In this document: positions 1 through 64,000 of the stretch, piece after piece
Numbering within the stretch: position 1 is the first letter of the stretch
Layout: each line of letters begins with the position of its first letter
Source of the DNA: Candidatus Egerieisoma sp.
Lineage (GTDB): Bacteria > Bacillota > Clostridia > UBA1212 > UBA1255
DNA length: 64,000 bases
Reading direction: 5' to 3'
Assembly: GCA_045580735.1 (NCBI GenBank)
Contig: JAZNOJ010000095.1
Coordinates: 14,787-78,786 of the forward strand
Translations under genes and position numbers: made by a program
The notes under the pieces: model-generated
Database searches by the model: none
What the model was told of the DNA's origin: nothing
What the model saw: only the letters and a program-made list of their open reading frames with translations

Positions 1-1129
1 CCTTAATTTTGAGGAGCAGTGGTCAAGGGTATTTGAAATAGATCCTGAAATTGTAATGATTACCGGTTGGAATGAGTTTAATGCAGGGCGATGGATAGAT
101 CCAAATGCTAATACTCAAACAATTTGTAATACATATCAGGTCGATATTAGTGATGATCAATTTAAATACGTTTACGTTGATTTATTTAGCCCGGAATATA
201 GTCGTGATATTGAACCTTTAAAAGGCTTTTACAAGGATAACTATTATTATCAAATGGTCAACAATATTAGAAAATACAAAGGTGTAAGGAAAATTGAGCA
301 AGGAACAGGCTCTAAGAATATAAATATGTCTGGTGATTTTGAAGAGTTTGATAATATAGGACCTGTGTTTTCTGATTCCATATATGATATACAGCATAGA
401 AACCATGAGTCTGTTGGAAGTGTAATTCAATATACAAATGCTACAGGAAGAAATGATATTGAATCTGCCAAGGTATCTAAAGTTGAAGATTATACGTATT
501 TTTATGTTAAATGTGCCGATGATTTTGTAGTGGATGATGGTTCAAATTGGATGAATTTATATATAGACAGTGATCAGTATTATTATACCGGATGGGAAGG
601 ATATGATTTTGTTGTTAATCGTTCAAGAACAAAAGGTAAAGTTTCTGTAGAAAGATTTGTTGATAATTCATGGAAATTTGAAAATGTTGGAGAGGCTGAA
701 TATACATTAAATGGATCTGAACTTGTTATCAAAATTAAATCAGAAATAATAGCTCTTAATGATCGCGATAATTTTGATTTTAAATGGGCCGATAATTCAA
801 CTGTAAATGGGGAAATTATGGAATTTATGGATTTAGGTGATACAGCTCCAAATTCACGTTTTAATTTTAGATATGTAAAAGAAAATGGCAATATTTCAGA
901 TTCGATTCTTCCGGGTGGAAAAACACCAGGGCCATATTCAACTGCTGCTCAAAAAGCTAAATTAGATAACAACATAATTCTGATTATCAGTATTGTAATT
1001 GGTGTTTTGCTAATTGGTGGTATTGTTTCTTTTGTTTTTATAAAAAAGAAAAAAAGTAGTTTGAATAAAGAACAGAGTACTGAAAAAAAAGAAATATTAG
1101 AAAATAAAGATGGTAATTTAAATACGTAG
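1..1129 (+). CDS. 5'-truncated membrane-anchored extracytoplasmic protein; glycosidase-like C-terminal portion plus beta-sandwich-like region and C-terminal TM anchor
   Basis: The frame of ORF 56..1129 stays open back to nt 2 (LNFEEQWSRVFEIDPEIVMITGWNEF...), so the gene begins left of the window. The ITGWNEF motif resembles the end of TIM-barrel glycosidase-like folds. A hydrophobic stretch IILIISIVIGVLLIGGIVSFVFI followed by KKKK lies near the C-terminus. Confidence 0.4.
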   Translation, partial: LNFEEQWSRVFEIDPEIVMITGWNEFNAGRWIDPNANTQTICNTYQVDISDDQFKYVYVDLFSPEYSRDIEPLKGFYKDNYYYQMVNNIRKYKGVRKIEQGTGSKNINMSGDFEEFDNIGPVFSDSIYDIQHRNHESVGSVIQYTNATGRNDIESAKVSKVEDYTYFYVKCADDFVVDDGSNWMNLYIDSDQYYYTGWEGYDFVVNRSRTKGKVSVERFVDNSWKFENVGEAEYTLNGSELVIKIKSEIIALNDRDNFDFKWADNSTVNGEIMEFMDLGDTAPNSRFNFRYVKENGNISDSILPGGKTPGPYSTAAQKAKLDNNIILIISIVIGVLLIGGIVSFVFIKKKKSSLNKEQSTEKKEILENKDGNLNT

Positions 1130-1236
1130 TAAAATACTTTTAAAATAAACAGATACACAGAATATAATGCTGCTTTGAACCGGCACTAAAAGTTAGAACA
1201 AACAATCTAACGATATGCATGATGTTCAATTGCAGC

Positions 1237-1980
1237 TTACTTTCTGGTATCTTTTATGCCATTTAAAATTATATTTCTTACTTTTTGTATATCAGATTTT
1301 GGAAAAGGCTTCACATCTGATAATGGATATGGAATATCTAGCTCCTTGTACTTATTAACACCCATCGTATGATATGGAAGAACGTCTAAAGCTTTAATAT
1401 TTCGAAATTTGCCTATGAAAAATCCTAAATTATACAAATCATCTTTATTATCTGTGTATCCCGGAACCACAACATGCCTTATCCAAACAGGTATGTTTTT
1501 TTGAGATAAATATTCCAAAAAAGATAAAACATTTGAATTTGGACTTCCTGTGAGCTTTATGTGAGCATCATTGTCTATATGCTTAATATCTAAAAGAATT
1601 AAGTCAGTCAATGCTAATAGGGTGTCCAATTTTTCTATAAATGAAATATTATTATGATTAAAAGTAATTCCTGATGTATCGATACATGTATGTATATTTT
1701 TTTTCTTAGCTAGAGAAAAAAGCTCGATTAAAAAATCTATTTGCAAAAGAGGCTCTCCGCCACTTACAGTAATTCCACCCCTTGAGTAAAAAGATCTGTT
1801 TTTGTTATATATTTCTAATATTTCAGCAGGTGACATTTCAGTGCCTGAATTTAAGTCCCATGTATCTGGATTATGGCAATATAAGCAACGAAGTGGACAG
1901 CCCTGCATAAAAATTACTAATCTTATGCCGGGACCGTCCACCGTTCCAAATGATTCAAATGAATGAATACGACCTTTCAT
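1237..1980 (-). CDS. pflA: pyruvate formate-lyase activating enzyme (radical SAM glycyl-radical activase)
   Basis: N-terminal GTVDGPGIR and radical-SAM cluster motif CPLRCLYCHN (CxxxCxxC). Length is 247 aa. It lies directly downstream of the pfl genes on the same strand. Confidence 0.93.
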   Translation of the reverse strand: MKGRIHSFESFGTVDGPGIRLVIFMQGCPLRCLYCHNPDTWDLNSGTEMSPAEILEIYNKNRSFYSRGGITVSGGEPLLQIDFLIELFSLAKKKNIHTCIDTSGITFNHNNISFIEKLDTLLALTDLILLDIKHIDNDAHIKLTGSPNSNVLSFLEYLSQKNIPVWIRHVVVPGYTDNKDDLYNLGFFIGKFRNIKALDVLPYHTMGVNKYKELDIPYPLSDVKPFPKSDIQKVRNIILNGIKDTRK

Positions 1981-1986
1981 AATTTT

Positions 1987-2229
1987 TTAGATTGAGTCAT
2001 GAAAGGTTCTTGAGATAACTTCGTCTTGTTGCTCTTTTGTGAGCTTGATGAAGTTTACTGCGTATCCGCTTACTCTTACAGTAAGCTGGGGGTATTTTTC
2101 AGGATGAGCCTGAGCATCAAGCAATGTTTCCTTTGTGAAAACATTTACATTGAGATGATGCCCATTTTTTTGAACATAACCGTCTAGTAAAGAAACTAAA
2201 TTGTCAATTTGATTTTCAGTAGCTGCCAT
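1987..2229 (-). CDS. stand-alone glycyl-radical domain protein (GrcA/YfiD-like), equivalent to the C-terminal about 75 aa of PFL
   Basis: [76 protein letters not shown] matches the PflB C-terminus, including the radical glycine motif RVSGYA. The preferred start is ATG 2229 because GGAGGT (2242..2237) sits 8 nt upstream. The ORF-track start at 2244 is a TTG inside that RBS. Confidence 0.85.
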
Positions 2230-2251
2230 TTTAATTACCTCCAATTTTTAA

Positions 2252-4357
2252 TTATTGTCTATCTAAGCCTTCAAAAAGTGTAGGAGAACAACATGCTCCG
2301 CTTGCACATTCTGATTCTAAATCTATTTCTAAATCGCCTGTAAATACGTGTAAATCCTTACCGAGTGCATCCGGAATGATAGAGAAGGTATTTGAAATAC
2401 CATCTTGTGCATCTCTGAATGGAAGCTTTGAAACAGAAGAAAGAGATGAAACAGCACCATGTGAGTCTCTCTTGTGCATTGGATTTGCGCCGGGCGCAAA
2501 AGCTTCTCCTCTTTTTCTGCCGTCTGGTGTAGAGCCTGTATTTTTTCCGTAAACAACATTAGATGTGATAGTCAAAATAGATGTTGTCGGAATACTGTCT
2601 CTGTATGTGTGGTTCTTTCTAATATGCTCCATAAATACATGGACAAGATCATGAGCAATTGAGTCAACTCTATCATCATCATTTCCGTATTTAGGGAAGT
2701 CACCCTCAACCTCATAATCAACAGCAAGTCCTGCTTCGTTTCTGATAACCTTAACCTTAGCATATTTGATAGCGGAAAGTGAGTCGGCAACAACGGATAA
2801 ACCTGCTATACCTGTAGCAAACCAACGTGTTACATTTTTGTCATGAAGTGCCATTTGAAGCTTTTCGTAGCAATATTTATCATGCATATAGTGTATAATA
2901 TTTAGCATATTTACATATACATTCGCAAGCCACTGAAGCATTGTGTTGTATTTCTCGACAACTTCATCATAATCAAGATACTCAGATGTGATTGGTCTGT
3001 ATTTTGGTCCAACCTGTTCTCCTGTAATTTCGTCAACACCACCGTTAATTGCATATAAAAGACATTTTGCAAGATTTGCACGTGCTCCAAAGAATTGCAT
3101 TTCCTTACCAAGTCTCATTGAAGAAACACAGCAGGCGATGGCATAGTCATCTCCATGATGGAAACGCATCAAGTCATCATTTTCATATTGAACAGATGAG
3201 GTTTCAATAGATATTTTTGCACAGAATCGTTTGAAATTGATAGGCAATCTTGTAGACCATAGGACTGTGAGATTAGGCTCAGGTGCAGCACCCAGATTTT
3301 CAAGAGTGTGTAAATATCTATATGATGTTTTTGTTACCATATGGCGTCCATCAATTGCAACGCCACCAATGGATTCTGTTACCCATTGAGGGTCGCCGGA
3401 GAATAAAGCATTATATTCTGGAGTTCTGGCAAATTTTATTAATCTTAATTTCATTATGAAATGGTCGATTAGCTCCTGAAGCTCGCTTTCTGTATATACG
3501 CCTTTGGCTAAATCTCTTTCTGCATAAATATCTATGAAGGTTGATGTACGGCCCAATGACATTGCCGCACCATTTTGCTCCTTAACAGCAGCTAGATATC
3601 CAAAATAAAGCCACTGAATAGCCTCTTTTGTATCCTTTGCAGGCTCAGATATGTCATAGCCATAGCTTTCTGCCATTTTCTTTAAATCCTGCAACGCTCT
3701 TATTTGTTCGGATAATTCTTCTCTGTCACGAATAACCTGTGAATACATTGCAGAACGAGTAGTTGCCTTTTGTTCAAGCTTTTCTTCTATCAGTCGGTTT
3801 ACACCATAAAGAGCAACTCTTCTGTAGTCACCTATAATTCTTCCACGACCATACGCATCAGGAAGTCCGGTAATAATGTGGTTTGAACGACATGCTCTCA
3901 TTTCTTGAGTATATGCGTCAAATACTCCTGCGTTGTGAGTTTTTCTGTGAATTGTAAAAAATTCCTTAATTGAAGGATCTATTTCATAACCATTGTCTTT
4001 ACAAGCTTTTTCAGCCATTCTAATACCGCCATAAGGCATTAATGCTCTTTTTAAAGGCTTGTCAGTTTGTAGTCCTACAATTTGTTCTTTATCTTTATCT
4101 ATATATCCAGGTCCATGTGATGTGATTGTTGATATTGTTTTGGTGTCCATATCCAAAACACCACCAGCTTCTCTTTCTTGCTTCATTAGGTCAAGAACCT
4201 GTTTCCATAAGTCAATAGTTCTTTGAGTAGGTGCTGATAAGAAATCCTCATTTCCGTCATAGGGCGTAAAATTATGTTTTATAAAACTTCGTACATTGAT
4301 TTCATGCACCCATGTTCCTTTTTCAAAACCATCCCAAAATTCATGTGAATAATTCAT
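2252..4357 (-). CDS. pflB: pyruvate formate-lyase (formate C-acetyltransferase) large polypeptide lacking the glycyl-radical domain
   Basis: PFL-like along its whole length, with the active-site Cys-Cys (IACCVSSM). Homology ends at ...[10 protein letters not shown], followed by a non-PFL 33-aa tail ([33 protein letters not shown]) and TAA. The start is trimmed to ATG 4357 ([11 protein letters not shown]) because GGGAGC lies 7 nt upstream. The 34-codon extension in the ORF track is hydrophobic junk. Confidence 0.9.
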
Positions 4358-4472
4358 AATATGCGCTCCCGTATTTTTTTTATTAGGCAAGTTTTTGCCC
4401 GTTGCTATTATACTAAATTTTTTTCTCAAAATAAAGAGTAAAATAAAGGTGATTTGCATAAAATATTTACGA

Positions 4473-4504
4473 ACGAGTTTTATGTAATAGTTGACAAAAC
4501 TCGT
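4473..4504. promoter_or_regulatory. perfect 9-bp inverted repeat ACGAGTTTT-N14-AAAACTCGT bracketing the -35 box of the glgB promoter (candidate operator)
   Basis: Arms at 4473..4481 and 4496..4504 are exact reverse complements. The right arm overlaps TTGACA. Confidence 0.35.
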
Positions 4505-4519
4505 AGAATAAGTTAAAAT
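4491..4519 (+). promoter_or_regulatory. sigma-A type promoter of the glg operon
   Basis: TTGACA (4491..4496), 17-nt spacer, TAAAAT (4514..4519). It lies about 55 nt upstream of the glgB ATG. Confidence 0.6.
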
Positions 4520-4573
4520 TTATTAATAAATTTTTAAAGATTTTATACAATAAAATACTAAGGGGGCGGCGAG

Positions 4574-6490
4574 ATGGCTGATTATATTTCTCCACAGAAA
4601 AGTATGGATTTTATAAAAGGCACTTGTACAGATTGTTATAAGTTTCTTGGTAGCCGCAAACATTCTAAAACTATTAATGCAGAGAAGGTAAACGGAATTC
4701 AGTTCTCAGTTTGGGCACCTGCAGCTAAAAGCGTGCGCGTTGTAGGTGATTTTAATAATTGGGGAAATGATGATGTTGTTTCAGGGGTAATGCAAAGGGA
4801 CGATTATGGTTTCTGGACAGTTTTTTATATGGATGCTTGCTGTGGTCAAAGATATAAATATAAAATTGAACATCATAGTGGAAGATGTGTATTGAAATCA
4901 GATCCTTACGCATATACGAGTGAAAAAAGGCCTAATACAGCATCTATTATATATGAAAAAACACCATATAAATGGACTGATTCAAAGTGGATTAAGCATA
5001 GAGAAGCTACGGATTTTATTCATAGTCCTGTAAATATATACGAAATGCATTTAGGCTCATGGAAGAGAGATTATGAAAATTCACAAACTGAAGATGGTTT
5101 TATGAATTATAGACAAATCGCAGATGAGCTTGCTCCTTATCTAAAGGAGATGCATTACACTCATGTAGAGGTAATGCCTGTATCTGAGCACCCACTTGAT
5201 GCGTCGTGGGGATATCAGACAATGTGTTATTATAGTATAACGAGTCGTTATGGTACACCAGATGATTTTTGCTATTTTGTAAATAGATTACACCAGGAAG
5301 GAATAGGTGTTATTGTTGACTGGGTACCAGGTCATTTTTGTAAAGATGATCCGGGCTTGTATAACTTTGATGGCGATTGGACATACGAACATTCTGAAGC
5401 TGCTTATAGAGAAAATATATTATGGGGCACTGCCAATTTCGATTTAGGAAAAGGTTCAGTGCGAAGCTTTTTGATTTCAAATGCATTATATTTCTTTAGA
5501 GAATATCACATTGATGGACTTAGAGTAGATGCTGTTGCGAATATTATTTATCTTGATTATGAAGGACTTTCTTCTGTGCCTCTTAAAAATGTCTATGGAG
5601 GTAAAGAGCGTTTAGAGGGTGTTGAATTTTTAAGAATGTTAAACACAGCAGTATTTGCTGAAATTAAAAATCCGTTAATGATTGCAGAGGATTCTAGTGC
5701 ATGGCCGATGGTTACAAAGCCTGTATACCTCGGAGGACTTGGTTTTAATTTCAAATGGAATATGGGATGGATGAACGATTCTTTAAAATATATGGGATAC
5801 GATCCAATCTACAGAAGATGGCATCATGATAAATTGACATTTTCAATAATGTATGCTTTCAGTGAGAATTACGTGCTTCCGTTATCTCATGACGAGGTTG
5901 TTCATGGAAAGAAAACCATAATAGATAAGATGTATGGCGATTATGGCACAAAATTTGCTGCATTAAGAGCATATTATCTTTATATGATGACTCATCCGGG
6001 AAAAAAGCTTTCATTTATGGGTAATGAATTTGCACCTTTTCTTGAATGGCGTGAGTATGAGGCCTTGGAATGGAAAATGTTAAATTATCCTACCCATGCT
6101 TCTGTAAAGGATTATGTAAAAGCTTTAAATGAATTTTATATTCAAAATAAAGCTCTTTGGGAAGTAGACGATTCGTACAGTGGATTTGAGTGGATAGATG
6201 CGAATAATTCAGAGCAAAGTATTTTTTCATTTATTCGTTATTCAAAGGATCCTGAAGATTTTCTCGTTGTGGTATGTAATTTTACACCGGTCGAATATAA
6301 AAATTTCAGATTGGGCATTTCAAGATTTGCGGATTATGAAAAGGTATTTTCCTCGGTGGGAGAAGATAACAATGATAAATTGATAAGACCGTTACCGGAA
6401 GGAAAGAACGGCTTAACGTTTAGTTTAGAATTTAATTTACCTGGATACGGAGCTATGGTATTTAAACCTATCTTCCGTAAAAAAATATAA
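4574..6490 (+). CDS. glgB: 1,4-alpha-glucan branching enzyme (GH13)
   Basis: 638 aa with GH13 catalytic motifs DWVPGHF, GLRVDAVA and AEDSS. The RBS is AAGGGGG. Confidence 0.93.
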   Translation: MADYISPQKSMDFIKGTCTDCYKFLGSRKHSKTINAEKVNGIQFSVWAPAAKSVRVVGDFNNWGNDDVVSGVMQRDDYGFWTVFYMDACCGQRYKYKIEHHSGRCVLKSDPYAYTSEKRPNTASIIYEKTPYKWTDSKWIKHREATDFIHSPVNIYEMHLGSWKRDYENSQTEDGFMNYRQIADELAPYLKEMHYTHVEVMPVSEHPLDASWGYQTMCYYSITSRYGTPDDFCYFVNRLHQEGIGVIVDWVPGHFCKDDPGLYNFDGDWTYEHSEAAYRENILWGTANFDLGKGSVRSFLISNALYFFREYHIDGLRVDAVANIIYLDYEGLSSVPLKNVYGGKERLEGVEFLRMLNTAVFAEIKNPLMIAEDSSAWPMVTKPVYLGGLGFNFKWNMGWMNDSLKYMGYDPIYRRWHHDKLTFSIMYAFSENYVLPLSHDEVVHGKKTIIDKMYGDYGTKFAALRAYYLYMMTHPGKKLSFMGNEFAPFLEWREYEALEWKMLNYPTHASVKDYVKALNEFYIQNKALWEVDDSYSGFEWIDANNSEQSIFSFIRYSKDPEDFLVVVCNFTPVEYKNFRLGISRFADYEKVFSSVGEDNNDKLIRPLPEGKNGLTFSLEFNLPGYGAMVFKPIFRKKI

Positions 6491-6507
6491 AGTAAGGAGT
6501 GTTATAT

Positions 6508-7653
6508 ATGGCAAAGAAAAACATGGTGGCAATGATACTTGCCGGGGGACAAGGAAGCAGACTAGGCCTAATGACAAAACAAGTAGCTAAGCCTGCAGTG
6601 GCATTCGGGGGAAAATACAGGATTATCGATTTTGCATTGAGTAATTGCTGTAACTCAGGTATAGATACTGTTGGTATTCTTACTCAATATAGACCTCAAA
6701 AGCTTAATGCACATATTGGAATAGGTACTCCGTGGGACATGGATAGAGTCCATGGCGGCGTGGCTATGTTACCTCCATATATGAGTGAAGCAGGAGGTGA
6801 CTGGTATAAAGGTACTGCAAATGCTATTTACCAAAATTTAAGCTATCTAGACAGCTATGATCCCGAATACGTTTTAATTCTTTCAGGGGACCATATCTAC
6901 AAAATGGATTATAGAGCAATGCTTAAGAGACATAGAGAATCAAATGCTGATGCGACAATAGCTGTAATTGATGTTCCTCTTTCAGAGGCTTCAAGATTCG
7001 GTATAATGCATACCAACGAAGAAGGTGTAATTACGGCATTTGAAGAGAAACCAAAAGAGCCTAAAAGCACATTGGCTTCGATGGGAATTTATATTTTCAC
7101 ATATGATAAGCTAAAGAAATACCTCATATCGGATAATGAAAATCCAAACTCAGATAATGACTTCGGAAAAAATATTATTCCATCAATGCTAAATAATGGT
7201 GAAAAGATGGTTGCATACAGCTTTAGCGGATATTGGAAGGATGTTGGAACAGTAGAAAGCTATTGGGAAGCACATATGGACTTATTAAGTGCTGATAATG
7301 ATGTTCACCTGTTTGCAGATGATTGGAAAATTTACACTGATAACGAAGCAAGACCATCTCAGTATATTGGACCTCAAGCAAAACTTGAAAATTCTATTGT
7401 GACTGAGGGTTGCGTTATTTATGGAGAAATAGTAAACTGTATTGTATTTCCTGGTGCCTACATAGGGCATAATACTAGAATTGAAAATTCTATTATTATG
7501 GAAAATGTTGTGATAGAGGACAATGTTATCATCAGTAAAAGTATTATTCTTGAGGATGCAAAGATAAAATCCCATAATGCGATAGGTGATGGTAAGGAAA
7601 TAGTAGTAGTTGATAGAGGCAAGGTTGTCGAATCAAATGCCAAAATGGAATAA
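6508..7653 (+). CDS. glgC: glucose-1-phosphate adenylyltransferase, catalytic subunit
   Basis: Carries the [10 protein letters not shown] nucleotide-binding loop and a C-terminal left-handed beta-helix repeat region. The start is trimmed to ATG 6508 because AAGGAG sits 9 nt upstream. Confidence 0.93.
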
Positions 7654-7665
7654 GGGGGTAGTGTT

Positions 7666-8781
7666 ATGATTAAGGATTATATGGCAATAATAAATTTAGA
7701 CGAGAGTGAGAATGATATAAGAAGTCTTACAACAAATAGACCCATAGCATCAATTCCTCTTGGAAGCAGATACAGAGTTATAGACTTTATGCTTTCAAAT
7801 ATAGTAAATTGTGGTATTCAAAATGTTGGTATTTTTTCCGCAACAAATTCTAGATCATTGTCTGACCATATTGGTACAGGAAAATCATGGGATTTAAACA
7901 GAAAAATTGATGGATTATTCTTATTTAACCATGCATTGTGTGATTTTGTTAATAATGATTCAAAGCTTTTGAAAAATAACATGGAGTACATTTACAGAAG
8001 TAAAAGTGATAGTGTAATATTGACATCTTCATATATGGTGTGTAATATGGACATTGCTGAAGCTGTAAGTGCACATGAAAAGTCCGGTGCTGAAATGACA
8101 GTTGTATATACAAAGACAGAAAATGCTGACACAGAATTTATAAATTGTTATACAATGAATGTTAATGAAGAAACCGGTAAGCTAGAAGGCGTAGGCAAGA
8201 ATATAGGCTTTAGCAAAAATGCTAATATATGCATGGAAATGTTTATAATGAAAAAGGAAAAGCTCGTTGAGCTTATATATAGAAGTGCTCATAATATGAG
8301 AGCAGGAAGCTTTTACAACATTATATTCAACGAAATTGGCAAAATGGATATTAACACATATTGCTATGAAGGCATGGTATTTTGTATAAACAACATAACA
8401 GCCTATTATAAAACGAATATGAAATTGCTTGATCCTGATATTAGTGATGCATTCTTTAGGTCAGATAGACCAATTTATACAAAGATTAAAGATGAGCCGC
8501 CAACACTCTATGTAAAGGGCTGTAAGGTTGCGAATTCTTTAATTGCAGATGGATGTATTATAAAAGGTTCAGTTCAGCATTCTGTTGTAGGACGTTATGT
8601 AGATATAGAAGAAGGAGCAGAGCTTAATAATTGTATTATTTTGCAAAATGTACGTATTCACAAGGGTGCGAAGCTATCTAATGTCATAATCGATAAAAAT
8701 GTGGATATCGAAGGCGACACCGAGCTTAGAGGAAATGAAACATTTCCACTTGTGATAGAAAAGAAAAACTTATTTAAATAA
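7666..8781 (+). CDS. glgD: glucose-1-phosphate adenylyltransferase, GlgD regulatory subunit
   Basis: A GlgC paralogue that lacks the GGxGxRL loop (MAIINLDESENDIRSLTTNRP...). It follows glgC, as is typical in Firmicutes. Confidence 0.88.
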   Translation: MIKDYMAIINLDESENDIRSLTTNRPIASIPLGSRYRVIDFMLSNIVNCGIQNVGIFSATNSRSLSDHIGTGKSWDLNRKIDGLFLFNHALCDFVNNDSKLLKNNMEYIYRSKSDSVILTSSYMVCNMDIAEAVSAHEKSGAEMTVVYTKTENADTEFINCYTMNVNEETGKLEGVGKNIGFSKNANICMEMFIMKKEKLVELIYRSAHNMRAGSFYNIIFNEIGKMDINTYCYEGMVFCINNITAYYKTNMKLLDPDISDAFFRSDRPIYTKIKDEPPTLYVKGCKVANSLIADGCIIKGSVQHSVVGRYVDIEEGAELNNCIILQNVRIHKGAKLSNVIIDKNVDIEGDTELRGNETFPLVIEKKNLFK

Positions 8782-8805
8782 ACAAAAAAGAAAGAGGAGT
8801 TAGTT

Positions 8806-10242
8806 ATGAAATTATTATTTGTTACTTCAGAAGCTCATCCGTTTATGAAAACCGGAGGGTTAGGAGATGTATCATATGCACTTCCTAGAGCACTTCACGC
8901 AAAAGGAATAGATGTTAGGATTATTATGCCTAAGTATGCAGAAATTCCACATAACTATGCTTCAAAAACTTCATTGATAAAAGCATTTAATGTAAGTGTT
9001 GGTTGGAGAAATCAGTATTGCGGACTTCAATATTTAAATTATGAGGGTATACCTGTATATTTTATAGACAATGAATATTATTTTAAGCGTCCTGGCTGTT
9101 ATGGATACTTTGACGATGGAGAGCGTTTTTCATATTTCAGTAAGGCTGTATTAGAGGCAGTACAGTATATGGAAGACTTTGAGCCTGATGTAGTTCATTG
9201 TAACGATTGGCAAACAGGTATGGTGCCCTTGCTTCTTTCTGAGGTGTATAGGGATAGACCGGAGCTTAAAAAAGCTAAATCTGTATACACAATTCATAAT
9301 TTAAAATATCAGGGACAATTTTCTCCTTCTGTAGCTCACGATCTTTTAGGTCTTGGACAGGAATTCTTTTCTGAAGATAAGATAAAATATCATGATGGTA
9401 TTTCGTTTATGAAAGCAGGAATAGTATTTGCAAATAAGGTTACTACTGTAAGTAAAACTTATGCTAGAGAAATTCAAACTGCTTACTACGGAGAGGGTCT
9501 GGATGGACTTTTAAGACAAAAATCGTTTAAGCTGTGCGGAATAATCAATGGAATTGATTATGATGATAATGATCCTGCAAAGAATCCGGCCCTTGCATGT
9601 AATTTTGATATTAATTCAATAGAAAAGAAAGCAATCAATAAAGCCGAGCTACAAAGAATTTCAGGTTTACCTGTAAATCCTGACGTTCCAATTATTGCAA
9701 TCATCACTAGGCTTGTACGCCAAAAGGGTATAGATCTTATAACAAGAATGATGGAAGAAATGTTAAAAATGGATATTCAGCTTGTTGTTCTTGGCACAGG
9801 GGATCATGATTATCAAGACTTTTTTGAGTATTATGCGTATTCATATCCCGGAAAGGTATCTACATTCATTAAATTTAATGAAGACCTTGCGGCTAAAATT
9901 TATGCAGGCTCAGATATTTTCTTGATGCCTTCCTTGTTTGAGCCATGTGGTTTAAGCCAAATTATTTCAATGGCATATGGTACACTTCCAATTGTTCGTG
10001 AAACAGGTGGATTAAAAGATACAGTTGTACCTTTCAATGAATTTACCGGCGAAGGAAATGGTTTTTCTTTCACAAATTATAATGCACATGACATGTTAAA
10101 TGTGATAGAATATGCAGTGTCTTGTTATAAAGACAAAAACATTTGGAATTCTCTTGTGAAAAATGCTATGAGAACAAGGTTCGATTGGGCAACACAAGGT
10201 GAAGAATATATTAAAATTTATAATGAAATATCGGAGGACTAA
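8806..10242 (+). CDS. glgA: glycogen synthase (ADP-glucose type, GT5)
   Basis: Has the N-terminal KTGGLGDV motif. Length is 478 aa. Confidence 0.93.
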   Translation: MKLLFVTSEAHPFMKTGGLGDVSYALPRALHAKGIDVRIIMPKYAEIPHNYASKTSLIKAFNVSVGWRNQYCGLQYLNYEGIPVYFIDNEYYFKRPGCYGYFDDGERFSYFSKAVLEAVQYMEDFEPDVVHCNDWQTGMVPLLLSEVYRDRPELKKAKSVYTIHNLKYQGQFSPSVAHDLLGLGQEFFSEDKIKYHDGISFMKAGIVFANKVTTVSKTYAREIQTAYYGEGLDGLLRQKSFKLCGIINGIDYDDNDPAKNPALACNFDINSIEKKAINKAELQRISGLPVNPDVPIIAIITRLVRQKGIDLITRMMEEMLKMDIQLVVLGTGDHDYQDFFEYYAYSYPGKVSTFIKFNEDLAAKIYAGSDIFLMPSLFEPCGLSQIISMAYGTLPIVRETGGLKDTVVPFNEFTGEGNGFSFTNYNAHDMLNVIEYAVSCYKDKNIWNSLVKNAMRTRFDWATQGEEYIKIYNEISED

Positions 10243-10248
10243 TTGAAA

Positions 10249-12666
10249 ATGTATCTGGATAAGGAAACATTTAAGAATGATTACAAGAGAAAAATGATTT
10301 CTCTTTACAGAGAGACTGTTGAAGATGCTAGTGAAACACTTAAATATATGGCATTAGGGTCTCTTTTGATGGACTATATGTCAGAGGATTGGCATAATAC
10401 AGAAGTTAAGTATGAGCGTGAGAAGAGTAAACAGGTTTACTATTTCTCTCTTGAGTTTTTGATTGGAAGACTCATGGATTCAACTCTTATCAATCTTGGT
10501 ATTAAAGATGTTGTTACAGAGGGACTCAAGGATTTTGGTATAGAGCTAAAATTACTTGAAGAGGTTGAACCTGATGCAGGACTTGGTAATGGTGGTCTTG
10601 GCAGACTTGCTGCTTGCTTCGTTGACTCTATGGCTTCATTAGGCATCGCAGGCACTGGTATCGGTATTAGATACAGATACGGATTGTTTAAGCAACAGAT
10701 TAATAACGGTTATCAAATTGAAACACCGGATAACTGGCTTAAAATCGCTAATGTATGGGAAACACGCCGTGATGATGAGGCTTGTATGGTAAGATTTGGT
10801 GGAACATATAATTCTTACTGGGGCGAAGACAACAAAATGCATATCGAATACAAAGACTACGAACCAATTTTAGCAGTTCCTTATGATATGCCAGTACCTG
10901 GTTTCTGTAACGGAACAGTTAACACTCTTCGCTTATGGAGTGCTGAAACAGAAGGTCCGGGATTCGACTTTGCAATGTTTAGTAAAGGTGATTATGAAAG
11001 AGCTATTGAAAGACAGACTGCTGTAAATGCTATTTCTAATGTACTTTATCCTGATGACTCGACACCTAGAGGAAAGCTTTTAAGATTAAAGCAAGAGTAT
11101 TTCTTCACAAGTGCCGGAATACAAAGTATTATAAAGAAGGTAAAGCGTGAGGGAAATTCCTTGGACAAGCTTTATGATTTTGTAGCAATTCAAATTAATG
11201 ATACACATCCTGCTTTGGCTGTGCCTGAGCTTATGCGTATCCTTATGGATGAGGAAGGCTTCCAGTGGGATGAAGCATGGGAAATTACAACAAAAACATT
11301 GGGATATACAAACCACACTATTTTGGCAGAGGCTTTGGAAAAATGGAACATTGAAACATTTAAGATACTTTTACCAAGAATTTATTCGATTGTCGAGGAA
11401 ATTGACAGACGCTTTACATCAGAAATTTCAAAGAAATACAATGGCGATTGGGGTAAGCTTAATAGAATGTCTATTTTACAAGATGGCGTTGTAAAAATGG
11501 CTCATCTTGCTATAGTAGGAAGCCATAGTGTTAATGGTGTTGCAGAGCTTCATACTGACATTTTAAAGAATCAAGAGCTTAAGGATTTCCATGAGTTTTA
11601 TCCAAATAAGTTTAATAATAAGACTAATGGTATTACACATAGAAGATGGCTTATTTCTGCAAACCCTGAGCTTTCAGGACTTATAAATGATACCATCGGT
11701 AGTGGTTGGCAGACAGAGCCTTTGAAGCTTGCTGATTTGATGCCATATACAAATGACAAGGCATTCCTTGATAGATGTGCACAGGTTAAGCAAACTAAGA
11801 AGGAACAGCTTGCTAAATTTATTGGTGAACAGTATCACATTGCTGTTGATACATCGTCAATATTTGATATTCAGGTTAAGAGACTTCACATGTATAAGAG
11901 ACAGCTTCTTAATATCTTGCATGTTATGGATTTATACAATAGACTTAGTGAAGATCCTACTCTCGATATTCCACCAAGAACATTTATTTTTGGTGCGAAG
12001 GCTTTCCCTGGATATATAATTGCTAAAAATACAATTAAGCTTATTTGTACAGTTGCAGATAAGGTAAATAGCGATCCTAGAGTAAGAGATAAAATGAAGG
12101 TTATATTTATGCCTAATTATGGTGTAAGTCTTGCTCAAGTAATGATTCCTGCAGGTAATGTTAGTGAACAAATTTCTACAGCTTCTAAGGAAGCATCTGG
12201 TACAGGTAACATGAAGCTTATGATGAATGGTGCCGTTACACTTGCAACACTTGACGGAGCTAACGTAGAGATTCACAGAGCTGTTGGTGATGATAATATT
12301 GTATTGTTCGGTCTTCAGTCTGACGAGGTAATCGGTTATCAGAAAAATGGTCTTTATAGAGCTCAAAGTGTTATTGATGCAGATCCTAGACTTCAAAAGA
12401 TCTTAAAGCAAATAAGCGAAGGATACTTTGGATTAGCTTCTACAAATGAATTTGACCTTATTTTACGCCACTTAACAACTGATAATGATCCTTACTTTAC
12501 ATTAAAGGACTTTGATTCTTATGTAAAAGCACAAGAAAGGGTAGGTCAGTTATATACTGATAAAGATAAGTGGAATAAGATGTCAGCAGTTAATATTGCT
12601 GCATCAGGTATATTCTCAAGTGATAATACTATCAAGAGATATGCTGAGGATATTTGGAACGTATAA
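10249..12666 (+). CDS. glgP: glycogen/maltodextrin phosphorylase (GT35)
   Basis: Carries the PLP-lysine motif EASGTGNMKLMMNGA and is about 805 aa. The start is ambiguous: ATG 10249 is preferred, and TTG 10243 is the alternative. GGAGGA lies at 10233..10238. Confidence 0.92.
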   Translation: MYLDKETFKNDYKRKMISLYRETVEDASETLKYMALGSLLMDYMSEDWHNTEVKYEREKSKQVYYFSLEFLIGRLMDSTLINLGIKDVVTEGLKDFGIELKLLEEVEPDAGLGNGGLGRLAACFVDSMASLGIAGTGIGIRYRYGLFKQQINNGYQIETPDNWLKIANVWETRRDDEACMVRFGGTYNSYWGEDNKMHIEYKDYEPILAVPYDMPVPGFCNGTVNTLRLWSAETEGPGFDFAMFSKGDYERAIERQTAVNAISNVLYPDDSTPRGKLLRLKQEYFFTSAGIQSIIKKVKREGNSLDKLYDFVAIQINDTHPALAVPELMRILMDEEGFQWDEAWEITTKTLGYTNHTILAEALEKWNIETFKILLPRIYSIVEEIDRRFTSEISKKYNGDWGKLNRMSILQDGVVKMAHLAIVGSHSVNGVAELHTDILKNQELKDFHEFYPNKFNNKTNGITHRRWLISANPELSGLINDTIGSGWQTEPLKLADLMPYTNDKAFLDRCAQVKQTKKEQLAKFIGEQYHIAVDTSSIFDIQVKRLHMYKRQLLNILHVMDLYNRLSEDPTLDIPPRTFIFGAKAFPGYIIAKNTIKLICTVADKVNSDPRVRDKMKVIFMPNYGVSLAQVMIPAGNVSEQISTASKEASGTGNMKLMMNGAVTLATLDGANVEIHRAVGDDNIVLFGLQSDEVIGYQKNGLYRAQSVIDADPRLQKILKQISEGYFGLASTNEFDLILRHLTTDNDPYFTLKDFDSYVKAQERVGQLYTDKDKWNKMSAVNIAASGIFSSDNTIKRYAEDIWNV

Positions 12667-12713
12667 TATTAAGTTTTTGTAATAATACAGCTTAAATTTT
12701 GATGAAAAACATA

Positions 12714-12749
12714 TGGAGCAGTGCCGTCTTACACATCGGTACTGCTCTA
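12714..12749 (+). terminator. GC-rich stem-loop after glgP (possible terminator without a U-tract)
   Basis: GAGCAGTGCCG (12716..12726) pairs with CGGTACTGCTC (12737..12747), giving 11 bp with one G.U and a 10-nt loop. No T-run follows, so terminator function is uncertain. Confidence 0.35.
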
Positions 12750-12770
12750 ATGTGAAGGAGTGTTTATTTT

Positions 12771-13235
12771 ATGAAATGTCCATTTTGTGGTCACATGGAA
12801 GATAAAGTAATAGATTCTAGACCTACAGAAGAAGGTAGTGCGATAAGAAGAAGACGTGAGTGCATAAAGTGCAATTCTAGATTTACTACATATGAGAAAA
12901 TTGAGGATACACCTCTTATGGTAGTAAAAAAAGATGGAACCAGACAGGTATTTGACAGAAATAAGGTTGTTAATTGTGTAATGAAGGCTTGTAGCAAAAG
13001 ACCGGTTTCTCTTCAGCAGGCTGAAAATTTAGCATTAGAAGTTGAGCAGCAAATTATGAACACTGTCAAAAGAGAAGTCCCTTCTTCTGAGATCGGTGAA
13101 TTAATTATGAATCATCTTAAAGAAATTGATGAAGTAGCTTATGTAAGATTTGCATCAGTGTACAAGCAGTTTAAAGATGTTGACACATTCATGGACGAGT
13201 TATCTAAAATTATTCACGAAAACAACAAAAAATAA
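12771..13235 (+). CDS. nrdR: transcriptional repressor NrdR (zinc ribbon plus ATP-cone)
   Basis: MKCPFCG...CIKC zinc ribbon, and [15 protein letters not shown] in the ATP-cone. Length is 154 aa. Confidence 0.93.
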
Positions 13236-13321
13236 TTATTTCCCGGGAAATAATATCAATATTAACATTCTAAGCCGAATTTGTTATTATGTCTATCCAA
13301 AAAAATCAAGGAGTGATTTTA

Positions 13322-14830
13322 ATGATAGTACATGTTAACACATTCGGCTTATTTGGTGTTAGCGGTTTATATGTAGATGCAGAGGTAAATATTTCAAAGG
13401 GAATTTCTGGATTTGAAATAATCGGAATGGGTAATATCGCTGTAAAAGAGGCTTCAGGGCGTATTAAAGCCGCTATGGAGAATATTGGATATAAATTCCC
13501 TGTTGGGAAAATAACGGTTAATTTAGCACCGGCATCCATTCGTAAAGAGGGCTCGTCATTTGATTTAGCTATAGCCATTGGAATATTAAAAAGCACGGGA
13601 ATAATAAATCGTATAATTTCTAAATATGCATTTATAGGAGAGCTTTCTATGGATGGTTATGTTAGACCTATTAGAGGTGTACTTCCAATGGTGCATTCAG
13701 CAATGAAGATGGGTATAGAAAAATGCATTGTACCAATAGAAAATGCACAAGAAGCAGCATTAGTTGATAAATGCAAAATATATCCGGCTTCATCATTGCT
13801 TGATGCAATAAATATCATTAACGATGAAAGAGAAGAATGGAAAAATGATGCTATTGATGATGAGAATGTAGTCTTTCCCGATTTTTATGATGTAAGGGGA
13901 CAAACACAAGCTGTCAGAGCTGCAGAAATTGCAGCAGCAGGAGGTCATAATATATTATTTATTGGTGCTCCGGGATGTGGGAAAACTATGATTGCAAATA
14001 GAATACAAGGAATCATGCCAGAGCTGACACAAGATGAAGCAATGGAGGTTACTCCTGTTTATAGCGTAATGGGCTTAATGAACGAATGTAAACTGATAAA
14101 AAGACCTCCTTTTAGGAGTGTATATCCAGACGTAACAAAGGCTGGTTTGATTGGAGGTGGTGGAAAACCGGTGCCGGGTGAAATAAGCCTGGCGCATAAT
14201 GGGATATTGTTTTTAGATGAATTAGCAGAGTTTGATAGAAATGTAATTCAAGGTTTAAGGCAACCTATGGAAAGTGGAAAAATACGAATATCACGATGTG
14301 GAGATTTTGTAGAATTTCCAAGTGAATTTATGCTTGTTTGTGCAAGTAATCCCTGTAGATGTGGAAAATTATTTGAAGATGGCAGATGTACCTGTACACC
14401 ATTGCAGGCTAAAAGCTATCTGTCACGAATATCAAAACCTATTCTAGATAGAATAGATTTGCATGTTTCTGTAAGAAGAGTGAGTGATAATTATAATGAA
14501 GATCAAAGATACACAACAACAGAAATAAGAAAAAGAGTAATACAAGCAAGGAAAATTCAAAACAAAAGATATTCTGACAAGCCCTTTAAAACAAATGGCA
14601 GAATGGATAGTAATTCAATAGCAAGGTATTGTATATTAGAAAGTGAGAGTGAAAGGATTTTAAAGAAAGCCATTGAATTATCTCAAATTAGTATGAGAGG
14701 ATATGAAAAAATTTTAAAAACAGCAAGAACTATAGCTGACCTGGAATTATCAGAACAAATAAAAACGGAGCATATTGCAGAGAGTATACAATACAGATTT
14801 TTGGATAATTATATGGAGCGTGCAATATGA
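13322..14830 (+). CDS. comM: YifB/ComM family Mg-chelatase-like AAA+ ATPase
   Basis: N-terminal Lon-protease-like domain, Walker A GAPGCGKTM, and a C-terminal Mg-chelatase domain. The start is trimmed to ATG 13322, with AAGGAG 8 nt upstream. Confidence 0.88.
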   Translation: MIVHVNTFGLFGVSGLYVDAEVNISKGISGFEIIGMGNIAVKEASGRIKAAMENIGYKFPVGKITVNLAPASIRKEGSSFDLAIAIGILKSTGIINRIISKYAFIGELSMDGYVRPIRGVLPMVHSAMKMGIEKCIVPIENAQEAALVDKCKIYPASSLLDAINIINDEREEWKNDAIDDENVVFPDFYDVRGQTQAVRAAEIAAAGGHNILFIGAPGCGKTMIANRIQGIMPELTQDEAMEVTPVYSVMGLMNECKLIKRPPFRSVYPDVTKAGLIGGGGKPVPGEISLAHNGILFLDELAEFDRNVIQGLRQPMESGKIRISRCGDFVEFPSEFMLVCASNPCRCGKLFEDGRCTCTPLQAKSYLSRISKPILDRIDLHVSVRRVSDNYNEDQRYTTTEIRKRVIQARKIQNKRYSDKPFKTNGRMDSNSIARYCILESESERILKKAIELSQISMRGYEKILKTARTIADLELSEQIKTEHIAESIQYRFLDNYMERAI

Positions 14831-15936
14831 ATAGGGAAGAGGAGCTTATAGCATGGATTTGGGCAAGTAATTTGGGAAGAAATACAAATAAAAACGTTAA
14901 TGTTCTAAAAAATATATACGGCGATATTGTTACAGCATGGAAAAACTGTGAAAAGGGTAGAGCCTTTACAGGTATGGGAATCGACAAATTAATGCTCGAA
15001 AAATTGCTAAATAAAGAGAATTTTAAAAATGCATTGAAAATTTTTACAGAATGTAAGAAAAAACACTTGCAAGTTATAAGCCTTGACAGTGAAGAATATC
15101 CCAATTCTTTAAGGAAAATATATTCTCCACCGAGTGTACTGTATTACAAGGGTAATATTTTAGAATTTTCACGTCATATTAACGGTAATTATTTATCTGT
15201 TGTAGGCTCAAGAAGGTGTAGTTCTTATGGAAGAATGATTGCTTTTGATTTCAGTAAAAATATCTCTCGATTTAATATTGGTATTGTATCAGGCATGGCA
15301 AGAGGAATCGATTCTGAGGCCCACAGAGGCGCTTTGTGGGGAAATGGTTATACAGTTGCAGTATTAGGTTGTGGTGCAGATGTAATCTATCCTAAAGAAA
15401 ATAAGAAGCTATATGAGGATATTTCTGAAAGAGGATGTGTTCTTTCAGAATATCCCCCGGGTACACCGCCTTATAAGAATAATTTTCCGGCAAGAAACAG
15501 GATTGTTTCCGGATTATCAAGCGGTACTCTGATTGTAGAAGCAGCAGAAAAAAGTGGAGCGATGATTACCGTTGACATGGCATTAGAACAAGGTAAGAAT
15601 GTTTATGTAATTCCGGGAAATATTAATTCAATAAATTCAAGAGGCTGTAATGAATTAATAAAAAATGGTGCAATTTGTGTCACAGATTATAAAGATATAT
15701 TGTCTGATTATTTTATTGAAGTACCTGTCAAAGAAAAAGAGGACGGTATTTTGAATAGTTTAAAAGGTATTGAGCTTGAGGTGTACAAAGCCATTATAAA
15801 TGGTGCGTTTGTGCCCGAGGATATTGTTAAAATGACTCAAATTCATATTTCAGAGGTTTTATCCTCCTTGACAATGCTTGAGATAAAAGGTATTTTATTA
15901 AAGTCTTTAGAAGGGACTTACAAGCCGCTTACTTAA
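14827..15936 (+). CDS. dprA: DNA-processing protein DprA (Smf)
   Basis: SGMARGIDSEAHRGAL and NFPARNRI motifs. An ATGA start/stop overlap links it to comM. Confidence 0.9.
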   Translation: MNREEELIAWIWASNLGRNTNKNVNVLKNIYGDIVTAWKNCEKGRAFTGMGIDKLMLEKLLNKENFKNALKIFTECKKKHLQVISLDSEEYPNSLRKIYSPPSVLYYKGNILEFSRHINGNYLSVVGSRRCSSYGRMIAFDFSKNISRFNIGIVSGMARGIDSEAHRGALWGNGYTVAVLGCGADVIYPKENKKLYEDISERGCVLSEYPPGTPPYKNNFPARNRIVSGLSSGTLIVEAAEKSGAMITVDMALEQGKNVYVIPGNINSINSRGCNELIKNGAICVTDYKDILSDYFIEVPVKEKEDGILNSLKGIELEVYKAIINGAFVPEDIVKMTQIHISEVLSSLTMLEIKGILLKSLEGTYKPLT

Positions 15937-15957
15937 ATGTGCTTTACATTTAAGTAA
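15929..15957 (+). terminator. AT-rich hairpin overlapping the dprA stop codon (weak terminator candidate)
   Basis: TTACTTAAATGT (15929..15940) pairs with ACATTTAAGTAA (15946..15957), giving 12 bp and a 5-nt loop. The downstream T-tract is poor. Confidence 0.3.
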
Positions 15958-16006
15958 AATCTGTTTATTATATTAAGGTTAGAATTTTGAAAGGTTGAGT
16001 TAATAT

Positions 16007-18118
16007 ATGTCTGATTATTTACTAATAGTAGAGTCACCATCAAAAGCAAAAACAATACAAAAATTTTTAGGTAGTAAATATAAAGTTGAATCATCTGTTG
16101 GCCATGTTAGGGATTTGCCTTCCAGTAAAATGGCAATTGATATTGAAAATAATTTTACACCTCAATATATGAATATACGGGGTAAAGGTGACTTAATAAA
16201 GAACTTAAAGAAAGAAGCAAAAAATGCAAAAAAAGTATTATTAGCAACCGACCCTGATAGAGAAGGAGAAGCAATATCATGGCATCTTGCTCAAATATTA
16301 GGAATTGATAATGATTCGCTTTGCAGAGTAACATACAATGAGGTTACTAAAAAAGCAGTTTTAGAAGCTGTCAAAAATCCTAGGGCAATTAATAATGAGC
16401 TTGTTGATGCTTATCAAGCTAGAAGAGTATTAGATAGATTAGTTGGTTATTCTATTAGCCCTGTTCTTTGGAAAAAGGTAAAAAAGGGACTTAGTGCAGG
16501 TCGAGTACAATCAGTTGTTTCTAGACTAGTATGTGATAGAGAAGATGAGATAGAAGCTTTTGAGCCCCAAGAATATTGGACAATCACTGCAATGCTTCAT
16601 AAAGATACAGGCAAGGCAAGAATTACAAAATCAAATTGCTTTACTTCAAAGTATTATGGAGAAAATGGAAAGAAAAAACAAATTAAAGATAAAGAAGAAG
16701 CAGATAAGATTTTTGCTGATATAAAAGATAAGGATTTTATAGTGGCTTCTGTAAAAATGACAGAAAAAAGGAAAGCTCCTGCAGCACCGTTTGTAACTAG
16801 TACACTACAGCAGGAGGCTTCAAGAAAATTAAATTTCACAGCAGCCAAAACTATGTCAGTTGTGCAATCCTTATATGAGGGTGTAAATGTTGGCGGTGGA
16901 ACGACGGGTCTTGTAACATATATCCGTACAGACTCAACGAGAATTTCAGAAGATGCTGCGCAGGCTGCAAAAAAGCAGATATTGGCAGAATTTGGGGAGG
17001 ATTATCTTCCCAAATATAATCGAGTATATAAAAACAAGAATTCATCACAAGATGCACATGAGGCTATTCGTCCAACTCACATAGAGTATAAGCCGGAAGA
17101 TATAAAAGCTAAATTAACAACTGACCAATATAAGCTATACAGGCTTATTTATGAACGATTTTTAGCCAGTCAGATGGCAGATGCAATTTTAAATGTATGT
17201 ACTGTTGATTTTGATATAGAGGGACATACCTTTAGAAGCTTAGGAAGCACTGTTAAGTTTCCGGGATTTACAAAGCTTTATGAGGAATCCTTTGACGAAA
17301 AGGAAAATTCTGAATCAGGAAAGCTACCTGTACTTGAACAGGGTGAAAAAGCTATAGTAGATGAAATTAAGCCAGAACAGCATTTTACTCAGCCTCCTAG
17401 TCGATATACAGTTGCATCTTTAATAAAGGCTATGGAAGAAAATGGTATTGGAAGACCAAGTACGTATGCAGCAACTATTTCTGTTATTCTTGCTAGAGGG
17501 TATGTTGGTATGGAAAAGAAAACAATATATCCGACAGAGCTTGGAAGAATTGTAAATGACCTTATGAAAAATAGCTTTTCAGATATTGTAAATGTTGAAT
17601 TTACAGCTCAAATGGAAGAAAATCTAGATGAAATAGGACAAGGCAACAAACATTGGGTTGATGTAATTCGAGATTTTTATGGAAACTTTGAAAAAGAAGT
17701 CGAGAAGGCAAATAAGGAGCTAGAGCATGTTAAAATTGCAGATCCTGTAAGTGATGTACCGTGTGACAAATGCGGTAGAATGATGGTAATTAAGACAGGC
17801 AGATATGGCAAATTTCTCGCTTGCCCAGGTTACCCTGAATGTAAAAACGCAAAACCTATAATAGAAGAGGTTGGTGTAGAATGTCCAGATTGCTCAAAGC
17901 CTCTAATATTTAGAAAAACAAAAACCGGAAAAAGATACGTTGCTTGCTCAGCTTATCCAGATTGTAAATTTTCATCATGGAATATTCCTACAAAGGATAA
18001 ATGTCCTAAATGTGGTCAATTTATTGAAATTGCACAAGGTAAGAGGGGCAGATACTTAAAATGTAGTAATAAAGAATGTGATTATATATCATTTTTCAAA
18101 AAGAAAAAATCAGAATAA
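16007..18118 (+). CDS. topA: DNA topoisomerase I
   Basis: Toprim start LIVESPSKAKTI, active-site tyrosine context YIRTDS, and several C-terminal CxxC...CxxC zinc ribbons. Confidence 0.95.
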   Translation: MSDYLLIVESPSKAKTIQKFLGSKYKVESSVGHVRDLPSSKMAIDIENNFTPQYMNIRGKGDLIKNLKKEAKNAKKVLLATDPDREGEAISWHLAQILGIDNDSLCRVTYNEVTKKAVLEAVKNPRAINNELVDAYQARRVLDRLVGYSISPVLWKKVKKGLSAGRVQSVVSRLVCDREDEIEAFEPQEYWTITAMLHKDTGKARITKSNCFTSKYYGENGKKKQIKDKEEADKIFADIKDKDFIVASVKMTEKRKAPAAPFVTSTLQQEASRKLNFTAAKTMSVVQSLYEGVNVGGGTTGLVTYIRTDSTRISEDAAQAAKKQILAEFGEDYLPKYNRVYKNKNSSQDAHEAIRPTHIEYKPEDIKAKLTTDQYKLYRLIYERFLASQMADAILNVCTVDFDIEGHTFRSLGSTVKFPGFTKLYEESFDEKENSESGKLPVLEQGEKAIVDEIKPEQHFTQPPSRYTVASLIKAMEENGIGRPSTYAATISVILARGYVGMEKKTIYPTELGRIVNDLMKNSFSDIVNVEFTAQMEENLDEIGQGNKHWVDVIRDFYGNFEKEVEKANKELEHVKIADPVSDVPCDKCGRMMVIKTGRYGKFLACPGYPECKNAKPIIEEVGVECPDCSKPLIFRKTKTGKRYVACSAYPDCKFSSWNIPTKDKCPKCGQFIEIAQGKRGRYLKCSNKECDYISFFKKKKSE

Positions 18119-18130
18119 AGGAAAGAGAAT

Positions 18131-19498
18131 ATGGCAGTTTATGTAATTGGAGGAGGCCTTGCTGGTTCAGAAGCAGCATGGCAGATAGCTAAATCAGGGT
18201 TAAAGGTTAAGCTTTTTGAAATGAAGCCTGTTAAATATTCAGAAGCACATTCTTCAGAAGGATTAGCAGAGCTTGTTTGCAGTAATTCATTAAAGGCAAT
18301 TGGCATTGATGTTGCTTCAGGCTTATTGAAGGAAGAAATGAGATTGCTTGGTGGTTTAGTTATAAAATGTGCTGACGAAAGCTCTGTACCAGCAGGTGGA
18401 GCATTAGCTGTTGACCGAAATATATTTTCTCAAAAGGTTACAGCTTCAATCGAAAATAATCCTAACATCGAAATAGTAAGGCAGGAAATTACATCATTGA
18501 GGGAATTAATTGATTCAAGTGAGGATTGTGATGGTGTTATAATTGCAACCGGACCGTTGACCTCAAAATTATTGGCTGATGAAATAATAAGGGTTTTTGG
18601 TTTAAAGAAGCTACACTTTTTTGATGCTGCTGCTCCTGTTATATATGAAGAAAGCATTGATCATAATAAAGTATTTAAAGCTGCAAGATATGGAAGAGGC
18701 GATGCGGATTATATAAATTGTCCAATGAAAAGGGATGAATATATTAATTTTTATAACGCCTTAATAAATGCAGAATGTGCAGATGTCAAGGACTTCGATG
18801 CATTAGATTTATATGAGGGCTGCATGCCTGTTGAATCAATGGCTAAAAGAGGTGTTGATACTCTGAGATTTGGTCCTTTAAAGCCGGTTGGGCTTAGACA
18901 TCCTGAAACAAATGAGGAATATTATGCAGTTGTACAATTAAGGCAGGATAATGCTGAGGGAACATTATTTAATATGGTAGGTTTTCAAACAAGATTAAAG
19001 TTCCCCGAACAAAAACGCGTATTTGGAATGATTCCGGGGCTTGAAAATGCTGAATATGCTAGATATGGTGTAATGCACAAGAATATATATATAGAGTCAC
19101 CTGAAATGCTTGATGAAACATATCAATTAAAGAAAGAAAATAATTGCTTTGGTATTCCAATTTTCTTTGCTGGCCAAATTACTGGTGTAGAGGGATATAT
19201 GGAATCTACATCCTCAGGATTAGTTGCAGGTGTTAATATTTCTAGAGTACTTAAGGGAATGGAAAAAATTATTTTTACAAGTGATACACAAATTGGAGCA
19301 CTTTCAAATTATGCTTCACATTATTCTGGCAAGGATTTCCAACCTATGGGTACGAATTTTGGTATAATGTCTGCAAATTTAGAAGAAAAATACGGAAAAA
19401 TACGCGATAAAAAGTTAAAAAAGAAATATATGGCAGAGAATGCTATTGAGGTTATAAAAAATAAGTATGTGCCGCTTGTGCAGGGAGGCACAATATGA
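18131..19498 (+). CDS. trmFO: methylenetetrahydrofolate--tRNA-(uracil54-C5)-methyltransferase TrmFO (Gid)
   Basis: FAD fingerprint VIGGGLAGSEAAW. Length is 455 aa. The dprA-topA-trmFO order is the conserved Firmicute arrangement. Confidence 0.9.
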   Translation: MAVYVIGGGLAGSEAAWQIAKSGLKVKLFEMKPVKYSEAHSSEGLAELVCSNSLKAIGIDVASGLLKEEMRLLGGLVIKCADESSVPAGGALAVDRNIFSQKVTASIENNPNIEIVRQEITSLRELIDSSEDCDGVIIATGPLTSKLLADEIIRVFGLKKLHFFDAAAPVIYEESIDHNKVFKAARYGRGDADYINCPMKRDEYINFYNALINAECADVKDFDALDLYEGCMPVESMAKRGVDTLRFGPLKPVGLRHPETNEEYYAVVQLRQDNAEGTLFNMVGFQTRLKFPEQKRVFGMIPGLENAEYARYGVMHKNIYIESPEMLDETYQLKKENNCFGIPIFFAGQITGVEGYMESTSSGLVAGVNISRVLKGMEKIIFTSDTQIGALSNYASHYSGKDFQPMGTNFGIMSANLEEKYGKIRDKKLKKKYMAENAIEVIKNKYVPLVQGGTI

Positions 19499-20427
19499 AA
19501 AAATCATTTATTGTACTGTGCTTTGTGATTTTATTATTTTCTTCAGCATGTAATGTTTTAAATGGAGATATAGAAGGCAATTATACCATTAATGGAAATG
19601 AATATAATACAGCTAACTCAGGCGTGGTTATTATTAGTACACCAAATAGTACACCAAATGTAAATAATAGTAATTCTGATTCGACATCTGAGCAAGCTAA
19701 TGAAACACATGAGGTAATAATGCCAACTTCCACATCCTCTCCTGCGTTGCCAACCAGATATGTAGAAGAAAATCAAGTAGGTGAAAAAGCTTTGGACGGA
19801 TTAAAGATTTGTATTGATGCAGGACATCAAATAAAGGGTAATTACGACAAAGAAAAAACAGCCCCATGGAATGATGAGCTGAAGACAAAATGTACATCAG
19901 GAACGACCGGTAATTTTACAGGAATTGAAGAGTATGTAATGAATCTTGAAATTGCTTTAAAGCTCAAGGAAGGTCTTGAAAAATCAGGAGCAAGTGTTTT
20001 GATGATTAGAGATAATCATAATGTTGATATATCTAATAAAGAACGTGCTGAAATGGCAAATGAATATGATGCCGATGTGACCCTAAGAATACATGGAAAT
20101 TCCTGTGATATGCCGGAGGTTGAGGGCATTGAATTGTTTGTAAGAGATGTGGGAGACGAAAGCTCCGAATATAAAATAAAATCTGATAAAGATTATAAAA
20201 TTGCAGAAGGCCTCCTTGAAAGCATATGTGAAAAAACTGGTGCAAAGTCTAGGGGTGTGAAGCGTTCAGATTCATATACCGGCATAAATTGGTGTGAAAA
20301 CACATGTATAATTATCGAATGTGGATTTTTGTCAAATGAAAAAGAAGACAGGCTGTTAAATACTGACGAATACCAACGAAAAATAGTTGATGGTATTGTA
20401 AGCTATTTTGTTTCCTCATTAAATTGA
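19495..20427 (+). CDS. N-acetylmuramoyl-L-alanine amidase (Amidase_3 family), secreted/lipoprotein-like
   Basis: Signal peptide ending ...FSSAC, then a Ser/Asn/Thr-rich linker. Amidase_3 motifs are ICIDAGHQ, LRIHGNS and IIECGFLSN. Confidence 0.8.
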   Translation: MKKSFIVLCFVILLFSSACNVLNGDIEGNYTINGNEYNTANSGVVIISTPNSTPNVNNSNSDSTSEQANETHEVIMPTSTSSPALPTRYVEENQVGEKALDGLKICIDAGHQIKGNYDKEKTAPWNDELKTKCTSGTTGNFTGIEEYVMNLEIALKLKEGLEKSGASVLMIRDNHNVDISNKERAEMANEYDADVTLRIHGNSCDMPEVEGIELFVRDVGDESSEYKIKSDKDYKIAEGLLESICEKTGAKSRGVKRSDSYTGINWCENTCIIIECGFLSNEKEDRLLNTDEYQRKIVDGIVSYFVSSLN

Positions 20428-21383
20428 GAATCGTCTAAAAGTATTTCTGCGTTATATTTAGGACGACGTTTTGATTCGACATATATTTTTCCAATGTACT
20501 GACCTATTAAACCTATTGAAACTAGTTGTACTCCTCCTAAAAACCATATAGAGAGCATCAGCGAAGTCCATCCCGGGGTAGTGTTTCCATTAAAATATGA
20601 AATAAGACTATAAATGGCTGCAATTATTGAGCCAATTATAATAAAAATTCCTAAACCGGTAATTAGGGTGATTGGCTTTATGCTAAAGGAGGTTATACCA
20701 TCAAATGCGAATTTCAGCATTTTTTTGAGTGGGTATTTAGATTCACCAGCAGGTCTTTCCTTTCGCTCATAATATACACATGATGTTTTATATCCAATTA
20801 ATGGCACGATGCCACGCAAAAACATATTACGTTCCTCATATTTTTCTAGCTGTTCTACTGCTCTGCTGCTCATAAGACGAAAATCGGCATGATTATATAT
20901 AGTTTTAACACCTAAGGAATTCATGAGCTTATAAAAAGCTTGTGCGGTTGTGCGTTTGAAAAATGAATCGGTTTTTCTAGAGCTTCTCACTCCATAAACA
21001 ATGTCACAGCCTTCATAATACTTGTCAACCATTTGAATAATAGCTTGAATATCATCTTGAAGGTCAGCGTCAATCGAAACAGTTATGTCACACTTGTCTT
21101 TAGCAACAATTAATCCGGCTAAAAGTGCATTTTGATGACCAACATTTGCTGCAAGCTTAAGACCACTTACGTATTTGTTGCTTTTATATTCTTCTTCTAT
21201 GAGCTCCCATGTGTTGTCACGACTTCCGTCGTTAACATACAAAATTCGGCTTTTCTCAGATATTTTTCCATCTGAAATCATTTTTTTTACTAAATCTGTA
21301 AGCTGGGGTGCAGTGATAGGAAATACCTCTGACTCATTGTAGCATGGAACTACTATATAAAGTGTTGCTGGTTGTAAGAACAT
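20403..21383 (-). CDS. family 2 glycosyltransferase, polyprenyl-phosphate sugar transferase type (GtrB/CsbB-like) with two C-terminal TM helices
   Basis: Motifs VVPCYNE, YVNDGSRD and DADLQD, plus two C-terminal hydrophobic segments. Confidence 0.8.
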   Translation of the reverse strand: MFLQPATLYIVVPCYNESEVFPITAPQLTDLVKKMISDGKISEKSRILYVNDGSRDNTWELIEEEYKSNKYVSGLKLAANVGHQNALLAGLIVAKDKCDITVSIDADLQDDIQAIIQMVDKYYEGCDIVYGVRSSRKTDSFFKRTTAQAFYKLMNSLGVKTIYNHADFRLMSSRAVEQLEKYEERNMFLRGIVPLIGYKTSCVYYERKERPAGESKYPLKKMLKFAFDGITSFSIKPITLITGLGIFIIIGSIIAAIYSLISYFNGNTTPGWTSLMLSIWFLGGVQLVSIGLIGQYIGKIYVESKRRPKYNAEILLDDSQFNEETK

Positions 21384-21416
21384 AAAAGCACTCCTTGTTT
21401 ATTATATTAGATAGAT

Positions 21417-22904
21417 TTATATTTGTCCGTCAAATAAATCGTTGCTTGCATGTGCTGGCTCGCAAGTTAAATTATATCCCAATTTTTTACAAACCATATC
21501 ATCTGTCTGAGAAAGTATTACACTAGAATGTGCTTCAAGTCCGTATAACTCAGGGAGTTTTTCTAATGCCAAAGCCGCCATTGTATTAGTAACGGCTGAA
21601 ATACTTAAAGCAATTAATACTTCTTCTAGGCTTAATAATGGCTTGTCTGCTCCATATATGTCACGTTTTAATTCTAAAGTTGGTTCTAATACTAGTGGAG
21701 CTATTAGCAATAAGGAATCATCCAGGCCTGAAAGTCTTTTCAAAGCATTTAAGGTACAGCTTGCAGCGGCTGTCATAAGATTAGTATTTCGCCCAGTAAT
21801 GATTTCTCCATTAGTAAGCTCTATTGCCATAGCAGGTGAGCTGGAAGCATAAGACTTTTCTAATGCAGCATTGACTATTTTTCTGTCAGCAGGCTTTAAT
21901 TGTGCTTGATTCATAATGAGCTCTATTTTATCTACTGTAGCATTGTCGACTCTGCCTTGAAAATGATCACAGTGAATTTTATAATAACGTCTTATAATTT
22001 CTGCTCTAGCAGCAGTTCTTACAGCTTCATCATCTTCAATTGCATATCCAACCATATTTACACCCATATCTGTAGGTGAATTATAAACATCTTTTCCAAG
22101 AATCTTGTTCATAATTGTTTTTACAACAGGGAAAACATCAATATCCCTATTATAATTGACAGTGCTTATGTTGTAATTCTCAAGATGGTAAGGATCAATC
22201 ATATTTACATCCTTTAAATCTGCAGTTGCAGCTTCATATGCGAGATTTACAGGGTGCTTAAGTGGAAGATTCCAAACAGGAAATGTCTCGAATTTTGCAT
22301 ATCCTGCCGGGATACCTCTTTTATGCTCATGATACATTTGAGATAAACATGTTGCCATTTTTCCGCTACATGGACCCGGAGCTGTAACAACAACTAATTG
22401 TCTTGTGGTTTCTACATATTCATTTTTTCCGTAGCCATCATCACTTACAATTAAGTCAACATTTGCAGGATAACCTGGAATAGGATAGTGGATATATGTA
22501 TTTATACCACGTTTTTCAAGCTTGCTTCTAAAAACATCAGCGGCATGCTGTCCTGTATATTGAGTAATTACAACGTTCTTTATGAGTATTCCATATGCTC
22601 TGACAGAATCAATTAATCTTAATATTTCAAGATCGTATGTGATTCCGATATCAGCACGGATTTTATTTTTTTCTATATCTGCAGCATTAATGCAAATAAG
22701 AATTTCACAAATATCTTTAAATTCTAATAATAATTTGATTTTATTATCTGGTTCAAAGCCCGGAAGAACTCTTGCTGCATGAAAATCATCAAAAAGCTTT
22801 CCGCCAAATTCGAGGTATAGCTTATCGCCAAAAAGACTAATTCGTTCTTTAATATGTTTTGTTTGTTTTTCAATATAAAGTGCGTTGTTAAATGGTGATT
22901 GCAT
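21417..22904 (-). CDS. UPF0371/DUF1846 family protein (function unknown)
   Basis: The N-terminal signature KLYLEFGGKLFDDFHAARVLPGFEPDNKIKLL is characteristic of this roughly 495-aa family. Confidence 0.8.
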   Translation of the reverse strand: MQSPFNNALYIEKQTKHIKERISLFGDKLYLEFGGKLFDDFHAARVLPGFEPDNKIKLLLEFKDICEILICINAADIEKNKIRADIGITYDLEILRLIDSVRAYGILIKNVVITQYTGQHAADVFRSKLEKRGINTYIHYPIPGYPANVDLIVSDDGYGKNEYVETTRQLVVVTAPGPCSGKMATCLSQMYHEHKRGIPAGYAKFETFPVWNLPLKHPVNLAYEAATADLKDVNMIDPYHLENYNISTVNYNRDIDVFPVVKTIMNKILGKDVYNSPTDMGVNMVGYAIEDDEAVRTAARAEIIRRYYKIHCDHFQGRVDNATVDKIELIMNQAQLKPADRKIVNAALEKSYASSSPAMAIELTNGEIITGRNTNLMTAAASCTLNALKRLSGLDDSLLLIAPLVLEPTLELKRDIYGADKPLLSLEEVLIALSISAVTNTMAALALEKLPELYGLEAHSSVILSQTDDMVCKKLGYNLTCEPAHASNDLFDGQI

Positions 22905-23144
22905 AAAAAAATCTCCTGTTCAATTATAAATAAAATAAAATAGAATATATTATTTTTAAATAAAAAAACAACGTGATTTATTATAGCATTTTAAAGAATT
23001 TAAAGCAATTAAAAAATGCACTTACTATTCATTTATTACTAGAATTTTTTATTTGACCTTTTTATAAAATAGTGTTACTCTAACGAGGTATATATTGTTA
23101 AATATGGGAATATATTATTTAATTCTCTTTAATGAGGTGAAGAT

Positions 23145-23468
23145 ATGGGTGCAGTATTAGAGGTTGTTATTATAGGTGTTTTATTGGTATTTTTGATTCT
23201 TCTATTAATAACATTTTTGATGATGGTTTTTCCTTATTTGTTAGGAGAAAGGAAGAAAACTAAAACACAAGCAGAGGAAAATATTCAAAGTTCTACCGTA
23301 GAAACTGTTGCCGAAATTTCAAATGCTGATATAAGTGATGATTACACTTTAATTAGTGTCATAACTGCAGCTATTGCAGCTTACAGAGAGGCAAATGGAG
23401 AAGGTGCTAACAGTTCAGACTTTAGAGTAGTTGCTTTTAGAAAAACTGGTAGCTATAGGAATATGTAA
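23145..23468 (+). CDS. Na+-transporting decarboxylase gamma subunit (OadG-like)
   Basis: A single N-terminal TM helix, and the C-terminal ISVITAAIAAYRE motif typical of OadG-family small subunits. It sits immediately upstream of the beta subunit. Confidence 0.7.
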   Translation: MGAVLEVVIIGVLLVFLILLLITFLMMVFPYLLGERKKTKTQAEENIQSSTVETVAEISNADISDDYTLISVITAAIAAYREANGEGANSSDFRVVAFRKTGSYRNM

Positions 23469-23486
23469 GGAGGATTTAGATTAATT

Positions 23487-24635
23487 ATGAATGCGTTAAT
23501 TAATACAATTTCTGATTTGTTAATGGAATCAGGCTTCTATAGCATATTTAATAGCTTTTTAGATGGCGGTTGGAAAACTGTTGTAATGCTCTTGATTTCT
23601 CTTGTTTTAATTTATCTTGCAATTGTTAAAAAATTTGAACCATTGCTCCTGCTTCCGATAGCCTTTGGTATGCTTCTTGCCAATCTTCCATTGGCAGAGC
23701 TGGGCTCTACAGATGAGGGCGGCTTGCTTTATTACTTATATCAAGGTGTTAAATTGAAAATTTATCCACCATTAATATTCCTTGGAATAGGTGTAATGAC
23801 AGATTTTGGTCCATTGATTGCAAATCCTAAAAGCTTGCTTTTGGGTGCTGCAGCACAGGTTGGTATATTTATTACATTTATAGGTGCAACATTACTGGGA
23901 TTTACGCATGCGGAGGCAGGTGCGATAGGCATTATAGGAGGCGCAGATGGACCGACAGCAATTTTTACAGCTGGGGAGCTGGCACCTCATTTAATTCCTG
24001 CTATAGCAGTTGCGGCATACTCGTATATGGCGCTTGTTCCGGTTATTCAGCCTCCAATTATGAAGGCTTTAACTACTAAAAAGGAAAGAGCTGTAAAAAT
24101 GGTACAGCTTAGAGAGGTTTCTAAGAAGGAAAAAATTATTTTCCCTATTTTAGTAACAATTTTGGTTTCATTATTGCTTCCGTCTGCTGCTACTCTCGTT
24201 GGTATGCTCATGTTAGGTAATTTAATAAGAGAATCAGGTGTATGTGATAGACTAGCAAAAACTGCACAAAATGAGCTTATGAACATAGTTACAATTTTCT
24301 TAGGAATATCAGTTGGTTCAACAGCTACTGCAGAAAATTTCCTAAATGCACAGACACTTGGAATATTATTACTTGGTATGGTTGCATTTGCAATGGGAAC
24401 AGCATCAGGAGTTTTATTTGGTAAGCTTATGTGCTTTGTAACTAAAGGAAAGGTTAATCCTCTTATAGGAGCTGCCGGGGTTTCTGCTGTTCCTATGGCT
24501 GCTAGAATTGCCCAAAAGGTAGGTCGTGAGGAGGATCCGAATAACTATCTTCTTATGCATGCTATGGGCCCAAATGTTGCCGGTGTAATAGGCTCAGCCG
24601 TTGCATCAGGAATTTTAATTACTATGCTTGGTTAA
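23487..24635 (+). CDS. Na+-transporting decarboxylase beta subunit (OadB/GcdB/MmdB family)
   Basis: A polytopic 382-aa membrane protein. The conserved stretches [15 protein letters not shown] and [15 protein letters not shown] are typical of the family. Confidence 0.88.
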
Positions 24636-24687
24636 ATCCGTAATATTGCGGTTTAAATATTAAATAATACAATTTGGAGGTTTTGAT

Positions 24688-26592
24688 ATGGAAAACATGA
24701 ATGGTTCTGTATCAATAAATACAGAAAATATATTTCCTATAATAAAAAAATGGCTTTATTCAGAAAAGGATATTTTCCTTAGAGAAGTAGTTTCAAATGC
24801 AAGTGATGCTATAAGTAAGCTTAAAAAATTAATTTCACTTGGCGAAGCTAATATTAATGAAGAAGAATGGAAAATAGAGGTTACACTTGACAAGGAAGCC
24901 GGAACAATTACGATTTTTGATAATGGTATCGGAATGACTCAGGAGGAAGTATTAAAATATATAAATCAAATTGCTTTTTCAGGTGCTAAGGATTTCCTTG
25001 AAAAATATCAAGACAAGACTGACGATGGACAAATAATAGGTCATTTCGGTTTGGGCTTTTATTCAGTATTTATGGTATCGGACAAGGTTGAAATTGATAC
25101 TTTGTCATATCAAGAGGGTGCAGAGGCAGTCCATTGGGAAAGTGAATCCGGAATGGACTTTGCAATAACTCCTTCAGACACATGTGAAAGAGGAACATAT
25201 ATCACTCTTCATATTTCTGAAGATAGCAAGGAATATCTAGATGGATACAAGCTTAATGAAACACTTGTTAAGTATTTCTCATTCCTTCCAATAAATCTTT
25301 ATTTTATAGATACTCAAGCGGAAGATAAAAAGCTTGAGGAAATAGAAAGTAAAAATAAAGAAGCCAAAGAAAAGGGTGAACTTGCTGAAGAAATTTATGA
25401 AGCACCTAAGCCAATAAATAATACTACACCTCTTTGGGCAAAGCCTGTAAAGGATTGCACAGATGAAGAATATAAGGCCTTTTACAGAACATTATTTAAT
25501 GATTTCAATGAACCACTATTTTGGATACATCTCAATATAGATTACCCATTTAATCTAAAAGGCATTTTATATTTTCCAAAGCTTAAGAGTCAATATGACA
25601 CTTTAGAGGGCGTGATAAAGGTATATTATAATCAGGTCTTTGTAGCAGACAATGTTAAAGAAATTTTACCGGAATTTTTGATGCTATTAAAAGGTGCAAT
25701 AGATTGTCCTGATTTACCGCTTAATGTATCGAGAAGCTTTTTACAAAATGATGGATATGTTAATAAAATATCGTCACATATAACAAAAAAGGTAGCTGAT
25801 AAGCTCACCGGCTTGTTTAATACAGAAAAAGAGCAATATTTCAAATATTGGGATGATATTAATCCTTTTGTTAAGTTTGGATGTTTAAAAGACGAAAAAT
25901 TCTATGACAAGGTTAAAGAAGCAATCGTATTTAAAACAATAAATGATGAATATTTAACTATTGACGAATTTGCAACGGATAAGATTTATTATGTTGATGA
26001 TCCGGTACAGCAATCTCAGTACGTAAATATGTATAAGGATTCAAATATCAAGATTGTAATATTAAACGGACCTTTAGATAATCATTTTATGAGCTTTATT
26101 GAGTATAAGAATGCGGGTAAAATTAAATTTGTAAGAGTCGATTCAGCTTTAACGGATGATATGAAGGACAATGCTTCTAATATCACTCAGGAAGAGCTTG
26201 ATAAGCTTGCAGAGTGCTGCTTAGAGGGTTTTAAAAAGGCTTCATCAAATGATAAATTAATTGTAAAGGCTGAAGCAATGAAATCATCCATGCCAGCTGT
26301 ATTGCTTTTATCTGAAGAATCAAGAAGAATGCAAGAAATGGCAAAAATGTATGGAGGTCTTGGCTTCCCGATGAATGATGAGGTGACAATTGTTCTTAAT
26401 GCTACGAACAAAACGGTATTAAAGCTCAAGGAATTGCAAGCAGATGGAAGTGACAAGGAGCTTGAGGAAATGTTATATGGGCAGATTTACGATTTAGCCA
26501 GCCTTGCACATAAGCCAATGGAAGCAGATTCCATGACAAGATTTATTGAGCGTTCCTCAAAAATATTGGATAAGTTTTCAGAAGAAGCATAA
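24688..26592 (+). CDS. htpG: molecular chaperone HtpG (Hsp90)
   Basis: GHKL ATPase motifs FLREVVSNASDA, DNGIGM and GHFGLGFYS. Length is 634 aa. Confidence 0.93.
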   Translation: MENMNGSVSINTENIFPIIKKWLYSEKDIFLREVVSNASDAISKLKKLISLGEANINEEEWKIEVTLDKEAGTITIFDNGIGMTQEEVLKYINQIAFSGAKDFLEKYQDKTDDGQIIGHFGLGFYSVFMVSDKVEIDTLSYQEGAEAVHWESESGMDFAITPSDTCERGTYITLHISEDSKEYLDGYKLNETLVKYFSFLPINLYFIDTQAEDKKLEEIESKNKEAKEKGELAEEIYEAPKPINNTTPLWAKPVKDCTDEEYKAFYRTLFNDFNEPLFWIHLNIDYPFNLKGILYFPKLKSQYDTLEGVIKVYYNQVFVADNVKEILPEFLMLLKGAIDCPDLPLNVSRSFLQNDGYVNKISSHITKKVADKLTGLFNTEKEQYFKYWDDINPFVKFGCLKDEKFYDKVKEAIVFKTINDEYLTIDEFATDKIYYVDDPVQQSQYVNMYKDSNIKIVILNGPLDNHFMSFIEYKNAGKIKFVRVDSALTDDMKDNASNITQEELDKLAECCLEGFKKASSNDKLIVKAEAMKSSMPAVLLLSEESRRMQEMAKMYGGLGFPMNDEVTIVLNATNKTVLKLKELQADGSDKELEEMLYGQIYDLASLAHKPMEADSMTRFIERSSKILDKFSEEA

Positions 26593-26606
26593 AAAGGATG
26601 GTATTT

Positions 26607-27827
26607 ATGAAATATTTAGTTTTATTAGGAGATGGAATGGCAGATTATCCTATTGATGAGCTAGGAGGCTGCACACCACTTGAAAAAGCCAATAAACCTA
26701 TAATGGATAAGCTTGCTAAATATTCAGAGTTAGGTTTGGCAAAAACTGTTCCTGATCATTTAAATCCACCAGGTAGTGATATTGCGAATATGTCTGTAAT
26801 GGGGTACGATCCAGATGTTTATTATACTGGAAGATCTCCATTAGAAGCAGTAAGCATGGGAATAGAGCTTGAAGATGATGACATAGCTATTAGATGCAAT
26901 TTAGTAACTCTTTCTGATGACGAGATATATGAAAATTGTACAATGGTTGACTATAGCTCTGACGAAATTTCAACACAGGAATCCACTGAGCTAATCAAAT
27001 ATATAGACGAAAAGCTAGGAACTGATAAGATAAGATTCTATCCAGGAATAAGCTATAGACATTGCGTTGTTATTAAAAATCAAAAAACAGCAGATATGAG
27101 CTTTACACCTCCTCATGATATTTCAGGCAGAAAAATTACTGAATATACACCTAAGGGTGATATGGGACTTGAGTTATTTGAGCTTATGAAAAAAAGTCGC
27201 GAGCTTTTGAAAAATCATCCTATTAATCAAAAGAGAATTGAAAAGGGCTTACATCCTGCAACCTCTATTTGGTTATGGGGTCAGGGAAGACGCCCAAGCT
27301 TTGATAGCTTTGAAGACATGCATAATATCAAAGGATGCGTGATTTCAGCGGTGGACCTTGTAAAGGGTTTGGGAATATGTGCGAAAATGGAAGTGCCTGA
27401 AATTGAAGGCTCTACAGGAAATATTCATACAAATTTTGAAGGAAAAGCTGATGCTGCAATTGAGTTCTATAAGAAGGGTGGAGATTTTGTATATCTTCAT
27501 GTTGAAGCACCTGATGAATGTGGACATAGACATGAGGTGGATAATAAGGTTAAAGCCATTGAATACTTAGATAGTAGAATATTAAGCAAAATCGTCGAGT
27601 ATTTTGAAGAAGCTGGAGAGGACTATAAAATTCTCGTTATGCCAGATCACCCCACACCACTTTCTATAATGACACATACACACGAGCCTGTACCATATAT
27701 GATTTATGATAGCAGGAGAGAGGGTATGGTTTCAGAAAATGCCATATATAGTGAAGCTTGTGCTAAACAGACTGGAAATTATATGGCAAAGGGTTATAAA
27801 CTTTTAGGGTATTTTTTAGATAAATAA
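26607..27827 (+). CDS. apgM: cofactor-independent phosphoglycerate mutase, ApgM/archaeal type (alkaline-phosphatase superfamily)
   Basis: LLGDGMADYP start and the metal site HVEAPDECGH. The start is trimmed to ATG 26607 because the first ATG abuts the AGGA of the RBS. Confidence 0.8.
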   Translation: MKYLVLLGDGMADYPIDELGGCTPLEKANKPIMDKLAKYSELGLAKTVPDHLNPPGSDIANMSVMGYDPDVYYTGRSPLEAVSMGIELEDDDIAIRCNLVTLSDDEIYENCTMVDYSSDEISTQESTELIKYIDEKLGTDKIRFYPGISYRHCVVIKNQKTADMSFTPPHDISGRKITEYTPKGDMGLELFELMKKSRELLKNHPINQKRIEKGLHPATSIWLWGQGRRPSFDSFEDMHNIKGCVISAVDLVKGLGICAKMEVPEIEGSTGNIHTNFEGKADAAIEFYKKGGDFVYLHVEAPDECGHRHEVDNKVKAIEYLDSRILSKIVEYFEEAGEDYKILVMPDHPTPLSIMTHTHEPVPYMIYDSRREGMVSENAIYSEACAKQTGNYMAKGYKLLGYFLDK

Positions 27828-27842
27828 TGTTGTTTTACTGAT

Positions 27843-27895
27843 TGCCAAGAGAACTAAAGCTATATATATGCAAGGCTCTTGGCATACTTTTATTT
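27843..27895 (+). terminator. candidate rho-independent terminator after apgM
   Basis: TGCCAAGAG (27843..27851) pairs with CTCTTGGCA (27876..27884) and is followed by TACTTTTATTT. The loop is long at 24 nt. Confidence 0.45.
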
Positions 27896-27918
27896 AACTT
27901 GATTAGGAGAATGATAAT

Positions 27919-29397
27919 ATGAAAGTGTTTAAAGAAAAACACGATTTGGAAACTGTAGTGAATAATATTTCAATGTCACTTGAAAAACAACCAAGGCCAA
28001 ATGATACATGTGAAAAAATTGACTTTACTGTTTCTAAAACTATTAGTTCAAACATGGTTGTTCAGAGAAATAATTATTTCAATGTATTCGGATGGTCAAA
28101 TAATTACGGTGGCGTAATATATGCAGATTTCATGGGTGAGACAAGATATGGTATTATAAATGATAATGGTGAATGGAGTATAAAATTTTCACCGCATGAG
28201 GCTACCTTTGAATCACAAACATTGAAAATATATCCTAGTAATGGAAATGCTATTGAATTTGAGGATATTTTAATCGGGGATGTATGGCTCGTTTCAGGTC
28301 AGTCAAATGCAGAACTTAATATGTCAGTATGCATTCCGCGGGATTTAGAATATAAAAATGAAATTAATAAAGAAGAAAAAATAAGGATTTTTTCTCAAAC
28401 AAGGGAATATGTAGTAGAACAGAAAAATGTTATTGATTTATCTGTTCCGCAAAGGGATGTTATAAATGATGAATGGAAATGGAACAAGGCCTCGTTTTCA
28501 GCGGTAAGCAGCTTCTCTGCCTTAGGTTATTATTTTGCAAATGAGCTGAGCAAAATGGCAAATATTCCATTAGGTGTTATTATGACAGCTGCAGGTGGTG
28601 CGACTATTCACGAATTGATGCCTAATAATGTATCTTTAGAGTGTAAGCCTAATTTTGTTCCTACAGTACCTGCAGGTGGTTTTTATAACTCTTTAATGTA
28701 TCCGTTTGTTAAAAATCCAATTACCGGAATGATTTTTTATCAAGGTGAAAGCGAATCTAATGCAGGTCATTATAAAACCTACGCAAACAATTTAATTAAA
28801 ACCTTTAATGGGTATAGAAAAGAATGGGGATTGAATTTTCCTATTATAAATGTTCAGCTTTCAACGCATGGAGAAGAAGGCTTTAAGGCGTGGTACGAAA
28901 TTCAAAATATTAGAGCTATACAATTTGATGTTACCAAAAAGCTGGATAATTGTTATTTGATAGTTTCAAGAGATCATGGAATAAGACCAGGTGATGATGA
29001 TTTTGGACACCCTAAATATAAGCATCAGCTTGGTGTAAGAGCCGCAAATGTGGCAGCAAAACACATTTATAGCATAGATATAGACGATGCACTGTTAAGT
29101 CCTGAGCCATGCAAGGTTACATGGAATATTGATAATGCTATAATTGATTTTTGTAACGTAGGAGAGGGCTTGAAATTACTTGATGGGCAGTGTCTTGCAG
29201 GCTTTACAGTATTAGATGCGGATGGAAATAATATTATATGTGAAGCAGAAATCATAGATGAGTGCTCTGTTAAAATAACATTTTCAGGACATGCTGCAAA
29301 ATTGCAATTTGCGATGCTTCCAAATGCAATAATACGTTATGGTAATTTAGGAAATAGCTTAGGCTTGCCGGCTCCATGTTTTGAAATAGATAAATAA
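27919..29397 (+). CDS. sialate O-acetylesterase-like SGNH/SASA-domain carbohydrate esterase (no signal peptide seen)
   Basis: LVSGQSNAE nucleophile block and the FYQGESESN block. Length is 492 aa. Confidence 0.7.
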   Translation: MKVFKEKHDLETVVNNISMSLEKQPRPNDTCEKIDFTVSKTISSNMVVQRNNYFNVFGWSNNYGGVIYADFMGETRYGIINDNGEWSIKFSPHEATFESQTLKIYPSNGNAIEFEDILIGDVWLVSGQSNAELNMSVCIPRDLEYKNEINKEEKIRIFSQTREYVVEQKNVIDLSVPQRDVINDEWKWNKASFSAVSSFSALGYYFANELSKMANIPLGVIMTAAGGATIHELMPNNVSLECKPNFVPTVPAGGFYNSLMYPFVKNPITGMIFYQGESESNAGHYKTYANNLIKTFNGYRKEWGLNFPIINVQLSTHGEEGFKAWYEIQNIRAIQFDVTKKLDNCYLIVSRDHGIRPGDDDFGHPKYKHQLGVRAANVAAKHIYSIDIDDALLSPEPCKVTWNIDNAIIDFCNVGEGLKLLDGQCLAGFTVLDADGNNIICEAEIIDECSVKITFSGHAAKLQFAMLPNAIIRYGNLGNSLGLPAPCFEIDK

Positions 29398-29404
29398 TTT
29401 TTTG

Positions 29405-29433
29405 TTGACATTAATGATATGCAGTATTAAAAT
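29405..29433 (+). promoter_or_regulatory. sigma-A promoter of the aroF-tyrA leader
   Basis: TTGACA (29405..29410), 17-nt spacer, TAAAAT (29428..29433). Confidence 0.7.
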
Positions 29434-29467
29434 ATAGCGGTAACATGGTAGGCGGGAGTTCATGATT

Positions 29468-29560
29468 ATGAAGAACAAATTGTTTACAACAGTATATTTT
29501 TATTTTTACTTTTACTTTTGCAATTATTTTATAAAAGTTAAAGAAGCTTCTGTTGTATAA
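29468..29560 (+). CDS. Phe/Tyr-rich leader peptide (30 aa: MKNKLFTTVYFYFYFYFCNYFIKVKEASVV)
   Basis: Read manually; it is below the ORF-track length cutoff. GGGAG (29454..29458) lies 9 nt upstream of ATG 29468, and an in-frame ATG at 29462 is too close to the RBS. 11 of 30 codons are Phe or Tyr, including the run TAT TTT TAT TTT TAC TTT TAC TTT. Confidence 0.75.
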   Translation: MKNKLFTTVYFYFYFYFCNYFIKVKEASVV

Positions 29561-29597
29561 ATTTTCATTGAATTTCTAAGGATTACGAAAGAATTTC

Positions 29598-29636
29598 ACC
29601 GTACGGCAGAAGAAAACCGTACGGTATTTTAATTTT
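29598..29636 (+). terminator. attenuator terminator immediately upstream of the aroF RBS
   Basis: ACCGTACGG (29598..29606) pairs perfectly with CCGTACGGT (29617..29625) across a 10-nt loop and is followed by ATTTTAATTTT. The aroF RBS AAGGAGG follows directly. Confidence 0.85.
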
Positions 29637-29652
29637 AAGGAGGAAATGAAGT

Positions 29653-30657
29653 ATGGTAACGGTATTAAAACCAGGAGTTACGGATGATCAAATTCAAAAT
29701 TTATGTAATTGGTTCAGCGCTAGAGGCTTAGATGTTCATATTTCAAAGGGGCATTATCAAACCATTATAGGTCTTATTGGAGATACAAAAAGAATTGATA
29801 CAGAGCTACTAGAGAGTTTGGAAATTGTAGAAACAGTAAAGACGATAAGTGAACCATTTAAAAATGCAAATAGAAAATTTCATCCGGATGATACAATAAT
29901 AGATGTCAATGGAGTTAAAATAGGCGGTGGACATTATGCCATTATTGCAGGTCCTTGTTCGGTTGAGTCTGAGGAGCAGATAATTGAGGTTGCAGTAAAA
30001 GTAAAGGCAGCAGGAGCTTCCATTTTAAGAGGTGGAGCTTTTAAACCGAGAACATCACCATATGATTTTCAGGGACTAAAGGATGAAGGAATTAAGCTAT
30101 TACTTGAGGCAAAGAAAATTACAGGAATGCCAATTATTACAGAAATAATGAATGCTAATCATCTTCCTATGTTTGAAGATGTTGATATTATTCAGGTTGG
30201 AGCAAGAAATATGCAAAATTTCGAGCTTTTAAAAGAACTTGGTAGAACTAAAAAGCCTATATTGTTAAAAAGAGGTCTTGCAAACAATCTAAAAGAGCTT
30301 TTAATGAGTGCAGAGTATATAATGGCAGGTGGAAATGAAAATATTATCCTTTGTGAAAGAGGCATAAGAACCTTTGAAACTTATACAAGAAATACTCTTG
30401 ACGTTTCTGCAATACCAATGCTACATGAGCTTTCACATTTACCTGTAGTTGCGGATCCTTCACACTCAGGTGGTATGGCGAGACTTGTTAAGCCTTTGGC
30501 ATTATCTTCTGCTGCTGCCGGAGCAGATGGACTTATGATTGAGGTGCACAACGATCCTAAAAATGCTTTATGTGATGGCGCTCAATCCCTTACACCTGAA
30601 CAATTTGCAGATGTAGCTGACAAAATCAAAAAGGTTTATGAGGTGTGTGGTTCATGA
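29653..30657 (+). CDS. aroF: 3-deoxy-7-phosphoheptulonate (DAHP) synthase, type I-beta, with N-terminal ferredoxin-like regulatory domain
   Basis: Core motifs GPCSVES, FKPRTSPYDFQG and DPSH. About 75 extra N-terminal residues match the arrangement in the Thermotoga-type Tyr/Phe-inhibited enzyme. Confidence 0.9.
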   Translation: MVTVLKPGVTDDQIQNLCNWFSARGLDVHISKGHYQTIIGLIGDTKRIDTELLESLEIVETVKTISEPFKNANRKFHPDDTIIDVNGVKIGGGHYAIIAGPCSVESEEQIIEVAVKVKAAGASILRGGAFKPRTSPYDFQGLKDEGIKLLLEAKKITGMPIITEIMNANHLPMFEDVDIIQVGARNMQNFELLKELGRTKKPILLKRGLANNLKELLMSAEYIMAGGNENIILCERGIRTFETYTRNTLDVSAIPMLHELSHLPVVADPSHSGGMARLVKPLALSSAAAGADGLMIEVHNDPKNALCDGAQSLTPEQFADVADKIKKVYEVCGS

Positions 30658-31484
30658 CAGTCGGAATCGTTGGATTAGGACTTATTGGGGGATCTTTTGC
30701 TAAGGCTTATAAAGAAGCAGGTTGGAATGTATATGTTCATGATATAGATGATGCAATGTTGGAATTTGCTAAACTAAAGGGCGTCGTTGATGATCCGCTT
30801 GATAAAGACAATATAGAACAATGTGACTTAATCCTTGTGTGTATTTATCCCAATGCAGCCATTGAATACATTGATGAAATGGGTAAGTATATTTCAAAAA
30901 ATACCTTCGTTGTAGATTGCTGTGGTACAAAGGAAAAAATATGTGATGTGTATTTTGCTGAAGCTGCGAAGTATGGCTTTACCTATGTAGGAGGTCATCC
31001 TATGGCAGGAACTCAATATTCAGGCTTCAAATTTAGCAAACCAGATTTGTTTAAAGGTGCATATATGGTACTTGTTCCTCCAATATGTGATGATATGGCA
31101 TTTTTTGATAAATTAAAAGAATTACTTTCTCCTGCAGGCTTTGGGCATTATTCAATTATCTCTGCACAGGAGCATGATAAGATAATAGCATTTACATCAC
31201 AGCTTGCACACGTTGTATCGAATGCATATATAAAAAGTCCAACGGCACGTATTCATAAAGGCTTTTCAGCAGGAAGCTATAGGGATCTCACTCGGGTTGC
31301 GTGGCTCAATGAAGATATGTGGTCGGAGCTTTGCATGGAAAATAGGGATAATATGATTAGTGAATTAGATATTATTATAAAAGAATTATGCAAATACAAA
31401 GCTGCATTAGAATCTGAAGATAAAGCAAAATTGAAATCCCTATTTGCTGATGGTAAAAAAATTAAATATGAAATAGATGGATGA
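30654..31484 (+). CDS. tyrA: prephenate dehydrogenase
   Basis: NAD fingerprint IVGLGLIGGS and the GGHPMAG motif. An ATGA overlap with the aroF stop suggests translational coupling. The ORF-track GTG 30645 is less likely. Confidence 0.88.
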   Translation: MTVGIVGLGLIGGSFAKAYKEAGWNVYVHDIDDAMLEFAKLKGVVDDPLDKDNIEQCDLILVCIYPNAAIEYIDEMGKYISKNTFVVDCCGTKEKICDVYFAEAAKYGFTYVGGHPMAGTQYSGFKFSKPDLFKGAYMVLVPPICDDMAFFDKLKELLSPAGFGHYSIISAQEHDKIIAFTSQLAHVVSNAYIKSPTARIHKGFSAGSYRDLTRVAWLNEDMWSELCMENRDNMISELDIIIKELCKYKAALESEDKAKLKSLFADGKKIKYEIDG

Positions 31485-31537
31485 ATTTAATTTTATGAAA
31501 AAGCTTCTTAAAATTTTTAGGAAAATTTTTGAAAAAA

Positions 31538-31578
31538 TTGTATTCTGTTTATATTATGTGTTATAATTAGGATAATTA
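31538..31578 (+). promoter_or_regulatory. candidate dfx promoter (TTGTAT, 18 nt, extended -10 TGtTATAAT) overlapped by a PerR/Fur-like 7-1-7 element
   Basis: The -10 TATAAT is at 31562..31567 and is preceded by TGT. TTATAATTAGGATAA (31561..31575) matches 12 of the 14 specified positions of the Bacillus PerR-box consensus TTATAATnATTATAA. The AT-rich context makes chance matches easy. Confidence 0.35.
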
Positions 31579-31599
31579 TTTTGAAAGGCGGTTCTTTTT

Positions 31600-32220
31600 A
31601 TGAAACAAAGATTTTTTATATGTAAGCATTGTGGTAATATTTTAGCTATGGTAAAAGATAAGGGTATGCCTGTTTTATGCTGTGGAGAAATAATGTCAGA
31701 GATAATTCCGGGAAGTACAGATGCATCAACAGAAAAGCACATTCCCGTTTTTACTATAGACAAAAATAAGGTGTATGTTGTTGTGGGTGAGGTTGAGCAT
31801 CCTATGACCGATGAGCATTACATAGAATGGATATCAATTCAAACAAAACAGGGAAATCAACGAAAATGTCTTTTACCTTCAGATAAGCCTGTGGCATGCT
31901 TCTCAATATGCGATGGAGACGAGGTAGAAGCTGTATATGCATATTGTAACTTACATAGTTTATGGGTTTCTGAAAATAAGATTGAACCAGTGTGTGACTT
32001 GAAACCACTTGATACAAATTCTATTGAAAATTATGTAATATGTAAATGTAATGATGTTTCTTATTTTGATATATTAGATGCGGTGCATCGTGAAACAAAT
32101 ATAAATAGTCTTCTGTCAGTTTTTGACAAAGTAAAAAATACAACACACTGCTCTACCGGCTGTGGAGGTTGCTATAACAAGGTAATTGCTGTTATATCGG
32201 AAGAAATGAATAGAAAATAA
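31600..32220 (+). CDS. dfx: desulfoferrodoxin (2Fe superoxide reductase) fused to a C-terminal BFD-like [2Fe-2S]-binding domain
   Basis: N-terminal desulforedoxin-type CKHCGN...LCCG. SOR centre II ligands lie in EKHIPV, HPMTDEHYIEW and CNLHSLW. The extra C-terminal 80 aa carry CKC...CSTGCGGC, the Fer2_BFD cysteine pattern. Confidence 0.8.
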   Translation: MKQRFFICKHCGNILAMVKDKGMPVLCCGEIMSEIIPGSTDASTEKHIPVFTIDKNKVYVVVGEVEHPMTDEHYIEWISIQTKQGNQRKCLLPSDKPVACFSICDGDEVEAVYAYCNLHSLWVSENKIEPVCDLKPLDTNSIENYVICKCNDVSYFDILDAVHRETNINSLLSVFDKVKNTTHCSTGCGGCYNKVIAVISEEMNRK

Positions 32221-32225
32221 GCTTC

Positions 32226-32266
32226 AAAGAGCTTTCTCTTAAAATTGAGAAAGCTCTTTTTTATTT
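32226..32266 (+). terminator. rho-independent terminator after dfx
   Basis: AAAGAGCTTTCTC (32226..32238) pairs perfectly with GAGAAAGCTCTTT (32247..32259), giving 13 bp and an 8-nt loop, then TTTATTT. Confidence 0.9.
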
Positions 32267-32336
32267 GTTGCGAAGAAAAAGGATTTGGGGTAAAATAATA
32301 TAATAATTTTTATTATTTACAAAAGGAGTACTTATT

Positions 32337-33575
32337 ATGATATCAGAAAATATTAAGAATAAATTTATCGAAGCAGGTCAGGAACATTTATTCAAATACG
32401 AAAATGAATTAGATGAATCTCAGCAAAAATCCTTAGAAGCACAGCTAAGTAATATTAATCTAGATTTAATTACTAGATTATACAATCAAACTAAGCAAAA
32501 GGTAGCTGAAACAAACTTAAATATTGAACCGGTTAGCTGTGATTTGAAGCAAAATTGGAGTGAAGATACAAGAAAAAAATATGCTCATACAGGTGAAGAA
32601 CTAATCAAAAGCGGAAAATATGCAGTTGTAACTATGGCAGGTGGACAGGGAACCAGATTAGGACATGACGGACCAAAAGGTACGTTTTATGTTAATGTTC
32701 CTGAGCACATATCTTTATTTGAAATACAATGTAACAGATTAAAAAAAGCAAATGAAGCATATAAATGTATAATACCATGGTATATTATGACTAGTGAAGA
32801 AAATAACGCTGCAACGATAGCCTTCTTTGAAGAAAATAATTACTTTGGGTATCCAAAAGAAAACATTTACTTTTTTAAACAATATATGCTTCCAATGATT
32901 GATGTAAACGGAAAAATTATACTTGATGAAAAGCACAAAATTAAAGAAGGTGCTGATGGTCACGGTGGTATTTTTAGGGCAATCATCGGCAGAGGTATTC
33001 TAGATGACATGAAAAAAAGAGGTGTAGAATGGATTTTTACATGTGGAATTGACAATATTTTAGTTCGTCCTGCTGATGCAGAGTTTATTGGATTTGTTGC
33101 GGCATCAGGATATAAATTAGGAGGAAAGTCACTTGTAAAAAGAGATGCTTATGAAAAGGCAGGTGTATTCTGTAAGAAAAATTCCAGAGCTTCTGTAGTA
33201 GAATATACTGAAATACCTAAGGAATTGGCAGAACTAAAAAATGAATCAGGCCAGTTTGTGTACGCAGATGCACATATTTTATGTAATCTTTTCCATGTTG
33301 ATGTATTTGGTAAAATGGGTGGAGAAGGACTTCCTTATCATGAGGCATTTAAGAAGGCTCCATATATTAATGAAAACGGTGAAAGAATTATACCGGAAGA
33401 GCCAAATGCTTATAAGTTCGAAGCATTTATATTTGACGCTTTTGAGTATTATGAGGATATGGGAATATTGAGAGTTGAAAGAAATAAAGAATTTGCACCT
33501 ATCAAAAATAAAACAGGAGAGGATAGTCCTGAATCAGCACAAAAATTATATCTCGATGATATAGCGGAGGAATAA
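32337..33575 (+). CDS. UDPGP-family UDP-sugar (UDP-N-acetylhexosamine-type) pyrophosphorylase
   Basis: Glycine-rich loop MAGGQGTRLGHDGPKG and overall UAP1-like layout. Length is 412 aa. Confidence 0.75.
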   Translation: MISENIKNKFIEAGQEHLFKYENELDESQQKSLEAQLSNINLDLITRLYNQTKQKVAETNLNIEPVSCDLKQNWSEDTRKKYAHTGEELIKSGKYAVVTMAGGQGTRLGHDGPKGTFYVNVPEHISLFEIQCNRLKKANEAYKCIIPWYIMTSEENNAATIAFFEENNYFGYPKENIYFFKQYMLPMIDVNGKIILDEKHKIKEGADGHGGIFRAIIGRGILDDMKKRGVEWIFTCGIDNILVRPADAEFIGFVAASGYKLGGKSLVKRDAYEKAGVFCKKNSRASVVEYTEIPKELAELKNESGQFVYADAHILCNLFHVDVFGKMGGEGLPYHEAFKKAPYINENGERIIPEEPNAYKFEAFIFDAFEYYEDMGILRVERNKEFAPIKNKTGEDSPESAQKLYLDDIAEE

Positions 33576-33580
33576 TCAGC

Positions 33581-34240
33581 ATGAATAAAGGTCGTAATAT
33601 AATGCTGATTCTCTGTTGCTTGCTTGTGATAGGTTGTCTTACTTTTTTTGCTAGAACAAAGGCAAGCAATGCTTCTGCTGTAGTGGATGATGTAAGGTAC
33701 GTTCTTAAAAGCTCGGAAAATGATGTTAAAAATTATGAGTTTTATTTTACAGATGATGTAGTAATGACAGGTACCTTACATTCAGACAAGGAGGCTTCAA
33801 CGCTGTATTTATATATTAGAGGCGAATATGATGAAACACTGGCTGATTATTACACGGATTCGTATGAATATTATTATGTAATAAAAGGTGATTCGAGGGA
33901 TAATGCAACAGTGGAGTGGTTTGTTGATGAAAATGCAGAATCACTTGAAAATGCAACAGTTTATCCTGATTCACCATATGAGAGATTTACTGAGAATGTG
34001 TTTGTTTCAATGCTGTTTGGTACTGAAGCATATATTTCAATTTCGCAAGCCTTTATTGTGGGTTTGTTAGCCTTTTTAGGAGGTATTATTATTTTAAAGG
34101 CAGAAGAGCTGTGGCATATTATTTATAGAAAAAAAGAGGATGATACGCCTGCATGGAAGGATATGAACGGAATTAAAAGAGTAGGTATTGGCATATTAAT
34201 ATTTGCGGCAGTGTTGTTAATTGTCTTTATTGTTATTTAA
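33581..34240 (+). CDS. hypothetical membrane protein (N-terminal signal anchor, extracytoplasmic Tyr/Asp-rich domain, two C-terminal TM helices)
   Basis: Based on hydrophobicity pattern only. No motif was recognised. Confidence 0.4.
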   Translation: MNKGRNIMLILCCLLVIGCLTFFARTKASNASAVVDDVRYVLKSSENDVKNYEFYFTDDVVMTGTLHSDKEASTLYLYIRGEYDETLADYYTDSYEYYYVIKGDSRDNATVEWFVDENAESLENATVYPDSPYERFTENVFVSMLFGTEAYISISQAFIVGLLAFLGGIIILKAEELWHIIYRKKEDDTPAWKDMNGIKRVGIGILIFAAVLLIVFIVI

Positions 34241-34263
34241 TTTATGTTAAAGGAGTAATTTTT

Positions 34264-35793
34264 GTGACTGTAAAAAGACGTATCTTTATTTCAAATATAA
34301 TAATGCTTGTAGTATTGCTTATGCTTGTATTGGTTTTGGCATTTTATATTATGAAGGTGCTTCTTTTTACATATATTCAAAATGATGTTAAAAGCTTAAA
34401 TATTCCAGGTGATAATGTTTCTTCGGTTTCTGTATACGAGCTTCAAATATTGTTCGATGGAATAATTGATATAACAAATGAAGCTGGTGCTGAAATACAA
34501 AAGCACGAGGATTTTGAGCTTATAGATGAATATATTACAAAAACTGATTCAAAGTGCTATGTGATAATTAATAATAATATCTCATATATAAAAGGTGGAG
34601 ATTCTGTTGAGGATTTATATTATTTAGCATCTCAAGCAAATGGATCAATAAATCAAAATGAAGATATAGTTTTTTATTCTGATGCAAGCTCATTTATATA
34701 TATGTCTAATTATAAAACATCAAATGGAGAGACAGCGGAGGTTTTACTTTATAACTTAAAGCTAGGCACAAATGGATTTAGAAATGAAAATAGCAAGTAT
34801 TGGAAGGAAGCAACGAATAACGTATATGATGCAGTTCAAACAGTATCTATACTAGGCTGTGGAATTATAATAATTGTTGGCATAGTTTTGATGATAGCAT
34901 TATCTAAAAGCATAATGAAGCCACTAAACAAACTTAAAGAAGCAACTAAAAATATAAGTGAAGGAAATTTAGACTTTGAAATAGATTATTCCGGCAGTGA
35001 TGAAATCTCAGAGGTGCTAAGGGATTTTGAAATAATGAGGGAAAATCTTCTCGAATTAAACGAAAAACAAAAAGAATATGAAGAAGATAGAAAAGAAATG
35101 ATAGCGGGTATTTCGCACGATTTGAGAACGCCGCTAACATCTATAAAAGGATATGTTTCAGGTTTGATTGATGGTATTGCGGATTCTCCGGAAAAAAGAC
35201 AAAAATATCTAACAACAATATATAATACTGCAGTTGAAATGGATAAATTAGTAGACGATCTTTTCTTATTTTCAAAACTCGATTTGGATAAGATTCCATT
35301 TGATTTTGAGCATGTTGAGCTTGGAAATTATATGAGTCAGTGCTGTGAGGAAATTCGTTTTTCTATGGAAAAGAAAAAAATGAGCATGACATTTGTAAAT
35401 CTATATAAAGAAGACATATATGTTCAATTAGATAGAGACCAATTTGCAAGGGTACTAATAAATATAGCAGAAAACAGTGCAAAATATAAGAAAAATGAAA
35501 TAGGTAGCTTTTATGTTACACTTTCAAAGGCTGAAAACGAAGCTGTTATTTCATTGAAGGATGACGGTCAAGGCATAGATTCAAGCCTGGCAGGGAAAAT
35601 ATTTGATTCATTTTACAGGAATGACCCTGCAAGAACGAATCCTATAAAGGGAAGTGGATTGGGATTATCTATTGCTAAACAGATTGTTTCCAGTCATGGT
35701 GGCAGAATATGGGCAGAAAGTAATCTGGGAGAGGGATTGACTGTCTTTATAAGCCTTCCAACGGACGGCGAGATTATTAAAAGCAAGGGGTGA
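34264..35793 (+). CDS. sensor histidine kinase (two TM helices, periplasmic-type sensor domain, HAMP, HisKA, HATPase_c)
   Basis: H-box SHDLRTPLTSI and G2-box GSGLGLSIAK. The start is GTG, with AAGGAG upstream. Confidence 0.88.
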   Translation: MTVKRRIFISNIIMLVVLLMLVLVLAFYIMKVLLFTYIQNDVKSLNIPGDNVSSVSVYELQILFDGIIDITNEAGAEIQKHEDFELIDEYITKTDSKCYVIINNNISYIKGGDSVEDLYYLASQANGSINQNEDIVFYSDASSFIYMSNYKTSNGETAEVLLYNLKLGTNGFRNENSKYWKEATNNVYDAVQTVSILGCGIIIIVGIVLMIALSKSIMKPLNKLKEATKNISEGNLDFEIDYSGSDEISEVLRDFEIMRENLLELNEKQKEYEEDRKEMIAGISHDLRTPLTSIKGYVSGLIDGIADSPEKRQKYLTTIYNTAVEMDKLVDDLFLFSKLDLDKIPFDFEHVELGNYMSQCCEEIRFSMEKKKMSMTFVNLYKEDIYVQLDRDQFARVLINIAENSAKYKKNEIGSFYVTLSKAENEAVISLKDDGQGIDSSLAGKIFDSFYRNDPARTNPIKGSGLGLSIAKQIVSSHGGRIWAESNLGEGLTVFISLPTDGEIIKSKG

Positions 35794-36509
35794 TTTGTTT
35801 GGAAAACAAAAAAATATTGATTATTGAAGATGATGAAAATATATCTGCACTTGAAAGAGATTATCTAGAGGCAAACGGTTACTTAACACAAGCTGAATAC
35901 AATGGAAATGAAGGCTTAAAGGCTGCAATGGAAAATGAGTATTCTTGCATTATCATTGATATTATGCTTCCAGGTATCGATGGCTTTGAAATTTGTAGAA
36001 GCATTCGGAAGGAAAAGGATGTTCCTATAATTATAGTTACTGCAAAAAAAGAGGATATTGATAAAATCAGAGGCTTAGGATTAGGTGCTGATGATTATAT
36101 GGTAAAGCCATTTAGCCCAAGTGAGCTTGTTGCTAGAGTGAATGCCCATATTAGCAGATATGAAAGACTTGTTTCTAAATTGACTATGCCTACAGAAAAA
36201 GAATCTGGCATTGTAGAAATTGGTGGCATGAAAATTGAAAAACTAGCAAGGCGTGTTTATTTAGATGGTAAGGAAATTATACTTTCAAATAAAGAGTTTG
36301 AGGTATTACTTTTTTTAGCATCGAATCCAAATGTGGTTTTTAGCAGAGATCAATTATTAGATAGAATATGGGGAATTGATTCTTTTGGTGAAACATCTAC
36401 CGTAACTGTGCATATAAATAAATTAAGAGAGAAGATAGAAAAAGATATGTCGAAACCGGAATACATAGAAACTGTATGGGGTGCAGGATATCGTTTTAGA
36501 CAAATTTGA
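35790..36509 (+). CDS. OmpR/PhoB-family response regulator
   Basis: Receiver motifs ILIIEDDE, DIMLPGIDG and KPF. The winged helix ends in VWGAGYRF. The start is either GTG 35790 (overlapping the kinase stop) or TTG 35799. Confidence 0.88.
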   Translation: MICLENKKILIIEDDENISALERDYLEANGYLTQAEYNGNEGLKAAMENEYSCIIIDIMLPGIDGFEICRSIRKEKDVPIIIVTAKKEDIDKIRGLGLGADDYMVKPFSPSELVARVNAHISRYERLVSKLTMPTEKESGIVEIGGMKIEKLARRVYLDGKEIILSNKEFEVLLFLASNPNVVFSRDQLLDRIWGIDSFGETSTVTVHINKLREKIEKDMSKPEYIETVWGAGYRFRQI

Positions 36510-36522
36510 TGGAGTGTAAAAT

Positions 36523-37485
36523 ATGAATGAGAAGCATACAGTTTGCCTTTCTAAAATTATAAGAGATCAAAACCTTGAGATTTTATGCTGTGAGGATGAA
36601 ATAAATAAGGTTTTTATAGATGGACCTGATATAAACAGACCAGGACTTGAACTTGCAGGTTATGCGGATAATTTTGCAAACGATAGGATTCAATTAATGG
36701 GTAATGTCGAGATGCAATATTTGTATTCTTTAGAAGATTCTGATAGATATGATAGAATGGAAAGACTTTTCAAAATAGGTTTTCCTTGTATAATAATTGC
36801 AAGAAAAATGCAACCATGTAAGGATATGCTTAAAATAGCAACACAGTACAAAATTCCTGTTTTAAGAACAGAAGAAACAACAACTTCTTTTCATAGTGAG
36901 CTTAATAGATACTTATGCGTTCAGCTTGCACCGAGAGAAACCGTTCATGCGTGCTTTATAGAGGTTTATGGAGAGGGTGTTTTGATAACCGGAAATAGTG
37001 GTGTAGGTAAAAGCGAAACTGCCTTAGAGCTTGTAAAAAGAGGTCATAGACTTGTTGCAGATGATATTGTTGAAATTAGGCGAGTATCAAATAAAACACT
37101 TGTTGGAACAGCACCGGAAATTATAAGGCATTTGTTAGAAATACGTGGAATCGGTTTTCTTGATGTTAAAAGATTGTATGGTGTAGGAGCTGTAAAAATG
37201 ACGGAAAATATCCAGCTTGTTGTTCACCTAGAAAGATGGGAAGCAGGTATAGAATATGATAGAGTCGGAATAGATGATCATTTTACTAATATACTTGGTA
37301 TTGACATACCATCTGTTAAAATTCCGGTAATGCCAGGAAGAAATCTTGCAATCATTATAGAAGTTGCAGCAATGAATAACAGACAAAAGATGATGGGATA
37401 TAATGCAGCTAAGGAGCTCAATAAAAGAGTGTTTGAAAATACTAATGACAAAGAAGAACAAGATGATAATTTGTTTTTCTATTAA
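36523..37485 (+). CDS. hprK: HPr kinase/phosphorylase
   Basis: Walker A GNSGVGKSETALELVKRGHRLVADD and the signature LEIRGIG. Confidence 0.93.
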   Translation: MNEKHTVCLSKIIRDQNLEILCCEDEINKVFIDGPDINRPGLELAGYADNFANDRIQLMGNVEMQYLYSLEDSDRYDRMERLFKIGFPCIIIARKMQPCKDMLKIATQYKIPVLRTEETTTSFHSELNRYLCVQLAPRETVHACFIEVYGEGVLITGNSGVGKSETALELVKRGHRLVADDIVEIRRVSNKTLVGTAPEIIRHLLEIRGIGFLDVKRLYGVGAVKMTENIQLVVHLERWEAGIEYDRVGIDDHFTNILGIDIPSVKIPVMPGRNLAIIIEVAAMNNRQKMMGYNAAKELNKRVFENTNDKEEQDDNLFFY

Positions 37486-37499
37486 TTGTAGGGGGATTT

Positions 37500-38414
37500 A
37501 TGTATCAAGAGCTTATAAAAATATTGGGGAATCAAAACGTCTATTTGAACGAGCCTTTAAAAAAACATTCTACATTTAGAATAGGTGGAAATGCAGATAT
37601 TTTTGTCACACCTGTAAATGTAGAGCAAATTTCTATGCTATTTGATTTTATAAATAAAAAATCTGTACCATTTATTGTTATAGGAAACGGAAGTAACATA
37701 CTTTTTAGTGATAAAGGATTTCGTGGAATAGTGGTCAAACTAGGAAGCGAATTTACTGAATTGTCTCATTCTGAAGCTAAAGAGGGAATTATAATTAAAG
37801 CATCGGCCGGTACATTATTGTCACGCTTGGCTAATTATGCATTGGAGTTAAGCTTGACCGGTTTAGAATTTGCTTCGGGTATTCCAGGTAGTGTTGGAGG
37901 CGCAATATTAATGAATGCCGGTGCATATGGCGGTGAAATATCACAGGTTTTGGTACGCAGTGAATATTATTCCTTTGACAGTAAAGAAATAGTAACAAAA
38001 AGTTATGAAAAGCATGATTTTGGTTATAGACACTCATCGTATGAAAATGACGGAGGTATAATTTTATCCGGAGAGTTTTTGTTAAAAAAAGGTGATAAGA
38101 ATGAAATACAATCTACAATGAGAGAGCTAAATGCCTGTAGAGCAGAAAAACAGCCTGTAGGTATTCCAAGTGCAGGTAGTACATTCAAAAGACCGGAGGG
38201 TTATTTTGCGGGGAAGCTTATTGAGGATGCGGGCTTGAAAGGTTTTAGAATCGGAGATGCCATGGTTTCTGACAAGCATTGTGGTTTTGTTGTTAACGTT
38301 GGAAATGCTACTTGTGATGATGTAATCAATGTGATAAAATATGTACAAGAGACTGTTTTAAAAGAGAATAATGTTTTTCTTGAGACAGAAGTAAAAATTA
38401 TCGGAGAATTGTAA
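37500..38414 (+). CDS. murB: UDP-N-acetylenolpyruvoylglucosamine reductase
   Basis: Typical MurB layout with an FAD-binding domain (TFRIGG, GNGSN). Length is 304 aa. Confidence 0.9.
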   Translation: MYQELIKILGNQNVYLNEPLKKHSTFRIGGNADIFVTPVNVEQISMLFDFINKKSVPFIVIGNGSNILFSDKGFRGIVVKLGSEFTELSHSEAKEGIIIKASAGTLLSRLANYALELSLTGLEFASGIPGSVGGAILMNAGAYGGEISQVLVRSEYYSFDSKEIVTKSYEKHDFGYRHSSYENDGGIILSGEFLLKKGDKNEIQSTMRELNACRAEKQPVGIPSAGSTFKRPEGYFAGKLIEDAGLKGFRIGDAMVSDKHCGFVVNVGNATCDDVINVIKYVQETVLKENNVFLETEVKIIGEL

Positions 38415-38415
38415 G

Positions 38416-39264
38416 ATGAGTTTTGTTTTATTAACAGGTATGTCAGGTGCAGGTAAAAGTCAGGCTAGTAAATTTTTGGAGGATGTTGGATATTTTTGTA
38501 TTGATAACATGCCACTTCAATTGTTCTCAAAGTTTGGGGAATTATACAGATGCAGTGAGGTACAAAAAAAGACTGCCCTTGTAACAGACATAAGAAGCGG
38601 GACTGATTTTTCTGATATTTATTCTTTTATTGATGAAATGAAAGAGCAAGGTCATGATATAAAGGTTTTATTTATAGATTGTAGTGATTTAATCATTTTA
38701 AATAGATATAAAGAAAATAAAAGACTACATCCGCTTGCTCATGATGGTAATAATATTTCTGCTATACACAGAGAAAGAGAAATGCTTTCTCATCTTAAAG
38801 AAATCGCAGATGTTGTTATAGACACGAGTAATTATTCAATATGGGATTTAAAAAAGAACATTATTAAGCTTTTTGGAGATGAAAGCAGTAAGGGAATTCA
38901 AGTGAATGTCTGTTCTTTTGGTTTTAAAAGAGGAATCCCTGCTACATGTGATTTGATTTTTGATGTTCGTTTTCTTGCTAATCCTTATTATGTTCCAGCT
39001 CTTAAAAATTTGACTGGAATAGATGATGAGGTAAGAAAATATGTGTTAGAAGATAAAAATTGTAAATTGTTTTTAGATAAATTAGAAAATATGCTAGCAT
39101 TTTTAATACCCTTATATAGAGAAGAAGGTAAAGAAATGTTAGAAATTGGTATCGGCTGTACCGGAGGAAAGCACAGAAGTGTAGCTATAGCCAATCAAAT
39201 TACGACAGCACTTTTAAATAGAAATTTTAATGCCTCTGTTGAGCATAGAGATATATCGAAATAG
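38416..39264 (+). CDS. rapZ: RNase adapter / nucleotide-binding protein RapZ (YvcJ)
   Basis: P-loop GMSGAGKS at the N-terminus and C-terminal GCTGGKHRSV. Confidence 0.9.
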   Translation: MSFVLLTGMSGAGKSQASKFLEDVGYFCIDNMPLQLFSKFGELYRCSEVQKKTALVTDIRSGTDFSDIYSFIDEMKEQGHDIKVLFIDCSDLIILNRYKENKRLHPLAHDGNNISAIHREREMLSHLKEIADVVIDTSNYSIWDLKKNIIKLFGDESSKGIQVNVCSFGFKRGIPATCDLIFDVRFLANPYYVPALKNLTGIDDEVRKYVLEDKNCKLFLDKLENMLAFLIPLYREEGKEMLEIGIGCTGGKHRSVAIANQITTALLNRNFNASVEHRDISK

Positions 39265-39281
39265 GAAAGGGGAGCATATTA

Positions 39282-40937
39282 ATGGATAGAGATACACTTT
39301 ATATATTTGGACATAAGAATCCTGATACAGACTCTGTTTGCTCTGCTATTGCTTATGCGGAATTAAAGAGAAAATTAGGACTTAAAGCTGAACCGTGCAG
39401 ATTGGGTGACTTGAATGATGAAACTAAATTTGTATTAGATTATTTTAATGTTCCATCACCACTTAAAATTTCAAATGTACGCAGACAAGTAAGTGACTTG
39501 GATGTGGATATTGTTGATAAGCTGTCTCCGGATGTATCAATAAAAATTGCATGGCACATAATGGAGCAGACAAATATTCGTACATTGCCGATTGTAGATG
39601 ATGCTCAAAAGCTATTGGGCTTGGTATCATTGACCAATATTACAGACAAATATATGGATGTTTTTGATTATGCTAGTATTTCTACTTGTGGTACAAGCAT
39701 AGATAATATTCTTGAAACTATAAATGGTGAAATAGTTGCAGGTAACAGACATGATTTTTCGGCGACGGGTAAGGTTGTTGTTGCAGCATGTTCTCCTGAT
39801 AGCTATGGAGATTACATAGAAAAGGGCGACATAGTAATAGTAGGAAACAGAAGTGACTCACAAATTAAAGCTTTAGAGTTAGGTGCAAATGCTGTGGTTT
39901 TGACATGTGGCTTTAAACCTGATGACGAAATATGCAATATTGCAGAGAAAAATAAAGCGATATTAATTTCAACGCAATATGATACATATACTACGGCAAG
40001 ACTTATTAATCAAAGTATTCCTGTTAGCTCAATAATGACTACTGATGAAAATAACAAAATCATTAAATTTTACATTGATGATTATATAGAGGATATTCGT
40101 GAAAGCATGACGAAAAACCGTTTTAGAAGTTATCCTGTTTTAGATAGAAACGGTGTTGTTTTGGGATTTATTTCCAGATACCATTTAATTTCTCACAGAA
40201 AGAAAAAAGTAATTTTATTAGATCATAACGAAAAAGGTCAGACGGTAAAAGGTATTGAGGAAGCTGAAATTATGGAAATAATTGACCACCATAAGGTCGG
40301 GGATCTTACTACTGCAAGTCCAATACTGTTTAAAAATGAACCTGTTGGAAGTACAGCTACAATTATAGCAAATCTTTATACAGAAAAAGGAAGAAGACCA
40401 ACATCTTCGATAGCTGGTATATTATGTGCAGCGATAATTTCAGATACTTTAAAATTCCAATCACCTACAGCAACAGAGCTTGACAGAAGTACAGCACAAA
40501 GACTTGCTGATATTGCAGGTATCAATATAGATGAATTTGCAGAGAGAATGTTTAAAGCGGGAACCTCATTTAGTGGCAAATCTGCAGCAGAAGCGTTTGC
40601 TCAGGATTTTAAGACTGTTTCCATTCAAGGATATACAGTTGGTATTAGCCAAATAACTGTAATGGGAATGTCGGGTATTTCTGACATAAAAGCAGATATA
40701 TACACACATATGGAAAAGCTTTCAGCAGGTGATGCATATGATTTACTAACTGTAATATTTGTTGATTTGAGCTCGGGAACAACAACATTACATTTTGTAG
40801 GCAGTCTTGCAGAAGAAATTGTAGATGATATAGATGTTAAGGCAAATGATGGTGATTATGTTTTTGAAAGCATAATGTCGAGAAAAAAAGATGTAATTCC
40901 ATTAATTACAAACATAATTGAAAAGCAAAAATCGTAA
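39282..40937 (+). CDS. family II (DHH) inorganic pyrophosphatase with CBS pair and DRTGG insert (CBS-PPase)
   Basis: Motifs GHKNPDTDS, LLDHNE and IDHH, plus a DHHA2 C-terminal part. The CBS and DRTGG-like insert lies between residues about 70 and 300. Confidence 0.85.
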   Translation: MDRDTLYIFGHKNPDTDSVCSAIAYAELKRKLGLKAEPCRLGDLNDETKFVLDYFNVPSPLKISNVRRQVSDLDVDIVDKLSPDVSIKIAWHIMEQTNIRTLPIVDDAQKLLGLVSLTNITDKYMDVFDYASISTCGTSIDNILETINGEIVAGNRHDFSATGKVVVAACSPDSYGDYIEKGDIVIVGNRSDSQIKALELGANAVVLTCGFKPDDEICNIAEKNKAILISTQYDTYTTARLINQSIPVSSIMTTDENNKIIKFYIDDYIEDIRESMTKNRFRSYPVLDRNGVVLGFISRYHLISHRKKKVILLDHNEKGQTVKGIEEAEIMEIIDHHKVGDLTTASPILFKNEPVGSTATIIANLYTEKGRRPTSSIAGILCAAIISDTLKFQSPTATELDRSTAQRLADIAGINIDEFAERMFKAGTSFSGKSAAEAFAQDFKTVSIQGYTVGISQITVMGMSGISDIKADIYTHMEKLSAGDAYDLLTVIFVDLSSGTTTLHFVGSLAEEIVDDIDVKANDGDYVFESIMSRKKDVIPLITNIIEKQKS

Positions 40938-40986
40938 GTCTATTTGTATTAACAATTATTTAACAATTTGTTTGCGTAACAATTTA

Positions 40987-41015
40987 TTGTAATTATGTAT
41001 ATGTTCTGTTATAAT
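40987..41015 (+). promoter_or_regulatory. promoter of the 41062 lipoprotein gene
   Basis: TTGTAA (40987..40992), 17-nt spacer, extended -10 TGtTATAAT (TATAAT at 41010..41015). Confidence 0.55.
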
Positions 41016-41061
41016 TAAGCTATATTTTATATTTATTAAATTATTTTTACGGAGGGATTTT

Positions 41062-41766
41062 ATGCACTCAAAAAAGTTATTAACAAGAGTTTTACTTTGT
41101 GTTTTGGCACTCGTGTCGATTTTCACAATAGTAGGTTGTAAGGAAGAAGAAGGCTCAGAAATTTCTAAGTCATTTATTTATGGTAAGCAGTATGAAAATA
41201 ACCGCTATTATTTTTCACAGGGATATCCTGATGATTGGACTGTAACAGAAGGTAACGACGGTACATTCCTTGTTCCTGCTCAGCACCCTGTATATGATGA
41301 TATGGGACTTGTAGCACAATTTGCTAAAGGTGATGCAAAATACAGCGTTTATTCTGTAAAATATCCTTTTATGAAGGCTTCACTTACTGATTACGTAATG
41401 GGTCTTTTAGGAAAGGATGTTCAATATAACTTCCCATTCAACCAATATTTTGTTGATGATGCAGAATATAATCCTTCAGAAGCAGGTGGAAGAGATGCTT
41501 TCGTAATGGAGACTGTTGACGGAACAGAAGCTGTTGCTGAAAAGATGATGACACATGAGAATAATGACATCCAATTCTGCCAGGTAACATATACATATAC
41601 TGTAGATGGTAACGAATGGAAGGGTGCCATGAATGTTGCTACAGCTAAAGAGGGCTTCTATGTAATTACATGTGAGTCAGCTTCTTCTTCATGGGATGCA
41701 AACTTTAAGATTATGGGCGATATGCTCGGCGACTTCCACATTCTCGGTTGGGAGACACAGGAATAA
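41062..41766 (+). CDS. hypothetical lipoprotein
   Basis: Signal peptide with a lipobox-like FTIVGC. Codon usage resembles the highly expressed genes in the window. No functional motif was recognised. Confidence 0.5.
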   Translation: MHSKKLLTRVLLCVLALVSIFTIVGCKEEEGSEISKSFIYGKQYENNRYYFSQGYPDDWTVTEGNDGTFLVPAQHPVYDDMGLVAQFAKGDAKYSVYSVKYPFMKASLTDYVMGLLGKDVQYNFPFNQYFVDDAEYNPSEAGGRDAFVMETVDGTEAVAEKMMTHENNDIQFCQVTYTYTVDGNEWKGAMNVATAKEGFYVITCESASSSWDANFKIMGDMLGDFHILGWETQE

Positions 41767-41792
41767 TTTTGATTATTCAATTATGATAAAAT

Positions 41793-41827
41793 GGCGGTCT
41801 ATTAATTAGATCGCCTTATTTTTTATG
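41793..41827 (+). terminator. rho-independent terminator
   Basis: GGCGGTCTA (41793..41801) pairs with TAGATCGCC (41807..41815), giving 9 bp with one G.U and a 5-nt loop, then TTATTTTTTA. Confidence 0.8.
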
Positions 41828-41838
41828 GTATATAAATT

Positions 41839-42717
41839 ATGATTAAACATACAGTATCCGGAAAAGAAAATAATAAAAGTGTTGAGCGCATATTATTAAA
41901 TACTTATAATATAGAAAGAAATGCATTATATAAAGCTTTTCGAAAAAAAGATATAAAGATTAATGGAAAAAGGATATCCTCTAATATCACTTTAAAAGAG
42001 GGTGATATTATAGAAGCATACGTTGTATTAAATCAAAATCAAAATACTATGTTATCTGATACATGTTATTATGATACTGTTTTTGAGAATAATGATGTTC
42101 TGATCGTGTCTAAAAAGCAAGGAATAGCTGTGTCAAAAAATTCAACTGATTCTTTCTCTCTTATTGAATTAATTAATCAAAACGGTAAAGCATATGAGTT
42201 ATGTCACAGATTAGATCGTAACACAGGTGGGTTATTAATAATTTCAAAAAACAGAGAAGCAACAGAAAAAATTAAAGAAGAAATAAACAATAGAATATAT
42301 TCAAAGATATATAAATGTATTGTATATGGAGATGCAACACATTTGATAGGTGTTCAAAAAGCATTTCTCTTTAAAGATAGCAATAAAAATAGGGTATATA
42401 TATACAATGAAAATAGAAAATACGCAAAGGAAATAATTACAGAAATAAAAAAAGTAAAATACGATAACAAAAAGAACACATCTGAAGTAGAAATAAATCT
42501 CATTACAGGCAGAACACATCAAATACGCGCGCATTTGGCTCATTTAGGTCATTTTGTCATTGGAGATGGGAAATATGGTGTGAATGAAATAAACAAACAA
42601 TATGGTATGAAATATCAAGCGTTGTGGGCATCTGCTTTATTGTTTAATCGTTCCTTTGATGATAAAAGAACAATTTTGCCAAAAGAGAATTTTTATTCAA
42701 AACCTAAATACGAATAA
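41839..42717 (+). CDS. RluA-family pseudouridine synthase with N-terminal S4-like domain
   Basis: Catalytic motif HRLDRNTGGLL and the later block GRTHQIRAH. Confidence 0.85.
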   Translation: MIKHTVSGKENNKSVERILLNTYNIERNALYKAFRKKDIKINGKRISSNITLKEGDIIEAYVVLNQNQNTMLSDTCYYDTVFENNDVLIVSKKQGIAVSKNSTDSFSLIELINQNGKAYELCHRLDRNTGGLLIISKNREATEKIKEEINNRIYSKIYKCIVYGDATHLIGVQKAFLFKDSNKNRVYIYNENRKYAKEIITEIKKVKYDNKKNTSEVEINLITGRTHQIRAHLAHLGHFVIGDGKYGVNEINKQYGMKYQALWASALLFNRSFDDKRTILPKENFYSKPKYE

Positions 42718-42773
42718 TAACATAATATTCGGTAATAATATCCATTATGAAAAACAAATGGAGGTTACCTTAT

Positions 42774-43541
42774 ATGAATAAGAAAGTAAAATGCTGCTTT
42801 TTAGTTATGATTTTTTCTTTATTTGTATTATTTTTAAATACAAATGTTGGAGCTTCAGATGATGGTGTCGACGCTTTTGACTATATGAGCGGAAATGCAA
42901 CCATTAACGCAAGTGGTTTGAATTTAAGAAGTGGACCAGGTGTCGAATTTGATTCTATATCAACACTTGAAAAATCACAGGCAGTAAAAATTGTAGGAAT
43001 TGTAGATGATTGGTATGCAGTTTATGATATGATTAGTCACCAAATAGGCTTTGTAGATAGTCAATATTTAAAGGTAGTGTCAAAGGAATCTATTAATGAA
43101 CCAAAGGTACCTGATGAGGAAGCACCCAATGTCTCTCAGGATATAGCAATTCCAGATGATATAAGTGATGATGCAATTAGACTGATAAATCTAACTAATA
43201 ATATAAGAGGAGAAATTGGAGCAGGAAAGATAGAATATAGTGAAGAGCTTAGTAAGGTTGCTTATGATAAGGCTCGAGATATGGTAGTTAATAACTATTT
43301 TTCGCATCAATCGCCAAGCTATGGTACTCCATTTGAAATGATGGCTTCGTATGGTCTGAATTTTTCTGCAGCAGCTGAAAACATTGCAGGTAATCAAACG
43401 GTAGATGGAGCATTTTATGCATGGATGAATTCAGAAAGTCATAGCTCAAATATAAAAAATGGTGACTTTACAAAAATGGGAATAGGAATATATTCAAGTC
43501 CTGTTTATGGAAAAGTTATAGTACAGTTATTTATGAGATAA
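42774..43541 (+). CDS. secreted SH3b-domain plus CAP/SCP (YkwD-like) domain protein
   Basis: Signal peptide, then an SH3b-like NASGLNLRSGPG...WYAV. The C-terminal CAP motifs are YFSHQSP, GENIA and HSSNI. The start is trimmed to ATG 42774, with TGGAGG 9 nt upstream. Confidence 0.75.
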   Translation: MNKKVKCCFLVMIFSLFVLFLNTNVGASDDGVDAFDYMSGNATINASGLNLRSGPGVEFDSISTLEKSQAVKIVGIVDDWYAVYDMISHQIGFVDSQYLKVVSKESINEPKVPDEEAPNVSQDIAIPDDISDDAIRLINLTNNIRGEIGAGKIEYSEELSKVAYDKARDMVVNNYFSHQSPSYGTPFEMMASYGLNFSAAAENIAGNQTVDGAFYAWMNSESHSSNIKNGDFTKMGIGIYSSPVYGKVIVQLFMR

Positions 43542-44313
43542 CACTTATACCAGCATCATCGGCAAGCTTTTGAATGTCTTCTGGTAAGGGCTTATCAGTA
43601 ATAAGAACATGAATATCACTAATGTCGGCAAGGGTAAATACTAAATCTTTGCCGATTTTTTCATTATCTAATAGCATAATAACCTTTTTAGCACGAGAAA
43701 TTACAGCCTTTTTTAACTCTGCTTCGTTTGTGTTGGCTACAGTAAAACCAGCCTCCTTTGAAAAAGCAGACGCGGACATAAAAGCAAGCTCAATATTAAT
43801 TTTTTCGATGAAATTGAGCGCCTCAGAACCTGATACAGAAAGAGTATTTCTATTTACGGTACCGGCAGGAATCATAACATTGATATTTGATTTTGAAACG
43901 AGATTTTGAGCAACATTTATACCATTAGTAATAATAGTCATGCTGTCATTTGGAACGAGCTCAGCTAGTGCCATTATAGTAGAACCAGCGTCGAAATAAA
44001 TAGAACGTCCTTTGTGAACGAAGGACAATGCTTTTTTAGCTATTGCTTGTTTTTGAATAATATTTTCGCGTGCTCTCAAAGAATATTCATTTTCTTCACC
44101 ATTTGATAAATGTGAAAGAGAAGAATTAATTTTGCGCACACTTAAAGCACCGCCTCTAGTACGAATTATACTACCGCGGCTTTCAAGTTCTGATAAATCC
44201 CGACGTATCGTCATAGACGACACGTCAGGAAATAAAGAACATAATTCGGCAAGAGAAATTTCTCCATACTCATCTATTATTGATAATATAGAATTTCTTC
44301 TCTCGTCAGGCAT
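43531..44313 (-). CDS. DeoR-family transcriptional regulator
   Basis: N-terminal HTH (RRNSILSIIDEYGEISLAELCSLFPDVSSMTIRRDLSELE) plus a DeoR C-terminal sugar-phosphate-binding-type domain. Its start lies 2 nt after the E1 stop. Confidence 0.88.
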   Translation of the reverse strand: MPDERRNSILSIIDEYGEISLAELCSLFPDVSSMTIRRDLSELESRGSIIRTRGGALSVRKINSSLSHLSNGEENEYSLRARENIIQKQAIAKKALSFVHKGRSIYFDAGSTIMALAELVPNDSMTIITNGINVAQNLVSKSNINVMIPAGTVNRNTLSVSGSEALNFIEKINIELAFMSASAFSKEAGFTVANTNEAELKKAVISRAKKVIMLLDNEKIGKDLVFTLADISDIHVLITDKPLPEDIQKLADDAGISVIS

Positions 44314-44315
44314 TA

Positions 44316-46787
44316 TTATACACCTTTCTTAGCTATACGAATACGCTCAGTGTTTGTATAATTTACGTTTGGAGTATTTACATGTCCCTTAAGAGGCATA
44401 ATCTTTTCATTGATTGCATCTAAGAACCATGTAGCTTGTGGGAAGAAGTCTGCATCAAATTCGTATGCAGGTGTAATCCAGTTCTTTGCACCAACAATTA
44501 CAGGAGGAGCATCTAAGTAATCAAATGCCATTTCTGTAACGTTCTCAGCTATATCATTAAGGAAAGATCCTCTTTGACAAGCATCACTAGCAAGAACAAG
44601 TCTTCCTGTCTTCTTAACTGACTCTAAAAGCTTCTCATAGTTAAATGGAACTAAGCAACGAGCGTCAATAACTTCTGCAGAAATTCCATATTTTTCTTCA
44701 AGAATTTTAGCTGCTTCTAAAGCCTTGTAAAGTGTTACGCCGATAGTAAGGATTGTAATATCTTTACCTTCCTTCTTGATATCTGGCTCACCAAATTCGA
44801 TTTCGTAGCTTTCCTTTGGAACGCCGCCTTGGTGGAATTCTTCACCCTTATCATAGATTCTTTGGCTCTCGAAGAAGATAACTGGATCTGTTCCGTTAAG
44901 AGCTGTTGTCATAAGACCCTTAGCATCATATGGAGTAACAGGGAAGCAAACCTTAAGTCCAGGAATATGAGCACAAAGTGATGTCCAGTCTTGTGAGTGC
45001 TGAGCACCATATTTTGAACCAACTGATACACGGAGAACTAAAGGCATCTTGAGTACGCCAGCACTCATTGATTGCCATTTAGCCATCTGGTTGAAGATTT
45101 CGTCTCCTGCGCAACCTAAGAAGTCACAGTACATGAGCTCTACAATTGCACGTCCACCACTCATTGCATAACCAACACCTGTACCAACAATAGCAGCCTC
45201 AGCGATAGGTGAGTTGAATACTCTGTGATATGGGAGAGCTTCAGTAAGTCCTCTATATACAGCAAAAGCACCGCCCCAGTCTCTGTTTTCTTCACCGTAA
45301 GCTATAAGTGTAGGATCTTCATAGAATTTGTCCATGATAGGTTCAAAAATAGCATCTCTGTAGTTAAATGTCTTAAGCTTTGAGAAAGGCATTCCGTTTG
45401 CATCGAAAGCAAATCTTTCTTTCTTAGCAATTTGTTGAACTCTTGGATTTTCTTCCTTAGGCATAAGAACGTCTGGCTCACGATCTTCCATCTTAGCGAT
45501 CTTTTGATTTGAGAACATAAGATCTTCAAGCTGGCGAGGATTCTTAATGAAGTCCATACGTGGAGAGATTTCTGTATCAACAGACATAGCACAAATCTTT
45601 GTGATAAGCTCTATGCAGCTCTTATCGATAGCATCAAATTCTGCAGCTGTAGCAACCTTAGCTTTAATGAGTTTGTTTTTGTACTCATTAACTGAATTGC
45701 CCTCGAACCACATATCGATTTCTTCTTTTGTTCTGTAGCTTGATGCATCTGAAGGTGAGTGACCTGTTGTTCTGTAAGTAAGTGTATCGAGAAGAACAGG
45801 ACCTTTCTTCTGAGCGAGAATTTCTTTCTTTCTGCGGATAGCATCGATAACAGCAAGTGGGTTGTAACCGTCTACGCGCTCTGAATGCATTTGCTCAGGG
45901 TTTACACCGGCACCCATTCTAGCGAGAATCTCATAACCCATTGTTTCTCCGTTTGTTTGTCCGCCCATTGCGTATTGGTTATTGTAGAAGTTGAATATGA
46001 GAGGGAGTCCTCCTTGCATATCGCCTTCCCAGAGTTTCTTATATTGGTCCATTGTAGCGAAAGCCATAGCTTCCCAAACAGGACCACGACCCATAGAACC
46101 GTCACCAATATTAGCGATTACGATACCTGGTTTTCTATTAACCTTCTTAAATAAAGCACTACCTGTAGCGATTGTTGCACTACCACCAACGATAGCATTG
46201 TTAGGGTAAATACCGAAAGGACAGAAGAAAGCGTGCATTGAACCGCCAAGACCCTTATGGAAGCCTGTTTCTCTAGCAAAGATTTCAGCAAGTGTACCAT
46301 ACATTAAGAAGTCGATAGCAAGCTCTTTTACTGTAGCCTGATCTTTTTGAACTATTTTGAGGATTGAACCATCAAAATATTCTTCCATAATTTTCATAAG
46401 CTCAGCATCACTTAATTTTTCGATTGCTGAAAGACCCTTAGCGATGATTTCACCGTGGCTTCTGTGTGAACCGAAAATCCAGTCATTTGTATCTAAAAGA
46501 TATGCTTGACCTACTGCTGAAGCTTCTTGTCCGATTGAAAGGTGAGCAGGTCCCGGATGGCTATATTGAATTCCATTATATTCGCTGGTTGTCTTAATGC
46601 TATTGAGCATCATTTCAAACTCACGAATGATGAACATATCTCTGTAGATACGAAGGAATTCTTCTGTTGTATAATTAGCCTTCTCATCTTCAATTGTTTT
46701 CTTATACTGGTTAACAGGAGTATCCTGATATTTAATCCAGCCGCTCTTTCTTACTGTCTTTTGATCAATAAATTGTGACTTTGGCAT
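44316..46787 (-). CDS. 2-oxoacid (pyruvate/acetoin-type) dehydrogenase E1 component, fused alpha-beta polypeptide
   Basis: 823 aa. The N-terminal half is E1-alpha-like, with the ThDP motif IGDGSMGRG...NN. The C-terminal half is E1-beta-like (transketolase pyrimidine-binding and C-terminal domains, e.g. [12 protein letters not shown]). An approximately 60-aa linker joins them. Confidence 0.85.
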
Positions 46788-46816
46788 AAATTTAAACCTC
46801 TTTCTTTTATATAATA

Positions 46817-48187
46817 TTAGTCGTTAAATTCAAAAATTCCTTCACGGATAACTTCACATACAGAAGGATGTGGGAATACGAGCTTCTTAATATCTTTTAC
46901 AGGCATCTCTGTTTCAATCATTACACCTGCACCATAGATAATTTCAGAAGAATAGTTACCAATCATATGAACACCGATGATGTTTCTATATTTCTTATTA
47001 ATAAGAACCTTGATGATTCCGTCGCCACCTTCATTTTCAGCAACGTATCTTCCTGAATACATCATTGAAAGCTTAGCAACCTCATATTCGATTCCCTTAG
47101 CCTTAGCAGTTTCTTCAGTTTCACCGATTCCTGCTACTTCAGGATTTGTGTAAATAACTGAAGGAATAGCATTATAACGCATTGTATCCTTTTGACCGAG
47201 GATGTTGTTGATAGCAACCTCTGTTTCACGATATGCTGTATGAGCAAGCATTGAATATCCGTTAACGTCGCCTGTTGCATAAACACCAGCGATATTAGTA
47301 CGTCCTTGATTGTCAGTTTTAATCTTGCCTCTTTCAGTCTCTACGCCGATTGTTTCAAGTCCGAGACCTTCTGTAAAGGCACGTCTTCCAATACTGAGAA
47401 GCACTTTGTCTGAAGGAACTTCATAAGTTTTTCCTTCTAATTCATATAAAACTTTACCAGGCTCTACACCAACAACCTTGCATCCAAGATTAAAGGTAAT
47501 TCCTTTTTTCTGATAATTTTTAAGAAGAATTTCAGAAATTTCTCTGTCAGTAGGTCCTGCAATCTTATCCATCATTTCAATAACTGTAACCTTTGAGCCA
47601 GCAGAATTGAAATATGAAGCCATTTCTAATCCGATTACACCGCCACCGATGATAGTGAATTTTTCAGGAACTTCCTTAAGGTCGAGAATTTCACGGTTAG
47701 TAACGATGAAACCTGATTCAAGACCTTCTTTAACACCAGGAATTGGTGGAGTAACAGGTACTGAACCTGTAGCAATCAAAAGCTTAGAACCTGTATATGT
47801 TTGGTCAGCAGCTGCAACAGTAAAGCCCTCTGCTGTTCTGCCAGTAATTTTAGCCTCAGCCATAATTACAGTAACTTTGTTTTTCTTAAGCTTTGATTTG
47901 ATACCACTAACAAGTGTGTTTACTACTTTGTTTTTGCGCTCTACTACAAAATTGTGATCGAGCTTGATGTCCTGTACGGATACACCGTATTTTTCGCCAT
48001 GAGCGGCACCATCATAGATTTTAGCAGAGTAGAGGAGTGCTTTTGAAGGAATACATCCTTCGTTAAGGCAAACACCACCTATAAATCTTTTTTCTATGAG
48101 TAATGTGTTTAAGCCTGCGTGACCTGCGCGTTCAGCTGCAAGGTATCCTGCAGGGCCGCCGCCGATAACGATTAAATCATAAACCAT
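46817..48187 (-). CDS. lpdA: dihydrolipoyl dehydrogenase (E3)
   Basis: FAD fingerprint VIGGGPAGY and redox disulfide [13 protein letters not shown]. The start is trimmed to ATG 48187 because the GTG at 48196 lies inside the AGAGGTG RBS. Confidence 0.92.
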
Positions 48188-48203
48188 TTTAAACACCTCT
48201 TTC

Positions 48204-49925
48204 TTATTTAATCAAAAGCATTGTAAAATTCTCAAGATTCTTGCAAAGCTCTTGGAGGAATCTAGCTGCAGGAGCACCATCCAAAGCTCTGTGGTCGAAT
48301 GTAAGAGAAAGTGTCATTGCTTGATACATCTTCATTTCGCCGTTAACGTTTTTAACGCGAGTTTCGAGTGTATTAACACCTAAGATACCTGTTTGTGGAG
48401 GATTAATAACTGGTGTGAATGACTCGATTCCCATTGTTCCAAGGTTAGTAATTGTAAATGTACCGCCCTTGAGAAGGTCAGGGTTAATTGTACCTGCTTG
48501 AGCATCTGTAGCAAGCTTTTTAGCCTCTGCTGAGATGTCATTAAGTGACTTTAAGTTTGCATCCATAAGTGTTGGAACCATAAGACCTCTTGGAGTATCT
48601 ACAGCTACGCCAATGTGAGCATTCTTAAAGTAACGCATTACAGTACCATCCTCAATGAAGTTAGCATTAAGATCCTTGTGTGCAAGAATTGTTCTTGATA
48701 CAGCATAGATAATAATGTCATTGATTGTGATATTGTTAAGACCGAGCTTATCCTTGTTTTCTTTAAGCTGCTTTCTGAAAGCAAGAATGTTTGTTGCATC
48801 GAAAGAAGCATTGAGTGTAAGCTGAGCCATTGTTGAAAGGGAAGCATGCATTGATCTTGAGATAACCTTACGGATATTTGGAATCTTAACATCCTCATAA
48901 TCAGCATCAGCTTTAGCAGCAACAGGTGCAGCAGGAGCAGGAGCTTCAGCCTTAGCAGCAGGAGCATTGAGATCAGAAACAGAAATCTTACCTGCAAAGC
49001 CTGTAGCATTCATGCCTTCCTTAGCACAAGCGCTAGCAGCGTATGTTGTGTTGCCACCATTTGCAATAAAGTCTTTTACATCTCTTTCGATAATTCTGCC
49101 ATAAGGGCCTGTTCCAGCTACGAAAGCAGGGTTTACACCAGCTCTTTCAGCACAGTTCTTAGCTCTTGGAGAAATAAAAATCTTACCATCAGCATTTACT
49201 GGGGCTGCTTGAACAGGAGCAGCAGTTTGAGCAACAGGAGCTACAACAGGAGCTTCTTGCGCTGGAGCTGCTTCAGGTGCAGGAGCACCGTTTGGATCAA
49301 ATTCTGCATATGTATCACCAGCTTCACCGATAACACAAACATTTGTAAGGCAAGGAACGTCATCGCCCTCTTCAAAGAAGATTGCGAGAACAGTGCCATC
49401 AAATTTTGATTCTTCATCAAAAGTAGCTTTATCTGTTTCATATGTGAAAAGATTGTCTCCAACCTTAACCTGATCGCCTACTTTTATATTCCATTTAGAA
49501 ATAATACAGCTTTCTACTGATTGTCCCTGACGAGGCATAATTACAGGGTTAGCATTTGATTTTGGTCCTACAGGAGCTGGAGCTGCCACAGGAGCCGGAG
49601 CTGCTACAGGAGCAGGTGCTGCTTCAGCTACAGGAGCCGGAGCTGACTGAGCTGCGCCCTCTGGTGAAAATGCAGAAACATCCTCTCCCTCGTTTCCTAT
49701 AACGCAAACGTTTGTGAGGCAGGGAACATCGTCACCCTCTTCAAAAAAATGAACCAACATAGTACCCTCGACTTTTGCTTCTTCGTCGAACGTAGCTTTG
49801 TCGGTTTCATAAGTGAACAATGTGTCGCCTATTGCAACTTTGTCTCCAACATTCTTGGCCCAATTAGAAATAATGCAGCTTTCAACTGATTGACCTTGTC
49901 TAGGCATAATAATTGGCGTTGCCAT
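48204..49925 (-). CDS. dihydrolipoamide acyltransferase (E2) with two N-terminal lipoyl domains
   Basis: Two copies of the lipoyl-lysine motif FTYETDKATFDEE, Ala/Pro-rich linkers, a peripheral subunit-binding domain, and a catalytic domain with DHRALDG. Confidence 0.92.
   Translation of the reverse strand: MATPIIMPRQGQSVESCIISNWAKNVGDKVAIGDTLFTYETDKATFDEEAKVEGTMLVHFFEEGDDVPCLTNVCVIGNEGEDVSAFSPEGAAQSAPAPVAEAAPAPVAAPAPVAAPAPVGPKSNANPVIMPRQGQSVESCIISKWNIKVGDQVKVGDNLFTYETDKATFDEESKFDGTVLAIFFEEGDDVPCLTNVCVIGEAGDTYAEFDPNGAPAPEAAPAQEAPVVAPVAQTAAPVQAAPVNADGKIFISPRAKNCAERAGVNPAFVAGTGPYGRIIERDVKDFIANGGNTTYAASACAKEGMNATGFAGKISVSDLNAPAAKAEAPAPAAPVAAKADADYEDVKIPNIRKVISRSMHASLSTMAQLTLNASFDATNILAFRKQLKENKDKLGLNNITINDIIIYAVSRTILAHKDLNANFIEDGTVMRYFKNAHIGVAVDTPRGLMVPTLMDANLKSLNDISAEAKKLATDAQAGTINPDLLKGGTFTITNLGTMGIESFTPVINPPQTGILGVNTLETRVKNVNGEMKMYQAMTLSLTFDHRALDGAPAARFLQELCKNLENFTMLLIK
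49308..49925 (-). repeat. tandem lipoyl-domain duplication plus 18-nt-periodic Ala-Pro linker repeats inside the E2 gene
   Basis: Lipoyl domain 1 (about 49686..49925) and domain 2 (about 49308..49547) encode closely related sequences (IIMPRQGQSVESCIIS... versus VIMPRQGQSVESCIIS...). The linker at 49569..49650 repeats ACAGGAGC[CT]GGAGCTGC. Confidence 0.85.
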
Positions 49926-49974
49926 TGGAATAACCTCCTTGATTTAATAATTTAAAATAAATACAATTCATGAT

Positions 49975-50010
49975 TGTTAAAATATAACATTCACTTGTTA
50001 GATTTTAACA
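49975..50010 (-). promoter_or_regulatory. two 15-bp palindromes TGTTA-N5-TAACA spaced 21 bp centre-to-centre; one overlaps the -10 of the E2 operon promoter (candidate operators)
   Basis: Site A spans 49975..49989 (TGTTAaaataTAACA). Site B spans 49996..50010 (TGTTAgatttTAACA). Both are preceded by T, giving TTGTTA. Confidence 0.45.
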
Positions 50011-50030
50011 CTTTGAACATTTATAGTCAA
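50002..50030 (-). promoter_or_regulatory. sigma-A promoter of the E2-E3-E1-deoR operon
   Basis: On the minus strand: TTGACT (50030..50025), 17-nt spacer, TGtTAAAAT (TAAAAT at 50007..50002). It lies about 75 nt upstream of the E2 ATG. Confidence 0.7.
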
Positions 50031-50164
50031 CCTAAAACGCGCTGTTTTTAGAGGTAAAAGAACACTTTTTTATGTTTTTTATACAATAAAATGAATAAAT
50101 ATTTTTAATCATACAATATTTTGATTTTGTTGGGTGAATTACAGTGTTAAAAGTGATCATTTTT

Positions 50165-50207
50165 AATATAAAAATATAACAGGCATTTTTTTATAATGCC
50201 TGTTATA
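50165..50207 (-). terminator. rho-independent terminator of the 50269..51585 gene
   Basis: ATAACAGGCATT (50176..50187) pairs perfectly with AATGCCTGTTAT (50195..50206) across a 7-nt loop. On the minus strand it is followed by ATTTTTATATT. A/T runs on both sides make it potentially bidirectional. Confidence 0.85.
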
Positions 50208-50268
50208 GTATAGAAGAGTAATGAAAAGAAAATTTTAAGTAGTTTGCATAAAGTAAATTGTGGAAAAA

Positions 50269-51585
50269 TTATTCTACCAAGGTACAAGGAACATAGTTAG
50301 CTACTGTGAAGCCTGTTCCCTTGAACTTGTATGCAGCAGAAATTGCTGTGCTAGATTTTTTAGCATTAATTACACATGGTAAAATATTGAATTTTGTGCC
50401 ATCCGTGGGTTTAAAGCTTGTAGTATCAATGGTTCTTCCGTCGGAAGCACAATCTGTGTTTAGCTTTATTGTTTCCCATGGAATAAATGCTTCTATTATG
50501 TAGCTCTTGCTTCCTTCAAAATGACCGGTAGCATAAGCAGATATTTCGTCTTTTATTAAACCCTCTGAATAATTATTTCTAAATACAACTACATTCCCAT
50601 CTGCCTCAGCTCCAAAGGTTAAGAATATGCCACACATATCACCCTTTGAAATAAGATTACCTGGATTAATACCTATTTGAAGGCAATCTACCCCAACCCA
50701 ATTTTCCTTGTTTGTTTTGTAAGAAGGGGAATCATCAAAAATTTCTGCAGCATAATATAATCCCTTGTCATCCCAGGAAAAATATAAATCTGTTTTGTTA
50801 TCACCAATTGAACCAACCCATGTATGAGAATTTGAATTATCCATTGTATATTTTGTTTTATATTCATCTTTAGATATTATTCCGTCAATTGTAGCTGATC
50901 CTTTTGGAATTTCTATAGAAATATCTATAGTGTTCGTTAAAACAGCTCCGTCACTATTGGAATATTTTTTTTCTAAGGTGCTATCATTTGGTCTGTATGC
51001 GTACATGAAACCGCCGATGGGCTCTAAAAAGGGCTGATGTCCTTCCTTAACCTCTGTGCCTTTTTTACATTGTATTCTTTCGTTGCTTCCTGCATCATAT
51101 CTTAAGTAGTTGCCATTTTCATCAATTGAGCTTCCGCACATAAATACATGCTGGGGCATATTGTTAAGGTCAGGATTTACAAAAACAATGTCTCCGGCTT
51201 GAAGAATACTTACATCTGTAATTTTTTCAAAATTATGATCCTCGCACCATGGAATTAATGACCATACATTCATTCCGTTCTGATAAACTTGATTTGTAAA
51301 TCCTGCTCTATACAAAATCCAATCAACCAATCTGTCACAGCTTACAATTTTTTCATTTGGGTCTATAGCTTTTTCGGGATCTAAATGCTCCCAATTTATT
51401 CCAGGGTTTATTTTGGCATCTCCATAAATAAAACCTTCGTCCCTCATGAAGTCTGTAACAATTTGTGCTTCCTGCATTAGCTTATCAGCCAGTGTAATAT
51501 TGGATTCCTCTTTACAGGAACAAAACGGGACAGCTAATATGAGAGTTAAAGCAGCTAATGTTACTTTTTTTAAGAAATTTAACAT
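50269..51585 (-). CDS. secreted lipoprotein with N-terminal papain-like (NlpC/P60-type Cys-His) domain and C-terminal CBM9/DOMON-like carbohydrate-binding domain
   Basis: Signal peptide ending in a Cys-containing ...VPFCSCK. Candidate nucleophile VSCDRLVDW and downstream GDIVFV...QHVFMC. The C-terminal LYFSWDDKGLYYAAEIFDD resembles family-9 CBM-like domains. The assignment is tentative. Confidence 0.4.
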   Translation of the reverse strand: MLNFLKKVTLAALTLILAVPFCSCKEESNITLADKLMQEAQIVTDFMRDEGFIYGDAKINPGINWEHLDPEKAIDPNEKIVSCDRLVDWILYRAGFTNQVYQNGMNVWSLIPWCEDHNFEKITDVSILQAGDIVFVNPDLNNMPQHVFMCGSSIDENGNYLRYDAGSNERIQCKKGTEVKEGHQPFLEPIGGFMYAYRPNDSTLEKKYSNSDGAVLTNTIDISIEIPKGSATIDGIISKDEYKTKYTMDNSNSHTWVGSIGDNKTDLYFSWDDKGLYYAAEIFDDSPSYKTNKENWVGVDCLQIGINPGNLISKGDMCGIFLTFGAEADGNVVVFRNNYSEGLIKDEISAYATGHFEGSKSYIIEAFIPWETIKLNTDCASDGRTIDTTSFKPTDGTKFNILPCVINAKKSSTAISAAYKFKGTGFTVANYVPCTLVE

Positions 51586-51759
51586 GACATTTCTCCTTGT
51601 CTAAATTCTCAACATCTGCATTATATCATAAGGTTTATTTGATTTGTTGCATTTAATTAAAACATTGGGTAAATAAAATGTGACACATTTCTGAAAATTG
51701 TGAAGAAAATTTGAACTAAAGACAGATGAAGGATGGTAACGTGATATTCAATTTGTTGC

Positions 51760-51788
51760 TTGTAAATATAAATTTTAAAGTGTATAAT
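51760..51788 (+). promoter_or_regulatory. promoter upstream of pepV
   Basis: TTGTAA (51760..51765), 17-nt spacer, TATAAT (51783..51788). This leaves an approximately 100-nt 5' UTR. Confidence 0.55.
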
Positions 51789-51891
51789 TTTTTGAAAATT
51801 AGTATTGGTAGTAAGAATTTTATGAAAAGAAAGTGAATTTACATAAGAAAATAACGAGCTTTAGCCGTTGTAGTGTCAGTAGAGGTGTAAT

Positions 51892-53271
51892 ATGAAATTT
51901 GATTTTTATATAGATAAAGAATGGAATAACATGATATCAGACTTAGATAAGCTTGTTTCTGTAAACAGCGTTGGAGATGAGTCTGAGCCAGGTGCACCAT
52001 TTGGAAAAGGTCCGCGAAGGGCATTAGAGGTGGTTCAAAATATTGCCCAATACATGGGTTTCACATCAAAAATAATGTATGATAGAGTTGTGATAATAGA
52101 TTTATTTGATTCTAACGAGCTTCCTGAGATTGGAATATTAGCGCATGCTGACGTGGTTCCTGCAGGGAATGGATGGAATTATGAACCATTTAAGGTAAGC
52201 ATTGAGGGTGAAAATATTTACGGAAGAGGCGTTATTGATAATAAAGGACCTATTATTTCAGCTTTATATGCGATGAAATATATTAAAGAAAATCTTAAAA
52301 TTGAAACAAATGTTAGACTTATTATCGGAAGTGATGAGGAAAGAGGCTCTAGGGATATTGAGTATTATAAAAAAATGGATAGATTACCTAATTATATATT
52401 CACACCGGATGCCAATTATCCACTTATAAATATAGAAAAGGGTAGAGCAACCGGTAATTTTATAAAAAAAATAAATATGCCTGGTGAAAAGAAAATTTTA
52501 AGCGCATATGGTGGTATTGTGATTAATGCTGTTCCTGATAGAGCGTATGCGCGCTTAGTAGGATATTCAATTGAGGAGCTTCAAAATATTTCAAATATGT
52601 GTACTAAAGGTGTTAAATACGAATTTAGAGAAGAAGATGATAATGCTGTTTCTCTTTGTGTATATGGTAATGGTGCACATGCTTCACTTCCGGAAACAGG
52701 AGAAAATGCGATTACAGCTTTATGTGAATTCTTGGCACATATATGCGAGGACTTTAAGAATATTAATAATGCTTGTCCACATGGCGATGTGCATGGTGAT
52801 AGCTTAAATATTAATGTTAGCGATGAATTGTCAGGAAAATTAACATTTTCTTTTGATTTAATGAAGTATGATCATGACATGTTTCAGGGTTCTTTTGATA
52901 TCAGATTTCCTATTTGTTTATCTGGATATGAACTAGAAAATAAATTAATAGATGGATTTAAGTCTTTTGGATTAAAATTAACAGATTATGAAAGCACGGA
53001 GCCGCATCATACAAAAGAAGATTCTATACTTGTTCAAGCTTTATTAGAGGCTTATGAAAATGTAAGTGGTGAAAAAGGAAAAGCATTAGCTGTAGGCGGA
53101 GGTACTTATGCTCACGAAATTGAGGGCGCTGTCGCTTTTGGACCGGAGCTTGCCGGGATTGACAATAAAATACATGGTGCAAATGAATATATAACAGTGG
53201 ATCATTTTAAATTAAACACGAAAATGATACTTGAAGCAATAATAACATTAAATAAAAGAATAAAAATATAA
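51892..53271 (+). CDS. pepV: M20-family dipeptidase PepV (Sapep type)
   Basis: HADVVPAG, GRGVIDNKGP and GSDEE metal-ligand blocks. Length is 459 aa. Confidence 0.85.
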   Translation: MKFDFYIDKEWNNMISDLDKLVSVNSVGDESEPGAPFGKGPRRALEVVQNIAQYMGFTSKIMYDRVVIIDLFDSNELPEIGILAHADVVPAGNGWNYEPFKVSIEGENIYGRGVIDNKGPIISALYAMKYIKENLKIETNVRLIIGSDEERGSRDIEYYKKMDRLPNYIFTPDANYPLINIEKGRATGNFIKKINMPGEKKILSAYGGIVINAVPDRAYARLVGYSIEELQNISNMCTKGVKYEFREEDDNAVSLCVYGNGAHASLPETGENAITALCEFLAHICEDFKNINNACPHGDVHGDSLNINVSDELSGKLTFSFDLMKYDHDMFQGSFDIRFPICLSGYELENKLIDGFKSFGLKLTDYESTEPHHTKEDSILVQALLEAYENVSGEKGKALAVGGGTYAHEIEGAVAFGPELAGIDNKIHGANEYITVDHFKLNTKMILEAIITLNKRIKI

Positions 53272-53393
53272 GTCTGTTTATCGTTGACAAGGTATTTATA
53301 ATTATTGTAAAATCAAATTTGTTTATGATGATATGATGCTTTTGAAAGAAGCTGTTGTATAATTTTGACGATTATCAGTCGGAGGAGAAAAAA

Positions 53394-56300
53394 TTGTATT
53401 TAAAAAGGTTAGAAATGCAAGGCTTTAAGTCTTTCGTAGATAAAACTGTATTAGATTTTAATGATGGGATAACTGCTGTAGTAGGGCCAAACGGAAGTGG
53501 TAAAAGTAATATTTCTGATGCCGTTAAATGGGTACTCGGTGAGCAAAGTCCTAAAACTCTTAGAGGAAGCAGAATGGAGGATGTCATTTTTGCCGGTACT
53601 GAGAGCAGAAAGCCTGTTGGTATGGCAGAGGTATCTCTTATTATAGATAATGAAGATAAGCTTTTAAATATCGAATTTAATGAGGTAAAGATTACAAGAA
53701 GATTATATCGTTCAGGAGATAGCGAATATTTGATTAATAATGCACAATGTAGAATGAAAGACATACATTTGCTTTTTGCTGATACGGGTGTCGGTAAGGA
53801 TGGTTATTCACTTATAGGACAGGGCCGTGTCGATGAAATTTTAAATAGTAAATCTGATGAAAGAAGAAATATCTTTGAAGATGCCTCAGGTATTATGAAA
53901 TACAGAATGAGGAAGGCTGAAAGTGAAAGAAAGCTTAATTTGACTGAACAGAATCTCTTGAGAGTGAATGATATTGTCAATGAGCTTCAGCATCAAATTA
54001 AGCCACTCGAAAAGCAGGCAGAGACTGCAAAAAAATATCTTGATTTTAAATATGCATTAAGAGATATTGAGGTAAATGTATTAGTTGATGGTATAGATTT
54101 TGCAGAGGAACGTTTAAAAAAGGTTTTAGAAAATATTGAGATATTATCAAATGATAAGGCAGAGGCTGAGGGATTATTAGAAGATATCAAGAAGGAAAAT
54201 ACAGACAAAACTGAAAAAGCTAAAATTCTTGCTGATATGCTTTCTTCGTCACGAGAAAAAATTTTTTCCTTTGAAAGAAAAATTGAAAAATTAAAAGGCG
54301 AAATCGAGGTTAATAACGAAAAAATAAAAGCTTCTGAAAATAATAAAAAACGCTTGCAGCTTGAAAAGGAACAACAAAAGCAAAAAAGTGGAGCATATGA
54401 TATAAGAATTAATGAGATGAAGGAAGAGCTTGCTGTATTAAAGGCTACTCTTGAGTCTCATATAGCCGAAAGTGAAAAATTACAGCTGGATTATGACAGT
54501 CAGCAAAAGGATAATGATGAAATTAAGGAAGAAATATCTTCAGTTTTAGATAGAGTGCTTGAAATAAAATTACAACAAGGAAAAGCGCAAAGCTCAATAG
54601 AATCATTTAATAAGCAGATTGAGATGATTACAGAGCGTAAAGTTGGAATTGATAACGAGCTTAATATACTTGAGTCAAATTCTGAAGTAGCTAACAGTGA
54701 AATTGAAGCTGCAGAGAATGAAAGATTATCTGTAGAGCATACTTTAGAGGATATAAAGCAACAATATAAAAACAAAAATGAAGCTCTTGAAACTTCAAAG
54801 CAAAAACAATTTTCTTCTGTAGAAAAAAGCATGAAGGTATCGGCTGCACTTCAAAGTGATTCGGCTAGATTGAAGGCTATTAAGGAAATGGAAGAGGATT
54901 ATGAGGGTTATGCTTTTAGTGTAAAGAAGGTTTTATCTTTATGTAAATCAAATCCTGATTTTGGTAAGGGTATTTGCGGTGCAGTTGCACAAATTATCAG
55001 AGTTAGTGCAGAATATGAAACTGCAATTGAAACAGCATTAGCGCAGGCATATCAAAATATCGTAACCGAAAGTGAAGAGGATGCAAAAAAAGCTATTGAG
55101 TATTTAAAAAAGGGTAGATTCGGAAGGGCAACATTTTTGCCTCTTAGTGCAGTTAATGGAAGACGTTTCGATAATGATACTGTAAGGATACTCGAGGCTG
55201 CTGTAGGATTTTTAGGTATTGCATCTGATGTTGTAGATTTTGACGAAAAATATACAAGGGCAATTGATAGTCTTTTAGGAAGAGTTGCAGTATTTGATAA
55301 TCTTGATAATGCTTTAAAATGTGCGTCTAAAAACAGATACGCATTTATGTGTGTAACACTTGAGGGTGATTTATTAAGAACCTCAGGTGCTATTACAGGT
55401 GGTAGCGTAGAAAAGGGAAAATCTTCTGCTGGAACATTATCTAGAACAAGAGAAATACCAGCACTTGAAAAATCTGTAGCAGCTAATGAAAAGCTTTTAA
55501 AGGACATTAATGAAAATATTGAAAAATATAAAAACGATGTTAAAAATTTAGAAACTGAAAGAGAAGCATTATCGTCAGAAATTCGTTCATTTGAGGTACA
55601 GCTATCACAATGGAATGCTAAATGCTTGGCTATGAAAGAAAAACAGGCAGGAGAAAGTGCAAGACGTGGTAAGCTTGTAGAGGAGCTCAAGATTTTGGTT
55701 AATAATATGCTTGAAGCTAAAAATGGAATAGATGATGCTGAAAATGAACAGGCAGAGCTTGAAAAGGTTTTAGCAGGAGCATTAGAAAAACAAAAAATGC
55801 TTGAAATTAGAAAAGAACATTCAGAAAAGCAGCTAGATGAAGCTAATCAGAGGCTTATAAAGCAAAAGGTTAAAGAGGCTGATTTAAAATCAGCTATTGC
55901 AAGATCTGAAGAGGACAGATTGAGATATGAGGAGGCTTTGTCTGAGGGTGCTGAACATATGGAATATTACGATGCACAGATTAGTGATTGTGATAAAATA
56001 ATTGCTCAAATTTCAGCAAATAATGAATCCTGTTTGACTATGATTGATGATATTGTAAAAGAAAAGGAAGAAGACTCATTAAATCTTACCAAATATGAAG
56101 AAATGAAAGAGAGCCTTGATAAGGATTTAGGAGGAATGCTTGATAAGATAACCGAGGTAAATGATAAAATAAATATTTATACAGATAATCTTAACAAGGC
56201 TGAAATAAAAAAAGTTCGTGAGGAAAGTGAAATTAATTCTAACAAAAACAGACTTTGGGAAGAATATGAGCTTGTTTATTCGCAGGCAAAGGAAATCGTC

Positions 56301-56969
56301 GGCGACAAAAGAGTAGATAATTTCCCTGAAGCTTCTAAAAAAATTAAAGAATTGAAAGCTAGTATTAAGGCATTGGGTCCGGTTAATGTAAATGCTGTAG
56401 AGGAGTATGAAGCCACGAAGGAAAGATATACTTTTATGTCTGCGCAAAAGAAGGATATGGACGAAACAAAATCTAAACTTCAAAAGATTATTTCAGAGCT
56501 TAATTCCGTTATGCGAGAACAGTTTTTACAGCAATTTAAGCTTATTCGAAGTAACTTTAAAGAAGTATTTAGTGAGCTTTTTGGTGGGGGTAAGGCCGAT
56601 ATTGTCTTAGACGAAACACAGGACGTTTTAGAGTGTGGTATTGAAATTCAAGTTCAGCCGCCTGGAAAGAAGCTCCAAAATATGATGCTTTTGTCGGGTG
56701 GAGAAAGAGCACTTACAGCAATTGCGTTGCTATTTGGTATATTAAAAATGCATCCGTCTCCATTTTGCCTATTAGACGAAATTGAAGCTGCGTTAGATGA
56801 TGCGAATGTTTATAGATTATCTGATTATTTAAAAAAGATAAAGGATGATACGCAATTCATAATGATTACACATAGAAAAGGCACAATGGAAAATGCGTGC
56901 TCATTATATGGTGTAACCATGGAAGAAAAAGGAATTTCAAAGGTAATTTCCTTGAAAATGAATAAATAA
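53394..56969 (+). CDS. smc: chromosome segregation protein SMC
   Basis: Walker A GPNGSGKSN, long coiled coils with a central hinge, signature LSGGERALTAIALLF, and Walker B CLLDEIEAALD. The start is trimmed to TTG 53394 (M-YLKRLEMQGFKSF) because GGAGGAG lies 6 nt upstream. Confidence 0.93.
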   Translation: MYLKRLEMQGFKSFVDKTVLDFNDGITAVVGPNGSGKSNISDAVKWVLGEQSPKTLRGSRMEDVIFAGTESRKPVGMAEVSLIIDNEDKLLNIEFNEVKITRRLYRSGDSEYLINNAQCRMKDIHLLFADTGVGKDGYSLIGQGRVDEILNSKSDERRNIFEDASGIMKYRMRKAESERKLNLTEQNLLRVNDIVNELQHQIKPLEKQAETAKKYLDFKYALRDIEVNVLVDGIDFAEERLKKVLENIEILSNDKAEAEGLLEDIKKENTDKTEKAKILADMLSSSREKIFSFERKIEKLKGEIEVNNEKIKASENNKKRLQLEKEQQKQKSGAYDIRINEMKEELAVLKATLESHIAESEKLQLDYDSQQKDNDEIKEEISSVLDRVLEIKLQQGKAQSSIESFNKQIEMITERKVGIDNELNILESNSEVANSEIEAAENERLSVEHTLEDIKQQYKNKNEALETSKQKQFSSVEKSMKVSAALQSDSARLKAIKEMEEDYEGYAFSVKKVLSLCKSNPDFGKGICGAVAQIIRVSAEYETAIETALAQAYQNIVTESEEDAKKAIEYLKKGRFGRATFLPLSAVNGRRFDNDTVRILEAAVGFLGIASDVVDFDEKYTRAIDSLLGRVAVFDNLDNALKCASKNRYAFMCVTLEGDLLRTSGAITGGSVEKGKSSAGTLSRTREIPALEKSVAANEKLLKDINENIEKYKNDVKNLETEREALSSEIRSFEVQLSQWNAKCLAMKEKQAGESARRGKLVEELKILVNNMLEAKNGIDDAENEQAELEKVLAGALEKQKMLEIRKEHSEKQLDEANQRLIKQKVKEADLKSAIARSEEDRLRYEEALSEGAEHMEYYDAQISDCDKIIAQISANNESCLTMIDDIVKEKEEDSLNLTKYEEMKESLDKDLGGMLDKITEVNDKINIYTDNLNKAEIKKVREESEINSNKNRLWEEYELVYSQAKEIVGDKRVDNFPEASKKIKELKASIKALGPVNVNAVEEYEATKERYTFMSAQKKDMDETKSKLQKIISELNSVMREQFLQQFKLIRSNFKEVFSELFGGGKADIVLDETQDVLECGIEIQVQPPGKKLQNMMLLSGGERALTAIALLFGILKMHPSPFCLLDEIEAALDDANVYRLSDYLKKIKDDTQFIMITHRKGTMENACSLYGVTMEEKGISKVISLKMNK

Positions 56970-56995
56970 TCATCATTGCTTGAAAGGAGCTTATT

Positions 56996-57904
56996 ATGGG
57001 TTTTTTTAATAAATTAAAAGAGGGCTTGAAAAAAACTAAGGACAGCTTTCTTGGTAAGGTTGATACGATTTTAGCAGGCTTTGGTAAAATTGATGAGGAT
57101 TTTTTTGAAGAGCTAGAGAATATTTTGATTTCTTCTGATTTTGGTGTACAGACAACGGAGGAAATATTAGATGAGTTAAAAAGCTTAGTTAAGGAAAACA
57201 AGCTGACCGATCCTTCACAGATTAAAGGTGAACTTAAAAATATTATTTCACACTTACTTGATATTGGTGAAAAAGGTCTTGATTTAAATGATGTACCGGC
57301 TGTAATATCCATAATTGGAGTAAATGGTGTTGGTAAAACCACTTCTATAGGTAAAATTGCTAATTTATATAAATCAAATGGTAAAAAGGTTTTACTTGCA
57401 GCAGGAGATACTTTTAGGGCGGCAGCTATTGACCAGCTTGCTATTTGGGCAGACAGATGTAAGGTAGAAATGATAAAACAAGGAGAGGGCGCTGATCCTG
57501 CGGCTGTGTTATTTGATGCCTGTCGTGCTGCTAAAGCAAGAAATACAGATGTTTTGATATGTGATACAGCCGGAAGACTTCATAATAAGAAAAATCTTAT
57601 GGATGAGCTTGCTAAAATGGCTAGAGTTGTTTCAAAGGAGATGCCGGGAATTCGTCATGAAACATTTTTGGTGCTTGATTCTACAACCGGACAAAATGCC
57701 GTAAATCAGGCTCGGGCATTTTCTGAGGTTGCCAATATTACCGGTATTATTCTTACAAAGCTTGATGGCTCATCGAAGGGTGGAATAATTGTTTCTATTT
57801 GTAATGAGCTTAAGATTCCTGTAAGATTAGTTGGTGTTGGAGAGGGAATTGATGATATGCAACCATTTTCCTCAGAAGATTTTGTAAATGCATTATTTGA
57901 ATAA
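56996..57904 (+). CDS. ftsY: signal recognition particle receptor FtsY
   Basis: SRP-GTPase motifs GVNGVGKTT, DTAGR and TKLDG. Confidence 0.93.
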   Translation: MGFFNKLKEGLKKTKDSFLGKVDTILAGFGKIDEDFFEELENILISSDFGVQTTEEILDELKSLVKENKLTDPSQIKGELKNIISHLLDIGEKGLDLNDVPAVISIIGVNGVGKTTSIGKIANLYKSNGKKVLLAAGDTFRAAAIDQLAIWADRCKVEMIKQGEGADPAAVLFDACRAAKARNTDVLICDTAGRLHNKKNLMDELAKMARVVSKEMPGIRHETFLVLDSTTGQNAVNQARAFSEVANITGIILTKLDGSSKGGIIVSICNELKIPVRLVGVGEGIDDMQPFSSEDFVNALFE

Positions 57905-57916
57905 AGAGGCGGTAGT

Positions 57917-59266
57917 ATGAGAGAAAAACAAAATTCATATGGAGTCCTTAGTAAAGCTCTAATAGCTTTTTTATGCTTATTGATTTTATTTAACAGTGCT
58001 TTTTTTGCAGTAAGTGCAGAAGGCACAGATGTAAATAAGGCTTCAGCGCAAGGCTCATTAGATGAAAATTTACTGGGAACTGATAAGTACAAATACGGTA
58101 TTGACATAATCGTTAGCCAATTTGTAGGTAGCGAAAAGAATGATGGTTATACTGAAGATCCGCAATGGGTAAATTCTTTTTTAGATTATTTAATTAGCAT
58201 CAATTGGACGGTTGTTGTATTTAGAGATGGTGTGCTCCCTGAAATATGGTTCGATGCAGCTAATGAAAGAGAAATGCTGATTCTAGATAAAAATAGCGAT
58301 GAAGAATGGGAAAAATCACAAGCTGAGCTATGGAAGCCTGAAACCATTATATTAGATAAGGCTAATGAAATGAAGAAGGCAAATCCGGATTGCATTATTA
58401 TTCCTGTTATTTACTATTATGATGGAATTTTTACTGAATCACCATCTTTTAGTGATATGAGCGCAACAAGACTTAAAAGTGTTTTTTCGCCTGTTTCCTT
58501 TGAAACGGATAGTGACAGTAATGCCAAAGAGGATGTTGGTTTTATACAGGGGATAATTGATTATTTCAAAGAAATGCTTTATAAAACATTCGTAAAGGAT
58601 AATCGTTATGAATTGTTTTTAGAGGGTATTAGAAATACAATTTTCATTGCACTTATGGCTACGTTATTTGGTGTTTTGATTGGTATGATTGTAGCTGTAA
58701 TTAAGGTTTGGAATAATCAAAATATATTAGCGAAAAAGAAAAATCCATTACTTAAAGTATTAAATACAATATGTGAAGCATATACGTCTGTTATTAGAGG
58801 AACACCAGTTGTTGTACAACTATTGATTACATATAATGTAATTTTTGTTTACTCAGACAATGCAGTAGCAGTTGGTATATTTGCTTTTAGTATAAATTCA
58901 GGTGCATATATTTCAGAAATTATAAGAGCAGGTATAAATTCTGTAGACAAAGGTCAAACGGAGGCGGGACGTTCTTTAGGCTTATCTCAATTTACAACAA
59001 TGAAAAGTATCGTGCTTCCACAGGCATTGAAGAATATTTTACCAGCATTAGGTAATGAATTTATAGCCTTATTAAAAGAAACATCCGTTATTGGATATTT
59101 AGGAGTTATTGACCTTACAAGAGCTGGTGAAATTGTACGAAGCAGAACGGCTGATGCGTTCTTTACATTGATTTTTGTTGCTATTATTTACTTTATATTA
59201 GTATTTGGTTTATCTGCAATATTTAAAAAGATTGAAAGGAGATTGAATAAAAGTGATAAGAACTGA
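57917..59266 (+). CDS. polar amino-acid ABC transporter permease (HisMQ family) with an approximately 190-aa N-terminal extracytoplasmic domain of unknown type
   Basis: The C-terminal 225 aa form a standard permease with the EAA loop ([35 protein letters not shown]). The N-terminus is a signal anchor followed by a domain with no SBP_bac_3-like motifs that I can recognise. Confidence 0.8.
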
Positions 59267-59978
59267 AAATCTCGTTAAAACCTTTGATGGTAAAAAAATC
59301 ATTTTAAATGGAATTACCGAAAAAATTCAAAAAAAAGAAAAAGTTGTAATTATCGGACCTTCGGGCTCCGGAAAAAGTACATTTTTAAGATGCTTAAATT
59401 TGTTAGAAACTCCGACAAGCGGAAACATATTTTTTAAAGATGAGAATATTACAACAAAGGGAGTTAACATAAATAAAATAAGAATGCATATGGGAATGGT
59501 ATTTCAGCATTTTAATTTGTTTCCTCATTTTACGATACTTGAAAACATTTCATTTGCACCTGTAAAATTAAAGCTACAAACTAAAGAAGAAGCTGAAGAA
59601 AATGCAAATAGGCTTTTAAAGCGTATAGGATTGTCTGATAAGGTAAAAGCGTATCCTAATATGCTTTCAGGAGGACAAAAGCAGCGTGTTGCAATAGTAA
59701 GAGCGCTTGCAATGAATCCTGAGCTTATGCTTTTTGATGAACCTACGAGTGCCCTTGACCCTGAAATGGTTGGTGAGGTTTTGAATTTGATGCACGAGCT
59801 TGCAGATGAGGGTATGACGATGGTTGTTGTAACTCATGAAATGGGCTTTGCGAAGGAGGTTGCAAATAGGGTATTATTTATGGATGAAGGAAAAATTATT
59901 GAACAGGGAACACCTTTTGAAGTATTTGATGCTCCTAAGCATGAAAGAACAAAAGACTTTTTGTCAAAGGTTCTATAA
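59253..59978 (+). CDS. polar amino-acid ABC transporter ATP-binding protein (GlnQ-like)
   Basis: Walker [10 protein letters not shown], signature [15 protein letters not shown], and Walker [13 protein letters not shown]. The GTG start overlaps the permease 3' end. Confidence 0.92.
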
Positions 59979-59994
59979 AAATATTTGATTTTTT

Positions 59995-60034
59995 AATCTA
60001 TATATGTTATTAATCACTATATAGATTTTTAATT
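59995..60034 (+). terminator. AT-rich hairpin terminator candidate after the ABC genes
   Basis: AATCTATATA (59995..60004) pairs perfectly with TATATAGATT (60018..60027) across a 13-nt loop, then TTTAATT. Confidence 0.45.
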
Positions 60035-60063
60035 AATGAAACTTAAAGAGGAGAGTGGATTTT

Positions 60064-61158
60064 ATGGCATTACATGAGTACAAATGTCCGTGCTGTGATG
60101 GTGCTATTGAGTTTGATAGTGAGTCACAAAAAATGCTTTGTCCGTATTGTGGTACTGAATTTGATGTAGAAACATTGAAAAGCTACGATGAAGACTTAAA
60201 AAGTGATGCGGCAGATAATATGGAATGGGAAACCGAGGCAGGCAATGAGTGGACAGAGGGTGAAACAGAAGGAATGCGTGTTTATGTATGTAATACGTGC
60301 GCAGGTCAAATTGTAGCAGATGAAACATTGGCAGCTACGGAATGTCCATATTGCGGTAATCCTGTTGTTATGATGGGACAATTTAAAGGCGATTTGAAGC
60401 CTGATTATGTAATTCCTTTTAAGCTAGATAAAAAAGATGCTAAAAAAGCACTTATGAATCACTTTAAGGGCAAGAGATTACTTCCTAAGGTTTTCAAGGA
60501 TGAAAATCATATTGATGAAATAAAGGGCATTTATGTTCCATTTTGGCTTTATGATGCAGATGCAAATGCAACTATAAGATACAGAGCTACAAAGGTTCGT
60601 GCATGGAGCGATTCAGATTATAATTATACACAAACTAGCTTTTATTCTATATTTAGACAGGGCAGCATTGGATTTGAAAATGTTCCGGTAGATGGCTCGT
60701 CAAAAATGCCTGACGATTTAATGGAGTCTATTGAGCCTTTTAATATAAAAGAAGCTGTTGATTTTCAAACTGCATATCTTTCGGGATATTTGGCTGATAG
60801 ATATGATGTTAATGCTACTGATAGTAATGTTAGAGCGAACCAAAGAATTAAAAGGAGTACTGAAAATGCATTCGCAAAAACTGTAAAGGGATATACGGCA
60901 GTAAATCCTGTGCAATCAAGCATTAATTTGCAAAATGGTACATCGAAATATGCTTTATATCCAGTATGGATTTTAAATACAAATTGGAATGGTAATAAAT
61001 ATACATTTGCAATGAATGGTCAAACTGGAAAATTTGTAGGTGATTTACCTGTTGACAAGAGTGCTTTAAAGAAATGGTTGTTTGGTATTGCAGGCGTAGT
61101 TGCCGCTGCATGCTTTGGAATATCATTTTTGTTTTGGCTTATTAATTGGGGGCTATGA
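60064..61158 (+). CDS. double zinc-ribbon protein with uncharacterised central domain and C-terminal TM anchor
   Basis: CPCC...CPYC and CNTC...CPYC motifs, with the C-terminal hydrophobic segment LFGIAGVVAAACFGISFLFWLI. The start is trimmed to ATG 60064, with AGAGGAGA upstream. Confidence 0.6.
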   Translation: MALHEYKCPCCDGAIEFDSESQKMLCPYCGTEFDVETLKSYDEDLKSDAADNMEWETEAGNEWTEGETEGMRVYVCNTCAGQIVADETLAATECPYCGNPVVMMGQFKGDLKPDYVIPFKLDKKDAKKALMNHFKGKRLLPKVFKDENHIDEIKGIYVPFWLYDADANATIRYRATKVRAWSDSDYNYTQTSFYSIFRQGSIGFENVPVDGSSKMPDDLMESIEPFNIKEAVDFQTAYLSGYLADRYDVNATDSNVRANQRIKRSTENAFAKTVKGYTAVNPVQSSINLQNGTSKYALYPVWILNTNWNGNKYTFAMNGQTGKFVGDLPVDKSALKKWLFGIAGVVAAACFGISFLFWLINWGL

Positions 61159-61967
61159 ATATGAGAAAGTATAATGATTTAAAAAATAAATTTGTATCTT
61201 TGAGATTTTTTGTTGCCTTTATTTTGGTAGCTGCATCATTAATTATGTTTTCAACATCGTACAATGGTCTTGCTTCATATGCAAAGTCTAACCTACTATC
61301 GGTAGTTGACAGTGCAGATATTTTGTCTGAAAGTGAAGAAAAAGAATTACTAACTTTGGTTAATGAAATAGTAGAACGCCAAAAGGTTGATGTTGCAATT
61401 GTAACTGTAGAAGACTTCAATACATACGAGGTTTGGGATGCTGCAGAGGACTTCTATCAAGATAATAATTATGGATATGGAGATAAAAAAGATGGTATAA
61501 TGCTTTATATCAGCATGGCTGACAGAGATTGGGCAATCTATACATTTGGTTATGCTAAAGAGGTATTTACAGATCCACCGCTAGACAGGTTAGAGGAATC
61601 TTTTTTAGATTTATTAGGACAAGATAAGTATTTTGAAGGATTTAAAGGCTTTGCAAAATGTGTGGACGAGGAAATTACAGACCACAAAGAAGGAAAGCCG
61701 GATAAGCCATTCTCATTTGTATTTAATCTTTTAATTTCTTTAGCTATAGGCTTCGTCGTTGCTTTTATAGTGACTAATAGTATGAAAGCAAAGCTAAAAA
61801 GCGTTAAAAGACAGGCTGCAGCAACTGAGTATACAAAGCTTGGTAGTATGAAAGTTCAGCAAAGCCGTGATGTCTTCCTTTATACAACAACCACAAAGAC
61901 TGCAAAACCGAAGAGTAGTAATCATTCTTCATCAAGTGGTGGCGGTGGCAGAAGCGGAAAGTTTTAA
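61155..61967 (+). CDS. TPM-domain (YgcG-like) membrane protein with Gly/Ser-rich C-terminal tail
   Basis: Signal anchor, then a TPM-like block DSADILSESEEKELLTLVNEIVERQKVDVAIVTV, a later TM helix, and the tail SSSSGGGGRSGKF. An ATGA overlap joins it to the upstream gene. Confidence 0.7.
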   Translation: MNMRKYNDLKNKFVSLRFFVAFILVAASLIMFSTSYNGLASYAKSNLLSVVDSADILSESEEKELLTLVNEIVERQKVDVAIVTVEDFNTYEVWDAAEDFYQDNNYGYGDKKDGIMLYISMADRDWAIYTFGYAKEVFTDPPLDRLEESFLDLLGQDKYFEGFKGFAKCVDEEITDHKEGKPDKPFSFVFNLLISLAIGFVVAFIVTNSMKAKLKSVKRQAAATEYTKLGSMKVQQSRDVFLYTTTTKTAKPKSSNHSSSSGGGGRSGKF

Positions 61968-61987
61968 TATTTACTAAAAATCTATAA

Positions 61988-62038
61988 AAAGGATTACAGA
62001 CTCGCATTATGTGAGAATGTAATCTTTTTTTGTTTTTT
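61988..62038 (+). terminator. rho-independent terminator
   Basis: GGATTACA..CTCGCA pairs with TGTGAG..TGTAATC (7 bp, a 2x2 internal loop, then 6 bp) and is followed by TTTTTTTGTTTTTT. Confidence 0.85.
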
Positions 62039-62053
62039 AACATATAAATGATT

Positions 62054-62082
62054 TTGACACATAAGGTGAATTGATATATAAT
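62054..62082 (+). promoter_or_regulatory. consensus sigma-A promoter of the aminotransferase gene
   Basis: TTGACA (62054..62059), 17-nt spacer, TATAAT (62077..62082). Confidence 0.75.
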
Positions 62083-62112
62083 GATGTGAAATTCTTTTTT
62101 TCGGAGGTAATT

Positions 62113-63369
62113 ATGAGCTACGAAAATATTTTAAAAGTTGCCCAACAAAAATACGATGAATACAAATCAAAAAATTTAAAATATGATATGACACGCGGTA
62201 AGCCTGCAACCATGCAATTAGAATTATCAAATGAGATGATGTCTGAAAAGTATTTAGGTGATTACAAAGCTTCTAATGGTTTTGATTGCAGAAATTACGG
62301 CGTACTTGATGGTATTCCTGAAATAAAAGAATTATTTGCACAAGTATTTGATGTTCCTGCAAGTCAAGTTATCGCATGTGGTAACTCTAGTCTTACAATT
62401 ATGTATGATTTAATATCGGCATTTATGATATTAGGTACAGGTAAAGGTGCAATGCCTTGGGCAAAATATGATAAAGTAAAATTCATATGTCCTGTTCCGG
62501 GTTATGACAGACATTTTGCTATAACCGAGAGATTTGGCTTTGAAATGATAAATGTTCCGATAGGCGAGGATGGACCCGATATTGACATGATTGAAAAACT
62601 CGTAAAAAAAGATTCTTCAATTAAGGGTATGTGGTCTGTTCCTAAATATAGCAATCCTACAGGCGTTGTCTATTCTGATGAAATAATAAAGCGTCTTGCT
62701 GAAATGGAATGTGCAGCAGATGATTTTAGAATTTTTTGGGATGATGCGTATACAATTCATATGCTTGAGGGAGAACCTGCAAAGCAGCTTAATTTGATTA
62801 AGGCGTGTGCTGAAGCCGGAAATGATGATAGAGCTATCGTTTTAGCATCTACATCTAAAATTACATATCCTGGCGCAGGTGTTGCTGCATTAGCTTCAAG
62901 TGTAGATAATATTTCATGGTTTAAGAATATTTATACAGTACAAACTATCGGTCCAAATAAAATCAATCAATTAAGACATGCAAAATTCTTTGTAAATTAT
63001 GATGGCCTTATAGCACATATGCATAAGCATGCTGAAATTTTAAAACCAAAATTTGATGCTGTAATTAGAATATTTGAAGAAGAATTTTCAGATAATGATT
63101 TCCTTTCGTGGAGTAATCCAAAGGGAGGATACTTTATAAGCGTCGATACAAAGTATAATTGTGCTTCAGAGGTTGTAGCTATGGCAAAGGAGTGTGGAGT
63201 TTTATTTACTGCTGCAGGTGCGACATTCCCATACAGAAAGGATCCTGAAAACAAAAATATTAGAATAGCACCTTCACTTCCACCAGTCGAGGAGCTAGAG
63301 GTCGCTATAAGGGTATTTTGTCAATGTGTAAAAATTTGCTCGGTTAATAAAATTAACGAAGGCAAATAA
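62113..63369 (+). CDS. class I/II PLP-dependent aminotransferase (putative aspartate aminotransferase family)
   Basis: The start region YDMTRGKPA is typical of this aminotransferase subgroup, and STSKITYPGAGVA contains the PLP lysine. The start is trimmed to ATG 62113, with GGAGG 5 nt upstream. Confidence 0.75.
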   Translation: MSYENILKVAQQKYDEYKSKNLKYDMTRGKPATMQLELSNEMMSEKYLGDYKASNGFDCRNYGVLDGIPEIKELFAQVFDVPASQVIACGNSSLTIMYDLISAFMILGTGKGAMPWAKYDKVKFICPVPGYDRHFAITERFGFEMINVPIGEDGPDIDMIEKLVKKDSSIKGMWSVPKYSNPTGVVYSDEIIKRLAEMECAADDFRIFWDDAYTIHMLEGEPAKQLNLIKACAEAGNDDRAIVLASTSKITYPGAGVAALASSVDNISWFKNIYTVQTIGPNKINQLRHAKFFVNYDGLIAHMHKHAEILKPKFDAVIRIFEEEFSDNDFLSWSNPKGGYFISVDTKYNCASEVVAMAKECGVLFTAAGATFPYRKDPENKNIRIAPSLPPVEELEVAIRVFCQCVKICSVNKINEGK

Positions 63370-63380
63370 TGCTCAATTAT

Positions 63381-63409
63381 TTGAAATATTTTATGCATTA
63401 TATTATAAT
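63381..63409 (+). promoter_or_regulatory. promoter of the M18 aminopeptidase gene
   Basis: TTGAAA (63381..63386), 17-nt spacer, TATAAT (63404..63409). Confidence 0.6.
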
Positions 63410-63447
63410 GTGAATATGAAAATCGTTTAAATGCTTCGGAGGTATTT

Positions 63448-64000
63448 ATGAGTATAAAGGAATTAGAATTCAAAAGAGAATCAGCTTGGTACTCCATGAC
63501 AGAAGAACAAAAATCTGCTGCGCATGAATTTTCAAAAGGATATATAAATTATTTAAATATAGCAAAAACTGAACGAGAATGTGTTTCCATAATGAAAAAG
63601 GAAGCACAAGAAAAGGGATTTGTGGATTTTGCTGATGTTATGAGTGGAAAAATAACATTAAAGCCCGGACTCAAGACTTATTGGATTAATAGAGACAAAG
63701 CTATGATGATGGCAGTTATTGGTAAAGATGATCCTGAAAACGGCTGTCATATGGTGGGCGCTCATGTTGATGCACCAAGACTTGATTTAAGACCACAGCC
63801 TCTTTACGAGGATCATGATATCGGACTTTTAAAAACTCATTATTACGGAGGAATAAAGAAGTATCAATGGATGTCAGTACCTCTTGCAATGCATGGTGTA
63901 ATTTGCAAAAAGGATGGTTCAAAAATAGAAATTACTATTGGTGAAGATGAAAACGATCCGATTTTTGTAATTAACGATTTACTTCCGCATCTTGCATACG
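63448..64000 (+). CDS. M18-family aminopeptidase, 3'-truncated by the window end
   Basis: Not in the ORF track because it is open-ended. Manual translation from ATG 63448 (GGAGG upstream) gives MSIKELEFKRESAWYSMTEEQKSAAHEF...GAHVDAPRLDLRPQPLYEDHDIGLLKTHYYGGIKKYQW... with no stop up to nt 64000. Confidence 0.8.
   Translation, partial: MSIKELEFKRESAWYSMTEEQKSAAHEFSKGYINYLNIAKTERECVSIMKKEAQEKGFVDFADVMSGKITLKPGLKTYWINRDKAMMMAVIGKDDPENGCHMVGAHVDAPRLDLRPQPLYEDHDIGLLKTHYYGGIKKYQWMSVPLAMHGVICKKDGSKIEITIGEDENDPIFVINDLLPHLAY

Follow-up and report, generated by a model that had tools for sequence, protein, structure and literature searches.

The window, the whole 64-kb stretch of DNA that we analysed, comes from a gut-type anaerobe. 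Pyruvate formate-lyase (PFL) is the central pyruvate-to-formate enzyme in many gut anaerobes, and oxygen destroys its glycyl radical. On its minus strand the window carries three adjacent genes, which encode a PFL large chain without the glycine-radical loop, a separate 80-aa protein that has this loop and the activating enzyme PflA. Re-reading of the open reading frames and of the sequence confirmed every coordinate that the original prediction had given for this locus. The features are as follows:

4357..2252, minus strand: pflB core gene, encoding the 701-aa PFL large chain; ATG at 4357 and TAA at 2254..2252, from the ORF listing and the sequence.
3139..3119, minus strand: active-site loop IACCVSS, by direct sequence reading.
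2353..2255, minus strand: acidic tail of 33 residues at the C-terminus of the large chain, without a counterpart in canonical PFL.
2335..2315, minus strand: 9-nt direct repeat GATTTAGAA-ATA-GATTTAGAA, 21 nt long with its 3-nt spacer and single in the window.
2308..2261, minus strand: Cys module in the tail, C684-ASGA-C689-C690-SPTLFEGLD699, from the homologue alignment.
2242..2238, minus strand: Shine-Dalgarno sequence GGAGG of the small ORF, by direct reading, with an 8-nt spacer to the ATG at 2229.
2229..1987, minus strand: grcA3-type gene, encoding the 80-aa glycyl-radical subunit, with its own GGAGG and ATG; stop codon at 1989..1987.
2076..2059, minus strand: glycine-radical loop RVSGYA, by direct reading and aligned to E. 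coli PflB and GrcA.
1980..1237, minus strand: pflA, encoding a 247-aa radical-SAM activating enzyme (TIGR02493, 314.9 bits; cut-off, 231.75).

The large chain scored 1086.9 bits against the PflB model TIGR01255, above the trusted cut-off of 994.2, and aligned to residues 10–680 of E. coli PflB (E = 4e-289). Pfam assigned its residues 19–604 to the PFL-like domain, and its Cys409 and Cys410 are the counterparts of E. coli C418 and C419. As had been predicted, this chain has the Cys-Cys loop and lacks the glycine loop: the TIGR01255 match covered profile positions 2–665 of 744 only, stopping short of the radical glycine loop (model positions ~666–744) that a PflB of this family carries on the same chain, and Pfam Gly_radical was represented by its first half only (profile positions 1–48 of 106). 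PFL homology ended at ...IIPDALGKD and was followed by the 33-residue tail. The IACCVSS loop was invariant among 54 aligned homologues, as was most of the large chain, and this conservation of the chain together with its catalytic loop indicates selection.

The small ORF sits 22 nt past the large ORF, in another frame, and starts at its own ATG behind the strong ribosome-binding site that the original prediction had described. Its product matched profile positions 49–106 of 106 of Gly_radical and positions 663–743 of TIGR01255, that is, the part missing from the large chain. It aligned to residues 683–758 of E. coli PflB (it is equivalent to approximately 676–759) and to residues 68–126 of E. 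coli GrcA. The break is clean, because the large chain aligns to E. coli PflB up to residue 680 and the small chain from residue 683, in agreement with the earlier claim that PFL homology resumes where it was broken off. Gly55 of the small chain corresponds to Gly734 in E. coli, and RVSGYA is invariant in the GrcA3 alignment. The pflA gene was also found where predicted, directly after the small ORF, with a start 6 nt past the small-ORF stop codon. Its product has the Pfam domains Radical_SAM and Fer4_12, and a CxxxCxxC motif (CPLRCLYC) is visible in its translation. We found no terminator between the genes of the operon.

Family models placed the small chain in NCBIfam NF038360, 'autonomous glycyl radical cofactor GrcA3', with 165.2 bits (curated cut-off, 158; E = 2.6e-49). 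The match to this 78-position model was full length, running from residue 4 to 80 of the small chain and from position 2 to 78 of the model. The protein has the GrcA3 format, a stand-alone chain of about 80 aa with RVSGYA, and its NCBI-annotated relatives are named GrcA3 or GrcA. It scored below the cut-offs of NF008341 (GrcA2; 101.2 bits, cut-off 145) and of TIGR04365 (spare_glycyl, GrcA/YfiD; 90.1 bits, cut-off 170), and the latter match was partial, with residues 21–79 covering model positions 67–125 only. Like E. coli GrcA/YfiD and phage T4 Y06I, which rescue O2-cleaved PflB, the small chain is a small protein with RVSGYA and homology to the PflB C-terminus, and GrcA-type proteins are activated by PflA and insert in a PFL body without a working glycine (PMC8683613; PMC13450708). 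However, in E. coli the radical domain is part of PflB itself, and GrcA, encoded at another locus, serves as a backup, whereas the PflB adjacent to the small gene here is without the domain; the adjacent PFL is thus not the self-sufficient main enzyme that a spare part in the E. coli sense would serve. The small chain also lacks the N-terminal extension of enterobacterial GrcA/YfiD, a stretch of about 60 residues that in GrcA is disordered and important for binding and activation. Instead, and unlike the E. coli GrcA system, the locus has an extra element on the large chain, its acidic tail with Cys residues. The NF038360 name denotes an autonomous spare part, whereas we read the protein at this locus as the probable obligate radical subunit of a PflB that has no radical glycine.

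If the family name is taken literally, the large chain could be a dead or repurposed PFL remnant and the small protein a GrcA-like spare part for a full-length PFL elsewhere. This is the concept that the NCBI name expresses, and small genes without an adjoining pflB do exist, at one Gastranaerophilales locus and on phage-like contigs. Our search for another PFL gene covered the 64-kb window and found none there. We nevertheless consider a remnant improbable. The large chain is 84–88% identical over many genera, its catalytic loop is invariant and its score lies above the PflB equivalog cut-off, none of which is expected of a dead gene. Moreover, the order of core, small gene and pflA is fixed in nearly all related loci, and the domain removed by the break is exactly what the neighbouring gene supplies.

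The layout of separate large and small chains was found in hundreds of public genomes. Because hundreds of relatives have the same architecture, the split goes far beyond chance, and this recurrence speaks for a real, probably functional arrangement. Among the 120 closest large chains (84–95% identity), almost all had 696–710 aa and the same tail; of the 120 closest small proteins (90–97% identity), 100 had a length of exactly 80 aa. A genome survey of 80 species-level loci found the split in 74 (70 parsed by script and four confirmed by tblastn); among the other six, two were fused, three were cut by the end of a contig and one (L053) consisted of the small gene alone. The check proposed in the original prediction, whether relatives carry the same split, thus came out positive, and the Cys module was also present in 69 of the 70 parsed loci. 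Split loci occurred in Oscillospiraceae, Lachnospiraceae, Ruminococcus, Erysipelotrichaceae, spirochaetes and Melainabacteria, including cultured members such as Sellimonas caecigallum (complete genome) and metagenome-assembled genomes of Ruminococcus and of the Blautia/Dorea type. Short large chains were also seen in Coriobacteriia, where PflB of Olsenella and Thermophilibacter has 693–698 aa. Two candidate fusions, P0003 (805 aa) and P0007 (821 aa), were ruled out as internal assembly duplications, and small-protein calls longer than 80 aa were traced to out-of-frame upstream starts.

The original prediction had allowed for a decaying pseudogene or an assembly artefact. A single contig lies behind the finding, and the duplications in P0003 and P0007 show that assembly errors do affect some database relatives, so we considered whether the split arose from faulty sequencing or assembly, or from recent gene decay in one genome. 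Yet the same stop, tail and small ORF are seen again in assemblies made independently in many studies and covering many hosts and phyla, and the tail is under purifying selection (see below). Given this conservation across many genomes, we regard the explanation as already refuted by the comparative data.

The 22-nt distance between the two ORFs and their different frames also raise the idea of one continuous PFL, produced by programmed frameshifting, stop-codon bypass or post-translational ligation over the gap, and the two truly fused relatives, one of which (L044) has a Cys-containing insert in frame, are compatible with it. Across loci, however, the distance between the ORFs varied between −17 and +337 nt, with each of the three frame offsets represented, which makes recoding unlikely. 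Another ORF lay between the two genes in 24 loci. A Shine-Dalgarno-like site was present at most 22 nt from the small-ORF start in 77 of 79 loci (78 related loci and the window), so that in almost every case the small ORF is preceded by a Shine-Dalgarno sequence and starts at an ATG of its own; an 80-aa product was called in 100 of 120 homologues, the longer calls being the out-of-frame starts mentioned above. In addition, no Rfam element was matched in the window, and the tail is far below the size of an intein. We therefore regard a continuous chain as highly unlikely.

The original prediction had treated the tail as 33 unrelated codons, inserted as a mere source of a stop, a ribosome-binding site and a start. 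The tail indeed has no counterpart in canonical PFL, but it is not unrelated filler: it is a conserved Cys-bearing module, present at nearly every split locus, and this does not fit the view of the insert as a mere source of translation signals. C684, G687, C689, F695 and D699 were invariant, and A688, P692, T693, L694, E696, G697 and L698 were at least 90% conserved. Over 22 loci, all synonymous codons were used for an unchanged PTLFEGLD, and this synonymous turnover over a constant peptide indicates purifying selection on the tail. Tails of similar type were found in nearly all of the 120 closest large-chain homologues and in the genome loci. In the 69 parsed loci with a Cys module (L028 was the sole one without), it lay in the tail in 45 and in a separate ORF3 in 24. 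Three variants were seen: C..GAC..PT, as in this tail; PDCACC, in Lachnospiraceae and Coriobacteriia; and the separate ORF3, in Ruminococcus. In Ruminococcus-type loci, the C-terminus of ORF3 is homologous to the tail module (hhalign: 93.9% probability, E = 1.5e-7), and the Ruminococcus ORF3 additionally contains a copy of the GrcA3 N-terminal helix and strand. The predicted 9-nt duplication was found as described; GATTTAGAA-ATA-GATTTAGAA occurs once in the window and in 0 of 100 shuffles. It encodes DLEIDLE, the D-L-E-I-D-L-E repeat of a motif shared with relatives, and lies within the part of the tail in which acidic and hydrophobic residues alternate (GD[IL][DE][VI][DE]L[DE] in relatives).

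Searches of Pfam, NCBIfam and PDB profiles with the tail or ORF3 gave no significant match to a known family. A tail profile run against 1.84 billion representatives gave 13 matches, all of them PFL tail pieces or ORF3-like proteins. Some of the PFL matches were joined to unrelated N-terminal sequence. We considered the tail or ORF3 ('TVNSTDC') as a degenerate Gly loop and PTLFEGLD as a copy of NLVSLLDGY, and dropped both ideas because hhalign found no similarity between the tail and GrcA3. ORF3 was likewise dropped as a copy of the Gly loop because its match to GrcA3 ends after the first helix and strand. An AlphaFold2 model of the large chain made with 54 close homologues had a mean pLDDT of only 53.9 and a disordered C-terminus, and was too poor to place the tail.

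This genome is not alone in having the arrangement: GrcA3 is already named in NCBIfam, and a homologous large chain is in the PDB. Split PFL is thus a known, curated but sparsely described kind, of which this locus is a new member; our literature search found no description of split, truncated or two-subunit PFL as such, or of GrcA2 or GrcA3. The best sequence matches of the large chain were PDB 38lb and 38la, 'Formate acetyltransferase' (1172.7 bits), two entries absent from the PDB copy ending 2026-04-08. The 38lb entry corresponds to P0254, a large chain of 718 aa encoded in an operon of pflB core, 80-aa Gly_radical gene and pflA, from a source whose closest named relatives are Olsenella and Thermophilibacter. 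Its tail also bears Cys (...GECDMCEM...PDCACAAD...) but is of the PDCAC type and so differs from the tail in the window. 38la is the 38lb chain ended right after ALGKS, that is, a Gly-less chain without the tail. A search of PDB sequences with the small protein matched no small-subunit chain of 38lb or 38la, and we found no paper on these entries. Foldseek, searching a library that does not contain 38lb, returned only known glycyl-radical enzymes (GREs).

Precedent for two-piece chemistry comes from an engineered pair, E. coli tPFL(1–695) and YfiD (Andorfer et al. 2021, PMC8683613), in which the PFL body stops before strand β10 and the radical domain is provided in trans, as we propose here. 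Once activated, this pair reached wild-type activity (PMC8683613), but it is artificial, poorly activated and binds too weakly for detection by ITC (PMC8683613). The natural split falls about 15 residues earlier than the tPFL cut (E. coli ~680 versus 695), so the small chain brings the preceding helix too, and the natural large chain has a conserved tail that tPFL lacks. Small Cys-containing subunits encoded beside a large GRE chain and its activase are known from 4-hydroxyphenylacetate decarboxylase (γ) and benzylsuccinate synthase (β and γ) (PMC13450708). In those two enzymes the glycine is on the large chain, whereas here it is on the small chain, and their subunits bind [4Fe-4S] via at least four Cys, whereas the Cys module here has two or three. 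We found no sequence similarity of the tail or ORF3 to the small subunits of those enzymes.

Together, these comparisons favour the two-piece reading of the original prediction, since the split, the tail and the small-ORF start are conserved over several phyla. We propose, with a probability of about 0.8, that the locus encodes a functional, naturally two-chain PFL from a three-gene operon of pflB core, grcA3 and pflA. The 701-aa chain would supply the barrel and the Cys-Cys loop, and the 80-aa chain would be the complete C-terminal glycyl-radical domain, separately translated. PflA would put the radical on Gly55 of the small chain. Homology with E. coli PflB and with the GrcA/YfiD complex suggests that the small chain would dock in the large one, with its glycyl radical turned towards Cys409/Cys410. 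Lacking a radical glycine itself, the large chain would need the small chain, which we infer to act in trans. The oxygen-labile part would be an 80-residue unit, replaceable with no need to resynthesize or unfold the large chain, and the activase would probably reach this unit without large-chain unfolding.

The acidic Cys-bearing tail would be a third integral element of the split system. Our guess as to its role is that it most probably acts as a tether or gate for the small subunit, with a metal site or a thiol/disulfide switch as possible mechanisms. We identified no partner ligands for a metal site, and two or three Cys per chain are too few on their own. A tentative and on balance doubtful extension is that split PFL is a three-module machine, in which the Cys module serves as a metal- or redox-dependent latch for docking, exchange or quenching of the radical subunit. 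If this were true, split PFL would be a GRE whose cofactor subunit is both regulated and exchangeable, a feature that gut phages would exploit by carrying the small piece alone.

For annotation, the large chain at such loci should be taken neither as a pseudogene nor as a complete PFL, and the small gene is better annotated as encoding a subunit than as encoding a repair factor alone. A Cys-bearing element, either the tail or ORF3, accompanies the split almost universally and calls for an explanation. Split PFL also offers a natural system for two questions, how GrcA-type proteins dock and how the activase gains access to the glycine (PMC8683613; PMC13450708). The natural form with the radical on an 80-residue chain is widespread in Blautia/Dorea-type Lachnospiraceae, Ruminococcus, Oscillospiraceae and Olsenella, and the 'spare-part' idea of E. 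coli would therefore be the normal design in those organisms.

The minus strand of the window carries the pflB core, a small ORF and pflA in tight succession. These genes, their internal features and their neighbours are as follows.

ATG 4357 to TAA 2254..2252, minus strand: pflB core (large chain), 701 aa, from the ORF and sequence
3139..3119, minus strand: catalytic loop IACCVSS of the large chain
2335..2315, minus strand: 21-nt unit GATTTAGAA-ATA-GATTTAGAA, the 9-nt tandem duplication in the tail
2242..2238, minus strand: GGAGG, 8 nt before the small-ORF start
ATG 2229 to 1987, minus strand: small ORF, 80 aa, in a frame different from that of the large ORF
1980..1237, minus strand: pflA, 6 nt after the small ORF (TIGR02493, 314.9 bits, cut-off 231.75)
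4574..6490, plus strand: divergent ORF, 638 aa, translation resembling a GlgB-type branching enzyme
6499..7653, plus strand: ORF, 384 aa, translation resembling a GlgC/GlgD-type ADP-glucose pyrophosphorylase subunit
7666..8781, plus strand: ORF, 371 aa, translation resembling a GlgC/GlgD-type ADP-glucose pyrophosphorylase subunit
56-1129, plus strand: 357-aa ORF downstream of pflA and in the opposite orientation; its C-terminal part has a hydrophobic segment and then a Lys-rich tail

Profile searches divided a single enzyme between the first two genes. The large chain matched TIGR01255, the NCBIfam PflB equivalog, with 1086.9 bits (cut-off 994.2), the match ending at model position 665 of 744. 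Its Pfam matches were a PFL-like domain at residues 19-604 and an incomplete Gly_radical domain, of which it has just the first half (profile positions 1-48 of 106); the second half (positions 49-106 of 106) was encoded by the small ORF, which begins after a 22-nt gap. Alignment to the E. coli proteins gave the same division, with the large chain covering PflB residues 10-680 and the small chain, RVSGYA included, covering PflB 683-758 and GrcA 68-126. The original prediction had read this locus as a two-piece pyruvate formate-lyase (PFL) with the radical glycine on a separate small chain. Its statements of fact proved correct when coordinates, loops, ribosome-binding site and repeat were re-read, and the sequence comparisons support its main reading. 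Its description of the large-chain tail as 33 unrelated codons was right in length, as 33 further residues follow ...IIPDALGKD, but these are a conserved, cysteine-bearing module rather than filler.

We found no recognisable Shine-Dalgarno site upstream of the pflA start (…TAAAAAATTATG; window 1980-1989). This absence and the 6-nt spacing from the small-ORF stop suggest that translation of the activase is coupled to that of the radical subunit; the spacing is similarly tight in relatives (4-24 nt). Judged from their translations, the three plus-strand ORFs at 4574-8781, which diverge from the pflB core, look like glycogen genes, and both divergent promoters presumably lie within the shared 216-nt intergenic region (4358..4573).

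The 120 best large-chain homologues (84-95% identical; from NCBI, ENA, JGI and Logan assemblies named Clostridia, Oscillospiraceae or Ruminococcaceae) were almost all 696-710 aa long, and in nearly all of them a tail of this same kind, with a few acidic residues added, formed the C-terminus. Two outliers of 805 and 821 aa were rejected as fusions because they reflected internal assembly duplications. Among the 120 best small-protein homologues, 100 were exactly 80 aa (90-97% identical); longer calls used upstream starts that were out of frame and were likewise not accepted as fusions. With each species represented by a single genome, a scan returned at least 597 matching stretches, and we took the best 80 for locus analysis. 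The split was present in 74 of these: 70 were parsed by script, and four of the eight that the script did not parse had a large chain just upstream. The other loci were fused (two), interrupted by a contig end (three) or a small gene alone (one). The best 80 included Acutalibacteraceae, Oscillospiraceae, Erysipelotrichaceae, Christensenellaceae, Lachnospiraceae (Blautia, Dorea and the complete genome of Sellimonas caecigallum), Ruminococcus including R. flavefaciens, a spirochaete (Spirochaetales) and Melainabacteria. Cultured strains of the Coriobacteriia genera Olsenella and Thermophilibacter have PflB proteins of 693-698 aa ending in ...GELDLDALGVDIQIENPAPDCGCC. Because the split recurs in relatives, the comparative data exclude both a decaying pseudogene and an assembly artefact, which the original prediction had offered as alternatives. 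Of the two fused loci, one (L075, a Eubacteriales MAG) encodes a canonical 744-aa PFL without an insert. The other (L044, a Treponemataceae MAG) encodes a 794-aa protein with an in-frame, Cys-containing insert, GNCMSCD, that separates ALGKD from the radical domain; a Cys insert can therefore exist without a split. In a Gastranaerophilales MAG (L053), a grcA3-type gene stood alone, the 4 kb to each side of it containing neither pflB nor pflA.

The two chains might still be joined by a conserved frameshift or bypass. Among related loci, however, the distance from large-chain stop to small-chain ATG ranged from -17 to +337 nt and all three frame offsets occurred, so this mechanism is not credible. 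Separate translation of the small chain is consistent with a Shine-Dalgarno-like site no more than 22 nt from its start in 77 of 79 cases. Searches for an Rfam family in the window and for a terminator between the genes found none. In a 54-sequence alignment, tail residues C684, G687, C689, F695 and D699 were invariant and a dozen more were at least 90% conserved. The peptide PTLFEGLD was identical in 22 loci, yet every synonymous codon was used at every position, which indicates purifying selection on the peptide and not on the DNA.

The tails of relatives fell into three types. Type A, that of the window, also occurs in Oscillospiraceae, Acutalibacteraceae and unclassified Clostridia/Eubacteriales MAGs, and type B (Lachnospiraceae, Coriobacteriia) reads ...EPDCACCEPN or ...PDCGCC. 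In type C (Ruminococcus and others) the tail is cut short as D.xVFxGDLDLDKL..E and has no cysteines, and the gap before the small gene is ~190-340 nt. Within this gap, between truncated pflB and grcA3, lies a third small ORF (ORF3) of ~45-85 aa, found at the following related loci.

ORF3-bearing loci: L026, L029, L035, L037, L038, L040-L043, L046, L047, L050, L051, L056, L059, L061-L064, L066, L068-L070, L072

In hhalign comparisons the first ~35 residues of ORF3 proved homologous to the helix and strand at the GrcA3 N-terminus (probability 94.3%, E 1e-7), and its C-terminus to the type A Cys motif (93.9%, E 1.5e-7); ORF3 also gave weak NCBIfam matches. The Cys module was present in 69 of 70 parsed split loci, 45 times in the tail and 24 times in ORF3. 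Searches of Pfam, NCBIfam and PDB with tail and ORF3 assigned no family, and a tail-profile search of 1.84 billion cluster representatives returned only 13 matches, all PFL tail pieces or ORF3-like proteins. As far as detectable, therefore, the module is specific to the split-PFL system. In five short proteins among these cluster representatives (P0241, P0244, P0245, P0250, P0252), a type A tail stands behind an unrelated N-terminus, which in some of them looks like a signal peptide or transmembrane segment; chimeric assembly or faulty gene calling at a conserved tail stretch may account for them. The first part of the module alternates hydrophobic and acidic residues, as expected of an edge beta-strand, and the second carries two or three cysteines followed by a nearly invariant P-T. 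A structure model of the large chain was poor (mean pLDDT 53.9). Our best guess, a doubtful one, is that the module could act as a metal- or disulfide-based latch that tethers or gates the small chain.

The small protein passes the cut-off of NF038360, 'autonomous glycyl radical cofactor GrcA3' (165.2 bits against 158), and falls below those for enterobacterial GrcA (90.1 against 170) and GrcA2 (101.2 against 145); NCBI already labels its relatives GrcA or GrcA3. In the PDB, the large chain was best matched by 38lb (739 residues) and 38la (687 residues), both 'Formate acetyltransferase', and their absence from a Foldseek PDB copy ending 2026-04-08 indicates that they are recent. The 38lb sequence, rebuilt from alignments, is 100% identical to a native 718-aa protein (P0254). 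An 80-aa Gly_radical gene with 74% identity to that of the window begins 42 nt after the P0254 gene, and pflA comes next. The P0254 tail carries CDMC and PDCAC; 38la is the same chain ended directly after ALGKS, so a split-type large chain has already been solved with and without its tail. The small protein matched no chain of either entry. The window locus is one of many members of a curator-named family already under structural study. Literature searches turned up no article on naturally split PFL, GrcA3 or the tail, and a review of glycyl radical enzymes from June 2026 gives YfiD/GrcA a spare-part role only (PMC13450708). Not described in the literature or records found are the apparently obligate two-chain nature of the enzyme, the breadth of the split across phyla and the almost ubiquitous Cys module, together with the third ORF of Ruminococcus-type operons.

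Stand-alone GrcA3-like ORFs, 73-82% identical to the small protein, also occur on phage-like IMG/VR contigs of up to 333 kb (L085-L103), mostly with no pflB nearby. In L097 the ORF (3992-4225) is flanked by genes for an NrdD-like anaerobic ribonucleotide reductase on one side and an NrdG-like activase on the other, an arrangement that recalls the phage T4 spare part Y06I. On L091 and L103 the small ORF is immediately upstream of a pflB, not downstream.

As the alignments show, the large chain retains all of PflB up to E. coli residue ~680 and the small chain constitutes the entire radical domain, from ~676 onwards. Next to them is an intact activase gene, and pflB core, small gene and pflA are conserved together. 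By analogy with the E. coli system, PflA would take hydrogen from Gly55 of the small chain, whose Gly loop would insert beside Cys409/410 of the large chain, and catalysis would then proceed as in PflB. A truncated E. coli PFL (residues 1-695) supplemented with YfiD has wild-type activity once the radical is installed, but binding and activation are poor (PMC8683613). The natural split differs from this construct in that the cut lies ~15 residues earlier, so that the small chain brings its own helix, and in that the large chain, or ORF3, adds an acidic Cys module. The earlier cut and the Cys module may solve the binding problem of the E. coli construct.

Follow-up and report, generated by a model that had tools for sequence, protein, structure and literature searches.

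What does a short open reading frame full of Tyr and Phe codons do ahead of the aroF-tyrA operon of Candidatus Egerieisoma sp., and does the hairpin that follows it control the operon? An earlier note, made from the letters alone, had read the locus as a trp/phe-style attenuator. We followed up this reading in the whole 64,000-nucleotide stretch of DNA (hereafter the window; the source genome has a GC content of 34.5%) and in related Clostridia, where the leader, the terminator and both alternative pairings turned out to be conserved and co-varying in about 70 species. Most likely, the 30-codon leader ORF and a switchable terminator turn the operon on at Tyr/Phe shortage; judged from sequence, we consider it highly probable that the element is a ribosome-mediated Tyr/Phe leader-peptide transcription attenuator of aroF-tyrA. 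All positions below are on the forward (+) strand of the window.

The upstream esterase gene has its stop at 29397, with no terminator between its end and a sigma-70-type promoter at 29405..29433 (TTGACA at 29405-29410, a 17-nt spacer and TAAAAT at 29428-29433). This promoter, located at the same positions by the earlier note, matches the consensus at 11/12 positions and is the best promoter-like site within 28900-32500. Among close relatives, L081-L090 share its hexamers and 17-nt spacing, except that the second hexamer reads TACAAT in L089/L090. Transcription would start at about 29440. A Shine-Dalgarno sequence (GGGAG, 29454-29458) lies 9 nt ahead of the ATG at 29468, which opens a leader ORF (29468-29560) of 30 codons followed by TAA (29558-29560) and encoding MKNKLFTTVYFYFYFYFCNYFIKVKEASVV, with 6 Phe and 5 Tyr. 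Eight strictly alternating Tyr/Phe codons (YFYFYFYF; TAT TTT twice, then TAC TTT twice) occupy 29495-29518, and a second Tyr-Phe codon pair is found at 29525-29530. The ORF listing starts at another in-frame ATG (29462), and only the ATG at 29468 is conserved in L081. With at least 7 Tyr/Phe among 10 residues as a threshold, no short ORF other than this leader qualifies on the two strands of the 64-kb window. Chance low-complexity sequence, as might arise at the GC content of this genome, was considered as its origin and rejected using the in-window control and the flank controls described below.

The genes behind the leader are those initially named. The aroF ORF (29653-30657), preceded by the ribosome-binding site AAGGAGG at 29637-29643 (GGAGG at 29639-29643), encodes a DAHP synthase of type I-beta whose N-terminus carries a ferredoxin-like (FXD) domain, the regulatory domain that had been proposed (Pfam PF18152 and PF00793; NCBIfam NF006421 at 483 bits). 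The protein aligns over its full length with PDB chains 1RZM, 3PG9 and 1VR6, which we take to be Thermotoga maritima DAHP synthase, an enzyme feedback-inhibited by Tyr and Phe. The start of tyrA (30645-31484; prephenate dehydrogenase, Pfam PDH_N and PDH_C) overlaps the end of aroF by 13 nt.

Four RNA segments can be delineated between the leader start and aroF. Segment 1 (29485-29514, pairing through 29485-29492, 29497-29502 and 29508-29514) is the predicted 5' strand of an anti-antiterminator. As first noticed, TACAACAG at 29485-29492 is perfectly complementary to CTGTTGTA at 29550-29557, but segment 1 reaches further than had been supposed and takes the Tyr/Phe codons into the 1:2 helix, 29497-29502 and 29508-29514 themselves pairing with 29532-29544. 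The RNAduplex program pairs segment 1 with 29532-29557 over 21 bp, interrupted by internal loops, at -14.4 kcal/mol (-12.1 kcal/mol when folded as a hairpin), and an exchange from A:U to G:C separates the window (ACAACAG/CUGUUGU) from L081 (ACAGCAG/CUGCUGU). Segment 2 (29532-29558), which ends at the leader stop codon, provides both the partner of segment 1 (29532-29544 and 29550-29557) and the 5' strand of the antiterminator (29547-29558). The 11-bp pairing with 2 G.U that had been claimed, CTTCTGTTGTA at 29547-29557 with TACGGCAGAAG at 29602-29612, is present and is lengthened by RNAduplex to 12 bp (29547-29558 with 29601-29612, 3 G.U, -16.4 kcal/mol; z = -7 against shuffled segment 2). Segment 3 (29598-29612) consists of the terminator 5' arm (29598-29606) and the first 6 loop bases, its bases 29601-29612 being those that pair with segment 2, and segment 4 (29617-29636) of the 3' arm (29617-29625) and the tail ATTTTAATTTT (29626-29636). 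The 9-bp terminator sits where it had been placed, ACCGTACGG at 29598-29606 pairing with CCGTACGGT at 29617-29625 at -13.4 kcal/mol; its weak points are an interrupted U-tract (AUUUUAAUUUU) and a 10-nt loop, and because this loop exceeds the limit of a simple + strand terminator scan, the scan omitted 29598-29625. The antiterminator and the terminator are mutually exclusive, the former occupying 6 of 9 bases in the 5' arm of the latter.

RNA truncated at 29613 has the 2:3 hairpin (29546-29613) as its minimum free energy (MFE) structure at -17.3 kcal/mol. RNA cut before the 3' arm forms the 12-bp 2:3 helix, and masking 29543-29571 abolishes it. Inner stems within this hairpin are predicted, for the window only, at 29559-29565 with 29590-29596 and at 29568-29575 with 29580-29588. 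In the MFE structure of the free window RNA, the Shine-Dalgarno region pairs with segment 2; a regulatory role for this pairing was set aside because most family members differ in segment 2 sequence.

From these elements we infer leader translation, ribosome stalling, a kinetic order of folding and a response to Tyr and Phe, as follows. Transcription would initiate from the 29405-29433 promoter, a ribosome would load at the Shine-Dalgarno sequence and the ATG at 29468, and the leader would be translated as RNA polymerase advances; the levels of charged tRNA-Tyr and tRNA-Phe would be sensed, with read-through into aroF-tyrA as the output. A shortage of Tyr-tRNA or Phe-tRNA would stall the ribosome in the YFYFYFYF codons (29495-29518), where it would cover segment 1 and leave segment 2 (29547-29558) free. 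The emerging bases 29601-29612 would then pair with segment 2 in the 12-bp antiterminator, the inner stems completing a hairpin of -17 kcal/mol; since the terminator 5' arm would have lost 6 of its 9 bases to this pairing before the 3' arm is synthesized, polymerase would continue into aroF-tyrA. If both tRNAs are charged, translation would proceed to the stop codon at 29558 and the footprint of the ribosome there (about 29543-29571) would cover segment 2, in which case no antiterminator would form, the 29598-29625 hairpin would fold and transcription would end at the U-tract. RNA that is not translated may favour termination too, since segment 1 with its Tyr/Phe codons can then pair with segment 2; however, in the window the 1:2 helix (-12 to -14 kcal/mol) is weaker than 2:3 (-17.3 kcal/mol), so untranslated window RNA might antiterminate instead.

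To follow the leader across Clostridia, as the earlier note had suggested, we used 80 species-level genomes carrying DAHP synthases 66-77% identical to that of the window. In 70/80 genomes, the DAHP synthase gene closely follows a short ORF that starts with ATG and has at least 6 Tyr/Phe among 10 residues, and Tyr-only leaders occur in two further loci. Cultured carriers of the leader include Sporobacter termitidis DSM 10068 (L006), Flintibacter faecis (L061), Pseudoflavonifractor sp. AF19-9AC (L071) and Angelakisella massiliensis (L038). With a stricter threshold of at least 7/10, 59/80 upstream regions qualify versus 1 ORF in 936 kb of flanks, and with at least 8/10, 32 upstream regions versus 0 in the flanks. 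An ATG ORF runs across the Tyr/Phe run in the Tyr/Phe frame in 70/70 loci, compared with 4 loci and 1 locus for the remaining frames, and an SD-like 4-mer is found 4-16 nt ahead of the leader ATG in 61/70 family members. The run has a median of 8 codons (range 6-10), nearly without Trp codons, and comes in variants such as YFFYFFFYF, YYYYYFF and FYFDYYYFF, the conserved feature being aromatic codons in one frame and not a nucleotide repeat. As the Tyr/Phe codons double as a helix strand, part of this codon conservation is at the RNA level. The peptides (17-42 aa) vary freely in sequence outside the run. The family consensus of segment 2, AAAGUAAnAGyGAUUUGUGCUGCA, is kept both in loci where it forms part of the ORF and in loci where it follows the stop codon, which points to a constraint on the RNA.

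A hairpin of -10 to -29 kcal/mol with a U-run separates leader and gene in 68/70 loci, and in all 68 loci where this terminator was found it lies 21-147 nt ahead of a same-strand gene for aromatic biosynthesis or uptake. Its stem is as in the window in L081/L083 and differs by one G.U in L087/L089, all four having stronger U-tracts. L085/L086 have lost the leader and kept the terminator, so that a terminator can persist without its leader sensor. On this comparative evidence, the leader is the usual arrangement for this DAHP synthase gene in these Clostridia and forms a widespread family in gut Clostridia.

The pairings were assessed on an unedited MAFFT alignment, with slid pairings and 500 shuffles as controls. 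RNAalifold recovered the terminator only, with compensatory changes in all 10 of its pairs, and helices 1:2 and 2:3 were consequently projected from a reference locus (L023), which biases the following paired percentages. The conformer combining 1:2 and 3:4 is 76% paired versus 39-50% for slid pairings, with a covariation of 0.339 versus about 0.11 (0/500 shuffles), and 2:3 is 70% paired versus 32-51%, with a covariation of 0.221 versus 0.07-0.16 (1/500 shuffles); helix 1:2 is conserved in alignment A1. A permutation test that compares cognate with non-cognate duplexes is independent of the L023 projection. In this test, cognate 2:3 duplexes had a mean of -16.8 versus -11.9 kcal/mol for non-cognate ones (z = -13.5; 0/10,000 permutations), and cognate 1:2 duplexes -19.8 versus -14.9 kcal/mol (z = -14). 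Among all 68 segment 3s, the best partner of segment 2 from the window is the window's own, and relatives with 84-97% DAHP synthase identity keep 2:3 at -14.8 to -18.1 kcal/mol despite changes on both strands. A covariance model, R1, was built from 67 members (alignment A2) that include neither the window nor close relatives of it; the model matches the window over its full length at 29477-29635 (52.1 bits, E 2.2e-9), the runner-up match in the window reaching 18.6 bits (E 0.15).

The arrangement of ribosome and segments that had been described for the window holds across the family. Using a ribosome footprint of -15/+13 nt, a ribosome stalled on the last codon of the run leaves at least 80% of the segment 2 core free in 66/68 loci, and a terminating ribosome masks at least 50% of it in 58/68; in the other 10/68, the stop codon lies so far upstream that a ribosome terminating there would not mask the greater part of segment 2. 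The sequence elements, their conservation, the co-variation of all three helices and the ribosome geometry are directly observed. Equilibrium folding under a ribosome mask, a check that the earlier note had recommended, is not diagnostic: in full leaders, the complete terminator stays in 66-67/68 loci under every mask. As the terminator wins at equilibrium in nearly all loci, the switch rests on an assumed kinetic folding order, and we therefore replaced masked equilibrium folding by folding of truncated RNA together with the duplex-energy and covariation tests; counting 5'-arm pairs in truncated RNA is too unspecific for use alone.

We then searched for known elements. Scanning the whole window against Rfam at gathering thresholds yielded no match and no T-box (which we take to be Rfam RF00230), and the same scan of 11 loci, ten of which had been scored leaderless by a first ATG-based screen, yielded nothing and no T-box either. 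Relaxing the threshold to E up to 10 over 28900-30200 gave five chance-level matches only (e.g. snoRNAs and VrrA). Rfam holds amino-acid leader families for Phe, Trp, His, Thr and Leu as well as a Lactococcus leu/phe leader, and none of these is among the matches with E up to 10. This is the outcome that had been expected, with neither a T-box nor a leader family. The T-box core GNTGGNACC is absent from the window leader, a regular-expression scan of 29400-29660 found no TRAP-type (G/U)AG triplets spaced 2-3 nt, and a comparison of five leader peptides with Pfam and NCBIfam gave no match. A literature search for a Tyr/Phe leader family in Clostridia returned analogues only and no description.

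These results bear on three other ways of explaining the locus. The leader might be translated and yet sense a small molecule through nascent-peptide arrest of the TnaC/Erm type, or overall translation rate. Aromatic runs could contact the ribosomal exit tunnel and Firmicutes do have such arrest leaders (PMC8632094; an ermBL paper), but the peptide outside the run is poorly conserved, except for a common FAA(A/E)-type stretch ahead of the run that is itself one strand of 1:2, and segment 2 reads variably as protein (KSKSDLCC, KVKVLFAA) or falls past the stop. Arrest by free Tyr or Phe would moreover follow the wrong logic, inducing biosynthesis when its product is abundant, and all regulated genes serve aromatic amino-acid supply; we regard this explanation as improbable. 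We give somewhat less credence still to a genuine terminator/antiterminator switch that is set by a trans-acting factor, such as a T-box-like tRNA or a TRAP- or PyrR-like protein, with the ORF being incidental. T-boxes or TRAP often control aromatic genes in Firmicutes, the Tyr/Phe run is one strand of a conserved helix, and as a periodic U-rich repeat (UAC UUU) it would be readable by an oligomeric RNA-binding protein. Neither an Rfam family up to E 10 nor a T-box core nor a (G/U)AG array was found, however, and conservation of the Shine-Dalgarno sequence, the ATG and an open frame is specific to the Tyr/Phe frame. The run also differs in nucleotides between loci (YYYYY, FFF, YFFYFFF), yet its codons remain aromatic, and the position of the stop codon tracks segment 2.

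Least probable of all, in our view, is that the ORF is the gene of a small hydrophobic or aromatic protein with a function of its own and that the hairpin is a plain terminator of this ORF or of the upstream esterase gene. Leader versions of 37 aa are annotated as genes on more than 1000 contigs, and with no terminator between the upstream gene and the promoter, the hairpin could end upstream transcripts. Such a protein is hard to reconcile with a length (17-42 aa) and a non-run sequence that vary freely and with the lack of a Pfam or NCBIfam match; the position of the terminator before a same-strand aromatic biosynthesis or uptake gene in 68/68 loci also speaks against it, and it leaves the co-variation of the terminator-competing 2:3 helix unexplained. 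We therefore retained attenuation by a ribosome that translates the Tyr/Phe codons.

The closest systems known to us differ in lineage, sensed codons or target. The aroR leader peptide of C. glutamicum carries Phe-Tyr-Phe ahead of an operon that begins with a DAHP synthase gene (Neshat et al. 2014, as summarised in PMC11802643), stalling raises transcription, as shown experimentally under Phe limitation, and Tyr supply is reported to be without effect (PMC11802643). Compared by description, aroR resembles the window in having a leader with Phe and Tyr codons upstream of a DAHP synthase operon, but belongs to Actinobacteria and has three aromatic codons, whereas the runs in Clostridia have 6-10. 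The predicted uORFC-13-1 (Brewer et al. 2021, PMC8632094) is found exclusively upstream of aroF, in 24 sequences from Acholeplasma and unknown environmental organisms; it has a promoter, an RBS, a start codon and a U-rich Phe-coding run directly ahead of an intrinsic terminator, is described as coding "at least one phenylalanine", and was published with no antiterminator model (PMC8632094). Compared in the same way, it shares with the window the aroF context, the general architecture and a Firmicutes-related lineage, but, unlike the Clostridia leaders, has no described Tyr/Phe run.

The E. coli leaders of pheA (pheL), pheST (pheM) and trp follow the same four-segment logic, with the regulatory codons inside segment 1, 2:3 as antiterminator and 3:4 as terminator (PMC3082878, PMC11802643). 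There, too, the terminator is thermodynamically favoured, so that control is kinetic. They are proteobacterial and read one amino acid (Phe or Trp), whereas the window leader would read two through alternating codons, with aroF-tyrA as its target. The aroF-tyrA operon of E. coli is controlled by the TyrR repressor, and the proteobacterial leader families are in Rfam. T-box and TRAP systems likewise use a terminator/antiterminator switch and serve target genes of the same class, but their sensor is a tRNA or a protein and not a translating ribosome, and their defining motifs are absent from the window leader; trpXYZ of Streptococcus suis, for instance, is controlled by a T-box (PMC9382623). Within Firmicutes, leader-peptide attenuators have been described for His in the B. 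cereus group, Peptostreptococcaceae and Erysipelotrichales (PMC9413887, PMC2965389) and for Leu in Streptococcus (PMC5314783), and leader peptides stand in for T-boxes in several lineages (PMC9413887, PMC2965389, PMC5314783). These share mechanism and phylum with the window and concern other amino acids and operons, none being aromatic and none in Oscillospirales or Lachnospirales. The view that attenuation is unusual for this lineage was therefore overstated: leader attenuators of Firmicutes are already published, and the leader is usual for DAHP synthase in these Clostridia. The mechanism is classical; the Clostridia family itself has no Rfam, Pfam or NCBIfam match, and we found no published description of it.

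Behind the leader, a TyrA homologue follows directly 3' of the DAHP synthase in 57/68 leader-bearing loci; ten other downstream proteins that we inspected included six that are aroB-like (three of them Pfam-confirmed) and one pheA. In metagenomes, leaders of this type also stand ahead of three other targets, namely a TrpX-like ABC transporter, the pair pheA-aroB and a PaaK-like ligase. All targets of the family are genes of aromatic amino-acid supply, which fits codon-specific starvation sensing. We lean towards the view that these leaders constitute an undescribed, modular Tyr/Phe class through which Clostridia of the gut and rumen chiefly regulate their aromatic amino-acid supply, in the role that T-box and TRAP play in Bacilli. 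If true, the class would range over Oscillospirales, Lachnospirales and Anaerovoracaceae, and one cassette would front non-homologous operons (aroF-tyrA, aroF-aroB, pheA-aroB, the transporter and the ligase). Because the leader would mark genes that respond to Tyr/Phe starvation, it could be used for function prediction: the TrpX-like ABC transporter probably imports Tyr/Phe, and the leader ahead of the phenylacetate-CoA ligase-like gene hints at regulated Phe synthesis from phenylacetate. Gene callers either overlook such leader ORFs or list them as proteins without a name, and a curated Rfam-type model would improve the annotation of many genomes.

The locus would illustrate clearly how a single attenuator can read two amino acids from alternating codons, with the sensed codons doubling as a strand of the regulatory helix. 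In the window, the attenuator would add a transcriptional layer over the feedback inhibition that the FXD domain presumably mediates. For abundant and mostly uncultured Clostridia of the gut and rumen, it offers a testable model of how entry into the shikimate pathway may be controlled.

Reading the sequence directly, we located the promoter, the leader ORF with its run, the terminator and the downstream genes on the forward strand, all where the earlier note had placed them. The promoter (TTGACA at 29405-29410, a 17-nt spacer and TAAAAT at 29428-29433; 11/12 matches) was the top promoter-like site within 28900-32500. A Shine-Dalgarno (SD) sequence (GGGAG, 29454-29458) lies 9 nt 5' of the ATG at 29468 that opens the leader ORF, which ends with TAA at 29558-29560 (product MKNKLFTTVYFYFYFYFCNYFIKVKEASVV) and contains a run of eight strictly alternating Tyr and Phe codons (29495-29518); no other short ORF of the 64-kb window, counting both strands, reached 7/10 Tyr/Phe residues. 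The source organism is an uncultured member of the Clostridia with a low GC content (34.5%). The terminator pairs ACCGTACGG (29598-29606) with CCGTACGGT (29617-29625) around a 10-nt loop (-13.4 kcal/mol), with the tail ATTTTAATTTT directly 3' of the hairpin, and is followed by aroF (RBS 29637-29643, ATG 29653). Pfam and NCBIfam confirmed the regulated genes proposed earlier: a DAHP synthase, which carries a ferredoxin-like (FXD) domain at its N terminus and aligns over its full length to PDB chains 1RZM, 3PG9 and 1VR6 (which we take to be the Thermotoga maritima enzyme), and next to it the prephenate dehydrogenase (tyrA).

On the upstream side, a SASA-family esterase gene (27919-29397) stops 8 nt 5' of the -35 hexamer; no terminator was found between this gene and the leader promoter (29395-29410). 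Upstream transcripts probably run on into the leader and would come under the same attenuator. Downstream, no terminator was detected immediately 3' of tyrA; a 115-nt gap (within 31485-32260) holding a promoter-like site (31529-31557) precedes a desulfoferrodoxin-BFD fusion gene (31600-32220) and a strong terminator (32226-32259). The gene 3' of tyrA differs in close relatives (UDPGP or nucleoside hydrolase).

A search for proteins related to the window DAHP synthase, with each species represented by a single genome, yielded 80 loci (66-77% identity) from Oscillospiraceae, Acutalibacteraceae, Ruminococcus, Faecalibacterium, Lachnospiraceae and Anaerovoracaceae, with Sporobacter termitidis, Angelakisella massiliensis, Flintibacter faecis, Pseudoflavonifractor and Hominicoprocola among the isolates. 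In 70 of these loci, a short ORF that starts with ATG and has at least 6/10 aromatic residues was present 70-290 nt 5' of the gene. Using a cut-off of 7/10, such ORFs occurred in 59/80 upstream regions (35.5 kb) versus a single ORF in 936 kb of flanks searched on both strands, and at 8/10 Tyr/Phe in 32 versus none. The runs vary (YFYFYFYF, YFFYFFFYF, YYYYYFF, FYFDYYYFF), and the Tyr/Phe frame has an ATG ORF extending across the run in 70/70 loci (4 and 1 in the remaining two frames); an SD-like 4-mer is present for 61 leaders, and Trp residues occur in just 2. What these sequences conserve is a set of aromatic codons in an open frame rather than a nucleotide repeat. Two further loci of the 80 have Tyr-only leaders (e.g. 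MARYAYYYVLYGKCRA), a variant of higher-GC genomes including a Faecalibacterium MAG (L037:2848-2925, L052 and L070; MARYAYYYVLYGKCRA, MKHFRFVDYYYALYQPGRA and MSSSRFGYYYYYVLCSLCRA) that scored weakly against the family covariance model (24.6 bits). In four close relatives of the window (L087-L090, about 1290-1400; 84-85% DAHP synthase identity), the leader starts with TTG instead of ATG, 7-8 nt 3' of a GGAGG, so that ATG-only ORF screens undercount the family.

A strong hairpin with a U-run follows the leader in 68/70 loci (-10 to -29 kcal/mol, 21-147 nt 5' of the gene), and the remaining two leaders strongly match the family model. 3' of the run lies segment 2 (consensus AAAGUAAnAGyGAUUUGUGCUGCA), which is kept both when translated (KSKSDLCC or KVKVLFAA) and when 3' of the stop codon; the constraint therefore acts at the level of RNA. 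In its 5' half, segment 2 is complementary to the Tyr/Phe codons (UACUUUUACUUU), and in its 3' half to both the pre-run UUUGCAGC and the apical part of the terminator hairpin. Aligning related aroF upstream regions, as the earlier note had proposed, bore out its reading in that the run is kept in 70/80 loci and all three pairings (1:2, 2:3 and 3:4) covary. We counted pairs in the unedited MAFFT alignment of 68 leaders, using partners slid by 1-3 columns as a control: the termination conformer (1:2 + 3:4) had 76% of cells paired versus 39-50% and a covariation score of 0.339 versus about 0.11 (0/500 shuffles as high), and the antiterminator (2:3) had 70% versus 32-51% and 0.221 versus 0.07-0.16 (1/500 shuffles as high). 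In a permutation test of cognate versus non-cognate duplexes, which is independent of alignment register, mean energies were -16.8 versus -11.9 kcal/mol for 2:3 (z = -13.5; 0/10,000 permutations) and -19.8 versus -14.9 for 1:2 (z = -14). Segment 2 of the window had its own segment 3 as best partner among 68 candidates (-16.4 kcal/mol; z = -7 versus shuffles). Close relatives (84-97% DAHP synthase identity) keep the 2:3 helix (-14.8 to -18.1 kcal/mol) with both strands changed, as in CUUC/GAAG of the window to GUUUC/GAAAC in L081, and the 1:2 helix shows an A:U to G:C change (ACAACAG/CUGUUGU versus ACAGCAG/CUGCUGU). A covariance model built from 67 members, excluding the window and its close relatives, matched the window at 29477-29635 (52.1 bits, E 2e-9), the second-best match within it scoring 18.6 bits.

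Segment 1 had been drawn as 29485-29492; these positions pair as claimed, but the segment is longer, since codons 29497-29502 and 29508-29514 also pair with 29532-29544. Applying a ribosome mask while folding the entire leader, suggested earlier as a check, was uninformative: the terminator prevails at nearly all loci, and the switch must therefore be kinetic. The terminator of E. coli trp is likewise thermodynamically favoured. We thus folded RNA ending before the terminator 3' arm, which in the window recovered the proposed antiterminator as a 12-bp helix (29547-29558 with 29601-29612) that inner stems lengthen into a -17.3 kcal/mol hairpin and that masking 29543-29571 (the ribosome footprint at the stop codon) abolishes. 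Across the family, a ribosome stalled at the last run codon would leave at least 80% of the segment 2 core free in 66/68 loci, and a terminating ribosome would cover at least half of it in 58/68. Classical ribosome-mediated attenuation is therefore very probably the mechanism of the window element. From the elements, conservation, covariation and spacing observed we infer translation, stalling, folding order and amino-acid response as follows: scarce Tyr-tRNA or Phe-tRNA would stall the ribosome in the run and free segment 2, allowing the antiterminator to form and polymerase to read through into aroF-tyrA, and with ample supply the ribosome at the stop codon would mask segment 2 so that the terminator forms. 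Weak points in the window are a weak 1:2 helix (-12 to -14 kcal/mol), an interrupted U-tract and the 10-nt terminator loop, the last probably because it encodes part of the antiterminator strand. In the minimum-energy fold of the free leader RNA, the SD region (29448-29460, GCGGGAGUU) pairs with a pyrimidine-rich part of segment 2 (29545-29558, AGCUUCUGU); this predicted pairing, absent from most family members, would make the leader RBS inaccessible when the RNA is untranslated.

The conserved ORF, terminator, covarying helices and ribosome geometry together support the Tyr/Phe attenuator proposed in the earlier note, and they bear on its rivals. A switch driven by a trans-acting factor (T-box or TRAP-like) is disfavoured by the reading-frame-specific conservation; the Rfam scan returned no T-box or leader match, as anticipated, and the leader contains neither a T-box core nor a (G/U)AG array. 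Sensing by nascent-peptide arrest is quite improbable, as the regulatory logic would be wrong and the peptide sequence beyond the run shows little conservation; the exception, a shared stretch of FAA(A/E) type preceding the run, coincides with one strand of helix 1:2. That the ORF encodes a functional small protein followed by an ordinary terminator is scarcely credible, since this leaves the covariation of a terminator-competing helix unexplained.

A natural deletion variant occurs in L085 and L086 (1240-1500; DAHP synthase 89% identical to that of the window, protein P0017 seen on 45 contigs). Both retain promoter, terminator and conserved 5' UTR (ATGGTAGGCGGAG) but lack the entire leader ORF, Tyr/Phe run included. 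A 28-codon ORF (MVGGAFRSSKNNFYRTAEKSVRYFLFEV) starts at the 5'-UTR ATG and reads through the terminator, its Phe-Tyr codons adjoining the terminator 5' arm.

Ribosome-mediated attenuation is a textbook mechanism. C. glutamicum aroR is an experimentally demonstrated Phe-Tyr-Phe leader 5' of aroF (PMC11802643), resembling the window element in its Phe and Tyr codons and gene context. The predicted uORFC-13-1 of Acholeplasma and environmental sequences, a Phe-coding uORF with terminator 5' of aroF, is alike by published description (PMC8632094). Within Firmicutes, the mechanism also extends beyond aromatic genes, with His leaders in the B. cereus group, Peptostreptococcaceae and Erysipelotrichales (PMC9413887, PMC2965389) and a Leu leader in Streptococcus (PMC5314783). 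Given these analogues, calling the element unusual for Firmicutes was an overstatement; the arrangement is the usual one for this DAHP synthase in these Clostridia. We found no description of a Tyr/Phe leader family in the literature on Clostridia, no matching model in Rfam 15 and none for the peptides in Pfam or NCBIfam; the peptides are unnamed in public data, with 37-aa forms called as genes on >1000 contigs. The leader thus represents a well-supported family that appears to be uncatalogued and may overlap with uORFC-13-1; its mechanism is not new.

A TyrA homologue lies immediately 3' of DAHP synthase in 57/68 related loci; ten other downstream proteins inspected included six aroB-like (three Pfam-confirmed) and one pheA. 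We scanned metagenomes with a consensus run-plus-segment-2 pattern, yielding 120 loci. In 92 of them, counts dominated by two abundant species, the same leader arrangement, complete with segment 2 motif and terminator, lies 5' of an ABC transporter operon (e.g. L102:1150-4200, L093 and L126; example leaders MKFAASANLYFGYSYFYFYFAKVKAICDAQQRKSA and MLKQYQAYAYSFYFYFTFTDEVKAICDAQKRC) encoding a PF04392 lipoprotein as binding protein (best NCBIfam match TrpX, 231 bits, under the model cut-off), a BPD_transp_2 permease and an ATPase, which probably form a Tyr/Phe importer under the same sensor. The leader precedes DAHP synthase in 14 loci, chorismate mutase-prephenate dehydratase and then aroB in one (L129:1-1980), and a PaaK-like phenylacetate-CoA ligase gene (E 1e-123 with a partial-length query) in another (L194:2600-4200, leader MINTAFVFVFAFYFYFTNFKVRVICVANES), which may point to a regulated route from phenylacetate to Phe; the remaining 12 were left unassigned, being too short 3' of the motif or apparently chimeric. 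Standing before several aromatic-supply operons, the leader therefore behaves as a movable cassette for aromatic amino-acid supply genes, and this is independent support for its sensing of Tyr/Phe.
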